This document shows positions 1 to 64,000 of a stretch of DNA of 64,000 nucleotides, one piece after another. How positions within the stretch are numbered: position 1 is the stretch's first letter; each line of letters begins with the position of its first letter. Source of the DNA: an uncultured Acidobacteriaceae bacterium (lineage in GTDB: Bacteria > Acidobacteriota > Terriglobia > Terriglobales > Acidobacteriaceae); assembly GCA_963778705.1 (NCBI GenBank), contig CAVZVM010000010.1, positions 68,241 through 132,240 on the forward strand, read 5' to 3'. The notes under the pieces were generated by a model. It was not told the origin of the DNA, ran no database searches, and was given only the letters and a program-made list of their open reading frames with translations. Made by a program: the position numbers and the translations under genes.

Positions 1-2070
1 AACCAGTTCTTTCCACTAACCGGCTCACGTCCGGTGATGGGCAGGCTGTTGACCGCCGGCGATGAGGAGCCGAATTCGCCAGCGACGGTGGTTGTTACTC
101 AAAGCTTCTGGGCCAGGAGCCTTTCAGCCGATCCGCGCATTATCGGCAAGACAGTGACCCTCGACGGGTCCGCTCGGGTGGTCGTCGGCGTGCTCGGAAG
201 AGATCTAGGCTTCTTCTCGAGGCCGGTGGATTACTACCTTCCATTGCGCCCTACGGCCGCCCAGGCTGCAAAGCGCGACGCTCACGGATCGATGCGCGCA
301 CTGGCTCTGCTCAAGCCCGGAGTCACACTTGCGGAGGCTCGATCGGATCTGAATACCATTCTCCAGCGCTTGGCGAAAGCCGATCCAGGTCCCGAAGACG
401 ACCATCGCTCCTATGCCGAGTTCCTCACGGATGAACGCACCGGCGGTGTCCGCCATGTCTTCGCGCTGTTGATGGGCTCGGTTGGCCTTGTTCTGATCTT
501 GGCATGCGCGAATATCGGCGGGCTGCTCTTGATTCGCATGACGACTCGAGCACGCGAGTTGGCCATTCGAACCGCGATTGGCGCGGGGCGCAGCCGTCTC
601 GCACGACAGCTTGCGACAGAGACAGTACTGATTGCCGTGTTGGGCGGCGCAGCTGGAATACTGCTGGCGTACTTTGGGCTTCGGGTACTGGTGGAGCTTG
701 GACCGCGCGACATTCCGCGACTGTCCGAAGCCAGCCTGAACCTGCCGGTGCTGATCTTTGCCGCGGCGCTCACGCTGGCGGTGGGATTGATTTGCGCACT
801 GGTGCCTGCCTTGAGCTCGGGCAATGTCAACTTGTCCGTGCTGCTCAAGGAGAGCAGCATCGGTTCAGGCAGTAGTCGCATTGGACACATGCTCCGCAGT
901 GCCCTGGTGATTGCGGAGATATCGATTGCGGTCGTGCTGCTCGTTGTTTCGGGAATTCTGCTACGGAGCCTTTGGGCTGCGGAGACCGCAAATCCTGGCT
1001 TCGACCCCGGCCATCTGCTTGCGCTTGAATTGCAGTTGCCGGCTTCGCGGTATAAGAGCGACGCGGCCGTTCTCGATTTGTATAACCGCCTTGAGGCCGC
1101 ACTTCGCGAGCAGGCAGGCGTTGAATCGGTTGGCGCAGTAAACTGCCCTCCTGCGGCCGGCGATTGCGGTGACTGGTGGTATTCGGTAGTGGAAAGGCCC
1201 ACCCCTGCGCGAGATGATGTGCCTCTCACGCTGCTGAACATGGCGGATTCAACCTATTTCAAGACCATGCGTATTTCGCTTTTGGCCGGGCGCGGTCCGG
1301 CCACTGAGGACCGCGCGGGCGGACCGCCCGTCGCGATTATCAATGAGGAGATTGCGCACGCGTGGTGGAAGGACGCGCGGTCGGCGCTCGGCCAACACAT
1401 CAAATTGGGCGGACCCTACATGAAGGGCCCCGTTCTTGAAGTCGTGGGTGTTGCCGCCAATGTGCCTCAGATGGGCCTGGACAGTCCTCCCCTCCCGGAG
1501 ATCTATTTCCCGGCCGCGCAGCGGGTCAGTCGCGCGATGGTGATCGCGATTCGCGCCCGTGGCACGCCCGAGAACATTGCAGGAACGGTGAGGCGGACGC
1601 TGGCTTCCATCGACAGCAATATTCCCATCCAATCGTTGAAGCCATTCGACGAGTGGCTTGGTGCAACCTTGGTTCAGCGGCGTTTTATCGCTTTTCTGCT
1701 GGCCATCTTTGCCGGGATCGCGGTGCTTCTGGCAGCGATCGGCTGCTACGGCGCTCTCAACTACTGGGTGAGCAGCCGGAAGCAGGAGATTGCCATCCGG
1801 ATGGCGATGGGTGCGGGAACCCTTGCGATTATTCGCCGCATCGGCAGGCGGGCGGCGAGCCTGGGTGTGCTTGGGTTGGCGATCGGGCTGGCAGGTAGCT
1901 GGGGCGCGTCGCGATGGATGAGCAGCCTGGTGTTCGGCATCAGTGCTCACGATCCCCTGGTTCTTGGCGCAGCAGCGCTCAGCGCGATGCTGATTGTTGT
2001 CCTGGCAGCGGCGGTTCCGTTATGGCGCGCTGTCCGTATCAATCCAATTGAAACGCTCCATGGCGCTTGA
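1..2070 (+). CDS. ADOP-family (MacB/FtsX-like duplicated) ABC transporter permease, 5'-partial
   Basis: ORF 34..2070 remains open back to nt 1 (NQFFPLTGSRPVMGRLL...). It has a MacB-like periplasmic core followed by FtsX-type TM bundles. C-terminal ...RINPIETLH is typical of the family. Confidence 0.85.
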   Translation, partial: NQFFPLTGSRPVMGRLLTAGDEEPNSPATVVVTQSFWARSLSADPRIIGKTVTLDGSARVVVGVLGRDLGFFSRPVDYYLPLRPTAAQAAKRDAHGSMRALALLKPGVTLAEARSDLNTILQRLAKADPGPEDDHRSYAEFLTDERTGGVRHVFALLMGSVGLVLILACANIGGLLLIRMTTRARELAIRTAIGAGRSRLARQLATETVLIAVLGGAAGILLAYFGLRVLVELGPRDIPRLSEASLNLPVLIFAAALTLAVGLICALVPALSSGNVNLSVLLKESSIGSGSSRIGHMLRSALVIAEISIAVVLLVVSGILLRSLWAAETANPGFDPGHLLALELQLPASRYKSDAAVLDLYNRLEAALREQAGVESVGAVNCPPAAGDCGDWWYSVVERPTPARDDVPLTLLNMADSTYFKTMRISLLAGRGPATEDRAGGPPVAIINEEIAHAWWKDARSALGQHIKLGGPYMKGPVLEVVGVAANVPQMGLDSPPLPEIYFPAAQRVSRAMVIAIRARGTPENIAGTVRRTLASIDSNIPIQSLKPFDEWLGATLVQRRFIAFLLAIFAGIAVLLAAIGCYGALNYWVSSRKQEIAIRMAMGAGTLAIIRRIGRRAASLGVLGLAIGLAGSWGASRWMSSLVFGISAHDPLVLGAAALSAMLIVVLAAAVPLWRAVRINPIETLHGA

Positions 2071-2247
2071 GGAAACGAGTGGCAGGATTGGTTGTTCTAA
2101 GTACCCCATCCTCACGCCCGGCCCCTGCGCGTCCCTGCACAAAACTCCCTCAAAATAGGGTGAACCTAAAGGCACACGGTTTTCGACGTTCGCTCGGGCG
2201 TCGTCCCTCAGCTCCTGAGCACTGAGAGCTGTGAACTATGGCCTGTC

Positions 2248-2790
2248 TTATTGAGGCTTCGGCTCGGCCCGGTCCTGGCCCCGCTCGTCCTTGTGCAGGT
2301 CGAAGTACTCCGTCTGCTCCTTCAGCATCTGCGCCGCCTGATCGGCCAGATCCTTCTCGCTCTCGATCGCCTCTTTGCGCGACAGATCGAACCCTGGCTC
2401 GGTTGGAAGTGCGTTCAGCACACCCAGCCACTGTTTGCTCGCATCGGTCAGCAATTTCAGTGACTTGCGCATGTCAGCCTTGCGTTCGCCATACTGGTCC
2501 AGGTTCGATCCCAACTCGTCCATCAGGGCGGTCAGGTCCTGCAACTCATCGTCCATCCGCTTGGAGCGAGCGCCTGAGTGAATGCGTGGCGTCAGACCCT
2601 TGATGGTGTCAACATGTTCGCCGACAAACTGTGCGTAGAGCTTGATACGCGCATCCGGGTCGATCCCTGCCTCGCGAATCTTGTCGACTTGTACGTCGGT
2701 CAGCGGTTGGCGATGCTCCCTTTGCGCCGTCGCAGGCGCCGCCAACACCCACAACACACATCCCCCTAGCAACAGGCTTCGTTTCAACAT
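2248..2790 (-). CDS. hypothetical secreted helical protein
   Basis: Internal Met (MLKRSLLLGGCVLWVLAAPATAQ) gives a clean signal peptide. A GGAG-like RBS lies just upstream. The longer ORF extension looks non-coding. Confidence 0.5.
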   Translation of the reverse strand: MLKRSLLLGGCVLWVLAAPATAQREHRQPLTDVQVDKIREAGIDPDARIKLYAQFVGEHVDTIKGLTPRIHSGARSKRMDDELQDLTALMDELGSNLDQYGERKADMRKSLKLLTDASKQWLGVLNALPTEPGFDLSRKEAIESEKDLADQAAQMLKEQTEYFDLHKDERGQDRAEPKPQ

Positions 2791-2896
2791 GGTTTCTCCC
2801 CCACCCCAATGCTGACGGCAACAATTCAAGCACATCGTACGCGTGCAGAGGAAACCGCCTGTTTGAAAGGGAAGGGAGCTGGGACGAATGCGAAGG

Positions 2897-3355
2897 CTAT
2901 TTCTTGAAGACCTGTAACATCGCCTCGTTCTCGGCCTGATTGACCTGCGCGAGGGTCTGCTCGACCAAGGGCCGTTCTTCATAGCTGCTCGAGTGCAGCA
3001 TCTCGGTCAGACGAAACGCGGTGTGCCGCAGCAGAATCTCTGCGTTCTTCAATCGCTTGTTGTCTTCGGATACGGAGAGATGCACATGGTGCGCCAGCTG
3101 TTGAACCCGCTTCAGCAGATCGCTCGCTTTATCGACGTTGCCGGCAGCGTACTGCCTAAGGCTGAACTCCGTCATCTGGTGAATCAGCTCCGCATACAGG
3201 AAGCACTGATCCTTCGGTTGTGCGTCCGGAATCTTGGCTTCTAACGCAGCAATGCTGTCCTGATCGGCTACCTTGTCATCGGGGGTGTACGCGCGCGCTT
3301 GTATTGTCAGTGTAGGTAGAAGGACGAGGACCGCCAACGAAACCCGAACGCGCAT
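2897..3355 (-). CDS. hypothetical secreted protein
   Basis: Internal Met MRVRVSLAVLVLLPTLTIQARA is a signal peptide. Same strand as the neighbouring secreted proteins. Confidence 0.5.
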   Translation of the reverse strand: MRVRVSLAVLVLLPTLTIQARAYTPDDKVADQDSIAALEAKIPDAQPKDQCFLYAELIHQMTEFSLRQYAAGNVDKASDLLKRVQQLAHHVHLSVSEDNKRLKNAEILLRHTAFRLTEMLHSSSYEERPLVEQTLAQVNQAENEAMLQVFKK

Positions 3356-3542
3356 GAGGGAACCTCCATTGGTTCGCAACCGGACGGCTTGGCCTCTGCC
3401 GCCCTGCCCCACGCCGTAACAATAGGAGCAATTCGGGAGAGTTTGCAAGGGCATTTGGCACTCATCCCGTTACTACCTGGTCGCCGCGACGCACGATTCT
3501 AGAAAAACTTGTGGATAATCCTTCCTGAAATAGTGGACCCGA

Positions 3543-4901
3543 TTACTTCTTCTTTTCAAGGACAAGCAATCGCTGTCTCGCTTGCCATTCCTGATCTGGA
3601 AACTTCCCCGCCGACGATTCCAAAAAGTGGTGGTAGTACTCAGCGGCTCGTTCTTTGTCGTGAATCGTATCGTAGGATGTCGCCCAAAGGAAGTAAGTCG
3701 AGGGCACCTCGGGAAGAAACTTTGACCGCATCGTAAGAGCATGTAGCGCGACAGCGGGTTGTCCCGTCTTTGACGCCGCGAACGCCAAGCCGCTCCACCC
3801 ATCGCCCGCCGCGGGATCGAGCCGGGTTGCCTTGTCGAAGACGCCAAAGGCCTCAGGATACTTGAGTTGCCGGATCAGGTTTTGACCGTGCGCAATCAGC
3901 AATTCGGGATCTCCCGGGTTTTTGCTCAAAAGGCCCAGGTACAGCTTGTCGGATCCCGCTGGATCGCCAGCCTCCGCCTCCACCTCGGCGAGCATCCGCG
4001 TGATCGCTACATCCTCGGGGTGCGCGCCGTGCAGGTTTTCGAGCAGCGGCAGCGCCTCGGCCTTATCCTGTGCCGCCAACACCATTGCCAGCTGGGCGCT
4101 CAGCACCAGATCGTTGGGAGATTTCAACAGCGCGGCACGAAGAAACGTCTCGGCCTCCGGATATTGTTTGCCTGCAATCAAGAGGTGGGCGAGGCCAGCA
4201 TTGGCCTCTGCGGATGTCGGGTCCTTCGCCAGCACCCGCCGGTACGCCGCCTCGGCAGCATCGTTCTGACCCGAGATTTCGGCAAGCTGTGCCGCAAGCA
4301 ACGTGTCGGCCGGCGTCTCAGGGCTCAGCTTCAGCGCCTCCAGCAACTCCTCGGAACTTCGAAGTGCATCTCCCGCATGACCCGGCCCCGGCTTGTCGAT
4401 ATTCGCGAGTGCCCGCCAGGCGCGCGCTTTCAGCTCGGTCCCGGCCGGGCCCGGATCGAGTTTGGTTGCTGCCTCCAACTCGGGCCGCGCCTCATCCAGC
4501 TTGTTCTGTCGAGCCAGTAACAGCCCTAGCGACAGGTGCGCCTCACAGGATTGTGGATTCGCGTCCGTGGCCCGTCGATAAAGTCCGACCGCGTCGTCCA
4601 GGCGGTTCTGTGCGTCTGCCACGTAGCCTGCATCAAAGAGCGCGCGTGCATCCCCCGGATGCGTTGCCAGCCATGTGTCCAGCTTGGTCTCTGCTGTCTT
4701 CCAATCCGCTTTGACGATGGCTGCCTCGGCGTCAGCAACTGGCGGAGGAAGCCCACGTTCTGCTGCCGGTGCGTTCGCCGATGGCAGAGTCGTTTCTCCC
4801 GACGGCCTCGAGCTCTGCGCGAAACAGTTTGAACCAGCGACGCACGTAAATCCAATCACAACCGAAACGGCAAATCGAACCACAAACAACCTCATCTTCA
4901 T
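3543..4901 (-). CDS. tetratricopeptide (TPR) repeat protein, secreted
   Basis: N-terminal signal peptide (MKMRLFVVRFAVSVVIGFTCVAGSNCFA). Repeated A..Y...L...P....A...LG TPR-like units run throughout. Confidence 0.8.
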   Translation of the reverse strand: MKMRLFVVRFAVSVVIGFTCVAGSNCFAQSSRPSGETTLPSANAPAAERGLPPPVADAEAAIVKADWKTAETKLDTWLATHPGDARALFDAGYVADAQNRLDDAVGLYRRATDANPQSCEAHLSLGLLLARQNKLDEARPELEAATKLDPGPAGTELKARAWRALANIDKPGPGHAGDALRSSEELLEALKLSPETPADTLLAAQLAEISGQNDAAEAAYRRVLAKDPTSAEANAGLAHLLIAGKQYPEAETFLRAALLKSPNDLVLSAQLAMVLAAQDKAEALPLLENLHGAHPEDVAITRMLAEVEAEAGDPAGSDKLYLGLLSKNPGDPELLIAHGQNLIRQLKYPEAFGVFDKATRLDPAAGDGWSGLAFAASKTGQPAVALHALTMRSKFLPEVPSTYFLWATSYDTIHDKERAAEYYHHFLESSAGKFPDQEWQARQRLLVLEKKK

Positions 4902-5442
4902 TCTATTCTTTGACGTATCTGGCTGAGAGGTGCCTTATCGGTTAGCGAAACCTTGCGCAATGAGCGATCATCTAACCAACAGGGCTTGGCGTAATTGGGT
5001 CGGTTTCAAGTTCCTCTGGCGAGGCCGGCTATAGGCTGAGGATCGCGACGCCGCGCGAACGCAAAAGGGCGGGAATCAGGTTTCCGGAAAAACGCTGATT
5101 TCAGAGCCGTTTTCACGAGCTCGACCGAACAGTAATGAAATCGATGTGACTAAACGGGCAGAGCGTTCTCGCGCAAAGTAACTTCTTTTTTTGGCAAATT
5201 GGGGAATGGAAATGCACATCGCTTTTCGTTAACCTAATTGTCAGATAAGGGGCGAGCGGCGTGAGTGCTTCAGCCCAAAGAAAGAACTCAAAGCTGCGGC
5301 TCTTTCGTCAAACATTTTGTGAAGTGCCGCAAACAACTCTTTCCCAACGGGGCCCATCAACCGTGTTAGGGAATTTTATCGAGCGCGGCTTTAGTTCCCG
5401 CTCTTTGGTTGCCAACCCAGTTTTGATGAGACAGGTGAAACA

Positions 5443-5661
5443 ATGAACTCCCCAATGCTGCAGCATATTCCCCTCAAATCGGCTTTCCTTTGCCAGGATT
5501 GTGATTGCGTTGGAAACTCGGCGACACGCTGCCCGGCCTGCGCATCGAATGCATTGATGAACCTCGCCGCGGTGCTGAACCGCAACGAAATCGAAGCGGA
5601 TGTCGCCATGCCGAGCTTCGCGTTTGCGGTTCCTCGAACGACAGCGGCACTCGCAGCTTAG
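5443..5661 (+). CDS. small CxxC...CxxC zinc-ribbon-like hypothetical protein (72 aa)
   Basis: AGGTGA RBS about 6 nt upstream of the ATG. Motif CQDCDC...CPAC. No family recognised. Confidence 0.3.
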   Translation: MNSPMLQHIPLKSAFLCQDCDCVGNSATRCPACASNALMNLAAVLNRNEIEADVAMPSFAFAVPRTTAALAA

Positions 5662-5879
5662 AGCGGTTAAGAATCTCAACTCAGAGGTTTCGGCACGCGG
5701 GTTTTCCGTGTGCGCGAGAATGCGCGCATCCTCGGAAGCTCCTCGCAAGTGGTCCGAGTGCCCGGTCTGTTGACGCGCATGCAACGCCTCCCGCCTATAA
5801 TGAAAAGTGGAGGATTGTGCCCCGTGTCTCCTTGAGACACCTGTAGCACGGCCTCCGACTTTCTTTCGGTGTTTTCCCG

Positions 5880-8789
5880 TTGACTTCGAACGATGCGATC
5901 GTCATCCGCGGTGCGCGGACCCACAATCTGAAGAACATCTCCTGCGAAATCCCGCATGGTAAGCTGACCGTCGTCAGCGGAGTGTCGGGATCGGGCAAGT
6001 CCTCGCTCGCCTTTGACACGATCTACGCCGAAGGGCAGCGACGCTACGTCGAATCGCTCTCCGCCTACGCTCGCCAGTTCCTGGAGCGCATCGAGAAGCC
6101 CGACGTCGACGAGATCGAGGGCCTCGCCCCCGCCATCGCCATCAAGCAGAAGAACACCACGCGCAATCCTCGTTCCACCGTCGCCACCGCGACAGAAATC
6201 TACGACTACCTCCGACTGCTCTACGCGCGCTGCGGCGAAGTCCATTGCGTCTACTGCGACGGCATCGTGAAGCGCGATTCCATGGACGAAGTGGCCATAG
6301 CAATTCTCGCATTGGGCGAAGGCACGCGCCTCAACGCGCTGTTCCCGGTCCGGCATGAAGAACCTTTCGCCGAGCCCACAAAACCGGGGAAGCGGACCGC
6401 GAAGTCCACATCGAAGTCGAGTGCTAAGGCGGCCGCAAAAACCGCCGTTATCGAGCAGATCGGCGAAGCCATGAAAGCCCGCCTTACCGAGCTGCGCAGT
6501 GCCGGGTTCAATCGTCTCTACCAGAACGGTCAGATCTTCGAGTTTTCTACTCCGGAGTCACTGCTCGACATCGACTTCGATGAGCCCGTTTTCGTACTCG
6601 TCGATCGCATCGTAGTCAGCAGTGAGAATCGTTCCCGCATCGTCGACGCCGCCGAGACCGCGTATCGCGAATCGGGCGAAGTCTTCTTCGAAGAGGTTCC
6701 CCGCGACGACTCAGCGCGCAAGCAGCATCGTTTCTCAGGCGAGTATCGTTGTACCAGCTGCCATCGCCCCGGCCGCGAGCCCGAACCACGCCTCTTTAGT
6801 TTCAACAACCCCTTTGGTGCCTGCCCCCGCTGCCAGGGCTTCGGCAACACAGTCGACTACGACTTGAACCTTGTCATTCCGGACAAGAGCCTGAGCTTGA
6901 ATGACGGCGCAATCGATCCCTGGAACCGCCCAAAGTATCGCTCCTGGTTCACGGATCTGAAGAAGCAGGCTGCCGAGCTGCGTATTCCCCTCGACAAGCC
7001 CTGGCGCGAGCTTTCCAACGATGTCCGAGAAATCGTGCTGCGCGGGAAGGGAAGCTTCGCCGGAGTGCACGGCTTCTTCGCGCAGATGGAGCGCAAGAAG
7101 TACAAGCTTCACGTGCGCGTGATGCTCAGCAAATATCGTGGCTACGCCGAGTGTCCCGATTGCCGTGGCCAGCGTCTCCGCGCCGAAGCCCGGGCCGTAC
7201 GGATCAATGGCCTCAACATCTGCCAGGCCTCTGCGCTCACCATCGCCAAAGCGAAAGACTTCTTCGCGGGACTCAACCTCTCGCCGATGCAGGAGGAGAT
7301 TGCCGGTTCGATCCTCGACGAGGTCCGCCAACGCCTCACGTTTCTTGACGCCGTGGGCCTCGAATACCTGACCCTCGATCGGCTTGCCTCTACACTCTCC
7401 GGCGGCGAAGCACAGCGGATCCAGCTTGCGACTTCGCTCGGGTCGCGGCTGGTCGGTGCGCTCTACGTCCTCGACGAACCCTCGATCGGCCTGCACACGC
7501 GCGACACCGATCGCCTGATTCACATCCTCAAAGACCTGCGCGATCTTGGCAACACCATCGTTGTCGTCGAGCACGATCCAGACGTGCTCCGTGCCGCAGA
7601 TCATCTTCTCGATTTGGGCCCAGGGGCGGGTGAGTTCGGCGGTAAGGTCCTTGCCGAGGGCGTGCTTGCCGAGATCGAGGCCAACCCAAACTCGCTCACT
7701 GGCAAATATCTCTCCGGCAAGATCAACATCCCGGTGCCCACGCGCCGACGGTCTCCGGGCCGCGAGCGACTCGTGCTCAAGGGCGCAGAGGCCAACAATC
7801 TTCACGGACTCAACGTCGAGATTCCTCTGGGCATGTTGGTCGCCGTCACCGGCGTCTCCGGCTCCGGCAAGTCAACGCTCGTTCACCAGGTTCTCTTCCG
7901 CGCCGTTGCTCGAGCCTTGGGCCAAACCGACGGCAGCGATCCCACCGGCGTGTTCAAGTCTCTTTCCGGCGTGGAGCGTCTCAACGACGTTGTTCTCGTC
8001 GATCAGACGCCCATCGGCCGCACGCCGCGCTCGAATCCCATCACCTACATCAAGGGCTTCGATCTCATCCGCGAGCTATTCGCGGCGCAGCCCGATGCGA
8101 AGCGTCTTTCCCTCACACCTGGCCACTTCTCATTCAACGTGCCTGGCGGCCGTTGCAATACCTGCGAAGGCGACGGCACAGTCACCGTTGAGATGCAGTT
8201 CCTGGCTGACGTCGAGTTGCTTTGCGAAGACTGCAATGGCACCCGCTACCAGACCAAGATCCTTGAGGTGCGCTTCAAAGGCAAGAACATCCACGAAGTG
8301 CTGCAAATGACGGTGAAAGAGGCGCTGCGCTTCTTTGCGGGGCAGACGCGCCTGCTCGAGAAACTAGCCGTCCTCGACGAAGTGGGTCTTGGTTATCTGC
8401 GCCTCGGTCAGTCGGCGACAACCCTCTCCGGGGGCGAAGCGCAACGCGTCAAACTCGCGGCACATCTGGCACAGGTGCGCACGGCCAATGCAAACGCCAA
8501 GCCTTCGCAGGCCAGCCGCGTGCTCTACATCCTGGATGAGCCGACCACCGGCCTCCACTTTGACGATGTCTCGAAGCTCCTCACGGCATTTCGGAAGCTG
8601 ATCGATGGGGGCGGATCGCTCGTCGTCATCGAACACAACCTCGACGTGATCAAGAGCGCCGATTGGGTGATCGACCTCGGGCCCGAAGGCGGCGAAGGTG
8701 GCGGCAAAATCGTTGCCGAAGGAACTCCTGAAGAGATTGCCGGCAACCTGCACTCGCACACCGGCCATTGGCTTGCCAGGGTCCTATAG
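5880..8789 (+). CDS. uvrA: excinuclease ABC subunit A
   Basis: 969 aa with a TTG start. Carries the [25 protein letters not shown] and LSGGEAQR (twice) UvrA hallmarks and zinc-finger CxxC pairs. Confidence 0.97.
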
Positions 8790-10370
8790 AGTTTCCGGCT
8801 TCCCTTCCACCAGGCGCCGGATCCCTAGCGGATTGCCATCTTGAAGTTCCGCAGGCAGCAGAACCTGCGGAAATCCCTGAAAGCATACCGGCCGCGCAAA
8901 TCGGTAAATCGCCAGGCTTCCCACAGAAGTAAATCGAGAATCCGAGGTCGAAGGATAGGGTCCGCCGTGCACCATCGCGTGACACACTTCGACGCCAGTT
9001 GGGAAAGCGTTGAAGATCAGCCGCCCGGCTTTCTGTTCGAGGATTTGGATCAATTCTCGGTTTGCGACTAGGTCGTCTTCATCGCCGAAGATGGTGGCTG
9101 TCAGGTGCCCGTCGAGCGCCTGCGCAGCGTTGAGGTAGTCCTTCGTCCCTTCGCAGCGCACCAGCAGCGTATCCGGTCCAAAGATTTCGTCTGCCAGTTC
9201 AGGCTTGGCGAGAAACTCATCGAGCTTTGCTGTAAACAACTGCGCATTGACGCGGCAACAATGTTCGGGATTCGATCGAGCCGCTGTAGCCTCGACCTCC
9301 ACCTCGGTCGATCGCTCCTGCGTTGCCCGGCCGTACTCGCGCGCGATTCCGGGAGTCAGCAGCGTGTAGGGCTGAGCTTCATCGACGAGTTTGCCGAGTT
9401 CTTCTACGAATGTCGTTGCCTCAGGCGACCCAGGAAACAGAACTACACCCGGCTTGGTGCAGAACTGCCCCGCGCCCAGGGTGAACGAACCGAACAGTCC
9501 AGCCGCCAACGCTCCCGGCCCCTTGCGTAGCGCACCCGGCAGCACAAATACCGGGTTGCCGCTCGACATCTCGGTGAAGCAGGGAATCGGATCGGGCCGC
9601 GTCGCCGCCAGATCCATGAGGGCCCTTCCCGCACGCAGCGAGCCCGTAAAAGCAACCGCCCTCACAAGCGGATGCTTCACCAACGCCGTTCCTGCTTCGA
9701 TTCCCGCATCGAAGACCAGCGAGAAAACTCCCGGATGCATTCCTTCGGTCGTGATCGCGTCAGCGATGATCGTGCCCACCATCTCGCTCGTTCCGGGATG
9801 CGCTGGATGTGCCTTCACAATGACCGGACATCCTGCGGCCAGCGCCGATGCCGTATCGCCGCCGGCGACTGAAAACGCCAGCGGGAAGTTACTCGCTCCA
9901 AAAACGACTACGGGGCCAAGCGGCCGCAGCATCGACCGCAGATCGGGTCTCGCCATTGGCTGTCGATCCGGCAATGCCGGGTCGATCCGTGCATTCACCC
10001 ACGAACCCTCTTCCACTACTCCTGCAAACAAGCGCAACTGCCCTGACGTGCGGCCCACTTCGCCTGTCAGTCGCGGAATAGGCAGTGCTGTTTCCAGATG
10101 AGCTCGCTCCGCCAGCTCGTCTTTGGCCGCATCAAGCCCATCGGCGATCCTGCGCAGAAATGCCGCCTTGGCTTTCCCGCTGGCCTGCGCGTAACTCGCA
10201 AACGCTGAGGAAGCCAGTTCGACGGCCGTTTCGACTTCAGCTGGCGTGGCCGAGCAGAAGATCGGGGCCAGCTTCGAGCTGCTCGAAGGGTCGATTGCCT
10301 GGAAGCACCCGCCGTCTCCTGTGCTTCGCTTGTCACCCAGAAGTGATTTGCCTAAAAGTTCCATAGTCAA
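8784..10370 (-). CDS. NADP-dependent aldehyde dehydrogenase (2,5-dioxovalerate / lactaldehyde dehydrogenase-like)
   Basis: 528 aa ALDH-superfamily protein of the KGSADH-like length class (FTGS..., GQFCT catalytic Cys region). Confidence 0.85.
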   Translation of the reverse strand: MTMELLGKSLLGDKRSTGDGGCFQAIDPSSSSKLAPIFCSATPAEVETAVELASSAFASYAQASGKAKAAFLRRIADGLDAAKDELAERAHLETALPIPRLTGEVGRTSGQLRLFAGVVEEGSWVNARIDPALPDRQPMARPDLRSMLRPLGPVVVFGASNFPLAFSVAGGDTASALAAGCPVIVKAHPAHPGTSEMVGTIIADAITTEGMHPGVFSLVFDAGIEAGTALVKHPLVRAVAFTGSLRAGRALMDLAATRPDPIPCFTEMSSGNPVFVLPGALRKGPGALAAGLFGSFTLGAGQFCTKPGVVLFPGSPEATTFVEELGKLVDEAQPYTLLTPGIAREYGRATQERSTEVEVEATAARSNPEHCCRVNAQLFTAKLDEFLAKPELADEIFGPDTLLVRCEGTKDYLNAAQALDGHLTATIFGDEDDLVANRELIQILEQKAGRLIFNAFPTGVEVCHAMVHGGPYPSTSDSRFTSVGSLAIYRFARPVCFQGFPQVLLPAELQDGNPLGIRRLVEGKPETL

Positions 10371-10445
10371 TTTGAATTATGCCGCATCGCGTTCCATGTT
10401 TTGGTCGCGTCAATTTGGTCGGCTGTCGTTCACAGCAGTCCCGAA

Positions 10446-11285
10446 TTACTCCGCGACAACTGGATTCGTCAGCGATCCGAGCCCGTCCACAGTCACAGTG
10501 ACTGTTTCTCCCGGCTTGAGCCAGCGTTTCGGTGTCCGGCCCAGGCCAACTCCCGGCGGCGTTCCGGTCGAGATCACGTCTCCCGGCAGCAAGGGGGCGA
10601 TCGAGGAGAGATGTTCGATCAGCTGCGGAAGCCCAAAGACCAGTTCACGCGTGTTCGAATTCTGTAAGACCTCACCATCAATCGAGAGGCCGATCGCCAG
10701 CGAGTGTGGATCGGCGATCTCATCCGCCGTTACGATCGCCGGCCCCATGGGGCAGAATGTCGGAAAGCTCTTGCTCATCGACCACTGTGACGTCGCGAAT
10801 TGCACATCGCGCGCGCTCACATCGTTCACGATCGTGTAGCCGTAGACGTGATCCTGCCACGCTTCCGCCGGAATTCTGTAGCCGCCCTTGCCGATGACGA
10901 ATGCGAACTCGGCCTCGTAGTCGGGCTCCGTCGAGTTCTTCGGCAGCACAATGTTCTCGCCCGGCCCAACGATCGAAGTCGTCAGCTTGAAGAACACCAC
11001 AGGAACCTTGGGAACTTCCATCCCCGACTCTTTCGCGTGATCGCGGTAGTTCAGGCCAATGGCGAACACGCGTGGAGGATTCGAGATTGGCGCATGCAGG
11101 CGCACGTCGTTGAGCCGGTGTGTGGGGTAAGCGCCGGGCCGATCCATCGAACGAACGCCGGCTGCGATCACAGCCAGCGTATCGGCATATCCGGCGGCGC
11201 TGAGATCGGCGACCAGGTTGCCGTCCTCCAGAAATGCTCCGGGACGAACCTTGCCATCCGCGGCAGAAAACGACACAAGCTTCAT
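10446..11285 (-). CDS. fumarylacetoacetate hydrolase (FAH) family protein
   Basis: 279 aa. FAH C-terminal domain motifs present (GLNYRDHAKE, YEAEFAFVIG, TGTPPGVG). Confidence 0.85.
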   Translation of the reverse strand: MKLVSFSAADGKVRPGAFLEDGNLVADLSAAGYADTLAVIAAGVRSMDRPGAYPTHRLNDVRLHAPISNPPRVFAIGLNYRDHAKESGMEVPKVPVVFFKLTTSIVGPGENIVLPKNSTEPDYEAEFAFVIGKGGYRIPAEAWQDHVYGYTIVNDVSARDVQFATSQWSMSKSFPTFCPMGPAIVTADEIADPHSLAIGLSIDGEVLQNSNTRELVFGLPQLIEHLSSIAPLLPGDVISTGTPPGVGLGRTPKRWLKPGETVTVTVDGLGSLTNPVVAE

Positions 11286-11327
11286 GTGGCCCTCCAGGGC
11301 AATTGGAAAATAGAAGGAAGAGACAGA

Positions 11328-12125
11328 TTACGCCGCCGTCCATCCGCCATCGATGGTGAACACAGACCCGGAGATAAACGCAGCTTCGTCCGATGCGAGA
11401 TACCGCACCATCGACGCAATCTCCTCCGGCTGACCGAGACGGCCCACTGGCTGGCGCGCCCGCAACTGCGCACGCGTCTCCTCTTTGTTGTCCTTGTGGA
11501 ATTTCTCGAGATATCCCTCTACAAACGGCGTCTCCACGGTCCCGGGGCAAATCACGTTCGCGCGCAGCGCCTTGGGATACTCGACTGCCAGCTGCCGTGT
11601 CATCGCGATCACCGCACCCTTCGTCGTGCAGTAGGCAAAACGCTGCTTGATGCCGACCATGCCGGCGACCGAGCCAATGTTGACAATCGCACCCACATGC
11701 CCCGTCCGCTCCTCTGCCGATAGCAGCAGTGGCAAGAACGCCCGACTTACCAGATAAACCGACCGCACATTGACGTTCAGCAACCGATCGAAGTCTGCGG
11801 CCTCAGTCGTTTCGATCGACCCCACATGGCCGATTCCTGCGTTGTTGACCAGAATGTCGAGCTGCTTCATGCACTCGACAGCCGCCACGATCGAACCGGG
11901 GTCAGTCACATCGAGGCGAAGCGCCGACGCCGAGCCGGTTGATGCCGCGAGCGCCTCTGCGGCGGGCAGGTTGATGTCTGCGATCCAGACAAACGCTCCT
12001 GCGCGAACTAACTCCTTGACCGTCGCCTCACCGATTCCGCTTGCCCCACCCGTCACCAGAGCGAATCGCCCGTCCAGTCGAAATGTAGACCGGGCATCCA
12101 GCGAACTCTTCTCAACGCTACTCAT
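11328..12125 (-). CDS. SDR family oxidoreductase
   Basis: TGGASGIG cofactor motif, NNAG, and a YCTTK catalytic Y-x3-K. Confidence 0.85.
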   Translation of the reverse strand: MSSVEKSSLDARSTFRLDGRFALVTGGASGIGEATVKELVRAGAFVWIADINLPAAEALAASTGSASALRLDVTDPGSIVAAVECMKQLDILVNNAGIGHVGSIETTEAADFDRLLNVNVRSVYLVSRAFLPLLLSAEERTGHVGAIVNIGSVAGMVGIKQRFAYCTTKGAVIAMTRQLAVEYPKALRANVICPGTVETPFVEGYLEKFHKDNKEETRAQLRARQPVGRLGQPEEIASMVRYLASDEAAFISGSVFTIDGGWTAA

Positions 12126-13351
12126 GCGAACCGTATTCCTCTGCGCTCGATCTCATGTTGCGCCTCTTCCAGAATAATCACTGTCGGGTCCGTCGTAGCG
12201 AGGGCCCGCGTCATAACGTTGTCGACGACGCTCGCGAATGCCGCCATCTGGGGTCCCACTGGCAGCTGCCGTGCTCCGAGCGAGATCTCTTCAATCTTCG
12301 TGTACGCCGGAATCCGCGCCTGCAACCCCGCGTCGCGCCACGTCGACCGCCGCACCCCGACTGTACCGTGCTTCGTCCTGCCCAAATCGATTTCCGGCGT
12401 GGCCAGAAAGCGCAGAAATTCCCATGCAAGCTCTTTCTGCTTCGATCCTGAACCCATCGCCATTGCCCAGAACACCGAGAGCGAGACCGGCTCGTGTCCG
12501 GGATCAACCGGAATCGGCGCAATTGCCACCTTTCCAGCCAGCGGAGAACCCGCGCGCTCCGAACGCGCCGCAAATCCGAACCAGTTCACCATCATCGCGA
12601 CCTCGCCCGCGAGAAAGACTTCGCCGGATTGGGTAGAGTCCAGCTGCGGGGACTGCGGATGGCAGATGGATGGATCACGCGCGACTCGCCGATAAAATTC
12701 CAGTCCTTGTATTGCCTCGGTCGAATTCACGTGGGCCCGGCCAGCTCCATCCAAGAGTTCGCCACCACGGCTCCAAACCTGCAGCGCGAAATCATAGAGC
12801 GTGTTGTGCCCGTCGGGAAAAGCAGCGAAGACGGTCCCGAAGCGGCCCTTCGCCGGATCGGTGAGAAAACGCGCCGTCTCTTCAAATTCGGCCCACGTCG
12901 TTGGCGGGGCGAGGTCACGCCCTAGCCTTTCACGATGCTCGGCCCGCAATCGAGCATCCTCGAACAGATCCTTGCGGTAGACAAGACACTCTGGCCCGTC
13001 ATGCCACGGCAACGACGACGATTGGCCATCGATCATCAGCGGTCGAACCAGTGACGCAGCCCAACCCTCCGGCCAATCGGAAATCGGTGCGATTCGCTGC
13101 CACTGATGCAAATCCTCCAGCGAGCCAGTAGACATACCCTCCGCCAGCCAGTCTGTCACCAGGAGAGCAAGATCGAAGTGTCCATCGCGGAGTCCGCCTT
13201 CCTTCAACGTCGACTCATACAGCTCGTGAATGCCGACCGAGACCAGCTCGATGGCAACGCCCGGGTGGCTTGCCTCAAATAGCCGCGCCTCATCTACAAG
13301 GGCACTCTCAAAGTCGCCGTAATTGCGGTGTGCAATGCGAAGCGTTCTCAT
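12122..13351 (-). CDS. extracellular solute-binding-protein-family-1-like protein lacking a signal peptide
   Basis: Start set at MRTLRIAH, because the longer ORF to 13675 would overlap eda. Sugar-ABC SBP-like sequence. No signal peptide or lipobox, and no permease or ATPase genes nearby. ATGA overlap with the downstream SDR gene. Confidence 0.7.
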   Translation of the reverse strand: MRTLRIAHRNYGDFESALVDEARLFEASHPGVAIELVSVGIHELYESTLKEGGLRDGHFDLALLVTDWLAEGMSTGSLEDLHQWQRIAPISDWPEGWAASLVRPLMIDGQSSSLPWHDGPECLVYRKDLFEDARLRAEHRERLGRDLAPPTTWAEFEETARFLTDPAKGRFGTVFAAFPDGHNTLYDFALQVWSRGGELLDGAGRAHVNSTEAIQGLEFYRRVARDPSICHPQSPQLDSTQSGEVFLAGEVAMMVNWFGFAARSERAGSPLAGKVAIAPIPVDPGHEPVSLSVFWAMAMGSGSKQKELAWEFLRFLATPEIDLGRTKHGTVGVRRSTWRDAGLQARIPAYTKIEEISLGARQLPVGPQMAAFASVVDNVMTRALATTDPTVIILEEAQHEIERRGIRFA

Positions 13352-13374
13352 CTCTATTGCTTCCGACGCGCAAT

Positions 13375-14053
13375 CTAGCTGTTGGATCTCTGCTCCGAGC
13401 CGCGAAAATCCGAAAAGACCTTCAAATAAGCTCGCGCCGATTCGGTAATCGTCTCCGGATGCCCCGCGTCCACCGCCGCCAGGTTCACCAGGTCGCTTCC
13501 AATGCCCAGCGCGCGCGCCCCTGCGCTCAGAAAACTCTCCGCGGTCTGCAGCGTCACACCGCCTGTTGGAATCAGCTTCAGATGCGGGAAAGGCGCCAGC
13601 AGAGCCTTCAGATAACCTGCGCCGCCCACGGCCGAGCAGGGAAAAATCTTCACGTAGTCCGCGCCTGCATCCCACGCTGTGATCGCTTCGGTCGGTGTCA
13701 GAGCTCCGGGGATGGAAACCTTGCCCAGCTTCTTGGTTGTCTCGATGACGGCAGGGTGCAGGCTGGGGCTCACCACGAACTCAGCACCCGCCTCGATTGT
13801 TGCCTCGGCTTGAGCGGCAGTGGTCACCGTGCCTGCCCCCAGCAGCAGTTTCGCGCCGTACTCCTTCCGAAGCTCCCTTAAGAGTTCGACTGCGCCCAGG
13901 CACCGTCATCGTCACTTCGACCACGGTCACGCCTCCGGCCATCATGGCCTCAACGACGGAGCGTCCCTGTGCGGCGGACTTGGCTCGCAACACGGGAATC
14001 AGACCAACCCGCTCCAGCGTCTCCTGCGTCTGCTTCGACATAGATTCCTTCAT
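13375..14053 (-). pseudogene. eda: 2-dehydro-3-deoxyphosphogluconate / 4-hydroxy-2-oxoglutarate aldolase, frameshifted
   Basis: N-terminal part is in ORF 13781..14053 (GLIPVLRA...VVEVTMTVPG) and C-terminal part in ORF 13375..13827 (IEAGAEFVVSP...KIFP...GGV). Skipping one G in ...CCTGGGCGC... near 13895-13900 restores ...TVPGAVELLRELRKEYGAKLLLGAGTV.... The start overlaps the kdgK stop (ATGA). Confidence 0.85.
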
Positions 14054-15147
14054 CGCGCAATGCGCGCTGCGCCGCCCTTCATCGTGCGTTCGACCTCAGC
14101 CAGCGTCACCATGCTGGTGTCCCCGGGCGTCGTCATCGCCAGGGCGCCATGGGCAACTCCGCAACGGACCGCCCACTCGATCGGCTTGCCGGCAAGGAGC
14201 CCGTAAATCAGTCCCGAAGCAAAACTGTCCCCGCCTCCAACGCGATCCAGAATGTCGATGTCGGTCTGGGGTACATGCACAATCTTGTCTTCATACAGCG
14301 CAATCGCACCCCAACCGTTTCGGCTCGCGGAGTGCGCGGTCCGCAGGGTGCTTGCGATCAGTCTCAGATTCGGATACGCCGCAGCAACCTCGCGCAACAT
14401 CTCTTCGTAGCCGGCAATCGGAAGCTCAGCAAAGTCTTCGCTCACGCCTTTGATCTTCACGCCCAGCATGGCCGTGAAGTCCTCTTCGTTTCCCAGCAGC
14501 AAGTCCACCTTGCGCACCAGGTCGCGATTCACCTCTTGCGCTTTGGCCTTGCCACCGATCGATCTCCAAAGGGAGTCGCGATAGTTCAGATCATAGGAAA
14601 CGGGCGTTCCGTGCTTCCTCGCGCCGTCCATCGCTTCCGCCGCCACCAGTGCCGTCGATTCCGACAGCGCAGCAAAAATCCCTCCCGTGTGGAACCACCG
14701 CGAGCCGCGTTGCGCGCCAAAGATCGACTCCCAGTCAAAGTCGCCTGGCTTTACCTGGCTGATGGCTGTGTTTCCTCGATCGGAGCAACCGGCGGCGGCG
14801 CGAACGCCGAATCCTCGCTCAGTAAAATTCAGGCCGTTGCGCACTGTCCGGCCAACCCCATCAAACGGAACCCACCGGAGCAGCGACGTGTCCACGCCGC
14901 CCTGCAGGATGCAATCCTCCACAAGGCGTCCCACCTGGTTATCGGCCAGAGCCGTAGCAATCACGGTTCTCAGACCAAAACAGCGCCGCAGCCCCCGTGC
15001 CACGTTATACTCGCCGCCGCCTTCCCACACCTTAAACTGACGCGTGGTGTGGGTGCGTCCTTCGCCGGGATCGAGGCGGAGCATGACCTCGCCGAGGCTG
15101 ATGCAGTCCCACTGCCGCGCGTCTTTGGGAATCTGGATTGAGTCCAT
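14050..15147 (-). CDS. kdgK: 2-dehydro-3-deoxygluconokinase (PfkB family sugar kinase)
   Basis: Start set at MDSIQIPKD. PfkB motifs present (GGGEYNVA, DRVGGGDSFASG). The upstream ORF extension is Arg-rich junk. Confidence 0.85.
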   Translation of the reverse strand: MDSIQIPKDARQWDCISLGEVMLRLDPGEGRTHTTRQFKVWEGGGEYNVARGLRRCFGLRTVIATALADNQVGRLVEDCILQGGVDTSLLRWVPFDGVGRTVRNGLNFTERGFGVRAAAGCSDRGNTAISQVKPGDFDWESIFGAQRGSRWFHTGGIFAALSESTALVAAEAMDGARKHGTPVSYDLNYRDSLWRSIGGKAKAQEVNRDLVRKVDLLLGNEEDFTAMLGVKIKGVSEDFAELPIAGYEEMLREVAAAYPNLRLIASTLRTAHSASRNGWGAIALYEDKIVHVPQTDIDILDRVGGGDSFASGLIYGLLAGKPIEWAVRCGVAHGALAMTTPGDTSMVTLAEVERTMKGGAARIAR

Positions 15148-15323
15148 AGAGATAGGTTGAATCGTCCAAAGACACTGTATCGCATCGGCATGGGCATACT
15201 TGCCCCGCAGCGGGACGAGAAGCGCGGGCCGTGGTGATAGAGTTTTGAAGCGGACCGGCAGGCAGTGCAGAAGTGCCTGTAATCGGAAAACGATGATCGG
15301 ACCAATTTCACAGGGAAGAACGC

Positions 15324-16100
15324 ATGACCCAGAATCTCTTCGATCTGACCGGAAGAGTCGCAGTCGTAACCGGAGGAACCACCGGACTCGGCTATGCCAT
15401 CGCTCTCGGACTGGCTGGCGCCGGTGCAGACGTGGTACCCACTTCGCGGCGGACTGAACAGGTCGCCAAAGTGGCCGCAGAAATCGAGGCTCTCGGGCGC
15501 CGCTCTCTGCACACAACGAGCGATGTGCAGAGCAGGGAATCGGTACAGACTCTCCACGACGCAGTTTTGAAGACCTTCGGCAAGATCGACATTCTGGTTA
15601 ATGCCGCCGGGGTTACGGCGAAGGCGGCAACGCTGGAAGAAGACGAATCCGAGTGGACGCGCGTGATCGATACCAATCTGACGGGTACTTTGCGCACCTG
15701 CCAGATTTTCGGCTCCACCATGGTGCGCGCGGGCTACGGACGCATCGTCAACATCGCCTCACTCACCTCCTTTGTCGCGTTCTATCGGGTAGCAGCCTAT
15801 GCGGCCAGCAAAGCGGGCGTTGCCTCACTTACCAAATCACTCGCGGTTGAACTCGCCCAATCCGGCGTTTGTGTCAACGCCATCGCGCCCGGGGTCTTCC
15901 CAACGCCGTTGAACGCCTCGCTCATTCAGGGAACGCCCCGAGGTGAAGAGCTGCTTCTTCGCACGCCGATGCGGCGTTTTGGCGAGGCCCGAGAAGTCGC
16001 GGGTGCTGCAATCTTCCTGGCGTCGGAAGCAGCCTCGTTTATCACTGGAGAAATCCTCGCCGTCGACGGCGGATTCCTCGCCAGCGGAGTGAACCAGTAG
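15324..16100 (+). CDS. SDR family oxidoreductase (KduD / gluconate-5-dehydrogenase-like)
   Basis: [12 protein letters not shown] and YAASK motifs. Sits beside manD/kdgK/eda. Confidence 0.85.
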
Positions 16101-16110
16101 CCCCGACACC

Positions 16111-17320
16111 ATGAAAATCGCCAAGGCCTACGTCAACATCACTTCGCCGGGACGAAACTTCGTTACGCTGAAGGTCGAGACCGACGAAGGCATCTACGGT
16201 CTCGGCGACGCGACCCTCAACGGCCGCGAACTCGCCGTCGCCAGTTATCTCACCGATCACGTCATCCCTTGCCTGATCGGCCGCGACCCTTTCCAAACCG
16301 AAGACATCTGGCAATACCTCTATCGCGGCCCGTATTGGCGTCGTGGTCCCGTCACCATGGCGGCCATCGGCGCCGTCGACGTTGCGCTCTGGGACATCAA
16401 AGGCAAGGCGCTCAATACCCCGGTCTACAACCTTCTCGGCGGCAAAAGCCGCGAAGGCCTCCTGGTCTACGCACACGCCAACGGCAAAGACATCGATCAC
16501 GCTCTGGAAGACGTAGCTCTCCACAAGGAGATGGGATACAAAGCCATTCGCGTGCAAAGCGGCATTCCCGGCCTCTCCAGTACCTACGGCGTAACCAAAA
16601 CTCCGGGCCGCTACGAGCCGGCCGAGCGCGGTCTTGCCCCAGGAATACGAGTGGGCCAGCGAGCCCTACCTGCGCCATGTGCCGAAGCTCTTTGCCAAGG
16701 TCCGAGAGACCTTCGGCGAAGAACTTCATCTGCTCCACGACTGCCATCATCGCCTCAGTCCCATTGAAGCGGGCCGTCTGGGGAAAGAGCTCGAGCCCTT
16801 CCACCTTTTCTGGATCGAAGATCCCACGCCTGCAGAATTGCAGGAAGGATTCAAGGTCATTCGTGAACACACCACAACGCCGATCGCCGTCGGCGAGGTC
16901 TTCAACTCCATCTGGGATGCGCACGACCTGATTCGCAATCAGTGGATCGACTACATCCGGATGACCATCGTTCACGCCGGCGGCATCACGCATCTGAAGA
17001 AGGTCGCCGACTTCGCCGCGCTCTATCACGTGCGCACAGGCTGCCACGGAGCGACCGATCTTTCTCCGGTCTGCATGGCCGCGGCTCTCCACTTCGGCAC
17101 AGCTATCCACAACTTCGGCATCCAGGAGCACATGCCGCACACCGACGAGACCGACGCAGTCTTTCCCCACCACTACTTCTTCAAAGATGGATTCATGTAT
17201 CCCGGCGATGGCCCCGGGCTGGGTGTCGATCTCGATGAGAAGCGCGCCGCGCAATATCCCTACCAGCGCGCCTACCTGCCTGTGAATCGCAAACTCGACG
17301 GAACGTTGACGGACTGGTAG
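16111..17320 (+). pseudogene. manD: D-mannonate dehydratase, enolase superfamily, frameshifted
   Basis: ORF 16111..16767 holds the N-terminal capping domain ([40 protein letters not shown]). ORF 16634..17320 holds the barrel ([21 protein letters not shown]). A +1 shift lies near 16630-16645. Confidence 0.85.
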
Positions 17321-17323
17321 ACG

Positions 17324-18646
17324 ATGCCTGACCCCACCGTGGAACCCGCACAGCAGCATGAGCCCGCTCTTCCGGGGCGTTGGACGATCTGCTCCATGCT
17401 CTTTGTGGCGACCACGATCAACTACATGGATCGTCAGGTCCTCTCGATCCTGAAGCCTGCCCTGGCTGGGAGCGTCATCCACTTGCAGCCGCTTTTACCG
17501 GGCTGGCCCAGTGTCGAATCGTCGATCCGCCTCACCGACATTCAATACGGCAATATTCTTGCCGCATTTCAGATCGCGTATGCACTGGGCGTCATCTTTG
17601 CCGGCCGTCTTGTCGACAGGATGGGTTGCCGGGCCGGCTATCCCATCGTCACTGGCCTGTGGAGTCTCGCTGCCATGGGCCACGCACTGGTGAATTCGGT
17701 TCTCGGTTTCTCGATTGCCCGCTTTCTGCTCGGCCTGGGAGAGAGCGGCAACTTTCCTGCGGCGATCAAAGCAACCGCCGAGTGGTTTCCCCCGCGCGAG
17801 CGCGCCCTGGCGACCGGCATCTTCAACTCGGGCGCGGGCGTGGGCGCCATCCTTGCTCCGCTGACTGTGCCGTGGGTGGCTCTCCACTTTGGTTGGCGTG
17901 CGTCTTTCTTGATCACAGGCTTCTTCAGTGCGATTTGGATCGTCTGGTGGTCGATCCGTTATCGCACCCCGCAGCAGGCACACCCGGCCTCTGCAAAACC
18001 AGCAACACCGACGGAATCCGCACCAACAGTGGCCTGGTGGCACCTTCTTCGCTACCGGCAAACCTGGGGCTTCATGATCGGCAAGTTCCTCACCGATCCC
18101 GTCTGGTGGTTCTTCCTCTTCTGGCTGCCCCAATACTTCAACTCGCGATTCAAGCTCGACCTGTCCCACATCGGTCTGCCGCTGGTCATCGTGTACGTCA
18201 TTTCCATGTTCGGCAGCGTCTTCGGCGGATGGTTACCGCGAGGCTACACCCATCTTGGGATGGCTCTACGGCCAGCGCGCCTGGCTGCCATGCTGACCTG
18301 TGCCTGCCTTGTGGTGCCGATCGTGGTGGCCGGCAGTATTCAATCCATCTGGCTGGCAATCGGCCTGCTTAGTATTGCCGCTGCCGCTCACCAGGGATGG
18401 TCCGCCAATATCTTCACCACTTCCTCCGACATGTTCCCGTCGCGTCATGTCGGCACCGTGGTCAGCTTCGGCCAGGTTGCGGGTGCTGTGGGCGGCGCGA
18501 TCTTTCAGCCCGTTGCCGGCCACATCCTCGAACTGACACACAGCTTTGTGCCGCTCTTCCTCTATTCTGGATTCGCCTATCTTCTCGCCTTGCTGCTGCT
18601 GCGCGCACTGGCTCCTGGCTTGCAGCCAGCCGTCGCCGTCGATTGA
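17324..18646 (+). CDS. MFS transporter, ACS/hexuronate (ExuT-like) family
   Basis: 440 aa and about 12 TM segments. NYMDRQVLSILKP and GRLVDRMG motifs are typical of hexuronate-type MFS transporters. Confidence 0.85.
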   Translation: MPDPTVEPAQQHEPALPGRWTICSMLFVATTINYMDRQVLSILKPALAGSVIHLQPLLPGWPSVESSIRLTDIQYGNILAAFQIAYALGVIFAGRLVDRMGCRAGYPIVTGLWSLAAMGHALVNSVLGFSIARFLLGLGESGNFPAAIKATAEWFPPRERALATGIFNSGAGVGAILAPLTVPWVALHFGWRASFLITGFFSAIWIVWWSIRYRTPQQAHPASAKPATPTESAPTVAWWHLLRYRQTWGFMIGKFLTDPVWWFFLFWLPQYFNSRFKLDLSHIGLPLVIVYVISMFGSVFGGWLPRGYTHLGMALRPARLAAMLTCACLVVPIVVAGSIQSIWLAIGLLSIAAAAHQGWSANIFTTSSDMFPSRHVGTVVSFGQVAGAVGGAIFQPVAGHILELTHSFVPLFLYSGFAYLLALLLLRALAPGLQPAVAVD

Positions 18647-18693
18647 AAAAATAGAATGAACGCCTGAGCATAACGAGACCGTAGAAGGAACCT

Positions 18694-19839
18694 ATGACAC
18701 AGACACGCAAACTACGCATGGGAATGGTCGGCGGAGGCCCCGGAGCCTTCATCGGCCCTGTTCATCGCATTGCTGCCGAGCTGGATGGCGACATCGAGCT
18801 CGTTGCCGGCGCATTCTCCCAATCGCCGGAGAAATCCCGCGCCGCTGGAGAGTCCTACAAGCTTGATCCCAGCCGGGCCTACGAAACCTGGCAGGACATG
18901 ATCGAGACCGAGCGTCGTCGACCCGATCCGATCGACTTTGTGGCGATCGTGACTCCTAACCATCTCCATTTGCCTGTGGCGGAAGCCGCTCTCAAAGCTG
19001 GCATCCCCGTGATGAGCGATAAGCCCGCCACGGCGACCTACTCCGAAGCGCTCTCTCTCCAGAAAACTGTCGCCGCCACCAAGATCCCCTATGGCCTCAC
19101 GCACACCTACGCCGGATACTCCCTTGTGCGCGAAGCGCGAGAGATCTGTGAAAGTGGGGAACTGGGCTCAATCCGCAAGATTGTGGCCGAGTACCTCCAA
19201 GGTTGGCTCAGCCGTTCCATTGAGAGCACGGGTCAGAAGCAAGCCGAGTGGCGTGCCGACCCGGCCAGGAGCGGCCCCGGCGGCTGCAGCGCCGACATCG
19301 GCGTGCATGCCTTCCATCTGCTCGAGTACATCTCTGGCCTGCAAGTGACCGAGATCAACGCGACGCTTCTCTCAGTCGTCCCCGGACGGCGTGTCGACGA
19401 CGATTGCACCGCTCTCCTTCGATTCAACAATGGCGCGACCGGATCGATCCTTGCATCGCAGATCGCAGCAGGGGAGGGCAATGGCTTTCGGCTGCGTATT
19501 TATGGCGAGGCGGGCTCGCTCGACTGGAAGCAGGAAGACCCGAACCGTCTGCGGCTCAAGTGGCTCGATGGACCCGAGGAAATCCGTCACGCCTCGGGCA
19601 ACTATCTCGGAGAGAGTGCTCGCGCCGCGACGCGCTTGCCCGGCGGCCATCCCGAGGGCTATCTGGAAGCATTCGCCGTGCTCTATCGCGAGTTTGCCGA
19701 TGCACTGACAGCATGGAAGGCAGGACAACCCGATCCGCTCCCGCCGACGCTGCCCGGCATCACCGCGGCTGTGCGTGGCATGCGCTTCATCGACCGTGCC
19801 ATCGAAAGCAGTCAACGGAAGAGCTGGATCGAGTTTTAA
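18694..19839 (+). CDS. Gfo/Idh/MocA family oxidoreductase
   Basis: N-terminal Rossmann fold (LRMGMVGGGPGAFIG) with the family-typical C-terminal domain. Confidence 0.85.
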   Translation: MTQTRKLRMGMVGGGPGAFIGPVHRIAAELDGDIELVAGAFSQSPEKSRAAGESYKLDPSRAYETWQDMIETERRRPDPIDFVAIVTPNHLHLPVAEAALKAGIPVMSDKPATATYSEALSLQKTVAATKIPYGLTHTYAGYSLVREAREICESGELGSIRKIVAEYLQGWLSRSIESTGQKQAEWRADPARSGPGGCSADIGVHAFHLLEYISGLQVTEINATLLSVVPGRRVDDDCTALLRFNNGATGSILASQIAAGEGNGFRLRIYGEAGSLDWKQEDPNRLRLKWLDGPEEIRHASGNYLGESARAATRLPGGHPEGYLEAFAVLYREFADALTAWKAGQPDPLPPTLPGITAAVRGMRFIDRAIESSQRKSWIEF

Positions 19840-19865
19840 GATGCATATGATTCGGGGGAAATCGA

Positions 19866-20963
19866 ATGAGAACGATTAAGGGGCCGGGGGTCTTTTTGGC
19901 GCAGTTTGCCGACGATGTTGCGCCGTTTAATTCTCTCGAAGGCTTAGCAACATGGGCAGCCAAGCTGGGTTTCGTCGGCGTGCAGATTCCCACATGGGAC
20001 AAGCGTCTCTTCGATTTGAAGACTGCGGCAGAAAGCCAGGAATATTGCGACGAAATCCTCGGCATCCTTGACGAGGCAGGAGTCGCTCTCACTGAGCTCT
20101 CGACTCACCTTCAGGGCCAGCTCATCGCGAGTCACTCTGCCTACGACACCCTTCTTGAGGGCTTCGCTCCGCCTGAGCTCGCCGGCAATCCCAAAGGCGC
20201 ACAAGCGTGGGCTGTGCAGCAACTCGAGTGGGCTGCCAAGGCCAGCCGCAATCTCAAGCTCAATGCCCACGCTACTTTCTCAGGAGCACTGGCTTGGCCC
20301 TTCTTCTACCCCTGGCCGCAGCGTCCAGCCGGGCTCATCGAGGAAGCCTTCCAGGAACTCGGTCGGCGCTGGCTTCCGATTCTCAACGATTTCGATGATG
20401 TCGGCGTCGACGTCTGCTACGAACTCCATCCCGGCGAAGATCTCCACGACGGCATCACCTTCGAGCGCTTTCTCAGTCAGGTGAACGACCATAAGCGCGC
20501 CAACATTCTTTACGATCCCAGCCACATGGTCCTGCAGCAGCTCGATTATCTCGCCTTCCTCGATATCTACCACGACCGTGTCCGCGCCTTTCACGTCAAG
20601 GATGCGGAGTTCCGCTCCACGGGCAAGAGCGGCGTCTATGGCGGTTACCAGGATTGGATCGATCGGCCCGGACGCTTCCGGTCGCTCGGTGATGGACAGG
20701 TCGACTTCAGCTCCATCTTCAGCAAAATGGCGCAGTACGACTATCCCGGTTGGGCGGTGCTGGAGTGGGAGTGTTGCCTGAAGCACCCAAGAGCCGGCGC
20801 GACTGAAGGGGCAATCTTCATCCGCGACCACATCATCCACGTGACCGACCGTGCCTTCGACGACTTCGCCGGGGCCGGATCGAATCAGGAGAAAAACCGT
20901 CGCGTGCTTGGACTCGATCCCGCTCCCGAGCCGGAGGTGCGGACCTGGCACGACAAGAAGTAG
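19866..20963 (+). CDS. sugar phosphate isomerase/epimerase (xylose-isomerase-like TIM barrel)
   Basis: 365 aa with AP-endonuclease-2/TIM-barrel-like motifs (YELHPGED, FHVKD). Commonly paired with Gfo/Idh/MocA genes. Confidence 0.8.
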   Translation: MRTIKGPGVFLAQFADDVAPFNSLEGLATWAAKLGFVGVQIPTWDKRLFDLKTAAESQEYCDEILGILDEAGVALTELSTHLQGQLIASHSAYDTLLEGFAPPELAGNPKGAQAWAVQQLEWAAKASRNLKLNAHATFSGALAWPFFYPWPQRPAGLIEEAFQELGRRWLPILNDFDDVGVDVCYELHPGEDLHDGITFERFLSQVNDHKRANILYDPSHMVLQQLDYLAFLDIYHDRVRAFHVKDAEFRSTGKSGVYGGYQDWIDRPGRFRSLGDGQVDFSSIFSKMAQYDYPGWAVLEWECCLKHPRAGATEGAIFIRDHIIHVTDRAFDDFAGAGSNQEKNRRVLGLDPAPEPEVRTWHDKK

Positions 20964-20973
20964 GCGCTCCGAT

Positions 20974-21477
20974 TCACCTGCGCCGCAAATGCTTCTTGGT
21001 CACGCTGACCATCTTTCCAGTCACCGCATAGGTCCTCCGCTCCACGGGCGAAGAGAAGACCAGGCTCGTGATCGGATTTCCATACGGCAGCAGCGCCTCA
21101 ATCAACGCTTCGAGGTCTGCCATGTTCGTGGTGGTCACCTTCAGCAGCAGGTCGTCTCCACCCGTCAGGTGGTGGCACTCCCGCACCTCCTGGAGCGTCT
21201 GCACGTATTCAATCAGCCGGTGATACTGCTGGCCTCCACTGCAGCTCATGCGCACAAACGCCAACACGTCCAATCCCAGCGATTCACGCTCGATCTCGAC
21301 AGAGTAGCCGCGAATGATTCCGACCTCCTCCATTTGTTTGAGCCGTTCCGCAGTCGCCGTCGCAGATAGCCCGATGCGCCGCCCCAACTCGGCAATACTC
21401 AATCGCGCGTTCGCTTGCAGCTCTTCGAGCAGCTTTCGCCCATAGCCGTCCATTAACGCCGTGGAATCCATGGTCAT
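20974..21477 (-). CDS. Lrp/AsnC family transcriptional regulator
   Basis: N-terminal HTH (LLEELQANARLSIAELGRRIGLSATATAERLKQME) followed by an AsnC-type ligand domain. Confidence 0.9.
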   Translation of the reverse strand: MTMDSTALMDGYGRKLLEELQANARLSIAELGRRIGLSATATAERLKQMEEVGIIRGYSVEIERESLGLDVLAFVRMSCSGGQQYHRLIEYVQTLQEVRECHHLTGGDDLLLKVTTTNMADLEALIEALLPYGNPITSLVFSSPVERRTYAVTGKMVSVTKKHLRRR

Positions 21478-21569
21478 AGTTCGCCAGTATAGTTGATCGC
21501 AATACCAAAGGGATTCCTGAATAGCCGTTTCACCTGTACGCGCCCGTCTCGCTGGCCTACCATCTTGGC

Positions 21570-23105
21570 ATGAAAACTCTCTCCCTCGACGGCCAGCCTC
21601 TCGCGCTTACCCAGATCGAGTCGGTCGCCATCGCCGGTGCGCAGGTCGCAATCGCACCAGCCGCGCAGAAGCGCGTTCGCCAAAGTCGAACCCTCATCGA
21701 GGAGATCCTCGCTGCCGGCGAGACCGTCTACGGCGTCAATACCGGATTCGGCAAGCTGTCCGACGTACGCATCGCTCCAGACAAACTCGCCGAACTTCAA
21801 ATCAATCTTGTGCGCAGCCACGCCGGTGGCGTCGGTAACCCGCTGAGCGAAGCTGAATCGCGCGCGATGCTTCTCCTGCGCGCCAACGTGCTCGCCAAAG
21901 GCTTCAGCGGCGTGCGTGTTGAACTGCTGCAGCTTCTCGTGGCTCTTCTCAACGCCGGTGTTCATCCGGTAATTCCCGAAAAAGGCTCGGTCGGAGCCAG
22001 CGGGGACCTGGCGCCCCTTGCCCATTTGGCTCTCGTTTGTATCGGCGAAGGCGAAGCCTTCTTCAAGGGCGAGCGGATGAAGGGCGGTGAAGCGCTGCGC
22101 CGCGCCGCTCTCAAGCCTCTCCAACTCAGCGCCAAAGAAGGCCTCGCTCTGCTCAACGGCACCCAGGCCATGACCGCAGTGGGGGCGCTTGCGGTCGCGC
22201 GCGCCCAGCGTGTCGTTCGGCTCGCCGATCTGGCCGGAGCCATGTCGCTCGAAGCCCTGATGGGAACCCCTGCGGCTTTCGATGAGCGTATTCATCTCGC
22301 ACGTCCTCATGCCGGTCAGATCGCCGCAGCAGCTCATCTGCTGCGATTGCTCGATGGCTCCGAGATCCGTGAATCACACCGGGAGCACGATTCCCGCGTG
22401 CAGGATGCCTATTGTCTTCGCTGTATGCCCCAGGTTCACGGCGCGGTCCGCGACGTCCTTGCTCATGTTGCCGGCATTCTCGAAGTCGAAGCCGGCTCGG
22501 CCACTGACAATCCGCTCGTTTTTCCGCAGAACTCGTCCAAGACGCAAAACCGCGGAGCCGTGCTTTCAGGTGGCAACTTCCACGGTGCGCCCCTTGCCTA
22601 CGGCTTCGACTATGCCGCCCTCGCCGTAACCGACCTCTGCGGCATCACCGAGCGTCGCGTCGACCGCTTGCTCAACCCCGACATCAACGAAGGCCTGCCC
22701 GCTTTCCTCTCCTCCGATCCAGGCCTCTCCTCTGGCTTCATGATCGCTCAAATCGTCTCTGCTGCGCTCATCAACGAGTGCCAGGTCCTTGCCCACCCCT
22801 CATCCACCGGCAGCATTCCGACCGACGGCGGCAAAGAGGATCACGTCTCCATGGGCATGACCGGCGCGCTGAAGCTGCGCCAAATCGTCGAGCACGCGGA
22901 GCGCATCCTTGCCATCGAGTTGATGTGTGCCGCTCAAGGCCTCGAGTTTCGTTTGCCCCTGCGCTCCAGCCATGCTATCGAGCGGGCCTACGCGGCTGTC
23001 CGTTCGGTGGTGCCGCGTCTCGAGAAGGACCGCGTCCTTGCTCCGGACATCGACGCGCTTGCGGCAGCTATCCGCGCGGGCAGACTCGACGAATGGTGTG
23101 CCTGA
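21570..23105 (+). CDS. hutH: histidine ammonia-lyase
   Basis: 511 aa. Contains the GSVGASGDLAPLAH MIO-forming Ala-Ser-Gly motif. Confidence 0.95.
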   Translation: MKTLSLDGQPLALTQIESVAIAGAQVAIAPAAQKRVRQSRTLIEEILAAGETVYGVNTGFGKLSDVRIAPDKLAELQINLVRSHAGGVGNPLSEAESRAMLLLRANVLAKGFSGVRVELLQLLVALLNAGVHPVIPEKGSVGASGDLAPLAHLALVCIGEGEAFFKGERMKGGEALRRAALKPLQLSAKEGLALLNGTQAMTAVGALAVARAQRVVRLADLAGAMSLEALMGTPAAFDERIHLARPHAGQIAAAAHLLRLLDGSEIRESHREHDSRVQDAYCLRCMPQVHGAVRDVLAHVAGILEVEAGSATDNPLVFPQNSSKTQNRGAVLSGGNFHGAPLAYGFDYAALAVTDLCGITERRVDRLLNPDINEGLPAFLSSDPGLSSGFMIAQIVSAALINECQVLAHPSSTGSIPTDGGKEDHVSMGMTGALKLRQIVEHAERILAIELMCAAQGLEFRLPLRSSHAIERAYAAVRSVVPRLEKDRVLAPDIDALAAAIRAGRLDEWCA

Positions 23106-23179
23106 CGCGCGTCAGAGTTTACGCGCTCGTTATCCTGGGCCATGTACCATGAACTTCGAGCGCAGGAGGTTCCGAAAGC

Positions 23180-24008
23180 GTGAAGCTCTACCGTACGGCT
23201 GCTGGATGTGTCGTTGAAGAAGACAACCAGTACTATCGCTTGGATGGCGTGACCATCGACTTTCTTCTCGCGCGCGAAGATCTGCCTGAGTATCTTGCGG
23301 AGTCGATTGCGCAATCGACCCCGTCCCCTGAATTCCGTCCTGCTGAGATTCTCGCCCCGATCAACCATCAAGAAGTCTGGGCAGCCGGTGTCACCTATTA
23401 CCGGAGCCGCGGCGCGCGCATGGAAGAGTCGAAGGACGCCGGCGGTGGCAACTTCTACGATCGCGTCTACTCGGCCGAGCGTCCCGAGCTTTTCTTCAAG
23501 TCGACAGCAAGCCGTACGGTCGGTCCCGGCGGCAAGGTGCGCATCCGCGGCGATGCCCATTGGTCCGTCCCGGAGCCCGAGCTAACGCTTGTCGTCAGCC
23601 CCAAAGGCCGGATCAACGGCTACACCATCGGCAACGATATGAGCTCGCGCGACATTGAGGGCGAGAACCCGCTCTACCTTCCGCAGGCTAAGGTCTATAA
23701 CGGCAGCTGCGCTCTCGGTCCCTGCATTCTGGTCAGTGAGAGGCCTCTGCCGCATTCAACTGAGATCACACTCGAAATCGACCGCAACAACCGCATCGAA
23801 TTCTCGGGCTCCGTCGCGCTCACCGAATTGAAGCGCGATCCAAAATCGCTCGTCGACTATCTTCTCCGCGACAACGTGTTCCCCAGTGGCTGCTTTCTGA
23901 TGACTGGGCACAGGGATCGTGCCGCCCAACTCATATACGCTCGCCAGCGGCGATCGCATCCGCATCACCATCGATCCCATCGGCACCCTGGAAAACGAAG
24001 TCGCCTGA
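23180..24008 (+). pseudogene. fumarylacetoacetate hydrolase family protein, C-terminal frameshift
   Basis: ORF 23180..24058 turns into His/Arg junk after ...GCFLMTG. Skipping one G in ACTGGGCAC near 23905 restores ...MTGTGIVPPNSYTLASGDRIRITIDPIGTLENEVA and a stop at about 24006-24008. Confidence 0.8.
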
Positions 24009-24045
24009 AAAGCAAGGACGGCAATCCAAGGGATTCCTGCCCGCT

Positions 24046-24720
24046 TCAGCACAGATGATGTTTCAGAAAGGCCAACGCGCGTCCTCGTGCCAGGGCTGCG
24101 GCATGTGGGTTATAGCTGCCGCGCATGTCGCAGTTGAATGCGTGGCCCGCGCCCTCATACCAGTGGATCTCCACCTCAGGATGCGCTGCCTGGACCGCCT
24201 CCACTTGCTCGGCTGGAATGTGTCTGTCGAGCTTGCCGAAGTGCAGCTGCACCGGCGCGTTCGGCGTCTCTGTTGCAAAATTCCCGATGCCGCCTGCATA
24301 GTATCCGACCGCGGCTGCTGGATGGAGTCGTGTCGCGCTGAGCCACGCCACCAACCCGCCGAAGCAGTAGCCAATCACACCCACCTTTTTGCCTGTTGCC
24401 TTGCCTGCATAGGCTATCGCTGCATCGACGTCGGCTACAGCCTTCGCGATGTCAAGCTTTCCCCGCATCTCCATAGCGATCTTCACATCCTCACCTTCGT
24501 AGCTGAGCTCGATGCCAGGTTTCACGCGATCGAACAACGCGGGAGCCACCGCCAGAAACCCATCCTCCGCGAATTCGTCCGTAACCGACCGGATATGCTC
24601 GTTCACTCCGAAGATTTCCTGAATCACAACCAGTCCCGCAATCGGCTCTCCAACGGGCTTGGCAACATAGAGGTTCAGCTCATGATCGTCCGCCGAACGG
24701 ACCTTCACAAATTCACCCAT
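24046..24720 (-). CDS. dienelactone hydrolase family protein
   Basis: 224 aa alpha/beta hydrolase with GYCFGG nucleophile-elbow-like motif. Length matches carboxymethylenebutenolidase. Confidence 0.8.
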   Translation of the reverse strand: MGEFVKVRSADDHELNLYVAKPVGEPIAGLVVIQEIFGVNEHIRSVTDEFAEDGFLAVAPALFDRVKPGIELSYEGEDVKIAMEMRGKLDIAKAVADVDAAIAYAGKATGKKVGVIGYCFGGLVAWLSATRLHPAAAVGYYAGGIGNFATETPNAPVQLHFGKLDRHIPAEQVEAVQAAHPEVEIHWYEGAGHAFNCDMRGSYNPHAAALARGRALAFLKHHLC

Positions 24721-24862
24721 TGTTCATCCTTGAAAAATGTAGGTAAGACGAAACTCTGTAGACTTGGACGCAGAAACGCCCAGGAAGACGCAGCAGGCGT
24801 ATTCGATGATCTTGAGATGAGCTGACTGATACAGTCGAGATGCCTGCGATCCAACGGCCGCC

Positions 24863-25862
24863 CTAATAGAGCGGCGCAAGGGCGATAGCCCCGAGTCCCA
24901 GCAAGAAGAAGACAAACATAAACACCAGAAGCCTCTTCGCGGCCGGTGGCGCGCCCGCGAATTCATGCCAGACGAACACGCCCCAGCATGCCGAGACCAT
25001 CGTCGCGCCCTGTCCGATGGAATAGGACACCGCAGGCCCAATCTTGTGTGCGCCCGATCCTAGAAAGTTGGTGACTGCGCCCGCGCACCAGATCATCCCG
25101 CCCAGAATTCCTGCGAAATGCCAACGCCACAGTGCGGCCCAGTATTCGGAGTTGCGCACACGCGGCTTTCCATCCAACGGCTTCCACATCAGCAGCCAAT
25201 TTGCCGGAAATGTCGACAAGCATGACGCCCACCGCAAAGAACAGGGCAATCGCGTACGGCCCGGGACCCGGATTGCCGCGCTCGCCCTGCATCGCGCGCG
25301 CCACAAGCGGATAAAAGCTTCCCATCAACAATCCCGCAACCAGACTCAATACGATCCCGCGGGTCGTTGTCGCCTTCGCCTTCGTTTCGCGCTTGCGATA
25401 CGCTGCCGCGTCGAGAACAATCGCTACGGTAACCAGCGCCACTCCGCCAAACAGCAGCATCGGGTTCCCCTTCGGGCTCACGATGTAGCTCCACACCGAA
25501 CCCACAATCAGCGCCAGACCAATGCCCACGGGAAAAGCTACAGCCAGTCCCGCCACGTCAATCGCAGCCACCAGCAGAAGGTTCGCTATGTTGAACACCA
25601 CTCCGCCCAGCGCAGCCATCTTCATCGAAGCTAGCGGCGACTCCACGATGTCGGTGAAGAATGGATTGCCGCTCGCCCCATGGCTTCCTGCTGTTAATCC
25701 CAACACCACTGCGCCTAGCAGCACGCCCATCGCGTAGTCCCAGTAGAAAAGCTGAAAGCGGTAGCCCGGGCAGAGTTTGAGCGTGTTTGCCCACGAACCC
25801 CAGCACAGCATGCTAACCAGCATCAGCACAAGTGCGGCCTGATAGGTCTCAGGAATCAGCAT
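24863..25862 (-). pseudogene. GRP/DMT-type sugar permease (glucose/ribose or rhamnose uptake-like), frameshifted
   Basis: ORF 24963..25862 (N-terminal 5 TM) and ORF 24863..25306 (C-terminal TMs) join as ...FFAVGVML-STFPANWLLMWKPLDG... at about 25210-25218. The shift is +1. Confidence 0.7.
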
Positions 25863-25977
25863 TCCCGTAGCTCCTGCAACTCAAGTGAGTGTCGTGGGAA
25901 CCATAGCGTCTTTGCCCGCACTGCCGCAACTGACATGAGTGCTCAAGTCGGGCTGGGACTGGCGGCCGGGCGACGAG

Positions 25978-26955
25978 CTACTGTTTCGCCGCCTTCACCG
26001 CTTCGGTCAGCGCCGGCACCACTTCGAAAAGATCGCCGACAATCCCGTAATCGGCCACCTCAAAGATCGGCGCATCGGGGTCTTTGTTGATCGCGACGAC
26101 ACATTGCGATCCTTTCATCCCGACCAGGTGCTGAATCGCCCCAGAGATGCCCACGGCAAGATAGAGCTTCGGCGCAACAGTCTGGCCTGAGCTACCCACT
26201 TGTCGTTCGATCGGCAGCCAGCCGTTGTCACAGATCGGCCGCGAAGCCGCGATCTCCGCGCCCAGAGCGGTCGCCAGCTCCTGCACCATCGGCAGGTTTT
26301 CGGCTTCTTTGATGCCGCGGCCTACACTCACAATCAATTGTGCCGAGCCCAAATCCACAGTTTGCGCCGATCCGCGGAACGGTTCGCCTGGCTTGGTGCG
26401 AATCTGCGTCGCATCGATCGTCGGTGTAAAAATTTCAACCTGCGCCGATCCTCCTTCGACCTGATCCGCGCGGAACGCACCCGACTGCACCGACACGAAG
26501 CACGTTCCTCCGCCCGCGTGCCGATACTCGCCGTTCAAGCGTCCCTGCATCAGCTGCCGTACAAACGTGGGCCCATCCCCAAGCGCCGTCACATCGCCGA
26601 TCAGCACCTGACCCAGCCGCGCCGCGAGCGCCGGTGCATAGTCGCGTACCTGATACGTGTGCGGGAAGATCAAGTAGTCCGGCTGCTGTGCGCGAACAAA
26701 CTGCTCCAGCGCGATCGTGTATCCATCGGCAGTGTAAGCACCAAGCAACGCATGCTCCAGCCGGAGAACCCTCGCGAGCGGCTTGGTCGCAGCCTCCCCC
26801 GCAAGCGCCTCTGTTTGAGCGCCCGGCAGCACGGCATTCACAGTCAGCCCCGTCTGCGCGCCCAGTTTCAACCCTGCCGCCACAGCCTCCCAGCTGATCC
26901 GCGCGATCTTTCCGTTGCGCTCCTCCAGCACCACCCAGATCCCGCTCATAGCCAT
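25978..26955 (-). CDS. etfA: electron transfer flavoprotein subunit alpha
   Basis: 325 aa. C-terminal FAD-binding motif present (PKLYLAVGISGAIQHLVGM). Confidence 0.9.
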   Translation of the reverse strand: MAMSGIWVVLEERNGKIARISWEAVAAGLKLGAQTGLTVNAVLPGAQTEALAGEAATKPLARVLRLEHALLGAYTADGYTIALEQFVRAQQPDYLIFPHTYQVRDYAPALAARLGQVLIGDVTALGDGPTFVRQLMQGRLNGEYRHAGGGTCFVSVQSGAFRADQVEGGSAQVEIFTPTIDATQIRTKPGEPFRGSAQTVDLGSAQLIVSVGRGIKEAENLPMVQELATALGAEIAASRPICDNGWLPIERQVGSSGQTVAPKLYLAVGISGAIQHLVGMKGSQCVVAINKDPDAPIFEVADYGIVGDLFEVVPALTEAVKAAKQ

Positions 26956-27061
26956 TTCTCCTTCCGGAATCGTTCGAAGCCGCCGAGTTCGCGTGGCGAT
27001 TTCCTCAAGAAATCGTCACCCTGCATACACTGAACATGCCTCGCAGTGAAGGTGAAATGGG

Positions 27062-27829
27062 TCATAGCACCCTCGCTTCAAACTTCAGCTTCTCTGCCAG
27101 TGCCGCCGCAGCCTCTTTCGGAGAGCCGCCAATCATCTGTGTAGACTTCTGCTTCTGCGGAGCCGAGATCCGCGCCAGAGACACCACCGGCGTCGCTGTT
27201 GTCCCCAGCTCTTGTGCTGTAACGCGCCGCACTTCCTTTGTCTTTGCCTTCTTGATCCCCATCAGCGTCGCATAGCGCAGCTTGTTGCCGCCCGACTGGA
27301 TTGTTAGCACTGCGGGCAGCGGCAGTTCGATCGTTTGGAACCAACCTTCTTCCAGCTCGCGCTTCACTGTCAGCCCCCGCTCGGTCTTCTCCACATGGAG
27401 AATCAGAGACGAGTGAGGCAGCCCGAGCAGCTCCGCTAGAATCACGCCGGTTTGCCCATACCCCAAATCGTCGGACTGTAGTCCCGTCAGAGCCAGGTCC
27501 GGACTCTCGCTCTTGATCGCCGCAGCCAGCAACTGCGCCACACCCAGCGCGTCCAGTTGTCCCGTATCGCAATCGATATGAATGGCCCGGTCTGCACCTT
27601 TGGCCAGAGCCTCGCGAATCGTCGACCCCACGCGCTCCGGTCCAGCGCTTATCGCCACGACCTCGCCGCCATGCTTTTCCTTCAGTTGCAACGCCTCTTC
27701 CAGCGCGTACGCGTCTGACTCATTCAGAGCCCACTGAATGCCGGCCTCGTCAATCCATTTTCCCGCAGCATCGATATGCACCTGCGCATCGCGCTCCGGG
27801 ACCTGCTTGATTGCCACAAGAATCTTCAT
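27062..27829 (-). CDS. etfB: electron transfer flavoprotein subunit beta
   Basis: 255 aa. MKILVAIKQVPE start is typical of EtfB/FixA. Confidence 0.9.
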   Translation of the reverse strand: MKILVAIKQVPERDAQVHIDAAGKWIDEAGIQWALNESDAYALEEALQLKEKHGGEVVAISAGPERVGSTIREALAKGADRAIHIDCDTGQLDALGVAQLLAAAIKSESPDLALTGLQSDDLGYGQTGVILAELLGLPHSSLILHVEKTERGLTVKRELEEGWFQTIELPLPAVLTIQSGGNKLRYATLMGIKKAKTKEVRRVTAQELGTTATPVVSLARISAPQKQKSTQMIGGSPKEAAAALAEKLKFEARVL

Positions 27830-27850
27830 AGAAAAGTGCTCTCGTTTATC

Positions 27851-29798
27851 TTAGTTGGCCGCGTTGGATCCCGCCGTGGGCAGCGCTCGCGCCGTCAATT
27901 GTGCGATGTCCAATAGCTGCGGCGCGCCTGCTCCTTTTGCTGCCAGCGCATCGCGAAACATCGTATTGCAGAACGGGCATGCCGTACCCACCGTCGTCGC
28001 TCCAGTGTCCACAAGCTCTTTCGCCCGCACATGGCTGACCCGTTCGCCGGTCTCCTCACCCAAAAATGCGAGACCACCACCGGCACCACAACAGAAGCTC
28101 CGCTCGCCATTGCGTGGGGCCTCGACAAGTTGCCCCGTGGCACGAACGACCGCCCGCGGTTCGTCATACACATTGCGATACCGGCCGAGATAGCAAGGAT
28201 CGTGAAACACGATCTTCTCCTCGCCGCGAATCTTCGGCAACTGCTCCAGATGTCTGGCCAAAAACTCGCTGTGATGCTCCACCTCCGGCGGCGTTCCGTA
28301 CCCCTTCCAATCCTCTTGAATGGTCCGGACGCAATGGGGGCAGATCGACACAATCTTCTTCACCTTGTTCTGCGTCATGGCCTCCAGATTTGCCTCGGCC
28401 AGCTGCTGAAACACCAGGTCATTCCCCAGCCGCCGCACCGGATCGCCTGTGCACTTTTCCTTGCGTAGCACGCCGAAGCTCGTTCCCAGATACCGCATCA
28501 CGCGCACGAAATCGGCAATAATTTCGCGCCCTTTTGGATCGTATCCGCCCATGCAGCCGAGCCATAAACAATAGTCCTGCGTTCCATCGAAGATCGGAAG
28601 CTCCAGCTTCTGCACAAACTTGTCGCGCTCCGTCGCGCTCATCCCCAGCGCATTCGATCCGCGTTCCAGTGCCAGAAAGAGCTTCCCCCCGTGGTCGTCT
28701 TCCCATACCCCCGTATTCACAGCCCCACGCCGCAGCCCAATCAGAATCGGCAGGTGCTCAATTCCAACCGGACACTGAAACTCGCACGCCCCGCACGTTG
28801 TGCACTGGAAAGACTGCCTCCTGCGAGTTGTACTTGCCGAGCAGAGGCTCCGCCGACGCCGGTCCCAGTTCATTCAGATAGCTTCGCAGGCCCAGCACAA
28901 TTTCCTTTGGGTTCAAAACCTTCCCGGTATTCGCGGCAGGGCAGTGCTCGGTGCATCGCCCACACTCCACACACGAGTACGCCTGTAAGCTCACAAGCTG
29001 CGTCAGATCCGTTCCTGCCACCAGCCCAAAGTCCTCGTCACCAGCTAGTGGAGGAATCTTGCCGAATCCGCCGCGCGAAAGGAACACCGTCGCCGGGCTC
29101 AATACCAGATGCAGGTGCTTTGTGTGGGGAATAATGGGCAGAAACACCAGCAGACACAACGTGTGCGCCCACCACAGCACCCGCGCCGCTTCGCTTGTAT
29201 CCGCGACTGAAAACGCCGCTAGATACGTCACCATAAGAAGAAAGATGAGCAGTGCAATAAATCCCGACTCCCAGCTCAGCTTTTCACCCAGCCACCTTGG
29301 ACGTACCAGGAATCTGCGCACAAACAGCCCGGCGATGCCTGCCGCACACAATAGCGCGAATGCTGCCGCCAGATAGAAGTAGAGCCGTCCGAACATCCCC
29401 GCTGGGTCGAGAAACCCGACGCCCAGCCCGACCGCGCAGTGATTCAGCGTCACCAGTGCGAAGGCACAGAATCCCCAGAAGACGAATGCATGGGCCAGCC
29501 CCGGCAGGGGTCTCTGCCGGATCACCTTCGCCTGGCACATCACCTCCCAAAAGAAATCCCAGACGCGCCGGCCCATCGGTGACAGCCGAAAGTCGGCGTC
29601 CCTTTTCGATGCAAGAATTCTCTTCAGGATCGGCCGGAACCGGCGCCAGAACAGCGTCCCCGAACCCACGGTGAGGCCTGCGAACACAAGTTTTTCTGCG
29701 AGGTCAAAGTGCTGCGGCTCGGCCAGCACTGGGAGGGAGAGAATCATAGGCGAACGTAGCCACAATACATGATTGGAGGCCCATTCGTCGCGCCGCAC
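27851..29798 (-). pseudogene. membrane (Fe-S)-binding CCG-domain oxidoreductase associated with EtfAB, frameshifted
   Basis: ORF 28758..29798 holds a multi-TM N-domain plus the first CxxCxxCxxxCP. ORF 27851..28873 holds the second ferredoxin motif CTTCGACEFQCP and two CCG-type Cys motifs. Skipping one C near 28805 joins ...SQEAVF-QCTTCGAC.... The true start may be the internal Met near 29747. Confidence 0.8.
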
Positions 29799-29878
29799 GC
29801 TGGTCTCGCCCCAGGACTCTGCGCGTAGTCCAAGGGGACGCTTCGCAGCTACACTTGGCCCTGAGAGAGGGTGAAATC

Positions 29879-30244
29879 ATGGCGGAGACGATCGAGACTC
29901 TGTTGCGGCGCAACTTATTCGAGGTCTTTGGCGAGCGGGACAACGCGAAACGAAAGGATGCTCTCGCCGAGATATGGCATGCCGAAGCAGTCTTGGTGAA
30001 TCCGGACGGCCGGCACATCGGCCGCGTTGAAATCAGCCAAACCGTCGAGAAACTGCTCGCCAAGTTTCCCGCCTACGTATTCTCCGAGCGAGTTGCGCCG
30101 GAAGGATTTCACGGGGTGGGCAGAATTGGCTGGGGATTTGGACCACTGGGCTTGCCGCCCGTCGTCACCGGGATCGACGTCGCCGAGGCAACGGCCGGCA
30201 AGTTGAGACTCCTGTTTGCATTCATCGACCCCAATTCGAAATGA
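29879..30244 (+). CDS. hypothetical protein (possibly SnoaL/NTF2-like)
   Basis: GAGGG RBS precedes the ATG at 29879. 121 aa with no strong motif. Confidence 0.4.
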   Translation: MAETIETLLRRNLFEVFGERDNAKRKDALAEIWHAEAVLVNPDGRHIGRVEISQTVEKLLAKFPAYVFSERVAPEGFHGVGRIGWGFGPLGLPPVVTGIDVAEATAGKLRLLFAFIDPNSK

Positions 30245-30301
30245 CGCCTTCGTCCGATTGTCGCCCGCAAGCACCATCTGCCCCAGCCGTGTGAGCAGAC
30301 C

Positions 30302-31648
30302 TTAGCAGCGTACAATCTTCGGAGAATCGATCCCTTTCGTTGCGTTGCGCGAATCCACCACAAGCTGGGCCTCATCGACAATCCTGCGGTAGTCGTAGGT
30401 CGAGTGGTCGGTCACAATCAGCACTGCATCATATTGTCCGAGATTCTCAAGCGGCGTGTTCGTCATGTTGAGCGCGTAGTGCCGGCCTTGTCCCACTGTC
30501 GGGAAGTATGGGTCGTTATACGCCACGGTCGCACCCTTCTCGCGCAGCAGTTCGATGATCGTGAGCGAAGGCGATTCGCGGAGATCGTCGACATCGCGCT
30601 TGTATGCCATTCCCAACACAAGGATTTTGGATCCGTTGATCGACTTGCGCCCCCGATTCAGCCCGTCAGCTAGCTGTTCGATCACGAATCGCGGCATATT
30701 TGTGTTGATCTCGCCCGCCAGTTCGATGAATCGTGTCCGAAAATCGAACTCCCGCGCCTTCCACGAGAGATAAAACGGATCGATCGGAATGCAGTGGCCG
30801 CCTAGGCCAGGCCCCGGATAAAACGCCTGGAAACCGAAAGGCTTCGTCTTGGCCGCGTCGATCACCTCGTGGATGTCGATCCCCATACGCATGCAGAGCT
30901 GCTTCAGCTCGTTCACCAGCGCGATGTTTACACAGCGGTAGATATTCTCCAGTAGCTTGGTCATCTCCGCCACGGCCGGGCTGCTTACCGGCACCACACG
31001 ATGGAAGATGGATCCATAGAGTGCGCCAGCCAGTTCTGCGGCCACACTGCCGCAGCCGCCGACCACCTTCGGGATGTCCTGTCGCGCTACCGTCTCGTTT
31101 CCCGGGTCCTCGCGTTCCGGGGAGAACGCCACATGCATACCCTGGCCGTCTTCACCGCGCGCCACCTTCAGACCCTGCGTGTTTCCAGCCTCCAACAGGG
31201 GCACGACAAGCTCTTCCGTCGTCCCCGGATACGTCGTGCTCTCGAGGATGATCAATTGCCCATCGTGTGTGTGCGGAGCAATGGCTTCGACTGTGCGGGT
31301 CACATAGCTCAGATCGGGCTCGTGATACTCGTCCAGCGGCGTCGGGACGCAAATGATGACCGCGTCCATCGTGGCGATCTCAGAGTAGTCCGCCGTCGCG
31401 CGAAAGCCGGCCTTTTGTGCCTCGCGAATCATTTCTGGCAGAATGCGAACAATATAGGATCCGCCGGCATTCAGCGTGTCAACCTTGTCGGCTGCAATAT
31501 CGAAGCCGGTCACGCGAAACTTCTGCCCGCTGAAAAGGAGGGCCAGAGGCAGCCCAACATACCCCATCCCCACAATGCCTACGCGTGCTTGACGCGTTCC
31601 GATCTTGCTTTGGACCTCTGCGGCGGGTCCGCTAGCTACGGTAGCCAT
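30302..31648 (-). CDS. nucleotide-sugar dehydrogenase (UDP-N-acetyl-D-glucosamine/mannosamine 6-dehydrogenase-like)
   Basis: GIVGMGYVGLPLA Rossmann motif, catalytic GGHCIP motif and a UDPG_MGDP_dh C-terminal domain. Confidence 0.85.
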   Translation of the reverse strand: MATVASGPAAEVQSKIGTRQARVGIVGMGYVGLPLALLFSGQKFRVTGFDIAADKVDTLNAGGSYIVRILPEMIREAQKAGFRATADYSEIATMDAVIICVPTPLDEYHEPDLSYVTRTVEAIAPHTHDGQLIILESTTYPGTTEELVVPLLEAGNTQGLKVARGEDGQGMHVAFSPEREDPGNETVARQDIPKVVGGCGSVAAELAGALYGSIFHRVVPVSSPAVAEMTKLLENIYRCVNIALVNELKQLCMRMGIDIHEVIDAAKTKPFGFQAFYPGPGLGGHCIPIDPFYLSWKAREFDFRTRFIELAGEINTNMPRFVIEQLADGLNRGRKSINGSKILVLGMAYKRDVDDLRESPSLTIIELLREKGATVAYNDPYFPTVGQGRHYALNMTNTPLENLGQYDAVLIVTDHSTYDYRRIVDEAQLVVDSRNATKGIDSPKIVRC

Positions 31649-31778
31649 ACCTCAATCTTAGTGCATGGTTGCTTAGAATTCGCCTGTCGGGGTTAGGTAT
31701 CCGGCTGCCGCGATCCGAGCGCCCTCCTATATCCTGTCGTTTGCTGCTTGTCCCGCACGACGAACAGCGGAGGAGCCT

Positions 31779-32720
31779 TTGCCTAAGTATCTCGTTACCG
31801 GTGCGGCCGGATTTATAGGTCGATCGATTGCAGCCGAACTGATCAAGCGCGGCGAATCCGTGCGCGGTATCGACAACTTCATCACTGGGAAACGTGCGAA
31901 TCTCGCCGGACTCGAAGCCATGGAGTTCGTTGAAGGCGATCTCACCAATCCCGCCATCTGCGCGACCGCCTGTGAGGGGGTCGAAATCGTCTTCCACGAA
32001 GCCGCTCTGGCCAGCGTCCCTCGTTCTGTCGCCGACCCCGTAAGCACGAATCTGCACTGCGTCACCGCGACGCTGAATCTGCTTGTCGCCGCCCGCGCTG
32101 CTGGCGTACGCCGAGTTATCTACGCCGGCTCGTCCTCCGCTTATGGGGACACGCCTACGCTCCCCAAGCACGAGGAGATGCTGCCTAACCCCATCTCGCC
32201 CTACGCCGTCGCCAAGCTTGCTGGCGAGCAATACATGCGCGCCTTTGCCCGCGTCTACGGCCTCGAGACGGTCGTTCTCCGCTACTTCAACGTCTTCGGT
32301 CCCTATCAGGACCCGACCTCGCACTACTCCGGCGTCATGGCTCTCTTCTGCCGCAAGATGCTGGCCGGCGAACAGCCAACGATCTTCGGCGACGGCGAGC
32401 AGAGCCGCGACTTCACCTACATCGACAACGTCGTCCACGCCAATCTGCTGGCTGCTCAGGCCCCCGCCGCGAAGGTCAGTGGCCAGGTGATGAACATCGC
32501 CACTGGGTCCCGCGTAACCCTCAACCATGTCTTTGAAGTTGTGCGGGAATTAACTGGATTTAAAGGACAAGCGATCTATGGCCCGCCCCGCTCAGGCGAT
32601 ATTCGCGACTCTCTCGCCGACATATGGCTCGCCGGCGAACTGCTCGGTTACAAGCCGATTGTCGACTTCCGCGAAGGCCTCCGGCGTACGGTCGAGTGGT
32701 ATCGCGCCAGCGCCAATTAG
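31779..32720 (+). CDS. NAD-dependent epimerase/dehydratase (WbpP/TviC-like UDP-sugar 4-epimerase)
   Basis: VTGAAGFIG, SSSAYG and YAVAK (Y-x3-K) motifs of an extended SDR. Confidence 0.85.
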   Translation: MPKYLVTGAAGFIGRSIAAELIKRGESVRGIDNFITGKRANLAGLEAMEFVEGDLTNPAICATACEGVEIVFHEAALASVPRSVADPVSTNLHCVTATLNLLVAARAAGVRRVIYAGSSSAYGDTPTLPKHEEMLPNPISPYAVAKLAGEQYMRAFARVYGLETVVLRYFNVFGPYQDPTSHYSGVMALFCRKMLAGEQPTIFGDGEQSRDFTYIDNVVHANLLAAQAPAAKVSGQVMNIATGSRVTLNHVFEVVRELTGFKGQAIYGPPRSGDIRDSLADIWLAGELLGYKPIVDFREGLRRTVEWYRASAN

Positions 32721-32783
32721 TGGATATCGGTGCAGTCCGGCTTTCTGTGAAGTCTGGGCAAAGTTAAAAGGGCAAGTCGGCAG

Positions 32784-34299
32784 TTACGGCTGGGGCGTGA
32801 TCTTCGCCGTAACCGGCTGCATCTCCTGCTGCTCTGTCGGTGGCCTCAACGTATGTGCGGCGGTCTGCGAAGCCCGCAGCACTTCACTCGGCACGATTCC
32901 GAGCAGCAGTGTCGCTGCTGCGGCAAAAAACAATGCGGCGCTCACAGCGATCCCCACGCGCGGAGACTCTGGCGCCGCTTCTCCCTCGGCAGGCCGTTGC
33001 GCACAGGAAAACGCTAGTCGCAGATAGTACGCCGACGCCAGCCCGGAATTCAGCAGGCCGATCACAGCCAGCCAAATGGCACCGCCATCCACCGCTGCAG
33101 AAAATGAATAGAACTTTCCGAAAAATCCGCCGGTGAAGGGAATCCCGACGAGCGATATCAGGAAGAAGAGCAGCAGACTGCCCAACATAGGCGAGCGATA
33201 CAGGAGCCCGCGAAAATCCTTCACAAGCGGCAGCTTCTCGTCGTAGCCGCTGACCACCGTCACCACCGCAAAGATCCCCACGTTCATGGCTGCATAGGCA
33301 GCGATATAGAAGGTCGCCGCCGCGATCCCGGTCGAGCCGAGCCCTGCAAACGCCGCCAGCAGATATCCCGCGTGTGCGATCGAGGAGTACGCCAGCATCC
33401 GCTTCACGTTTTGCTGGCGCAGCGCGGCAAGATTGCCCACCGTCATCGACAGGATCGCCACGATCCATAGCACTGGCTCCCACACAGATTGCAGCGTGGG
33501 GAAGACCTCGTAGACCACACGCAGCAGCAGGGCGAATGCAGCGGCCTTGGGCGCGGTCGACATCAACGCGACAACAGGCGAAGGCGCTCCCTCATAGACG
33601 TCTGGGGTCCACACATGGAACGGCGCAGCCGATACCTTGAACAGGATCCCCACCAGCATCAGACAAAGAGCCGCCAGCTCCAATGGCAGTGCAGGCCCAT
33701 TCGGCGCACTAGCCAGCGTATGCGCAATTTCATACACCTGCGTTGAGCCGGTCGCCCCGAAGATCAGGGCGATTCCGTAGAGCAGAAATCCCGTCGCAAA
33801 CGAACCCAGCAGGAAATACTTGATCGCCGCCTCGGGTCCTTGCCCCGTCTCCTTGCGATATCCAGCCAGAATGTACGTCGAGATCGACGAGATTTCGAGC
33901 GCGATAAACACCACGCAGCAACTCGACAGCGCTCGTCATCAGGCACATGCCAACTGCGCCAAAAACAACCAGCGCATAATACTCGCCCTGGTGATGGCTG
34001 TCCTCGGGTAGTGTGTCGAGTGCCAGCAGCAGAGCCACCAGCACGATTCCGCAAATCAGCACGTGGAAGAAGACAGTGAACGGGCTCGTCTCGACGGTCC
34101 CGTAGAAACCCGTTCCAACGGGCAGCGAGAGCTGCCACAGGCTCGACCAGAGCGCCACTGTGGTGCCCACAGCTGCAACCCATCCCAGCGAGCGCCGCGG
34201 CCATCCCTGCGGCAGCGATGCGTCGATCAGCATCACCAGCACGCCCGTTAGCGTCAGGATGATCTCAGGAAGAATCCGGTACATGTCGCCGGGGTTCAT
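32784..34299 (-). pseudogene. nuoN: NADH-quinone oxidoreductase subunit N, frameshifted
   Basis: ORF 33730..34299 (N-terminal) and ORF 32784..33914 (C-terminal) join as ...[22 protein letters not shown]... near 33912-33918. The shift is +1. ATGA overlap with the nuoM stop. Confidence 0.9.
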
Positions 34300-35816
34300 C
34301 GCTGGCTCCCTTCCGCGGTTCTGGTTGCGAGAGCGACCCCGGGAGTCTGCGCCGACAATCTCACCTGCACCGGCCCGGTCCGACTTTCAATTGCCGTGAT
34401 CCACAGCGACGGCGCGATTCCCATCACCAGCATCAGCACCGCGAACGGCCACAGGATCGCCTGTTCCCCGAAGCGCAAATCGCTTGCCGTGGCTGCCGAA
34501 GCCATCTGGCTCTGCGGCCCGTAGAACAGCCGTTGAACCAGCCACAGCATGTAGGCCGCACTCAAAATCACGCCCACTGTCGCGACCACCGCCCAGCCGT
34601 GGCTCACACCCGCGAAGGTGCTTGACAGGATCAGAAATTCGCCCACGAACCCGTTCAGCATCGGCAGCCCGATCATCGCCAGCGACGAGATCACAAACAG
34701 CGTGGCCAGTTGCGGCAACTTCGCCGCCAGCCCACCATACGAGGCAATCTGGCTCGTCGCATAGCGCAGCTCCAGCGCGCCGAATAAGACAAACAGCGCC
34801 GCGTCAATCATTTCGTTATTGAGGATCTGATAGATCGCCCCATCCCAACCCGTAAACGTCAGCCCATACACACCCAGCACAATCAGGCTCAAATGCCCCA
34901 GCGCCGCAAACGCGAACAGCCGCCAGAAATCCCTCTGCACCAGAGCAAGACATGCCCCATACAGGATTCCCACTCCGGCCAGCGCAATCATCAATGGCGC
35001 GATTGCTTTTGCCTGGGCAGGGAAGAGCCCGACATGGAAGCGCAGCATCGAGTAAAGTCCCAGCTTGCCCGCGACCACCATCGCCATTGCCACAGGAGCT
35101 TCATTGAAGGTGTCCGCCAGCCACCCATGCAGCGGGAACACCGGCACCTTCACCGCGAAGGCAAACAGGAACGCCAGCGCGGCCCAGGACAAACCCGCCA
35201 CAGGCAGCGTACCGGTCGCGATATCTGCCTGCAGATCGGCAAAGTTAAACGTGCCCGTCCTCGCATAAAGCCACAGGATCGCCACCAGCAGCGGCGCCGA
35301 CGGAATAAACGTGAACAGGAAAAACTTCGTCGCCGCCTTTGGCCCATCCTTGCGCCCATACATGGCGATCAAAATCGCCATCGGCACCAGCGACAGCTCC
35401 CAGAACCCGTAGTAGACCATCAGGTCGAGCGATATAAAAACGCCATACATCGCTGTCTGCTGTATCAGAAAAAGCGAGTAGAAGAGCTTCCTCCGCTCCT
35501 TGATCGCATTCCAGCTCGCCACCACCCCGGCAGGAGCCAGCAACCCGACAAGCACCACCAGCCACAGGCTCAGCCCGTCCACACCCACGTGATAGTGGAT
35601 GGGCGGGTTCTCGATCCACAACCTGTCGATCTCAAACTGAAATCCGCTCTGTCCCTGGACGAAATGAGCCGGCAGATGCAGCGTAAAAGCGAAGGTGACC
35701 AGAGACGTCAGCAGAGCCATCCACGCCGAAAGCTTGCCCCGATCCGGCAGCAGCGCCACAACCACGGCACCAGCCAGCGGCGTCAACAGAATCACCGTGA
35801 GAATCGACTCGTTCAT
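34296..35816 (-). CDS. nuoM: NADH-quinone oxidoreductase subunit M
   Basis: 506 aa antiporter-like subunit, positioned between nuoL and nuoN. Confidence 0.92.
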   Translation of the reverse strand: MNESILTVILLTPLAGAVVVALLPDRGKLSAWMALLTSLVTFAFTLHLPAHFVQGQSGFQFEIDRLWIENPPIHYHVGVDGLSLWLVVLVGLLAPAGVVASWNAIKERRKLFYSLFLIQQTAMYGVFISLDLMVYYGFWELSLVPMAILIAMYGRKDGPKAATKFFLFTFIPSAPLLVAILWLYARTGTFNFADLQADIATGTLPVAGLSWAALAFLFAFAVKVPVFPLHGWLADTFNEAPVAMAMVVAGKLGLYSMLRFHVGLFPAQAKAIAPLMIALAGVGILYGACLALVQRDFWRLFAFAALGHLSLIVLGVYGLTFTGWDGAIYQILNNEMIDAALFVLFGALELRYATSQIASYGGLAAKLPQLATLFVISSLAMIGLPMLNGFVGEFLILSSTFAGVSHGWAVVATVGVILSAAYMLWLVQRLFYGPQSQMASAATASDLRFGEQAILWPFAVLMLVMGIAPSLWITAIESRTGPVQVRLSAQTPGVALATRTAEGSQR

Positions 35817-37777
35817 TAGTGCGTCACCATCCCCACGTGAAGTCCGATACTAGCGAACAGCGATGTCCAGGGCAGCAGCACAAACAGCAGCAGCGCCGCT
35901 GCTCCAAACGCCAGCCACGCCGCATACGAACGCAGATTGCCCGATTGCCACCGCTGCAGAATCGCTCCGCCCAGCTGCGCAATGCCCCCGAGCAGCCACA
36001 CCAGCCCACCCAGGATCGCCACATCGACCACCCAGTCGAGGAAGAAGCGTGACAGCGCCAGCAGCGGCTTCACAATGAAGAAACTGTAGATTTCGTCTAC
36101 GTAGTACTTGTGGACTAATAGGTTGTACGGGCCCGAGAAACTCGTCGCCAAGCTCGCCGCTCGCTCTGACCGCTCGCTGTAGAAGCCGGTGCGCAACATA
36201 CCATCCAAGCGCCACCGGCAAGAACAGCAAGCGACGCTCATCCCCCACTCCAGTCCAGCGCTACCCGCTTCCGTGCTGTGGACGCCAATCGCAGGAGCAA
36301 GGAATCGACCGAACGGTCCGAGATTCTCACCAAACCCGATCCATCCCCCGATCACAGAAAGCACCGCCAGTATCGCCAACGGCCCCGTCATCGACGCCGA
36401 GCTCTCGTGCGGATGCACCTCGTGATTCCGCAGTTCGCCAAAGAACGTCAGATACCAGAGGCGGAACATGTAGAACGCGGTCAGTGCAGCCGTCACCCAT
36501 CCAACCGAACCACAGCACCTTGCCCAGCCCACCGGAGAGAAATGCCGCATACAGGATCGCGTCCTTGGAGAAGAACGCCGAGAAGAACGGAAAACCTGAG
36601 ATCGCCAGCACCGCCGCTGTCATCGTCCAGAACGTCACCGGCATCTTCTTGCGCAACCCGCCCATCTTGCGCATGTCCTGCTCACCGCCCATACCGTGAA
36701 TCACCGAGCCAGCCGCGAGGAACAAGAGCGCCTTGAAGAACGCGTGCGTCATCAGGTGAAAGATTGCCGCCGAGTACGCCGCGACACCGCACCCCAGAAA
36801 CATGTAGCCGAGCTGCGACACGGTCGAATAGGCCAGCACGCGCTTGATGTCCGTCTGCACCAAGCCGATCGTCGCCGCAAACAGAGCCGTCGCTGCGCCC
36901 ACGATGGCCACCACGCTCAACGCCAGCGGCGACCGGTCGAAACAGGAAATGGGTCCGCGCGACCATATAGACGCCGGCTGTCACCATCGTCGCCGCGTGA
37001 ATCAGTGCAGAGACTGGCGTCGGGCCTTCCATCGCGTCCGGCAGCCACACATACAGCGGCAGTTGGGCGCTCTTGCCCACCGCGCCCACAAACAGGCATA
37101 GAGCCGTAGCTGTCAGCACACCGCCCGTCCAAGCCGGATCCTCGCTCAACTTCGTTGCGATCTCCGTGAACGTCAGCGTGCCAAAGTTCGCCAGCAGCAG
37201 GAACATCCCAATCAGGAATCCGAAGTCGCCGATGCGGTTGACCACGAACGCCTTCTTGCCCGCATCCACGGCCGACGTCTTCTGGAACCAGAACCCGATC
37301 AGCAGATACGATGCCAGGCCCACGCCCTCCCAGCCCACAAACATCATCAGGGCATTGCCGGCCAGCACCAGCACCGTCATGAAGAACAGGAACAGGTTCA
37401 GATACGCGAAATAGCGCCAGTATCCATCCTCGTGCGCCATGTACCCGACTGAGTACACGTGAATCAGGAAGCCCACCCCCGTGATGATCAGCAACATCAC
37501 CAGCGAAAGCGGATCGAGCACGCAGCCGAAATCCACATGCAGAGTGCCAGCCGAGATCCACACCGGTGCACCCTTCTCGATCGCCGGCATCGCCACCGCG
37601 CCGGTCCACACGAGAAAGGCATCGTGCACCACGATCAGGAAAGATGCCGCGGGCGCGGCCAGGGCAATCGTCGAAACCAAGGCCTTTGGCAGCTTCCGCC
37701 CCAACGTCCCATTCAACAGGAAGCCGAGAAACGGCAGGAGCGCGAATCAAAGGCAAAAACAGCAAAGGCTCGCTCAT
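35816..37777 (-). pseudogene. nuoL: NADH-quinone oxidoreductase subunit L, three +1 frameshifts
   Basis: Four fragments cover the gene: 37777 start ([11 protein letters not shown]), ORF 36682..37716, ORF 36327..36920 and ORF 35816..36550. Joins lie near 37745, 36939 and 36500. The start overlaps the nuoK stop (ATGA). Confidence 0.9.
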
Positions 37778-38094
37778 AGTTTCATCAAATCGATACGGTC
37801 AACGGCCAGCGTCGCGCGGGCGCGGAACACGGCAATGATGATCGCCAGACCCACCGCAGCTTCGGCCGCGGCCACCATCATCACAAAGAAGACAAAGATC
37901 TGTCCCTTCACCGCATGCCACTGATGCGCGAAGGTCACAAAAGATAGGTTCACTGCATTCAGCATCAGCTCAATCGACATGAAAACCGTGATCAAATTGC
38001 GCTTGATCAGGAACCCCACCACCCCTAACGCAAACAGCATCGCGCTCAACAGGAGATACCAGCTCAACGGAACATTCTGTTGCAGCAGGTTCAT
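37774..38094 (-). CDS. nuoK: NADH-quinone oxidoreductase subunit K
   Basis: 106 aa, 3 TM, with the conserved ...[11 protein letters not shown]... motif. Confidence 0.93.
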
Positions 38095-38621
38095 TTTCCC
38101 GCCGACCTTTCTCCGTCGCCATGCCGCGCCAGCGCCACCGCCCCCAGAATCGCAATCAGAATCAGCACCGAGGTGACTTCAAAAGGCAGCAGCAGGTTCG
38201 TGAACAGCACCGTGCTCAGCTGATCGAGGTTCGTCTTCCCTGGCTGGCTCGAAAGATCGTCGCCAAAGGCCGCGCCGCCTAGGCTCGGCGTATGCAGCAC
38301 AACCGTCGCGGCCACGGCGAGCAGCGCCACGACCGCAGGGAATCCGACGATTGCCGCTGCCTTGCTGCCCAGCGTACGTTCCTCGCGGCCCGCGTTCAAC
38401 AGCATCACCACAAAGGTGAACAGCACCATGATCGCGCCGGCATAAACAATCACTTGCGCTGCTGCCAGGAACTCGGCGCCCAGCAGGAGATAGAGCACCG
38501 CCAGCGACGTCATCACCACAATCAGCGACAGCGCGCTGTTGATCGGGTGCGTCTGCAGCAACAAATTGATCGCCCCGCCGAGGCAGAATGCAGCGAAAAT
38601 GAGAAACAGAATCAGGTGCAT
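38091..38621 (-). CDS. nuoJ: NADH-quinone oxidoreductase subunit J
   Basis: Start set at [12 protein letters not shown]. 176 aa with TM pattern and operon position consistent with NuoJ. Confidence 0.88.
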
Positions 38622-38628
38622 CGTTCGT

Positions 38629-39678
38629 TCACTTATACGCGAGCCACAGACTCGTGGCCACAATGTTCAGGATGGCCAGCGGCATCAAATAACACCATCC
38701 AAAATTCATCAGCTGGTCATAACGAAAACGCGGCAGGGTTCCGCGCACCCACACATAGAGAAACAGAAACGAGAAAACCTTCAATACGAACCAGAAGATC
38801 GGGACGAGCGCCTGCAACACAATGTTCTGTGGCAGCGGAATCAGGTCGCCGAACGGGCTCGTCCATCCGCCCAGAAACAGCAGCGTCGCCACACAGCCCA
38901 CTGTGATCATGTTCGCGTACTCGGCCATAAAAAACATCGCGAACTTCATCGAGCTGTACTCGGTGTGATAGCCCGCCGTCAGCTCGCTCTCCGCCTCAGG
39001 CAAATCGAAGGGAGAACGATTCGTCTCCGCATACGCCGCCATCAAATAAATGAAGAACGCGACAAACTGAAACCCGCCAAAGAGATTCCACGACAGTAGC
39101 CCGTGCTTCCCCTGGTTCTCGACAATCTCGCGCAGATTCAGTGAGCCGGCGCGCAGCACCACCCCCACCAGCGACAACCCCAGCGCCAGTTCATAGCTGA
39201 TCAGCTGCGCCGAAGACCGCAACGACCCCAGCAGTGAATACTTGTTGTTCGACGACCAACCGGAGAGTGCGATCCCGTACACGCCAATAGATGTGATCCC
39301 CAGGATCACCAGTAGCCCGATATTCACATCGGAGATCTCGAAGAAGTGAAATCCGCCCGGTCCTGTCACCGTGGGCGATCCGAACGGCACAACGGCAATC
39401 GAGATCAGTGCGCAGGCCAGCGCAATCACCGGAGAGATGAGATACAGCGGGCGATAGACCGCCGTCGGAATCAGGTCTTCCTTCAGGAAAAGCTTGGCGC
39501 CATCCACCAGCGGTTGCAGCAGCCCGAACGGACCCACGCGGCTCGGTCCCCATCGATTCTGGATTCGCCCTACCAGCTTGCGCTCCAGCAGCACCGTGTA
39601 GGCCACGCTCATCAGCATCACCACCGTGACCACGATGACCTTCAGCAAGCTCCAGATGAAAAACTGCAGAATCGTCAC
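38629..39678 (-). CDS. nuoH: NADH-quinone oxidoreductase subunit H
   Basis: 349 aa. LLERKLVGRIQNRWGPSRVGPFGLLQP is the NuoH signature. Confidence 0.95.
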   Translation of the reverse strand: MTILQFFIWSLLKVIVVTVVMLMSVAYTVLLERKLVGRIQNRWGPSRVGPFGLLQPLVDGAKLFLKEDLIPTAVYRPLYLISPVIALACALISIAVVPFGSPTVTGPGGFHFFEISDVNIGLLVILGITSIGVYGIALSGWSSNNKYSLLGSLRSSAQLISYELALGLSLVGVVLRAGSLNLREIVENQGKHGLLSWNLFGGFQFVAFFIYLMAAYAETNRSPFDLPEAESELTAGYHTEYSSMKFAMFFMAEYANMITVGCVATLLFLGGWTSPFGDLIPLPQNIVLQALVPIFWFVLKVFSFLFLYVWVRGTLPRFRYDQLMNFGWCYLMPLAILNIVATSLWLAYK

Positions 39679-39710
39679 AGCCCATCAGCCTTTCGTACGC
39701 TGTTCCTCAA

Positions 39711-42021
39711 TCAATCTGCCGCCGCGCCAGCAGGTGCGGCATTCTGGTGCCGCTCCAATTCGAGCAACGCCGGGCTATACCGTCCCAGTGTTCCCGATGT
39801 GAACAATCCATCATGCGCGGGCACAATCGTTCTGGTTCCGGTCAGAGCCGTCACCGGCACAAACCCCGGCTCCGTTGGCACGTCATTGCCGCCCAGCAGA
39901 TTCAGCCGATCCAGCTTATAGCTCGGGACCAGTCGCTCAATCTCGTCCAGCACCGCCAACGGATCGAACGGGCTCAGCTTCGGTTCGAGATCGTTCGCTG
40001 CCAGCCACACCGCATGACGATCGGCCTCGCCTGCCTGCGCACCGCGCGACTGCCCGAGATCGGCCGTCAGGCCCTTTCCGAACGGCACCAGCTTTTTGAT
40101 GTCCACGCCCATGGAGTCCGCCAGCCGCACCAGGATCTCGAAGTCGGGCTTTACCCCAGCACGGTCTGCAGCCTTCCTTGCCATCTGCAGATCGCCGAAT
40201 GTGTTCGTCACCGTCCCCGTCTTCTCATACAGGCTCGCCGCTGGAAAAACCACATCTGCGAGCGCCGCTGTTTCCGTCAGGAAAAGATCCTGCACCACCA
40301 CAAATGTGCCCTTAAGGGCCTTCGGATCGACACCCGCCAAAGGATTCGCACCCACGATAAGCAGCGCACCCAGCCCGCCAGCCAGCATCTCTTGCTTCGT
40401 TTTGCCCGGTGCTGTCGGCATGCCCGCATACTCGGCTGCAAACGCCCCCGGATTTTTCACTGGCACGTAGCCCGGCAGCAGATCCGGAAACAGTCCCATG
40501 TCCGCCGCTCCGCGCGAATTCGCATGGTCGCCCAGATACGCAAACTTCACGCCTGCGCGTCCGAATCCCCATCTCACCAGCGCGTCGAGATCGGAACCCG
40601 CGAACTCCGATCCGAAGATCACAACCAGCGATTCCTCGGCGAGCACAGCATCTCGAAATGCTGAATCGGTAATCGTGGCGTTGTCGCCTGCCAGATATCC
40701 AGCCAGTTTCGCGTATCCGCTTTCCGGCACGCGCAGCGTTGCCTTGGCCTGCCGCTCCAACTTGATGTGTTTGGTGTTCGCAACATAGAGCCGGGCCTTG
40801 TTCAGGCGAACGTTGGTGCGAATCTCCCACGCCAGCAATGGATGCTCGTCAGTCGGATTGCCGCCCATCAGCAGAATCGCCGGCGCCTGCGATACATCGT
40901 GCAGACTCGCTGCACCATGCCCATGTCCCGCCAGTGCAACCGCAAATGCTGGATAGTCCGCCGTCCGCTCGTGGTCGATATTGTTGGTGCGCAACACGGT
41001 CCGCGCAAATTTCTGAAGAAGATAATTCTCTTCGTTGGTGGTTGTGTTCGACCCGATCACGCCGATCGCAGTCCCGCTCTTGGTTTCACGAATCTCTTTC
41101 AGCTTCTTGCCGGCAACGCGCAGCGCATGTTCCCAGGTCGCGGGCTCCAGCTTGCCCTGGGTATTGCGCACCAGCGGCTTGGTCAACCGGTCCGTACTCT
41201 CCACAAAGTCGAACCCGAATCGCCCCTTGGCGCAGAGAAAATCGTTGTTGATGCCGCTCTTGTCCCGGTTGTCGGCGCGAATGATCGCCGGCGCCATCAT
41301 CGGCCTGCCGCACGCCCAGCGTCACCTTGCATCCGTCGCCACAGTGCGTACACACCGTCGCAACGTGCTTCATCTCCCATGGCCGCGTCTTATATCTGTA
41401 ACTCCCGCTGGTCAATGCACCCACCGGGCACACGTCGATGCACATGCCGCATTGCTCGCAGTCCAGATGGTCACCGCCATTCGGCGCAATGACCGAGCGC
41501 GCACCGCGGTTCTCCACTCCCAACGCCCAGACATCCATGCCCTCGCCGCACATGCGGACACATCGATAGCACAAAATGCAGCGTGGCCGGTCATAGAACA
41601 CCGCGGGCGACCACTGCTGTTCCTCGCGGTGCTGCTTGGCCTCGGCGTAGAGGCTCTCGCCCGCGCCGTACTTGAAGGTCATGTCCTGCAGTTCGCACTC
41701 GCCGCCCGCATCGCACACCGGGCAGTCCAGCGGATGATTCCCCAGCAGCAGCTCGATGGTTGCTTTGCGCGCCTGCGCAATCTCGGCCGACTCGGTGATG
41801 AACACCTGGCCCTCGGCCACCGTCGTTGTGCACGCCGTCTGCAGCTTCGGCACCTTCTCCTGCCGCACCACGCACATGCGGCACGCCGCCTGCAGGCTCA
41901 GCCCGGGGTAGTAGCAGAAGGCAGGAATCTCAATGCCCGCCTTGCGGCACGCTTCAATCAGCAGCGTTCCGGCCGGAGCCGTCAGCTTCTTTCCATCGAC
42001 TGTGAACGTTACATCCGCCAT
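39711..42021 (-). pseudogene. nuoG: NADH-quinone oxidoreductase subunit G, frameshifted
   Basis: ORF 41086..42021 holds the 2Fe-2S and 4Fe-4S Cys clusters. ORF 39711..41300 holds the molybdopterin-like domain. The join lies near 41308 (...CKVTLGVR-RPMMAPAIIRADNRD...) and is +1. Confidence 0.9.
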
Positions 42022-42060
42022 TCGTCTCTTAGTCTCTCATCTGCTGCTGGCGTGCTGTTG

Positions 42061-43378
42061 CTAGGCGACTGTCAACTCCGGCGCCCCATGCTTCGCATAC
42101 GGGCACGGCTTGCCGTCCAAATGCTCCTCAAACTCTTTGCGGAACTTCTTCACAAATCCCAACGTCGGCATCGCCGCCGCATCGCCCAGCGGGCAGAACG
42201 TCCGGCCCATCATGTTATCGGCGATGTATTGAATGTTGTCGATATCCTTGGCCACCCCGAAGCCCGCGTGGAATCGCGTCAGCGACTTCTTCAGCCAGTC
42301 CGTTCCTTCGCGGCAGGGAATGCACCACCCGCAGCTCTCATGCTGATAGAAGCTGATCGTGCGCAGCGCAAACTCCACAATGCACGTCTGGTCGTCGATC
42401 ACCACCACGCCGCCCGACCCCAGCATCGATCCCGCTTTGCCCACCTGGTCGAAGTCCATGCCCAGATTCTCAATCTCTTCGGGCAACAGCACCGGCGTCG
42501 ACGATCCGCCGGGCACGACAGCTTTCAACTTCCGCCCGCCGCGCACGCCTCCGCCGACTTCATAAATCATCTTCTTCAGGTTGTAGCCCATCGGCAGTTC
42601 GTACACGCCTGGCCGCTCCACGTGCCCGCTCAACCCGAACAACCGCGTCCCGCCATTCCGTGGCGTACCCACAGCCGCAAACGCCTCGCCGCCCATCGTA
42701 ATCACGTGCGGCACCGTCGCAATCGTCTCGGCGTTGTTGATCACCGTCGGTCCGCCATACAGACCCACAACGGCAGGGAACGGGAGGCTTGATGCGCGGG
42801 ACACCCCGCTTGCCTTCCAGCGACTCCATCAGCGCCGACTCTTCACCCACCTCGTAAGCGCCCGCGCCGGTCTGCGTAATGACCTGAAACTCCGTATCCG
42901 ATCCGAAGATATTCTTGCCCAAAAAACCCTTCGCGTACGCATCGGCAACCGCCTTCTCCATGATCTCGAGAAGGTAGCGATACTCGCCGCGCAGATAGAT
43001 AAATCCGAGCTTCGATCCGATCGCCAGACCGGCAATGATCGTTCCCTCGATCACCGCATGAGGATCGTGCAGAAAGATCAGGTGGTCCTTGCAGGTGCCG
43101 GGCTCGCTCTCGTCGCCGTTGACCAGGACATACTTCGGTTTCGGGCTCTGCTTCGGCACAAACGACCACTTCATCCCCGTCGGAAAGCCTGCGCCACCGC
43201 GCCCCCGCAGGTTCGAGGCCTTCATCTCGTTGATGATCCACTCGGGCCCCTGCGCCAGGCACTTCTTCGCCGCCTCGTAGCCGCCCAGTTCGACATATTT
43301 GTCGATATTCGCCGCGCCCTGCCCAAAGCGCCGCGTCACAATCTTCACTTCATCGGGATGCGAAACCAGCCTAGGCAT
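42061..43378 (-). pseudogene. nuoF: NADH-quinone oxidoreductase subunit F, frameshifted
   Basis: Start set at MPRLVSHPDE. N-terminal part has GRGGAGFPTG and the C-terminal part has ESCGWCIPCREG. Skipping one G near 42780 joins ...RIKPP-FPAVVGLYGGP.... Confidence 0.9.
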
Positions 43379-43886
43379 TCTTTTCCTTGTTCTGGACCTG
43401 GGTCCGGTACCGAGCGAGAACTTCCGGCACACCCTCGGGTGTCAGCTCATCGTGAAATTCGTAGTTCACCTGGATTGCCGGCGCCCAGCAACAGGCCCCG
43501 ATGCACTCCACCTCTTCAAGAGAAAACACGCCATCCTTCGTGATGCCCTTATGCCCGATGCCGAGTTCATCTTGGAACTTCTCGAACACGTCGTACCCGC
43601 CGCGCAGCATGCAGCTGATATTCGTGCACACCTGCACGTTATACTTGCCCACCGGCTTGAAGCGCAGCATGGAGTAATACGACGCCACATTGCGTACATC
43701 GAGCTGCGTAACCCCGATTCGCTCCGCAATCTCCGCGATCACCGCGTCCGACAGATACCCCACCTCATCCTGCGCATAGAGCAGCATGGGAACCAGCGCC
43801 GACCGCTTCACCGGATACTTCGCCGCCAGCACGTCGAAACGCTTGGCGAGTTGCGGCGAGAAGACCGACATGGTTTCGCTCGTCAT
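43371..43886 (-). CDS. nuoE: NADH-quinone oxidoreductase subunit E
   Basis: Contains the 2Fe-2S thioredoxin-like Cys pattern (C..ISC...C.GAC). Start chosen at MTSETMSVF, which makes an ATGA overlap with the upstream ORF. Confidence 0.88.
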   Translation of the reverse strand: MTSETMSVFSPQLAKRFDVLAAKYPVKRSALVPMLLYAQDEVGYLSDAVIAEIAERIGVTQLDVRNVASYYSMLRFKPVGKYNVQVCTNISCMLRGGYDVFEKFQDELGIGHKGITKDGVFSLEEVECIGACCWAPAIQVNYEFHDELTPEGVPEVLARYRTQVQNKEKNA

Positions 43887-44254
43887 TGCATCAACTCCCG
43901 CGCCCACGCTTCAGCCGCCATATCCATCTCTTCCTCCTCTGGGTGCCCCAAGTTGAAAGCCGGGTGCCCCAGGTCCCTCGCATTCGGGGACCTGGGATCG
44001 ATCTTCGGTCTCAACCGTCCGGCCTCCGTCAACTCCAGCACTCCGCTTCGTCCATCCTCGCGCTGCCAGGCCACCGTCGCTCCATCACGCTTCAGATCCA
44101 ACCACCGGTCCCCGTACCGCACCGTGATCCGCTCTTCGCCTAGCTCAACCGTAGCCTGCCGATCCCCATTCAACCCGTGTGCCGCCGTATAACTGCGCAG
44201 CAGCGAAGCCAACGAAACCCAAAGCTCCGCATATAATTGCGCGGCAGTTGGCAC
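43883..44254 (-). CDS. hypothetical 123-aa protein embedded between nuoD and nuoE
   Basis: The GTG start overlaps the nuoD TAG stop by 1 nt (TAGTG) and the stop overlaps the nuoE start (ATGA). The C-terminal third is encoded by a copy of a hairpin repeat (...PRSPNARDLGHPAFNLGHP...). Confidence 0.45.
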   Translation of the reverse strand: MPTAAQLYAELWVSLASLLRSYTAAHGLNGDRQATVELGEERITVRYGDRWLDLKRDGATVAWQREDGRSGVLELTEAGRLRPKIDPRSPNARDLGHPAFNLGHPEEEEMDMAAEAWARELMQ

Positions 44255-45477
44255 TACCGGTCAATCTCCCCCAGCACAATATCAATCGACCCGATCACCG
44301 CCACTACATCTGCGAGCATCCGGCCCTTGCACATCGTCTCCAGCGCCTGCAAACTCGCAAATCCCGGATACCGCATGTGCACCCGATACGGTTTCGCGGT
44401 TCCATCCGAAACCACGTAGTAGCCCATCGTTCCATGCCCCGACTCGATTGCCTGATACACCTCGCCCGCCGGCACATTGAACCCTTCCGTCACGATCTTG
44501 AAGTGATGGATCAGCGCCTCCATCTGCGTCTTCATCTTCTCGCGGTCCGGCAGCACAATCTTCGGCGCATCGGCCTTCACCGGCCCCTCCGGCATCCCAT
44601 CCAGCGCCTGCTGCACAATCTTCACGCTCTCGCGCATCTCCAGCAGCCGCACTTCATACCGCGCCCAGCAGTCGCATCCGTTCGACACCGGCACCTTGAA
44701 CTGAAACTTCTCGTAGCTCGAGTACGGCATGTCCCGCCGCAGGTCGAAATCGATTCCCGACGCTCTCATCGTCGGCCCGGTGATCGCCAAGGCAATCGCG
44801 TCTTCGGCGGAAAACATGCCCACGCCCATCAGCCGGTTGCGAAAGATCGGATTCCCCGTCAGCAGGTTTGAGTACTCATCGATCTTCTCCGGGAGCGTCT
44901 TGATGAACGCCTGAATCTTTCCCAGCAGCCCCAGCGGCGGCTCCATCGCCAGCCCGCCGATGCGGAAGTAGCTGGTCATCATCCGCTGCCCGGCCACTTC
45001 TTCAAAGATGCGCAGAATATCTTCGCGTTCCCTGAAAGTGTAGAGAAACACCGTCAGCGCACCAATATCCATTGCGTGCGTACCCAGCCAGATCAGGTGC
45101 GAGTTCAGCCGGGTCAGCTCCGTGAACATCACCCGCAGCCACTGCGCACGATCCGGAATCTCCAGCTGCAGCAGCTTCTCGACGGCCAGGCAGTAGCACA
45201 GGTTGTTGGCCATCGGGCCTAAATAATCCACGCGATCGGTCAGTGGCACCACCTGCTGATAAAACTTCGCCTCGCAGGTCTTCTCGATCCCCGTGTGCAG
45301 GTATCCAATCTCGGGATACAGCCGCACCACGATCTCGCCGTCCACCTCCAGCACCAGGCGCAACACGCCGTGCGTCGACGGGTGCTGCGGTCCCATGTTC
45401 AGGACCATGTGCTGGTCTTTCGCGCCCTCGGCGACCGGTGCTTCCAGGATGGGCGTGCCTACATCAAAATCAGCCAT
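44254..45477 (-). CDS. nuoD: NADH-quinone oxidoreductase subunit D
   Basis: 407 aa. MVLNMGPQHPSTHGVLRL is the NuoD signature. Confidence 0.95.
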   Translation of the reverse strand: MADFDVGTPILEAPVAEGAKDQHMVLNMGPQHPSTHGVLRLVLEVDGEIVVRLYPEIGYLHTGIEKTCEAKFYQQVVPLTDRVDYLGPMANNLCYCLAVEKLLQLEIPDRAQWLRVMFTELTRLNSHLIWLGTHAMDIGALTVFLYTFREREDILRIFEEVAGQRMMTSYFRIGGLAMEPPLGLLGKIQAFIKTLPEKIDEYSNLLTGNPIFRNRLMGVGMFSAEDAIALAITGPTMRASGIDFDLRRDMPYSSYEKFQFKVPVSNGCDCWARYEVRLLEMRESVKIVQQALDGMPEGPVKADAPKIVLPDREKMKTQMEALIHHFKIVTEGFNVPAGEVYQAIESGHGTMGYYVVSDGTAKPYRVHMRYPGFASLQALETMCKGRMLADVVAVIGSIDIVLGEIDR

Positions 45478-45974
45478 CAGCGGTAGCCCTCCACCGGATA
45501 GTCCTTGCGCAAGGGATGCCCCGTCCAGTCTTCAGGCATTAGGATGCGCCGCAAGTTCGGATGACCCTCGAATCGCACGCCGAACAAATCGAAGACCTCG
45601 CGTTCGTAGTAGTTCGCGCCCGGCCACACCACCGTCGAAGACTCCACCGCCGGATCGTCGCCACTCACCATCGCCCGCAGCCGAATCCGCTCCCTATATT
45701 GGTGCGACAGGATGTGATAGCTCAGCTGAAAGCGCGGCTCACTCGGATACCAGTCAACTGCCGTCATGTCTTCAAATGCGTTGTAGCCTGCCGCCTTCAA
45801 CGCCTGCAACGCCGGCACAATGTCGTTCGGAGCCACTGTCAACGTCAGCTCATCCCGATCGAACCGTGCATCCAGAAATCCTGAATTGCTCCAGGCCAGC
45901 AGCGCTTTCACCGCCGGATGCTCCGGCAGTCCCTCCAGAACCTCCGCCCGATTGGCCAGCGTCTTTTCCGTCAC
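45477..45974 (-). CDS. nuoC: NADH-quinone oxidoreductase subunit C
   Basis: 165 aa. Contains the 30-kDa subunit motif YEREVFDLFGVRFEGHPNLRRIL. Confidence 0.93.
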   Translation of the reverse strand: MTEKTLANRAEVLEGLPEHPAVKALLAWSNSGFLDARFDRDELTLTVAPNDIVPALQALKAAGYNAFEDMTAVDWYPSEPRFQLSYHILSHQYRERIRLRAMVSGDDPAVESSTVVWPGANYYEREVFDLFGVRFEGHPNLRRILMPEDWTGHPLRKDYPVEGYR

Positions 45975-46372
45975 AGGTCCGCCTTGTCCTGGCTCCAGTT
46001 CAGAATGCCCTTACGCACAATGTAGTAAAGCCCTACGGCGATGAATCCCAGGTAAACGACCATCTCCCAGAAGCCAAACAGCCGATTCCCGGTGATCGCA
46101 GGCAGCCTCTTGTAGATCACCGCCCACGGCATCATGAACACAGCTTCCACATCGAACAGGATGAACAGCATCGCCACCATATAGAACCGCACGCTGAACC
46201 GCCCGCGCGCGTCGCCTACCGGATCGATGCCGCACTCATAGGCGCCCAGTTTTGCCTTGGTGTTCCGGTGCCGCCCGATGAACCAGGAGGCCAGCACCAT
46301 CCCTCCGGCCAGACCAAAAGCCACCAGGATCTGCATGAGCAACGGCAAGTACTGCCAATGGTAGGGAATCAT
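45971..46372 (-). CDS. nuoA: NADH-quinone oxidoreductase subunit A
   Basis: 133 aa and 3 TM, with the YECG.DP...R..F.V.FY motif. Overlaps the nuoC start. Confidence 0.93.
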   Translation of the reverse strand: MIPYHWQYLPLLMQILVAFGLAGGMVLASWFIGRHRNTKAKLGAYECGIDPVGDARGRFSVRFYMVAMLFILFDVEAVFMMPWAVIYKRLPAITGNRLFGFWEMVVYLGFIAVGLYYIVRKGILNWSQDKADL

Positions 46373-46613
46373 CTCGATCCTGTCTGGAAGCGTCTGAGTG
46401 ACAGTCTAATATGCGCCGCACAAATCCCCGCTGCAGCGCGACAAGCGACTGATTCGAGCTTAGGTTTTCACCCTCGGTCCGTCAAGGCGCGGTGTTGATA
46501 TCGGAGCTGGCCCAGAGCTTTATTGCGAGGAGAATTTGTGCTGCTGCATTCGTCGCGCGCAGTCCATGCGCCCGGGGTTTGCGCACACCAGGGGCCTGCG
46601 TCGGACAGTGTCG

Positions 46614-47318
46614 CTACGCGCCTGTTCGGACCAACCCGCGCGCTATCCAACCCACGAGTGCTCCCAGCGCACCGCTCAGCGGTACGACCGCAAGGTGCCA
46701 CACCAGCAGATGTGCCGTCTCGAAGTTTAGGCAATGGAGTTCCAGCATGCCCACTCCGGCCAGTCCGCCCAGCATCCCGGCAACCAACCCAGCCGATACG
46801 GCATTCAGCGCGAAGCCGCGGCGAACTACAAACCAGCTCAGCAGTGTGGCGGGAATGGCGTGCAGCAATCCCGCCGTCAGGCATCCGATCCCGATCGAAA
46901 CGAACTGGTCCATGCCCGGATCGCGAAACAGGGACGCAAACAGGCCAGCCAATCCCACGCAGCTCAGAACCAGAAGCACGCCCGGCATTAGGCTCCGCCG
47001 GCTTCCGGGAATCATCTCCGCAACCATCGTGCGGGCCGTCGCCCACAAAAGAATCCCCAGCACAGGAAAGACCAGTCCGCGCTGCACCAGATCCATCTTT
47101 TCGAATCCGAACAGCCCCACGCGGAACGCGCCTGCCAGCGAAACAGCCGCGCATACCAGAACCAGCGCGCCCGTCAGCACCCAGTCCGCCGGCATCGGCC
47201 GAACGGGACGAAGCGATGCCGCGATCGAAGCCCTGACCCCCTGCAACACCTCCGGCCGCGGACTCTGTGGAGCCGGCACGGCTTTATTTACGATTTCATC
47301 AATCTCGTCGTCTCTCAC
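46614..47318 (-). CDS. multi-pass membrane anti-sigma factor candidate (NrsF/DUF1109-like)
   Basis: 234 aa and about 6 TM. The start overlaps the stop of the ECF sigma gene by 4 nt. The architecture resembles NrsF. Confidence 0.55.
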   Translation of the reverse strand: MRDDEIDEIVNKAVPAPQSPRPEVLQGVRASIAASLRPVRPMPADWVLTGALVLVCAAVSLAGAFRVGLFGFEKMDLVQRGLVFPVLGILLWATARTMVAEMIPGSRRSLMPGVLLVLSCVGLAGLFASLFRDPGMDQFVSIGIGCLTAGLLHAIPATLLSWFVVRRGFALNAVSAGLVAGMLGGLAGVGMLELHCLNFETAHLLVWHLAVVPLSGALGALVGWIARGLVRTGA

Positions 47319-47851
47319 GAAAGTCGTTCTCTTGGCTCCTTTCTGAGCCCGGCTGCGCTCATCGTTTCCCTCAACTTCTTGTACGCCCGATGCACCTTCT
47401 GTTTCACCGACCCGACGCTCGACGAAGTAGCGCGCGCCACTTCTTCCAGGGACATCCCCGTCACCTTTAGCATCTCAAGCACCTCGCGCTGGCTCTGGGA
47501 GAGCGGTGCAAGCAGCGTTTCCAGGTCGTGCGCCTTGTCTGGCTTGTCCGCGAAGGCCGCGCTCGCTTTCGCTCTTTGTTCCAGCTCGATCGCGCTGATG
47601 GTCCGTCGCATCGCCCTGCGGTAATGGTCGATTCGAACGTGCCTCGCGATCGCATAGAACCATGGCAATGCAGGCTCCCCAGGGCGATAGGTATGCCTCA
47701 CCCGGTGAATGCGCAGCCATGTCTCCTGCAGCAGATCGTCCGCATCCACGCGGCTCAGCGCTTGCGCAAGAAAGAACCGGTACAAACGCGGACTGCAGGC
47801 CTCGATCAGCGCCGCAGCGGCGGCGGAATCGCCGTCTTGATAGCGAATCAT
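47315..47851 (-). CDS. ECF-type RNA polymerase sigma-70 family factor
   Basis: Region 2 (DDLLQETWLRIHRVRHTYRPG...WFYAIARH) and region 4 HTH (MSLEEVARATSSSVGSVKQKVHRAYKKL) are present. The start is uncertain: Met at 47851 or a GTG near 47944. Confidence 0.85.
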   Translation of the reverse strand: MIRYQDGDSAAAAALIEACSPRLYRFFLAQALSRVDADDLLQETWLRIHRVRHTYRPGEPALPWFYAIARHVRIDHYRRAMRRTISAIELEQRAKASAAFADKPDKAHDLETLLAPLSQSQREVLEMLKVTGMSLEEVARATSSSVGSVKQKVHRAYKKLRETMSAAGLRKEPRERLS

Positions 47852-48173
47852 CAGGCTCTCAAAACCGCTCTCCAATTGCACGCGATCGGCTGTTTTCCCG
47901 CTCTCGGCATTGATCTCAGCTCCGTCGCGCAAAACGCCCCTCACTGCCCGAAAGCTCGCACCTGTTTTCGACCATTGACATGAGATTCGCCAGACCTGGC
48001 AAAAAGTTACGCGCGACTGCAAATTTTCATAAATCTGCCAGTTCCTACGAACGCGAGCTGCAGACTGTAACTTTTTCAAACTCCCCGGCGAATAAACATG
48101 CGTGAAAATGCCCGCGTCGATTCGGTTCGGGTCGGGCCGGCACGCTTTCACGACAAATCCCAAGGAGATCGCA

Positions 48174-49250
48174 ATGCACTCTCAGAGGCTCAAATGGAGC
48201 GGGCGCCATGTCGGTGTCGCGCTGTCGACCCTGTTTCTCGCAGGCGCTGTGTCCGCCCAGGCTCAATCCTGGCGCAACCCACTTGTCATCACCAGCACCA
48301 ATGATCCAAGCGCAAACTCCGTCGTCGTCTTCAAGCTCAACACCGCAGGCACACCCTCTTTGTCCCTAAGTGAATCCTTCCATACCGGCGGAAAAGGCGG
48401 AGCCAGCACCAACGCCGGCATCCTTCAATTCAAGGACAACCTGGGCGCCGTTGCCAACTACGGATCGAATACCGTCAGCCAGTTGGCCCGTTTGGGAAAC
48501 GCGATTCTTCCCGGAAAGACCATTCAGCTCGCATCGGACTGCGTGAAACCCGATTCGGTCGCCCTGACGGATTCACAGCTCTTCGTCGTCGGTGCAACTT
48601 GCGCCGAATCGCACTCCTGGCCAGCAGGCTTTGTTGATGGCGCCGTGGTTAGTCTTTCCGACCCCTCTGCGGCGCAGATCGCTGTCGGCGAAAACTGGGC
48701 CGCCGTTACGTTCAGCTCCGGCTCGCTTGTTCAACTGCCACTTACCAGGGACGACGGCGTGTTGAGTGGGACCGTCAACCCGGTGACACTCCCTGCGGAC
48801 GCGGACAGCGTGCCGCTGGGCGAGGCCTTCTGGGGCAATGTGCTCGGCTTCACTCCAGCGCACAGCCCCGACAGCTTCGCTATCGTCGATGAAAATCGCA
48901 ACCTTTCCGCTGTTCCCGGACCCACCCCGTCCTTCCCCGTCAACGCACCCTGCTGGGTCGCCAAGGGACCGGGCAACATCTGGTACACCGGCAACTCCCC
49001 CGGTAATGCCATTTCGATCTTCTTTAGCGATGGCCAGAGTGGCGTCTTCTACAAATCCGTGCCGGTCCCCGGCGTGCCGACCGACCTTACCGTTTCGCCT
49101 GACCGCAAATGGCTGGCCGTCATCTACACCGCAAGTGGCGAAGCCCACGTCGGGGTTTTCTCCATCGACAGCCACGGTGACCTCACTTGGGTCGCCAACT
49201 CCAATTCAATCGGTGCCGCTTCGTTCAACGGCGTCGCCATCAGCGAGTAG
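48174..49250 (+). CDS. secreted hypothetical protein (beta-rich, possibly beta-propeller/lactonase-like)
   Basis: AGGAG RBS before MHSQRLKWSGRHVGVALSTLFLAGAVSAQA (signal peptide). Divergent from the ECF sigma operon. Confidence 0.5.
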   Translation: MHSQRLKWSGRHVGVALSTLFLAGAVSAQAQSWRNPLVITSTNDPSANSVVVFKLNTAGTPSLSLSESFHTGGKGGASTNAGILQFKDNLGAVANYGSNTVSQLARLGNAILPGKTIQLASDCVKPDSVALTDSQLFVVGATCAESHSWPAGFVDGAVVSLSDPSAAQIAVGENWAAVTFSSGSLVQLPLTRDDGVLSGTVNPVTLPADADSVPLGEAFWGNVLGFTPAHSPDSFAIVDENRNLSAVPGPTPSFPVNAPCWVAKGPGNIWYTGNSPGNAISIFFSDGQSGVFYKSVPVPGVPTDLTVSPDRKWLAVIYTASGEAHVGVFSIDSHGDLTWVANSNSIGAASFNGVAISE

Positions 49251-49331
49251 CCGTTCTCAAATCAACCTCCGCTTGCCCGGCGCGCCAACCCGCGTTGGGC
49301 AAGCGAGCCATCGAGCGCACTCTTTCAAATC

Positions 49332-50552
49332 TCATTTGGATTTCGGCGAACCCACAATACGCATGATATTTGCCGGCGCACGTCGCGCCCGCAGTTCCCC
49401 CGCCATGTACTGCATATACGGGTCGATGTGGTGAAAGAAGTGCTTGTACCCGGCGCAGAGATAGTTCAGCCCGAACTCGCCGTCCGGGGTCCTCGCAAAA
49501 CGATGCTTCGGGCACTCGCCGTTGCATGCGAAGCGGACATCGCACTGGCGGCACATCCGGGGCAGGGAATCGCTCTTGGCGTTGCCAAACGCCGTCTGCT
49601 GTCCCGACTCCGCCATCGTCTTCAAGTCCGCTTCCATCACATTGCCGAGTTTGTGATCGGGATAGACAAAGTGGTCGCAGGAGTAGAGGTCTCCGTTATG
49701 TTCCATCGCCAACGCTGAACCGCAGGTCTTCCGGAACACACACAAACTCGCCTCCAGCCCCATCCAGCTCTCCAGCGCCACATCGAACTGCTGGACGAAG
49801 ACCTTCCCGACATCCTTCTTCATCCATTCGTCGAAGATCTGCGCCAAAAATTTCCCATAGGCCAGCGGCTCCACTGACCACTCCGTCACCTCCGCAGCCC
49901 GCTCGAATGACGGCTGGATCAAAACGAGGCCATCGCGATCCGATTCGGCTGCCCTCCGCTCTACCACAGGAATGAACTGCAGAAACCCGCTCCCAATCTC
50001 CTTGAGAAACCGGTACACCTCGACCGGATGTTCAGAGTTGGCGCGATTCACGACCGTCAGCGTGTTGAACTCGACCTCATGTTGCTTTAGGGTTTCCAAC
50101 CCTCGCATCACCCGGTCGAAGGTCGGCGCCTGCCCCTTGTCGACGCGGTAGCGGTCATGCAATTCGCGCGGCCCATCAATCGAAATTCCTACAAGAAACT
50201 GATGTTCCGACAGAAACTGACCCCACGCATCATCGAGCAGCGTGCCATTGGTCTGCAACGCATTGTGAATCCGCTTGCCTCCCGCGTATTTCTCTTCGAG
50301 CGCTGCGACGGTCCGGAAGAAATCCACACCCAGCAGCGTCGGCTCGCCGCCCTGCCACGCAAAGTGCACCTCATCGCCCGGCTGCGCCGCAATGTATTGC
50401 GCGATGTAGCGCTCCAGCACTTCTTCGCGCATCGTCCATGTTTGCGTTCCAGAGTACAGATTCTCCTTTTCCAGATAGAAGCAGTACGCGCAATCGAGAT
50501 TGCACAGCGGCCCGACGGGCTTGGTCATGATGTGAAAGCCGCTACTCGGCAT
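49332..50552 (-). CDS. anaerobic sulfatase-maturating enzyme (radical SAM/SPASM)
   Basis: CNLDCAYCFY radical-SAM cluster motif plus C-terminal SPASM Cys clusters. Divergent from the sulfatase gene. Confidence 0.9.
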   Translation of the reverse strand: MPSSGFHIMTKPVGPLCNLDCAYCFYLEKENLYSGTQTWTMREEVLERYIAQYIAAQPGDEVHFAWQGGEPTLLGVDFFRTVAALEEKYAGGKRIHNALQTNGTLLDDAWGQFLSEHQFLVGISIDGPRELHDRYRVDKGQAPTFDRVMRGLETLKQHEVEFNTLTVVNRANSEHPVEVYRFLKEIGSGFLQFIPVVERRAAESDRDGLVLIQPSFERAAEVTEWSVEPLAYGKFLAQIFDEWMKKDVGKVFVQQFDVALESWMGLEASLCVFRKTCGSALAMEHNGDLYSCDHFVYPDHKLGNVMEADLKTMAESGQQTAFGNAKSDSLPRMCRQCDVRFACNGECPKHRFARTPDGEFGLNYLCAGYKHFFHHIDPYMQYMAGELRARRAPANIMRIVGSPKSK

Positions 50553-50724
50553 GGACGCGTCTCCGCTCGCATCCGATCATACCCGTCAGGCTCATCCCGC
50601 AACTCGATTCTCGACACTCCATGATCCGAGCCTTGACACGAGCCTGTCTCACCTTCTATTCCTTGCAGTTCCGCATTTGCTTGTGAGTCCGTGCGACTCA
50701 AAGCGCGCGCCTTCGAAAGGGCTC

Positions 50725-52227
50725 ATGGAAACCCGTCGCACTGTCCTTAAATATCTCGCCGGAACCGCAGGTGCTACCTGCTCGCTCGATTCCCTCGAAG
50801 CCTTTGCTCATGGCCTCGATTCCAATCCCCAGCGCCCCAACATCGTCTGCATCGTAGGCGAAGGCCTCCGCTCGGACGAACTCTCCTCGACCGGCAACAA
50901 GATCCTGCACACCCCAAATCTCGATCGCATCGCCCACGAGGGCTGCACCTTCCGCAATGCCTTCGTCGTCAACGCCCTCTGTCTGCCCTCGCGCGCCACC
51001 ATGCTCACCGGCATGTACTCGCACACCACCGGCGCCGTCTCCAACGTCGAAGGCAAGATTCCCCCGCGCTTTCCCCTCGTCTCCGATCTTCTCCAGCAGG
51101 CCGGCTACGAAACCGCCTTCCTCGGCAAGTCCCACATCGAAGGCGCCCTCATGGAGCACAAGTGGGACTACTACTTCGGCTTCGTGGGCCAGGCCGACTA
51201 CTACCGCCCCCGCATCACCGAAGGCGTGCGCGGCAACTACGGTCCGGCCAAGCTCTACGAAGGCGAGTACGTCGACACACTCCTCACCCGCAAAGCGGTC
51301 GAGTGGCTCCAGCAGCCCCGCACCAAGCCCTTCTGCCTCTTTCTCTGGTTCTATGCACCGCACGCGCCGTTCTACCGGCCCAAAGACCTGGTCAACGACT
51401 TCAATGGCGTCCGCATCCCCGTCCCGTCCACCTTCGACGAAGATCAGAAAGGCTATCCCGGCAAACCGCGCGCCGTCGCTGATGCCGACGACAAGATCGG
51501 CTACTCCGAGGTCTTCAGCGACGATCCACGCTCCCTCGAAGAGTTAGTCAAAGACCACTACGCCGGCGTCGAAGACAACGACCGCAACATGGGCGCAATC
51601 TGGCACGAACTCGATCGTCAGAAGATTGCCCACCAGACCGCCGTTCTCCTCAGCTCCGATCACGGCTTCTTCCTCGGCGAACATCACCTCTACGACAAGC
51701 GCCTCATGTACGAGCCATCCATCCGCGTGCCCATGATCCTGCGCGATCCCGGCCGCGTGCACCCCGGCTCTTCATCCGATGCCATGGTCCTCAACCTCGA
51801 TCTCGCCCCCACCCTGCTCGACATCGCCGGCCTGCCTGTCCCTGCCGACATGCAAGGCAAGAGCTTCCTCGCTCTCGCCGAAGGCAAGCCCGACCCCTCA
51901 TGGCGCAAAGACTGGCTCTACGAGTACTACGAATATCCCGGCTTCGAAAATGTGCGCCCCTGCCGCGGCGTCCGCACCGAGCGCTACAAATACATCCACT
52001 TCTTTCTCGATCCCGAGGAGTTCGAGCTCTACGATCTCAAGACCGATCCCGACGAAAAGAACAACCTCTACGGCAAGCCCGGCTTCGAGGAAATCACCGC
52101 GCACCTGAAGGATCGTCTTGCCGCCCTGCGTGCCGAAACCAACGACACCTATCAGTACAAGCCGACCGGCATCCCCAAGCACATGGATCTCGGCTCGCTC
52201 TCCGAATCCAGCCTGACACACCGCTAG
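50725..52227 (+). CDS. Cys-type sulfatase with Tat signal
   Basis: Start set at METRRTVLKYLAGTAGA, which is twin-arginine-like. Active-site CLPSRATMLTG (C-x-P-x-R) motif is present. Confidence 0.9.
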   Translation: METRRTVLKYLAGTAGATCSLDSLEAFAHGLDSNPQRPNIVCIVGEGLRSDELSSTGNKILHTPNLDRIAHEGCTFRNAFVVNALCLPSRATMLTGMYSHTTGAVSNVEGKIPPRFPLVSDLLQQAGYETAFLGKSHIEGALMEHKWDYYFGFVGQADYYRPRITEGVRGNYGPAKLYEGEYVDTLLTRKAVEWLQQPRTKPFCLFLWFYAPHAPFYRPKDLVNDFNGVRIPVPSTFDEDQKGYPGKPRAVADADDKIGYSEVFSDDPRSLEELVKDHYAGVEDNDRNMGAIWHELDRQKIAHQTAVLLSSDHGFFLGEHHLYDKRLMYEPSIRVPMILRDPGRVHPGSSSDAMVLNLDLAPTLLDIAGLPVPADMQGKSFLALAEGKPDPSWRKDWLYEYYEYPGFENVRPCRGVRTERYKYIHFFLDPEEFELYDLKTDPDEKNNLYGKPGFEEITAHLKDRLAALRAETNDTYQYKPTGIPKHMDLGSLSESSLTHR

Positions 52228-52255
52228 CAAGAGAGCCAAGCCCTCAGCCCGCCGC

Positions 52256-53399
52256 TTACTTCTCCACCGTCCGCAGCAGCTCCACCATCTCCGGTGCCGC
52301 AATGTGCCGATAATCCATCGTCAGCAACCCGTACGTCTCCATCGCGTCAAATCTCCGTCCCGCACCACTCGACTGCGTCCCATTCAGCGGCCAATAACTC
52401 CACGACAACCGGCTGTCTTCCTTCAGCAGCCTCACCATCCAGCGGAACCACTCCGCATTGGCGCCGCACGCAAGCGTCTGGCAGCTCCCGAACTCGCCCA
52501 CCCACAACGGCACACCCGTGTCCAGCAGGAATCCCGCCCGCGCGTGATACGCCTCCTTCATCGCCTCGTAACTCGCGAAGCGATGCTCCCCATCGAAATA
52601 CGCGTGCGGCGAGTACACCAGCCTGCCTGCCACCGGCAACCGCACCGGCAGCTTGTCGACCCCCGTAAAGTCCGTCGAATAATGCGGGCTCTCCACAAAA
52701 ATTAGGAGATTTGAATTCGCACCCAGCACCGCCGCTCCGCCCCGTTCCGCCGCCGCATGCCAATCCACCTTCGCATCCGTCCCGCCCCAGGCCGCGCCAC
52801 TCCGCAACTCGTTGCGCAAATCCGCGCCCACCACCCACGGCTCATCGCGGTAGCGCCGCGCCATCCTCGCCCAATCCTCCAGCCACTTCGCCTCCGGATA
52901 CTCCGCGTTGTACCAGAGCCCGTTCCCATCCGTCTCGCTGCAGCACCAGTCCGCCCGGCTCACATGGTTGTCCAGGATCACCATCAGATGCGCCCCCGCC
53001 AGCGCCGCGATCACCGCATCCATCACCTCCATCGCGTGCTTGCCGCGCAGCTCGGGATTCGCCGCCACCGCATACGCCGGCACTTCTGGATTGCGCTCCA
53101 GCGTCTCATTCGCCCAGGGCAGCCGCACCGAGTTCACGCCGATCGTCTTGATCTGCTCCACAATCGCAGCCAGCGGAGCATGATCCAGCCCACCGGCCAC
53201 GAACTCCTTCTCGTCAAATCCGTACCAGTTCACCGAGGTCAGCCGAATCGCCCGCCCATGCGCATCCACAATCCGATTTCCCTCTGTATGCAGCGGCGGC
53301 GACGCGTCTTGCGCGTGCGCAGTCGCCGCCATACAAACCCAAAGCGCACAGAGCACAGCAATCGCGCAAATACGCTTTCAACGAAGTAGGAGTTTTCAT
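52256..53399 (-). pseudogene. glycoside hydrolase family 5 protein, frameshift in signal-peptide region
   Basis: ADLRNE (acid/base) and WVGEFG (nucleophile) motifs. ATG at 53399 (MKTPTSL) joins the 53356 frame if one A of an A-run near 53375 is skipped. This gives MKTPTSLKRICAIAVLCALWVCMAATAHA. Confidence 0.8.
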
Positions 53400-53499
53400 C
53401 GGGAAAAGGATACGCTGTCTCGGAAATTCATGCGGAGACACAATCATCGGTCGGCTCCGTCTTTCGCGCTTTGTCCGAAGGGCGGGTAAGACACAAGGA

Positions 53500-53665
53500 T
53501 CCAATCCGCATGCCCCTGGGTGCCCAAGCATTGTCATCCTGAGCGGAGCGCAGCGGAGTCGAAGGACCTGCAGTTGCCTTTCGATCCCTCCATCCCCACG
53601 AAGGGTGCCCCATGTCTCGATTCTGAGACGTGGAAAACCACGAACCTCCACCTGTGGGCCCGCCA
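53500..53665. repeat. dispersed GC-rich hairpin repeat element (GGGTGCCCCA + stem-loop; GTCATCCTGAGCGGAGCG... module)
   Basis: 9-bp stem CCATGTCTC/GAGACGTGG at about 53610-53633, preceded by GGGTGCCCCA. A related copy lies at 43940-43995. Spurious ORFs here read MGHP...STPLRSAQDDN. Confidence 0.5.
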
Positions 53666-53747
53666 CGAATTGCTTAACTAGGATCGCAAGTCATCACAGC
53701 CCGCCGCCCCCACCCTCCAACGCACTATCCTTAACTCCTGGGACCCG

Positions 53748-56700
53748 ATGCCCGCCCTCAACCTCAAGCCCTCGCACAAACCGGTCAAGGACTACTACGC
53801 CAACCTCGAGCGCTTCGCGCAGGGCCGTTTCGACAAAGAAGGGAACATCCGCGGCGTCTTTGAAGCCCTCCTCAAGCACTGCGCCCGCCAATACGACTGG
53901 ACCCTCGTCCCCGAGTACTCCATTCCCCGCAAAGGCCGCAACCCCCTCAGCGTCGACGGCGCTCTCCTCGACGCCTTCAATCTTCCCCGTGGCTACTGGG
54001 AAGCCAAAGACGAAAAGGACTCCCTCGAAGTCGAGATGAAGAAGAAGTTCGAGGCCGGTTATCCCCGCTCCAACATCCTCTTCCAGCGCCCCACCAGGGC
54101 CCTCCTCTTTCAGGATGGCCGCATCGCATTCAACGACTCCATCGAAGAGCCGGAAAAACTCGTCGAAGTCCTCCGCCTCTTCTTCGAGTGGCGTCAGCCC
54201 GACCACGAAAGTTGGGACCGCGCCGTGTCGGAATTTGCAGACCGCATCCCCGACATCGCCAAAGGCGCAATGAAGCTCATCGATGAGGAGCGCAGGAAAA
54301 AGGGCGAATTTGTCGAGCGTTTCGCCGCCTTTGCCGACCTGTGCCGCGAGTCCATCAACCCCGATCTCAAAGACGAGGCCGTCGAGGAGATGCTCGTCCA
54401 GCACCTCCTCACCGAGCGCATTTTCCGCCGCATCTTCGACAATCCCGAATTCACCCGCCGCAACATCATCGCCGCCGAAATCGAGAAGGTCATCGACTCC
54501 CTCACCAGGCGCCACTTCAGCCGCGATGCCTTCCTCCGCGATCTCGACCCGTTCTACAAGGCGATAGAAGAGGCCGCCTCCACCACCGAGAGCTACTCAC
54601 AAAAGCAGGCATTTCTCAACAGCGTCTACGAGCGCTTCTTCCAGGGATTCGACCGCAAGCAGGCCGATACCCACGGCATCGTCTACACGCCGCAGCCCAT
54701 CGTCGACTTCATGGTGCGCAGCGTCGAAGAGATTCTCAAGTCCGAGTTCGGACGCAGCCTCAGCGACAAAGACGTCCATATCCTCGACCCCTTCGTCGGT
54801 ACCGGCAACTTCATCACCCGCGTCATGCAGGAGATCAAAACCAGCCGCCTGTCGCAAAAGTACAGAGAGGAACTGCACTGCAACGAGGTCATGCTGCTGC
54901 CCTACTACATCGCCAGCATGAATATCGAACACGCCTACCTTGACCGCACCGCAGAATACGAGCCCTTCGAAGGCATCTGCCTCGCAGACACTTTCGACAT
55001 GAGATCGCAGGCCACGATGTTTGCCGAAACAAACACGTTGCGAATCCGTCGCCAGCGCCTACAGCCGATTTTCGTGGTAATCGGCAATCCACCGTACAAC
55101 GTCGGTCAGGAAGACGAGAACGACAACAACAAAAATCGACGGTACGTGCAGGATGGCGGAGTCGACTTGCGAGTCGCAGAGACCTACGGCAAGTCGTCAT
55201 CGGCCGTAAACACCAGAGCTCTCGGAGATCCCTACATCAAAGCCTTCCGATGGGCCTCTGATCGAGTTAGCAGGTACGGGGTTGTTGCTTTCGTAAGCAA
55301 TAGTGGATTCCTAGACGGCCTTGCGACAGATGGTGTGCGTATGCACCTGCAACGCGACTTCGATGAGGTTTACATTCTCGACCTCGGCGGCAACGTCCGG
55401 AGGAACCCCAAGCTCTCGGGAACTACGCACAATGTCTTTGGAATCCAAGTCGGCGTCAGTATCAACATTTTCATCCGAAGAGACGTACCGGCAGAAAAGA
55501 GACAATCCAAGATCTTTTACGCCAGAACCGAAGAGTTCTGGACCCGCGGCCAGAAGGAATCATTCCTTGCAGAATCTCAGGCGATCTCCCGCATCCGTTG
55601 GTCTCGGATTGAACCGGATGCGAGGAACAACTGGCTAAGCGTGAGTGACGGTTCGGGTTTCTCAAATCTCATGCAGATCGCAGATGCAAAGGTTAAGAGC
55701 GGAGCCACACAGGACCGAGCAGTTTTCCAAGACTACAGCCGAGGAGCGGAAACAACTCGGGATGCATGGAATTACAACTTCTCAAGCACGACCCTCGGAG
55801 AGAACGCCCAGAGATTCATCTCGTTCTACAACTCCGAGCTTCGGCGGTGGCGTAAGAACAGAGCACCGGGCGACCGCATCGACTCGTTTCTGAGCCCGGA
55901 TCCCGCGAAGATTAAATGGTGTAGCAAGCTGAAGCAGTTGCTCGCAGCGGGCGTTGAGCTCACCTACGATGCAAAAGAAATTAGAAGAGCGATCTATCGC
56001 CCCTTCACATGCATGTCCCTCTACTTCGAGGACGGAGCGACCCACAGGAGAGGACGACTACCCCATTTCCTGCCAACGCAGAAGAGCGAAAAAGAAAACT
56101 GTCTGATTTGGGTTAAGGTGGGCTCCGACTGGCCGATGTTCGCGCTGGCAGCGGATCAAATTCCCGATCTGTTGCCTCAAGGCGGCTCACAGTGCTTTCC
56201 CCTCTACACCTACGACGAAGACGGCTCCAACCGCCGTGAAAACATCACCGATTGGGCGCTCGCCGAGTTCCGCTCCCACTATGGCAAGCAATCTATTACG
56301 AAGCTCGACATCTTCCACTACACCTACGCCCTGCTCCACCACCCCGAGTACCGCACCCGCTACGCTGCCAACCTCAAACGTGAACTGCCGCGCATTCCAT
56401 TCGCGCCCGATTTCACGGCCTACACCCGCATCGGCGCAGCAGCTGATGAAACTCCACATTGAATATGAGAAGCAGCCCGAGTATCGCTTGCAGAGGACCG
56501 AAACCGGCAAACTCGATTGGCGCGTCGAGAGCATGAAGCTCTCCAAAGACAAAACCCAGCTCCGCTACAACAGCTTCCTCACCTTGAGCGGCATCCCGCC
56601 AGAGGTCTACGAATATCGTCTTGGCAATCGCAGCGCCCTCGAATGGGTGATCGATCAATATCGCGTCTCAACCGACAAGCGCTCCGGCATCGTCAACGAC

Positions 56701-56841
56701 CCCAACCGCGCCGACGATCCCGAATACATCGTCCGCCTCATCGGCCAGGTCGTCACCGTCTCCCTCGAAACCGTCCGCCTCGTCCGCGAACTCGCCAAGC
56801 TCCCTCTGTTGGAAAACTCCCCTGCAGACCCACCGGTATGA
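53748..56841 (+). pseudogene. single-chain Type IIG-like restriction-modification enzyme (PD-ExK-like N-domain + gamma N6-adenine methyltransferase + Type ISP-like C-terminal specificity region), frameshifted near C-terminus
   Basis: N-terminal VDGAL...x13...YWEAKD (D...ExK). Methylase motif I is LDPFVGTGNF and motif IV is GNPPY (about 55085-55096). No Walker A or helicase motifs. ORF 53748..56462 continues in ORF 56236..56841 (+1 shift near 56425-56440: ...YTRIG-QQLMKLHIEYEKQPEY...). Confidence 0.8.
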
Positions 56842-56888
56842 ATCGGCTCTGAGGCTCGATCCGCACGACTCCATACTCTAAGTGCCGA

Positions 56889-56945
56889 AACGCCCCGGCG
56901 GGGCGTTGGGAATATAGCCCAGGACAAGCGAAGCGCAGTCCTGGG
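56889..56945. repeat. two perfect GC-rich hairpins downstream of the RM gene (possible terminator / REP-like element)
   Basis: AACGCCCC-GGC-GGGGCGTT at about 56889-56907 and CCCAGGAC-12 nt-GTCCTGGG at about 56918-56945. The hairpins are not followed by a clear T-run on the + strand. Confidence 0.4.
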
Positions 56946-57188
56946 AAGCAGATATAAGAGGGACCGCCGCCCCGTAGGGCGCGGCAGGAACGGGGTTCCT
57001 CAGCGCGAGCAACAGCGCGCCACGCCTGCTGGAATTGCTCCCTCTGAAACGCCCCGCTGCCTGGACGGCCAGTCCTTGCGAAGAATTACCCCTCTTTGGC
57101 GCATCATGGGGATATGAGGTTCTCCCGCCGCGCTTTCCGACTCCGTCGAGCGAACCCAACGGCAGTCCGTATGGTGGTCTGACCTCTG

Positions 57189-57211
57189 ACCCCACCCCCC
57201 TCCCCGTTTGC
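57189..57211. repeat. C-rich outer inverted repeat, left copy (ACCCCACCCCCCTCCCCGTTTGC)
   Basis: 19/23 identical to the reverse complement of 60116-60138. The sequence is low-complexity, so significance is modest. Confidence 0.3.
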
Positions 57212-57217
57212 AAAGTA

Positions 57218-57236
57218 GGGCAATTATATAGTTGAC
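57218..57236. repeat. AT-rich near-palindromic motif GGGCAATTATATAGTTGAC, left copy
   Basis: Matches GGCAAGTATATATTTGCCC at 59865-59883 (15/19 direct, 16/19 as an inverted repeat). Both copies lie just upstream of inward-facing genes. Confidence 0.35.
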
Positions 57237-57260
57237 AAATCAAGCTACACATCCTATTCT
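57232..57260 (+). promoter_or_regulatory. sigma70-like promoter for the transposase (TTGACA-17 nt-TATTCT), likely leaderless
   Basis: TTGACA at 57232-57237 and TATTCT at 57255-57260. The ATG lies 6 nt downstream of the -10 element. Confidence 0.3.
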
Positions 57261-57266
57261 TAACAC

Positions 57267-58231
57267 ATGAAAGCACCTAAGACTCTTCAAGATGCCATCA
57301 TTTACTTCTCGGATGCGGATAACTGCCTTCGCTATATGGTGGATCACCGCTGGCCCGAAGGCGTCGTATGCCCTACCTGTGGCCGCGATGATGTGACCTA
57401 TCTGGAGAGCCAGAAGAAATGGCAGTGCAAGAGCGCCACGCGAAACGGCAATTCACCGCGAAGGTCGGAACCATCTTCGAGGATTCCCCTCTGGGCCTTG
57501 AGAAGTGGCTTCCCGCTGTGTGGCTCATTGCGACCGCAAAGAACGGAATCAGCTCCTACGAGATCGCTCGCGTCTTTGGGCGTCACTCAGAAGACTGCTT
57601 GGTTCATGCTTCACCGCATCCGGCTTGCCATGCAGACGGTTCCTGATGAAGCTCGGCGGCAATGGTGGCGAAGTCGAAGTAGACGAAACCTTCATCGGCG
57701 GCAAGGCCCGCAACATGCACATGAGCATGAACGCGATCGCCGGATCACCGGCACTGGCGGCAAAGACAAGACCGCTGTCATGGGCATTCTGGAGCGCGGC
57801 GGACGAAGTTCGCGCCAGGTGGTTCCCGACCGCGGAAAGAGACCTGTGCAACCCGAAGTTCGCAAGCATGTCGAGGCTGGCGCGGCGCTCTACACCGATG
57901 CACTGCATGTCCTACAAGGACTGGACAACGAGTACATCCACCAAGTCATCGATCACGCCGTGCGATACGTGAACGGACGCGTTCACACCAACGGCATGGA
58001 GAACTTCTGGTCGCTGCTCAAGCGCGGATCTAAATGGCACCTATGTGAGCGTCGAACCGTTTCATCTTTTCCGTTACCTCGATGAGCAAATATTCCGTTA
58101 CAACAACCGCGCCACCAAAGACAACCCGTTGAACGATCCTGACCGTTTCTCCGCCGTCGCTATCCCAAGTGACTGGAAAGCGCCTCACCTATGCCGAGGT
58201 CACCGGCAAGGTGGGAGAAACGATTAACTAA
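57267..58231 (+). mobile_element. IS1595-family (ISXO2-like) transposase, multiply frameshifted pseudogene
   Basis: N-terminal zinc ribbon CPTCG...C. GTIFEDSPLGLEKWLPAVWLIATAKNGISSYEIAR, VTQKTAWFMLHRIR, EVDETFIGGK, VHTNGMENFWSLLKRG and FRYNNR are spread over all three frames with at least 6 shifts, both +1 and -1. The reconstructed stop is at about 58229-58231. Confidence 0.85.
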
Positions 58232-58521
58232 TCCTTCGCGGCGGAAGCGGGGGCGGAAACCTCAAATTGAAGGTTGAACCCAGCATTCGGCAACAATCCC
58301 TTAAGCTCCTCCATACCTTTCATGAAGTTGGTGATCGTCAGTTCGTAGGTTCCCCCTTCAAAGCGAACCCACGGTTTACCGCACTTCGGGCATTTGAACA
58401 GGGAATAAGCCAGATTTGAAGCCAAGGGCAGCGAGAGCGAGGCTCCGCACTCCTTGCAGTCGCAACGAACTGACAGTATGTCCGACATTTCGATGTAATG
58501 TTTCGTCTGGCTCGTCATCAT
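58228..58521 (-). CDS. hypothetical zinc-ribbon protein (97 aa; CDCKEC...CPKC)
   Basis: Last gene of the overlap-coupled operon, with an ATGA overlap to the upstream gene. Two Cys pairs are present. Its stop abuts or overlaps the transposase stop. Confidence 0.55.
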   Translation of the reverse strand: MMTSQTKHYIEMSDILSVRCDCKECGASLSLPLASNLAYSLFKCPKCGKPWVRFEGGTYELTITNFMKGMEELKGLLPNAGFNLQFEVSAPASAAKD

Positions 58522-58814
58522 GCCACGCTCTTTCCCGACTTCGATAGAAGCACGATGCCGCCTATTAAGACAATGCAGGCAACGATTCCGAGCATCGCGT
58601 CGTATCGTTCCGCAGATTCGATCTCCTTTGCGTGCATCAGGGCTGCATGGGCGGCTGGGAAGTCTGTCCCTGCGTTGATGTCATTCATCCTGTTCTCAAA
58701 CGCTATAGCCTCTTGGTTCACGCGCCTATCTGATTCGTTTTGCAAATAGTCACGCCCAACCCACGCCCCTACGACGAGAGCCAAAAGCAACGCCAATATG
58801 CCACCTATTTTCAC
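58518..58814 (-). CDS. hypothetical small membrane protein (98 aa, N- and C-terminal TM helices)
   Basis: Hydrophobic segments IGGILALLLALVVGAWV and LGIVACIVLIGGIVLL flank a polar loop of about 50 aa. ATGA overlaps on both sides. Confidence 0.55.
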   Translation of the reverse strand: MKIGGILALLLALVVGAWVGRDYLQNESDRRVNQEAIAFENRMNDINAGTDFPAAHAALMHAKEIESAERYDAMLGIVACIVLIGGIVLLSKSGKSVA

Positions 58815-58996
58815 GATTGAGGCCTCGGCTGTCCTTCAGCGGGCTTTCTCCCCCGCTTGCGTTCGCCTCGCGCCTCGCGCTCCGCCTTGCTCGTCTCTAT
58901 CTCCGCATCCACTTCCGCTTTCACCTTCGCTGGATCGGCGCGGAGAATCGTACTCATTGCCTTGTCGAACGTGGAATATTCATTCGACCTTCTCAT
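58811..58996 (-). CDS. hypothetical highly charged 61-aa protein
   Basis: Start chosen at MRRSNEY, giving an ATGA overlap with the DUF3800 stop. Lys/Arg/Glu-rich C-terminal tail (KAEREARGERKRGRKP). Confidence 0.45.
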   Translation of the reverse strand: MRRSNEYSTFDKAMSTILRADPAKVKAEVDAEIETSKAEREARGERKRGRKPAEGQPRPQS

Positions 58997-59829
58997 AGCC
59001 TTCGCGCGATTCGCGCCTCCTCGCATATGATTTTCATTCCAGCCTCGGTTATAAGCGCCTTCTCCAATGGAATACCGACGAGCGCCCCAAACGAAGCGCG
59101 AAAGTCCCGGTCGCCTCTCTTTATCAGTTCCATGTCTACCGCCAGTTTCCGTGCTTCATATGCCAAGTAGTCGGCGGCTTGAAGTTGGATCAGACCCTTA
59201 CGCCCATCTGGCCACTTATTGCAGGGCTTCATATCTCTACTTGGCTTAAATGACGGGTCTGGAAGACTCGAAGGCCTGGCGGTCATTGCCTTAATTAGAC
59301 CTCCTTTGTCTGGCCCTCCATCTTCAAAGACATACTCCATGTCGAGAGGCATCGTTGTCTTCCTGCGCCAAGTATTAGCCAATGCAACGCACAAACGTCC
59401 CGCCAGCGCATAGGGGCTACTGAAAACATCTCGAACTCGATATTTTGTATCCACCAAATCGAAAATCTCGTGAACCACCATCGAGATAAACATGCACTGA
59501 GTCGTCGCTTTTATGATTTCTGCAGCATCTCGCATGAAACTTGCCCGCGTCGCGCTCATCCGCTCGTCTGCCCACTTGGCGAAAGGACCTTTTGACTGCG
59601 AATACTCCTTCATGTGGAAATAAGGCACGTCGTATTTCGCGAGGAATATCTTCCAATCAAATTCGAATCGTTCCCACTGATTTACCGAAGCGACGAATCC
59701 GCAAACACAAGTCAGACCCAAATGGTCGCCTCCCGACTCGTCAAAATAGCAGGTCAACATGGCGAAGCGTGCCTCAGTGGAATAGCTCCTTCCGAGGAGC
59801 GCGCGGGCAAGATGCTGCAATACGCTCAC
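58993..59829 (-). CDS. DUF3800 domain-containing protein
   Basis: CYFDESGG near the N-terminus and LQAADYLAYE near the C-terminus match DUF3800 hallmarks recalled from memory. The start is either the GTG at 59829 or the ATG at 59760. Confidence 0.7.
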   Translation of the reverse strand: MSVLQHLARALLGRSYSTEARFAMLTCYFDESGGDHLGLTCVCGFVASVNQWERFEFDWKIFLAKYDVPYFHMKEYSQSKGPFAKWADERMSATRASFMRDAAEIIKATTQCMFISMVVHEIFDLVDTKYRVRDVFSSPYALAGRLCVALANTWRRKTTMPLDMEYVFEDGGPDKGGLIKAMTARPSSLPDPSFKPSRDMKPCNKWPDGRKGLIQLQAADYLAYEARKLAVDMELIKRGDRDFRASFGALVGIPLEKALITEAGMKIICEEARIARRL

Positions 59830-59864
59830 CGCTCACCCCCATCATGCGCTGACAGGGTTGATTC

Positions 59865-59883
59865 GGCAAGTATATATTTGCCC
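59865..59883. repeat. AT-rich palindromic motif GGCAAGTATATATTTGCCC, right copy
   Basis: GGCAA-N9-TTGCC palindrome, about 35 nt upstream of the DUF3800 ORF. Partner of the motif at 57218-57236. Confidence 0.35.
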
Positions 59884-59925
59884 AAAGTAGTCAATAACCA
59901 TCGTGCGCAAACTTCCTCGCGCCTT

Positions 59926-60114
59926 GCAGAATATTTCGCTGTGAGCGATGCGTCTCGCCGACACATCCGCGAATCTCTGCAATTGCCAGACGCTGGCGGA
60001 CGGCTGAAACCTGCTAAGTCCTGTGCCGAGAGATATTTCGCCATAAGCGGCTGATTCCATTAAGGTTATCGTAAGTTACTGATAAACTAAGTCCAATGGG
60101 CAGAGATATTTAGC
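59926..60114. repeat. three direct copies of a 14-15-nt motif (GCAGA[G]ATATTT[C/A]GC)
   Basis: Copies at about 59926-59939 (GCAGAATATTTCGC), 60027-60041 (CGAGAGATATTTCGC) and 60100-60114 (GCAGAGATATTTAGC). All lie in the non-coding stretch upstream of the operon. Confidence 0.45.
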
Positions 60115-60115
60115 A

Positions 60116-60138
60116 GAAAACGGGGTGGGGGAGGGGGT
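60116..60138. repeat. G-rich outer inverted repeat, right copy (GAAAACGGGGTGGGGGAGGGGGT)
   Basis: Its reverse complement matches 57189-57211 at 19/23 positions. The adjacent GGGGGTACCCCC palindrome may also act as the cox3 terminator. Confidence 0.3.
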
Positions 60139-60169
60139 ACCCCCGCGAGACGGACCGAACCTCAGGCGC

Positions 60170-60934
60170 TCATTGCCCGACCGCAAGCACCGCCAGCAGC
60201 ACCATCCACGCCAGTCCCATGGTGTGCCAGTACCAGGCCGTCGCATCCACGGCAATCTGCCGCAACTCCACACGCTTGAAGAGATTGACCGCTGTCAGGC
60301 AAACAATCAGCGCCCCAATGCCGACGACAAGATGCGCCGCGTGCAATCCCGTAATGATGTAAAAGAAATAGCTCGCCGGCGTCGACCACCGATCGAAGGC
60401 AAATCCCTGCGCCGTCAGCTGCTTCCATGCCGTCCACTGGCCGACGAGAAAGAGCGTGCCGAGCGCCAGCGTTCCGCCAACCCACGGCAGCGTACGCCGC
60501 AGCGCTGGCTTGCCCAACCCGAGCCACTCTTCCATCACATCGATTTCCCTGAAGATGTTGTGCCGCGCGAACTCCATCGTCAAACTGCTCAGCACCAGCA
60601 CAGCAGTATTAAGGAAGATGATGGGCGGCAACAGGATGGGGCGCCAGTCGCCGATCTGCTCATGCGATCGCGGATCCAGATGCGTTCCGGCCTGCCGTGC
60701 GAAAAACAGCACCACCAGCATGGCAAAAAACATCATGTCGCCGGCGAGCCCGAAGAACACAAAGAATCGAATGCGATGAAGCAGTTCGCGCGGACCGCGT
60801 CGCGCATGTCTCCAATCGTCGTCGCCGCCACCGCCACCGCCGCCCGTCGGTCGCCGGTCAACAGGCGGTTTCCCGCCGATTCCTGGTTCCTTCCGTTCCG
60901 TTTCCGCCGGGGAGTGCGTAAAGGTCGCGGGCAT
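60170..60934 (-). CDS. cytochrome c oxidase subunit III family protein
   Basis: Start set at MPATFTH. TM pattern and YWHTMGLAWMVL / ITGLHAAHLVVG motifs fit heme-copper oxidase subunit III. An N-terminal G7 tract is present. Confidence 0.85.
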   Translation of the reverse strand: MPATFTHSPAETERKEPGIGGKPPVDRRPTGGGGGGGDDDWRHARRGPRELLHRIRFFVFFGLAGDMMFFAMLVVLFFARQAGTHLDPRSHEQIGDWRPILLPPIIFLNTAVLVLSSLTMEFARHNIFREIDVMEEWLGLGKPALRRTLPWVGGTLALGTLFLVGQWTAWKQLTAQGFAFDRWSTPASYFFYIITGLHAAHLVVGIGALIVCLTAVNLFKRVELRQIAVDATAWYWHTMGLAWMVLLAVLAVGQ

Positions 60935-61026
60935 CACAAGCCTCTGTGAGGAAGAGCATACTCCACTTTCCCTTGGACGCACGGCGCAAGAAGCGGTTGC
61001 TCCTCACTTAAAGGGTTGGAAATCTC

Positions 61027-61623
61027 TCATCTTGAAACGGCTGAGCGCACAATATCCACAAACGCTTCGTGCACTCGCCGGTCCAGCGAGAGCTCCGGAT
61101 GAAACGTCGCCGCCAGAATGTGTCCTTGTCGCACCAGCGTCGGGAAGCCTTCGCGCGTTGCCAGCACCTCGACATCGTCTCCGACTTGCACAATGCGTGG
61201 TGCGCGGATGAAGACCATCTCCAGCGGACCACCGGGCAGGGAAGTCTCGCCCAGCAAGATACTTGAGTCGATCTGTCGTCCGTAGGCGTTGCGTTCCACC
61301 GTAGCGTCCAGAACGCCGAGAGAACGCTGAGGTGGATGAGTCACCTGACGCGCCAGCAGGATCGTTCCGGCGCAGGTCGCAAAAACCGGCTTGGTGTTGC
61401 AGAAGGCGCGCAGCGTCTCAAAGAAGCCCTGCTTCTCGAGAAACTTCAGAATCGTGGTCGACTCGCCACCCGGAAGAACCAGGCCATGCAGCCCCGTCAA
61501 CTCCTCGGGCTTCCTGATCTCTGCCGGTTCTGCGCCGACCTCTGCAAGTGCTTCAGCGTGAGCTGCGTAGTCTCCCTGAATGGCCAAAACACCAACGCGG
61601 GGGCTTATCCGTGCCTCAGTCAA
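61027..61623 (-). CDS. pdxT: pyridoxal 5'-phosphate synthase glutaminase subunit
   Basis: 198 aa. GVLAIQGDYAAH, the catalytic Cys in ATCAG and FHPEL motifs are present. Confidence 0.95.
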   Translation of the reverse strand: MTEARISPRVGVLAIQGDYAAHAEALAEVGAEPAEIRKPEELTGLHGLVLPGGESTTILKFLEKQGFFETLRAFCNTKPVFATCAGTILLARQVTHPPQRSLGVLDATVERNAYGRQIDSSILLGETSLPGGPLEMVFIRAPRIVQVGDDVEVLATREGFPTLVRQGHILAATFHPELSLDRRVHEAFVDIVRSAVSR

Positions 61624-61762
61624 CCCTTTTCCTCAGTCACGTCGTTTTTACTTTTGCTCTGTTGAGCCGGTGCGACCGCCATCCTCGCACCCGTCCTGCG
61701 TAAGGGTGAAGCGCCACGTGATCATGCGACCGAACAAGGAACAGTTGGCCGCACCGCAGGTG

Positions 61763-62716
61763 CTACCAGCCGCGAGTTTGGAGAAGTTGAGATTCTTCTA
61801 ATCCCGCAGCAGCCAAGCCCTTCATCGTTCCGGTCACCTGCTCGCTCACTTCCGCAAGGATCTTCGGGTCTTGATAGTGCGTCGTAGCAAGGACGATCGC
61901 TTTGGCGCGAGAGACTGCTTCCTCTCGCTCCTTTGGATCGTGCTCGACGTCCAGCGGAGTCGCGCGCTCCTTCATAAAGATGCCCGAGCCTACAAAGATT
62001 GCCTCGGCTCCGAGCTGCATCATCAGGGAAGCATCCGCAGGCGTCGCAATACCGCCTGCCGAGAAGTTGGGCACGGGCAACTTTCCGTTCCGAGCAACCA
62101 TCTGCACGAGTTCATACGGAGCCTGGAGCTCCTTCGCTGCGGCGTAAAGTTCCTGGTCGGAAAGCACGGTCAACGCCTTCATTTCTTTGACGATCTGCCG
62201 CATGTGCTGGACCGCATGAACCACGTCGCCGGTTCCCGCTTCGCCCTTGGTGCGAATCATGGCTGCGCCTTCGGCAATACGACGAAGCGCTTCGCCCAGG
62301 TTGCGCGCACCGCAAACGAAGGGCGTCTTGAAGGAATGCTTATCGATGTGATGGGCCTCGTCGGCCGGCGTCAGAACCTCGCTCTCGTCGATAAAGTCGA
62401 CGCCGAGCTCTTGCAGAATCTGCGCTTCAGCGAAATGGCCGATGCGGGCCTTGGCCATCACCGGAATAGAGACCGTTTCCATGATCTGCTTGATGAGCTT
62501 GGGGTTTGCCATGCGGGCGACGCCGCCCTCAGCTCGGATCATTGCGGGAACGCGCTCGAGGGCCATCACCGATGCAGCTCCCGCTTCCTCAGCGATGCGC
62601 GCCTGCTCAACGTTCATCACGTCCATAATGACGCCACCTTTGAGCATCTCGGCCAAGCCGACTTTCAGGCGCAACCCCGTGTTTCCAAGGCCCCTGTTTC
62701 CATTCATTTCTGCCAT
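61763..62716 (-). CDS. pdxS: pyridoxal 5'-phosphate synthase lyase subunit
   Basis: 317 aa. GGVIMDV, ALERVPA and [11 protein letters not shown] motifs are highly conserved PdxS features. Confidence 0.97.
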
Positions 62717-62910
62717 ATTCCTTCGACCTCAGCTTGAGACTTCGGGCACCCGAAGGATCGCCACGGCATCCGGCACCCTGATCCATCAGTGTAGCAGTGA
62801 TCGATCTTGTGTTTCACGCCTTCCTCATGTGGCGAACGTGCATCGCACGAATGAGGCCTTTCTAATCTATCTGTCTGAATTCTGGTCATCCTTCTGCATC
62901 ATGCACCGGC

Positions 62911-63267
62911 ATGGCGAGTGCAAGCAGTGCATCGTTACCGGCCCAGTTAACAGATCTTGTGAAGAGCCCGGAGACCATCCAAGCCCCAGAGCCGGAACGA
63001 CTCAATTCTGTTGCGACGCTCGGCCCCGAGCCCTCGGCTGGCCCCAATTCGCGGGTTGCGCGCCTGCCCATCGAACTCGATATCGCCGTTCCAGTTCCCA
63101 ACTTTAAAGTCAGAAATCTGATCGCCCTGGGGAAGGGGCAGGTAGTCGAAAGCCGGTGGGGGCACGGAGATGATCTCCCTCTGGCTGCCGGACAGGTTCA
63201 GTTGGCCTGGTGCGAGTTCGAGGTGATCGAATCGCGCTTGGCTGTTCGCATTACGCGCCTGGCATAG
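62911..63267 (+). CDS. fliN: FliN/SpoA-domain flagellar motor switch protein
   Basis: The C-terminal 80 aa (LPIELDIAVPVPNFKVRNLIALGKGQVVES...RLAVRITRL) match the FliN/SpoA domain. Confidence 0.75.
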   Translation: MASASSASLPAQLTDLVKSPETIQAPEPERLNSVATLGPEPSAGPNSRVARLPIELDIAVPVPNFKVRNLIALGKGQVVESRWGHGDDLPLAAGQVQLAWCEFEVIESRLAVRITRLA

Positions 63268-63294
63268 GGATACCCAAAAAGAAAGTGAGAGCCG

Positions 63295-63585
63295 ATGAAG
63301 CAGACACCCCGATTTGATCTCGGAAACCTGAAGGGAGTCGCCGGTTGGTTGCTGCGCCGCGTCGGTCCTAGATCGCGCTCACAGCCGAGACTGGCCGTTC
63401 TCGAACGGGTGTCGCTGGCGCCGCGGCAGTCTCTGGCGCTCGTTGAAGCCGAGGGACGCAAAGTGCTGGTCGCCGCCTCCTCGGAGGGTCCAGTTGCCTT
63501 CTTCGCATTGGATGGTCCCGATTCGCGAACTGTGGAGGAATGTTCATGTTCCTGCGCGATTGCAGTCCGGGGGTGCGTATGGTAG
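63295..63585 (+). CDS. fliO: flagellar biosynthesis protein FliO-like
   Basis: LAVLERVSLAPRQSLALVEAEGRKVLVAASSEG resembles the FliO C-terminal motif. Positioned between fliN and fliP, overlapping the fliP start. Confidence 0.5.
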   Translation: MKQTPRFDLGNLKGVAGWLLRRVGPRSRSQPRLAVLERVSLAPRQSLALVEAEGRKVLVAASSEGPVAFFALDGPDSRTVEECSCSCAIAVRGCVW

Positions 63586-64000
63586 CCGTCCTGACCGTGG
63601 TGAAGATCGCATCGGCCGTGGGCACCCCCTTGTTGCCCGATCTGAGTGCGCGCCTGCATCCCTCCGATTCGACTCCGTGGACGATTCTCCTCGTCCTCAC
63701 TTTGATTACACTCCTTCCAGCCATTCTGATGTGTATGACGCCGCTGGTGCGGCTTCTGGTGGTCTTTCACTTCCTGCGCCAGGCACTTGGGACACAGACC
63801 GCTCCATCTAACCCTACGCTGCTTGGGCTGTCACTCATGATGACCTGGTTCCTGATGACGCCTGTGCTGAATCAGGTGGACCAGCGTGCCGTGGAGCCCT
63901 ACCGCCAAGGACAGATCGACGGATGGCAGGCGCTCGACGAGGGTTCGCGACCGGTCAAGCAGTTCCTCCTGCGTTACGCGCGAGAGAAAGACCTGGCCGT
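63546..64000 (+). CDS. fliP: flagellar type III secretion system pore protein FliP, 3'-partial
   Basis: Not in the ORF track because no stop occurs before the window end. GGAGGA RBS, then ATG at 63540 or 63546. The translation contains LPAILMCMTPLVRLLVVFHFLRQALGTQTAPSNPTLLGLSLMMTWFLMTPV, the FliP signature. Confidence 0.85.
   Translation, partial: MFLRDCSPGVRMVAVLTVVKIASAVGTPLLPDLSARLHPSDSTPWTILLVLTLITLLPAILMCMTPLVRLLVVFHFLRQALGTQTAPSNPTLLGLSLMMTWFLMTPVLNQVDQRAVEPYRQGQIDGWQALDEGSRPVKQFLLRYAREKDLA

Follow-up and report, generated by a model that had tools for sequence, protein, structure and literature searches.

Four short, overlapping genes on the minus strand of an uncultured Acidobacteriaceae genome raise the question of whether they work as one system or came to stand together in some other way. 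They occupy positions 58228-59829 of the window, by which we mean the whole 64,000-nt stretch of DNA that was analyzed, and are called g1 to g4 here (Table 1). The original prediction read them as an obligately co-translated defense or abortive-infection unit, lying in an accessory island beside a restriction-modification gene and an IS element. Four consecutive minus-strand reading frames were confirmed at these coordinates. Two of the three junctions (58993-58996 and 58518-58521) are ATGA overlaps as described, whereas the third (58811-58814) is GTGA because the start codon of g3 is GTG. The lower G+C content of the module was also borne out (0.50-0.56 vs. 0.58-0.63 in the flanks).

Table 1. 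Coordinates of the element and its parts in the window.
Feature	Coordinates	Strand	Remarks
Whole transporter IS (tIS)	57219..59882		2,664 bp; based on the repeats and the 8-bp duplication
Target-site duplication, left copy, CAAAGTAG	57211..57218		Same as 59883-59890; directly outside the terminal repeats
Target-site duplication, right copy, CAAAGTAG	59883..59890		Perfect 8-bp match to the left copy
Terminal inverted repeat, transposase side, GGCAATTATATAGTTGACAAATCAA	57219..57243	+	Local alignment with the opposite end
Terminal inverted repeat, cargo side	59858..59882	-	Contains the -35-like TTGCCG upstream of g1
IS1595-family DDE transposase gene	57267..58231	+	Frame broken at least 4 times in the window copy; Pfam matches
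g4, 97 aa, zinc-ribbon protein	58228..58521	-	Optional slot-2 cargo; invariant Cys residues
g3, 98 aa, two TM helices	58518..58814	-	Rare slot-2 cargo; GTG start; family of approximately 30 representatives in 1.84 billion proteins
g2, 61 aa, backbone protein	58811..58996	-	Helical N-terminal part and AT-hook-like GERKRGRKP motif
g1, 278 aa, DUF3800-family RNase-H-fold protein	58993..59829	-	Slot-1 cassette of the window copy; GTG start

The module does not stand beside an IS element but inside one, with terminal repeats and an 8-bp target duplication enclosing all four genes. The two repeats match at 22 of 26 positions in a local alignment, and their consensus is also present in approximately 40 related loci. 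Perfect 8-bp duplications were found in 22 elements in all (the window element and 21 relatives), those of the relatives at different target sequences. The transposase gene matches, over 57267-58085, the N-terminal zinc ribbon PF12760 (3.7e-10) and the ISXO2-like catalytic domain PF12762 (2.4e-18). A DDE transposase with a zinc ribbon, short enclosing repeats, an 8-bp duplication and passenger genes inside the repeats are also what characterizes the passenger-carrying IS documented for the IS1595 family (Siguier, Gagnevin & Chandler 2009; TnCentral). Genes g1 to g4 form, with high confidence, the cargo arm of an IS1595-family transporter IS (tIS) of 2.66 kb, which is built from a constant backbone with two slots of variable content. 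The ends of the window element, GGCAATTAT, fit what we take to be the end consensus of the ISNwi1 group. A C-rich outer pair (57189-57209 and 60118-60138) was considered as the transposon ends and rejected, because the 8-bp target duplication, together with the repeat shared across the family, places the ends at 57219 and 59882. Related tIS elements range from 1,930 to 3,197 bp. Their cargo has been mobilized: one contig holds two 2,168-bp copies, 99.4% identical, of a g1-like gene with g2 and the transposase, and one element was seen in several genomic contexts and orientations.

Both terminal repeats are parts of the backbone, each with a -35-like TTGAC. A promoter-like TTGACA-17-TATTCT leads from the transposase-side repeat (57232-57260; 10/12 in the promoter scan), and the g1-side promoter in the cargo-side repeat scores 8/12 by consensus, under the scan threshold. 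In the window copy, the transposase passes from frame 1 to frame 2 at 58030 and to frame 3 at 58157 (tblastn) and contains two scrambled internal stretches; these breaks are either real mutations or assembly errors. The transposase stop (58229-58231) overlaps that of g4. Over 58187-59912, the window sequence recurs with 100% identity in L069, which was assembled independently from a different sequencing run. A further near-identical copy (L070, 98.6% identical) covers part of g2, g3, g4 and the transposase 3′ end, where its frame is intact and ends in ...KVGETIN and a stop. Around the transposon there are ordinary chromosomal genes and a frameshifted Type ISP-like methylase/specificity gene; the proposed accessory island amounts to the methylase/specificity gene and the transposon.

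Approximately 130 related loci were compared (49 genome loci and 80 metagenome loci). The repeats, the transposase and g2 were constant across them, and in approximately 40 loci with a mapped repeat this repeat stood 650-1,016 nt upstream of g2. Slot 1, between the repeat and g2, was therefore never empty; in the same loci g2 was never seen without an upstream slot-1 gene. The slot-1 clusters comprised approximately 30 DUF3800-like, 20 HEPN-like and 15 belonging to a third, acidic-motif family, plus one RAZR/PD-T7-4 homolog, and among elements with g2, about half had an unrelated protein in place of g1. Transposases 97-98% identical to one another were paired with different slot-1 genes. At the DNA level, elements resembled one another only in the repeat, g2 and the transposase; upstream of slot 1, a 38-nt block at the cargo-side repeat was the sole DNA conserved between elements with different cassettes. 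The 4-nt overlap between the slot-1 gene and g2 was found in 13/16 HEPN-like, 12/23 DUF3800-like and 2/8 third-family elements.

In the HEPN-like family the motif WRNxxMH is invariant, with R271 and H276 in an Rx4H arrangement. Its Pfam matches are weak (HEPN, 0.089; DUF4145, 0.17), and a PDB profile search returned no match. Fold support for the third family was absent in Pfam and PDB profile searches. Its motif, GD[LI]D[GN]xxK...DD, presumably resembles that of RusA; the label of a "RusA-like" resolvase was dropped because neither Pfam nor PDB profiles support RusA. The slot-1 cassette of one sister element (L136) matches the PADLOC model PD-T7-4 (6.4e-6), whose protein is RAZR, a validated single-gene abortive-infection RNase. 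One cassette among approximately 65 is thus a homolog of a validated defense gene.

The cassette of the window copy, g1, has 285 homologs. In an alignment of 34 sequences of its family, D30, E31, D170, Q217 and D220 are invariant, and with them the N-terminal DE motif and the C-terminal QxxD motif of DUF3800. The DUF3800 assignment that had been made for g1 needed a qualification, in that the window protein itself has no Pfam DUF3800 match at E ≤ 0.1. It still holds because 18 of the 34 aligned relatives match PF12686 at E ≤ 0.01 (best, 1.1e-6), because the motifs are invariant and because the fold of the AF2 model agrees. The proposed AlphaFold and Foldseek check yielded a confident model for g1 (pLDDT 91.7), with a phage DUF3800 protein as its best match (E 2.4e-7, TM 0.55-0.62) and RNase HII also matched (E 3.4e-4); the g4 model had a pLDDT of 57.6 and was therefore too poor for a fold search. 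We predict that g1 is a DUF3800 protein of RNase-H fold with an intact acidic active site. Full-length g1-like reading frames without a g2-like one occur in six loci (L012, L014, L016, L018, L019 and L021), and g1-like genes were also found alone, without g2 or a transposase. In other loci, among them L007, L009, L010, L039 and L043, DUF3800-like genes adjoin distant IS1595 transposases without recognizable g2; these transposases are 33-37% identical to the reference transposase, vs. 50-67% in the g2-bearing clade.

The composition of g2 was as described earlier, that is, strongly basic and rich in Lys, Arg and Glu. Its family comprises 95 clusters at 60-87% identity in which K47, R48, G49 and R50 are invariant, and sister variants carry a canonical GRGRPPK motif. 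These sequence features point to an AT-hook-type DNA-binding protein of the element backbone, a putative regulator; binding of its AT-hook to the repeats is a candidate activity, judged from the short motif only. Downstream of g2, 70 of 80 loci have a transposase in convergent orientation, and 9 of the remaining 10 are truncated contigs. Identity in g2 was correlated with identity in the transposase (Spearman 0.41) and was independent of slot-1 type (61.1% vs. 60.5%, P = 0.81); no g2 alignment columns associated with slot-1 type were found.

Slot 2, the stretch from g2 to the transposase 3′ end, has no gene in most elements; in the window copy it is occupied by g3 and g4. Hydrophobic stretches at both termini of g3, conserved in its family, agree with the predicted TM helix at each end. 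No homolog of g3 was found in the 49 genome loci. Among the 80 metagenome loci there was one (L086), on the opposite strand, L069 and L070 being the near-identical copies of the window itself. The zinc ribbon proposed for g4 was likewise upheld, with C20, C22, C25, C44 and C47 invariant. Its family is small (9 clusters among 5.8 billion proteins), and its matches are weak zinc-ribbon ones only (HypA, 4e-4; phrog_4875, 7.7e-5; Lar-type, 6e-3). Present in approximately 10 of the 80 loci, alongside all slot-1 types, g4 is always the final gene ahead of the transposase 3′ end. It carries the captured 'SAPASAAKD' tail of an ancestral g2. Searches of g1 to g4 against Pfam, PADLOC, NCBIfam and PHROGs gave nothing significant, and no PADLOC model (2.0) reached E ≤ 1 with any of the four window proteins.

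As a whole, the locus is best read, in our judgment with fair probability, as a tIS with a swappable single-gene nuclease cassette, g2 as backbone regulator and a slot-1 gene that is probably a defense or abortive-infection effector. The defense-effector function of the slot-1 genes, considered by itself, is a tentative assignment to which we give slightly less than an even chance. Slot 1 holds a single nuclease-type gene, its stop usually overlapping the g2 start, and its occupants would be interchangeable conflict effectors that degrade nucleic acids, most probably nucleases of defense or abortive infection. Recombination between the conserved repeat and g2 would exchange cassettes among elements. 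Produced along with the effector, g2 would probably bind the AT-rich repeats and promoters, and this binding may set how the effector operon, and perhaps the transposase too, is expressed. Genes g3 and g4 would be add-on passengers, not required parts of the system. Only the structure is observed here, and slot-1 function is inferred. What survives of the defense assignment is a conflict or defense flavor for g1 alone, given its HEPN-like slot-mates, the RAZR homolog and the fast turnover; it does not extend to a four-gene system.

The quartet as a sensor or enzyme with adaptors and a membrane effector, all four components being obligate, is very improbable. All four frames are translationally coupled in the window copy, and the identical quartet in L069 and the partial one in L070 speak for such a system; however, no quartet was found beyond these near-identical copies. 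Co-occurrence had been set beforehand as a check, and the quartet was not conserved as a unit: g3 is rare, with one homolog of it located in a prophage-like context, and g4 is optional, joins any slot-1 type and directly follows g2 in L002 and L003. Since g3 is near-absent elsewhere, g4 occurs in a minority of loci and g1 is swapped in about half, the sensor-adaptor-effector layout is an accident of cargo stacking in the window copy. Equally remote is the reading of the cargo as neutral hitch-hikers, carried by chance without a selected function. The frameshifted transposase, which means that the window element may be decaying, and the broken slot-1 gene of some sister elements are compatible with it. 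Against it stand purifying selection on g2 (dN/dS approximately 0.22), the invariant catalytic residues of g1 and of the HEPN-like family, and the cargo being 100% identical between samples vs. 15 differing sites in the adjoining transposase DNA.

The never-empty slot and the translational coupling to g2, kept in all three slot-1 types, would also be compatible with a role in the service of the transposon. As a transposition helper, g2 would bend or mark the AT-rich ends, and the nuclease would either process a transposition intermediate (cleaving the second strand or branched DNA, for instance) or cut empty donor sites, which would favor retention of the element; such a role would be comparable to that of TnsA in Tn7 or TnpB in IS200/IS605. 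The co-variation of g2 with the transposase, the DUF3800-like genes next to distant IS1595 transposases and the structure-specific DNA nucleases within the RNase-H fold all argue for such a helper. We nevertheless regard it as unlikely: cassette swaps between nearly identical transposases, and three or four unrelated folds that include RNase-type HEPN and RAZR homologs, would be unexpected for a mechanistic cofactor, g1-like genes exist without either partner, and most IS1595-family elements transpose by the transposase alone. That the nuclease slot and g2 together form a transposon-serving module, in which any of several folds under the control of a repeat-binding AT-hook protein may cleave vacant or competing sites, or act on intermediates, and so help the transposon to persist or spread, is improbable; if true, it would correspond to the role of TnpB/IscB in IS200/IS605, but with proteins only and with exchangeable folds. 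An addiction pair that stabilizes the transposon, with a slot-1 toxin and g2 as labile antidote, appears similarly improbable. The order of the overlapping pair, nuclease first and small partner second, is that of rnlAB or higBA, g2 always follows a slot-1 gene in the mapped loci, and hyper-promiscuous antitoxin domains are known (PMC10440598). However, neither the residues nor the identity of g2 depend on the partner, which belongs to one of three unrelated folds, full-length g1-like genes occur without g2 in the six loci named above, and g2 is strongly basic with a motif of DNA-binding type.

Among known systems, DUF3800 proteins serve as the effector of type VII retrons and as a CRISPR accessory nuclease. 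The RT-DUF3800 retrons and the TPR-DUF3800 proteins near Cas12a2/Cas12a3 and type VI-F share with g1 the RNase H/H2-like fold and the DE and QxxD motifs, whereas their reverse transcriptase, ncRNA, TPR and cas genes are absent from the window locus. No PADLOC retron model matched there, none of the 11 DUF3800-associated RNA motifs (Rfam, E-value scan) and no retron RNA family was found in 56000-61000, and no reverse-transcriptase domain was found in the neighboring genes. The elements are compact, with no room for a large ncRNA. RAZR/PD-T7-4 has the same single-gene nuclease format and fills the slot in L136, but g1 is not homologous to it, and the link is through position only. The P2/P4 hot-spots and integron cassettes likewise have conserved flanks, a variable and fast-exchanged payload and small streamlined genes; unlike in those cases, the payload here travels in an IS of 2-3 kb, is very narrow (three main families) and is coupled to a backbone gene. 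As with TnpB/IscB of IS200/IS605 and IS607, a nuclease is the nearly obligatory companion of the transposase in a minimal IS; in contrast, the window element has neither room for nor sign of a guide RNA, its nuclease fold is interchangeable and its cassette turnover is high. No description was found in the literature of a tIS clade that combines one constant small backbone gene with two distinct cargo positions, of an always-filled slot alternating between DUF3800, HEPN-like and third-family genes, or of DUF3800 or HEPN genes as the cargo of IS1595 elements.

In Acidobacteriota of soil and peat, an IS and three or four gene families labeled "hypothetical" prove to be one modular mobile element, whose genes should be annotated as cargo and not as neighbors. 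If slot 1 holds defense effectors, these 2-3 kb transposons would be among the smallest known vehicles that shuffle single-gene immune nucleases, and stand-alone DUF3800, the new HEPN-like family and the third family would be ready candidates. If the module serves the transposon instead, it would represent a new kind of relationship between an IS and an accessory nuclease. Whichever reading holds, the backbone-and-slot layout gives clean constructs for experiments.

Outside the chromosomal and metagenomic loci, a phage origin was rejected: the only match in 2.9 million viral contigs itself carries the same transposon type. In the plasmid collection, the nearest IS1595 transposases were at most 43% identical and had different layouts, and the single, distant g1 match adjoins an ABC-3C system and Tn7-like genes.

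The four minus-strand ORFs (g1 to g4), which the original prediction described as a candidate defence system lying beside an insertion sequence (IS), were all present at 58228-59829, but they are enclosed by the repeats of that IS and an 8-bp duplication. Their G+C content was lower than that of the flanks, as had been claimed (0.50-0.56 vs. 0.58-0.63). The g1/g2 and g3/g4 junctions were the predicted ATGA overlaps, whereas the g2/g3 junction was GTGA. Contig L069, from another sequencing run, was 100% identical to the window over 58187-59912, which excludes an assembly artefact in the cargo. The 61-aa form of g2 had the same start point in 31 homologues, and the N-terminal extension given by the long start of g1 (LEHLGRS.LG.RYS) was kept in many homologues.

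The structure is very probably that of an IS1595-family transporter IS with a backbone (g2 and a convergent transposase) and two cassette positions: slot 1, between the cargo-side repeat and g2 (g1 here), and slot 2, which separates g2 from the transposase 3′-end (g3 and g4 here). Transporter ISs with passenger genes are documented in the IS1595 and IS66 families; an IS1595 clade built in this way, on a backbone with two slots, was not described in the literature searched. Of 49 genome loci, 16 had an IS1595-family transposase convergent to the g1-like gene and 0.2-1.3 kb downstream of it, and 20 had one inside the 6-kb flanks; loci with both genes included distant relatives (Rhizobium, Caulobacteraceae, Nitrospira, and Pyrinomonadaceae). 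Two loci of one contig (L001 and L032) had in common a 2,168-bp unit (99.4% identity) containing a g1-like gene, g2, and the transposase. Inverted repeats with the consensus GG(G/T)(C/A)AAWTATATACTTGMCGAATCA were located one outside the cargo and the other outside the transposase, and element ends were set by GGNAAWTATAT. Perfect 8-bp duplications, each with its own unrelated target sequence, were present in 21 further related elements; the target duplication of the IS1595 family is 8 bp long. Every feature of an IS1595-family transporter IS that was tested was found in the window element. Transposition moves the whole element together, and the contents of both slots are exchangeable. The breaks in the transposase frame reflect either decay or assembly indels. 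A 98.6% identical copy (L070) has an intact 3′ frame, and the Type ISP gene nearby is likewise frameshifted.

Features of the window element and its surroundings (positions in the window)
Feature	Position	Strand	Description
g1	58993-59829	minus	278 aa, GTG start
g2	58811-58996	minus	61 aa
g3	58518-58814	minus	98 aa, GTG start
g4	58228-58521	minus	97 aa
Window element	57219-59882		2,664 bp; ends GGNAAWTATAT plus 8-bp duplication
Target duplication	57211-57218 and 59883-59890		Perfect 8 bp, CAAAGTAG
Transposase	57267-58231		Frame broken at least four times
Promoter-like sequence, cargo-side repeat	59849-59878	plus	CTGACA-18-TATATT, 10/12, directed out of element
C-rich inverted-repeat pair	57189-57209 and 60118-60138		ACCCCACCCCCCTCCCCGTTT; 18/21 complementary, unique in window
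Right part of 278-bp sequence	59891-60138		75% similar to flank of another transposon copy (L103/L104)
Type ISP-like restriction-modification gene	53748-56841	plus	Coupler, N6 methylase, C-terminal specificity domain
Frameshift in Type ISP-like gene	near 56236-56462		Splits specificity domain
Rfam Acido-Lenti-1 sRNA match	56891-56945	minus	Between restriction-modification gene and transposon; sub-threshold (24.7 bits vs. gathering score 37, E = 0.016)

A search of metagenomes for the g2 family gave 80 loci. In 70, g2 was followed by the convergent transposase (median gap, 66 nt), and nine of the other 10 were contigs ending within 750 bases. The identity of g2 tracked that of the transposase (Spearman 0.41) and was indifferent to cassette type (61.1% vs. 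60.5%, P = 0.81); none of the g2 alignment columns tested was associated with slot-1 type. DNA similarity between elements with different cassettes was restricted to the 38-nt repeat, g2, and the transposase.

The repeat precedes g2 by 650-1,016 nt in approximately 40 informative loci, none of which had an empty slot 1. Slot-1 genes fell into three mutually unrelated clusters: DUF3800-like genes (approximately 30 loci; same basis as for g1), HEPN-like genes (20 loci; invariant WRNxxMH and weak Pfam HEPN/DUF4145 matches), and a third family (15 loci; invariant GD[LI]D[GN]xxK...DD) whose fold found no support in Pfam/PDB profile searches. In an intact sister transposon (L136; duplication AGCTTAAA), the slot-1 gene (L136:2761-3549) was a homologue of PD-T7-4 (PADLOC, E = 6.4e-6), which is RAZR, an abortive-infection zinc-finger HEPN RNase (PMC13017515). 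Slots are swapped independently of the backbone, and different cassettes were carried by elements with 97-98% identical transposases (e.g., L092/L093 vs. L097). Nevertheless, a 4-nt overlap joined the stop codon of the slot-1 gene to the start of g2 in most elements overall, and it occurred with all three main cassette types; in a few elements, the slot-1 gene was decayed.

Slot 2 was filled in approximately 30 of 70 elements. It contained g4 in approximately 10, alongside every cassette type, and g3 in the near-identical copies of the window element (L069 and L070) and in L086, on the opposite strand in the latter; other occupants included a 184-aa Cys-rich protein and secreted proteins. The peptide tail S.PAS.AKD formed the C-terminus of g2 where slot 2 was empty, and where it was filled ended g4 (window, L002, and L003) or another last ORF (L005). 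Thus, a gene entering slot 2 inserts within the terminal 3′ part of g2 and takes over its tail.

The g1 product is a DUF3800-family RNase-H-fold protein and is predicted to be catalytically intact, as it looks from its relatives, invariant residues, and modelled structure. It has the DUF3800 motif and fold, whereas direct profile matches were absent from Pfam, PADLOC, NCBIfam, and PHROGs. Among its 285 relatives, chiefly from Acidobacteriota metagenome-assembled genomes, 18 of the 34 aligned matched Pfam DUF3800, and D30, E31, D170, Q217, and D220 were invariant. The AlphaFold model was confident (pLDDT 91.7); its best structural match was a phage DUF3800 protein (E = 2.4e-7, TM 0.55-0.62), and archaeal RNase HII was among the best (E = 3.4e-4). 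The DUF3800 fold is the effector of type VII retrons (PMC7736814) and, in published work, also accompanies Cas12a2/a3 and VI-F loci as an accessory. DUF3800 genes adjoin 11 unexplained RNA motifs (PMC5737381), none of which was found at the window locus. The g1 locus is not among the systems listed in PADLOC and is neither a retron nor CRISPR-associated. Rhizobium tropici plasmid pRtrCIAT899a (L059) carries a distantly related DUF3800 gene, 21% identical to g1, directly after an ABC-three-component system and ahead of Tn7-like tniB/tniQ.

The g2 family of approximately 60-aa proteins comprised 95 clusters (60-87% identity) with invariant K47, R48, G49, and R50, and sister variants carried the canonical AT-hook core GRGRPPK. 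Its dN/dS of approximately 0.22 indicates a real protein. As the backbone gene, g2 would probably encode a DNA-binding regulator acting at the repeats, which are AT-rich and bear promoters; a promoter-like TTGACA-17-TATTCT lies in the repeat on the transposase side. No terminator was found between the convergent operons, so that antisense transcription might interfere with the transposase. The g3 product belongs to a small family with two TM helices (approximately 30 representatives in 1.84 billion proteins), one homologue of which had a prophage-like context. The g4 family had five invariant cysteines and was confined to nine clusters among 5.8 billion proteins, and its predicted structure was of too low quality for use.

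Slot 1 would hold single-gene, nucleic-acid-degrading conflict effectors. We tentatively favor such a defence-type role because two of the three main families (DUF3800 and HEPN-like) have nuclease motifs or fold, both serve as effectors in retrons and CRISPR accessory modules, a RAZR homologue occupies slot 1 in one element, and slot-1 turnover is fast. Fast turnover is typical of conflict loci. That slot 1 was never empty and is coupled to g2 would also fit a slot-1 gene and g2 that serve the transposon, but cassettes are swapped and some are of RNase type, which makes such a helper function unlikely. A toxin-antitoxin pair of the slot-1 protein and g2 appears less probable still, because g2 lacks specificity for the cassette and g1-like genes are also found alone. 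The quartet was not conserved across related loci, and a single four-gene system, as in the original prediction, is very improbable.

Once the transposon is removed, the C-rich pair encloses 278 bp of sequence, possibly a MITE-like element into which the transposon inserted; C-rich tracts of like kind precede L001 and L032. A helicase or nuclease part was not found in the Type ISP-like ORF. The same transposon with the same flanking genes occurred in opposite orientations in different samples (L050/L051 vs. L052/L054), and L152 and L153 had the same flanking genes, opposite transposon orientation, and swapped half-duplications, which suggests inversion by recombination between inverted copies or repeats. 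In a derivative at L005:6001-7433, which had no transposase, a g1-like gene and g2 were accompanied by an unrelated two-TM protein of 111 aa that bore the captured tail, with repeat-like sequence directly after it; this derivative may be a non-autonomous, cargo-only element. The only match in viral collections, a 70-kb IMG/VR contig (L155), carried a HEPN-like cassette together with its transposase; a g1-like gene 2 kb from these had none. In three loci (L007, L009, and L010), the IS1595 transposase adjoining the g1-like gene was divergent, with 33-37% identity to the reference, and the g1-like gene was followed not by g2 but by another small basic protein (MTRTKKLRPRKE...PITRDAF..LL.RA). On Methylobacterium oryzae plasmid pMOC1 (L157), a distant IS1595 transposase was followed by a same-strand hypothetical gene, a VapC (PIN) toxin gene, and a 62-aa ORF, which may represent a further transporter IS that carries a nuclease but is laid out differently.
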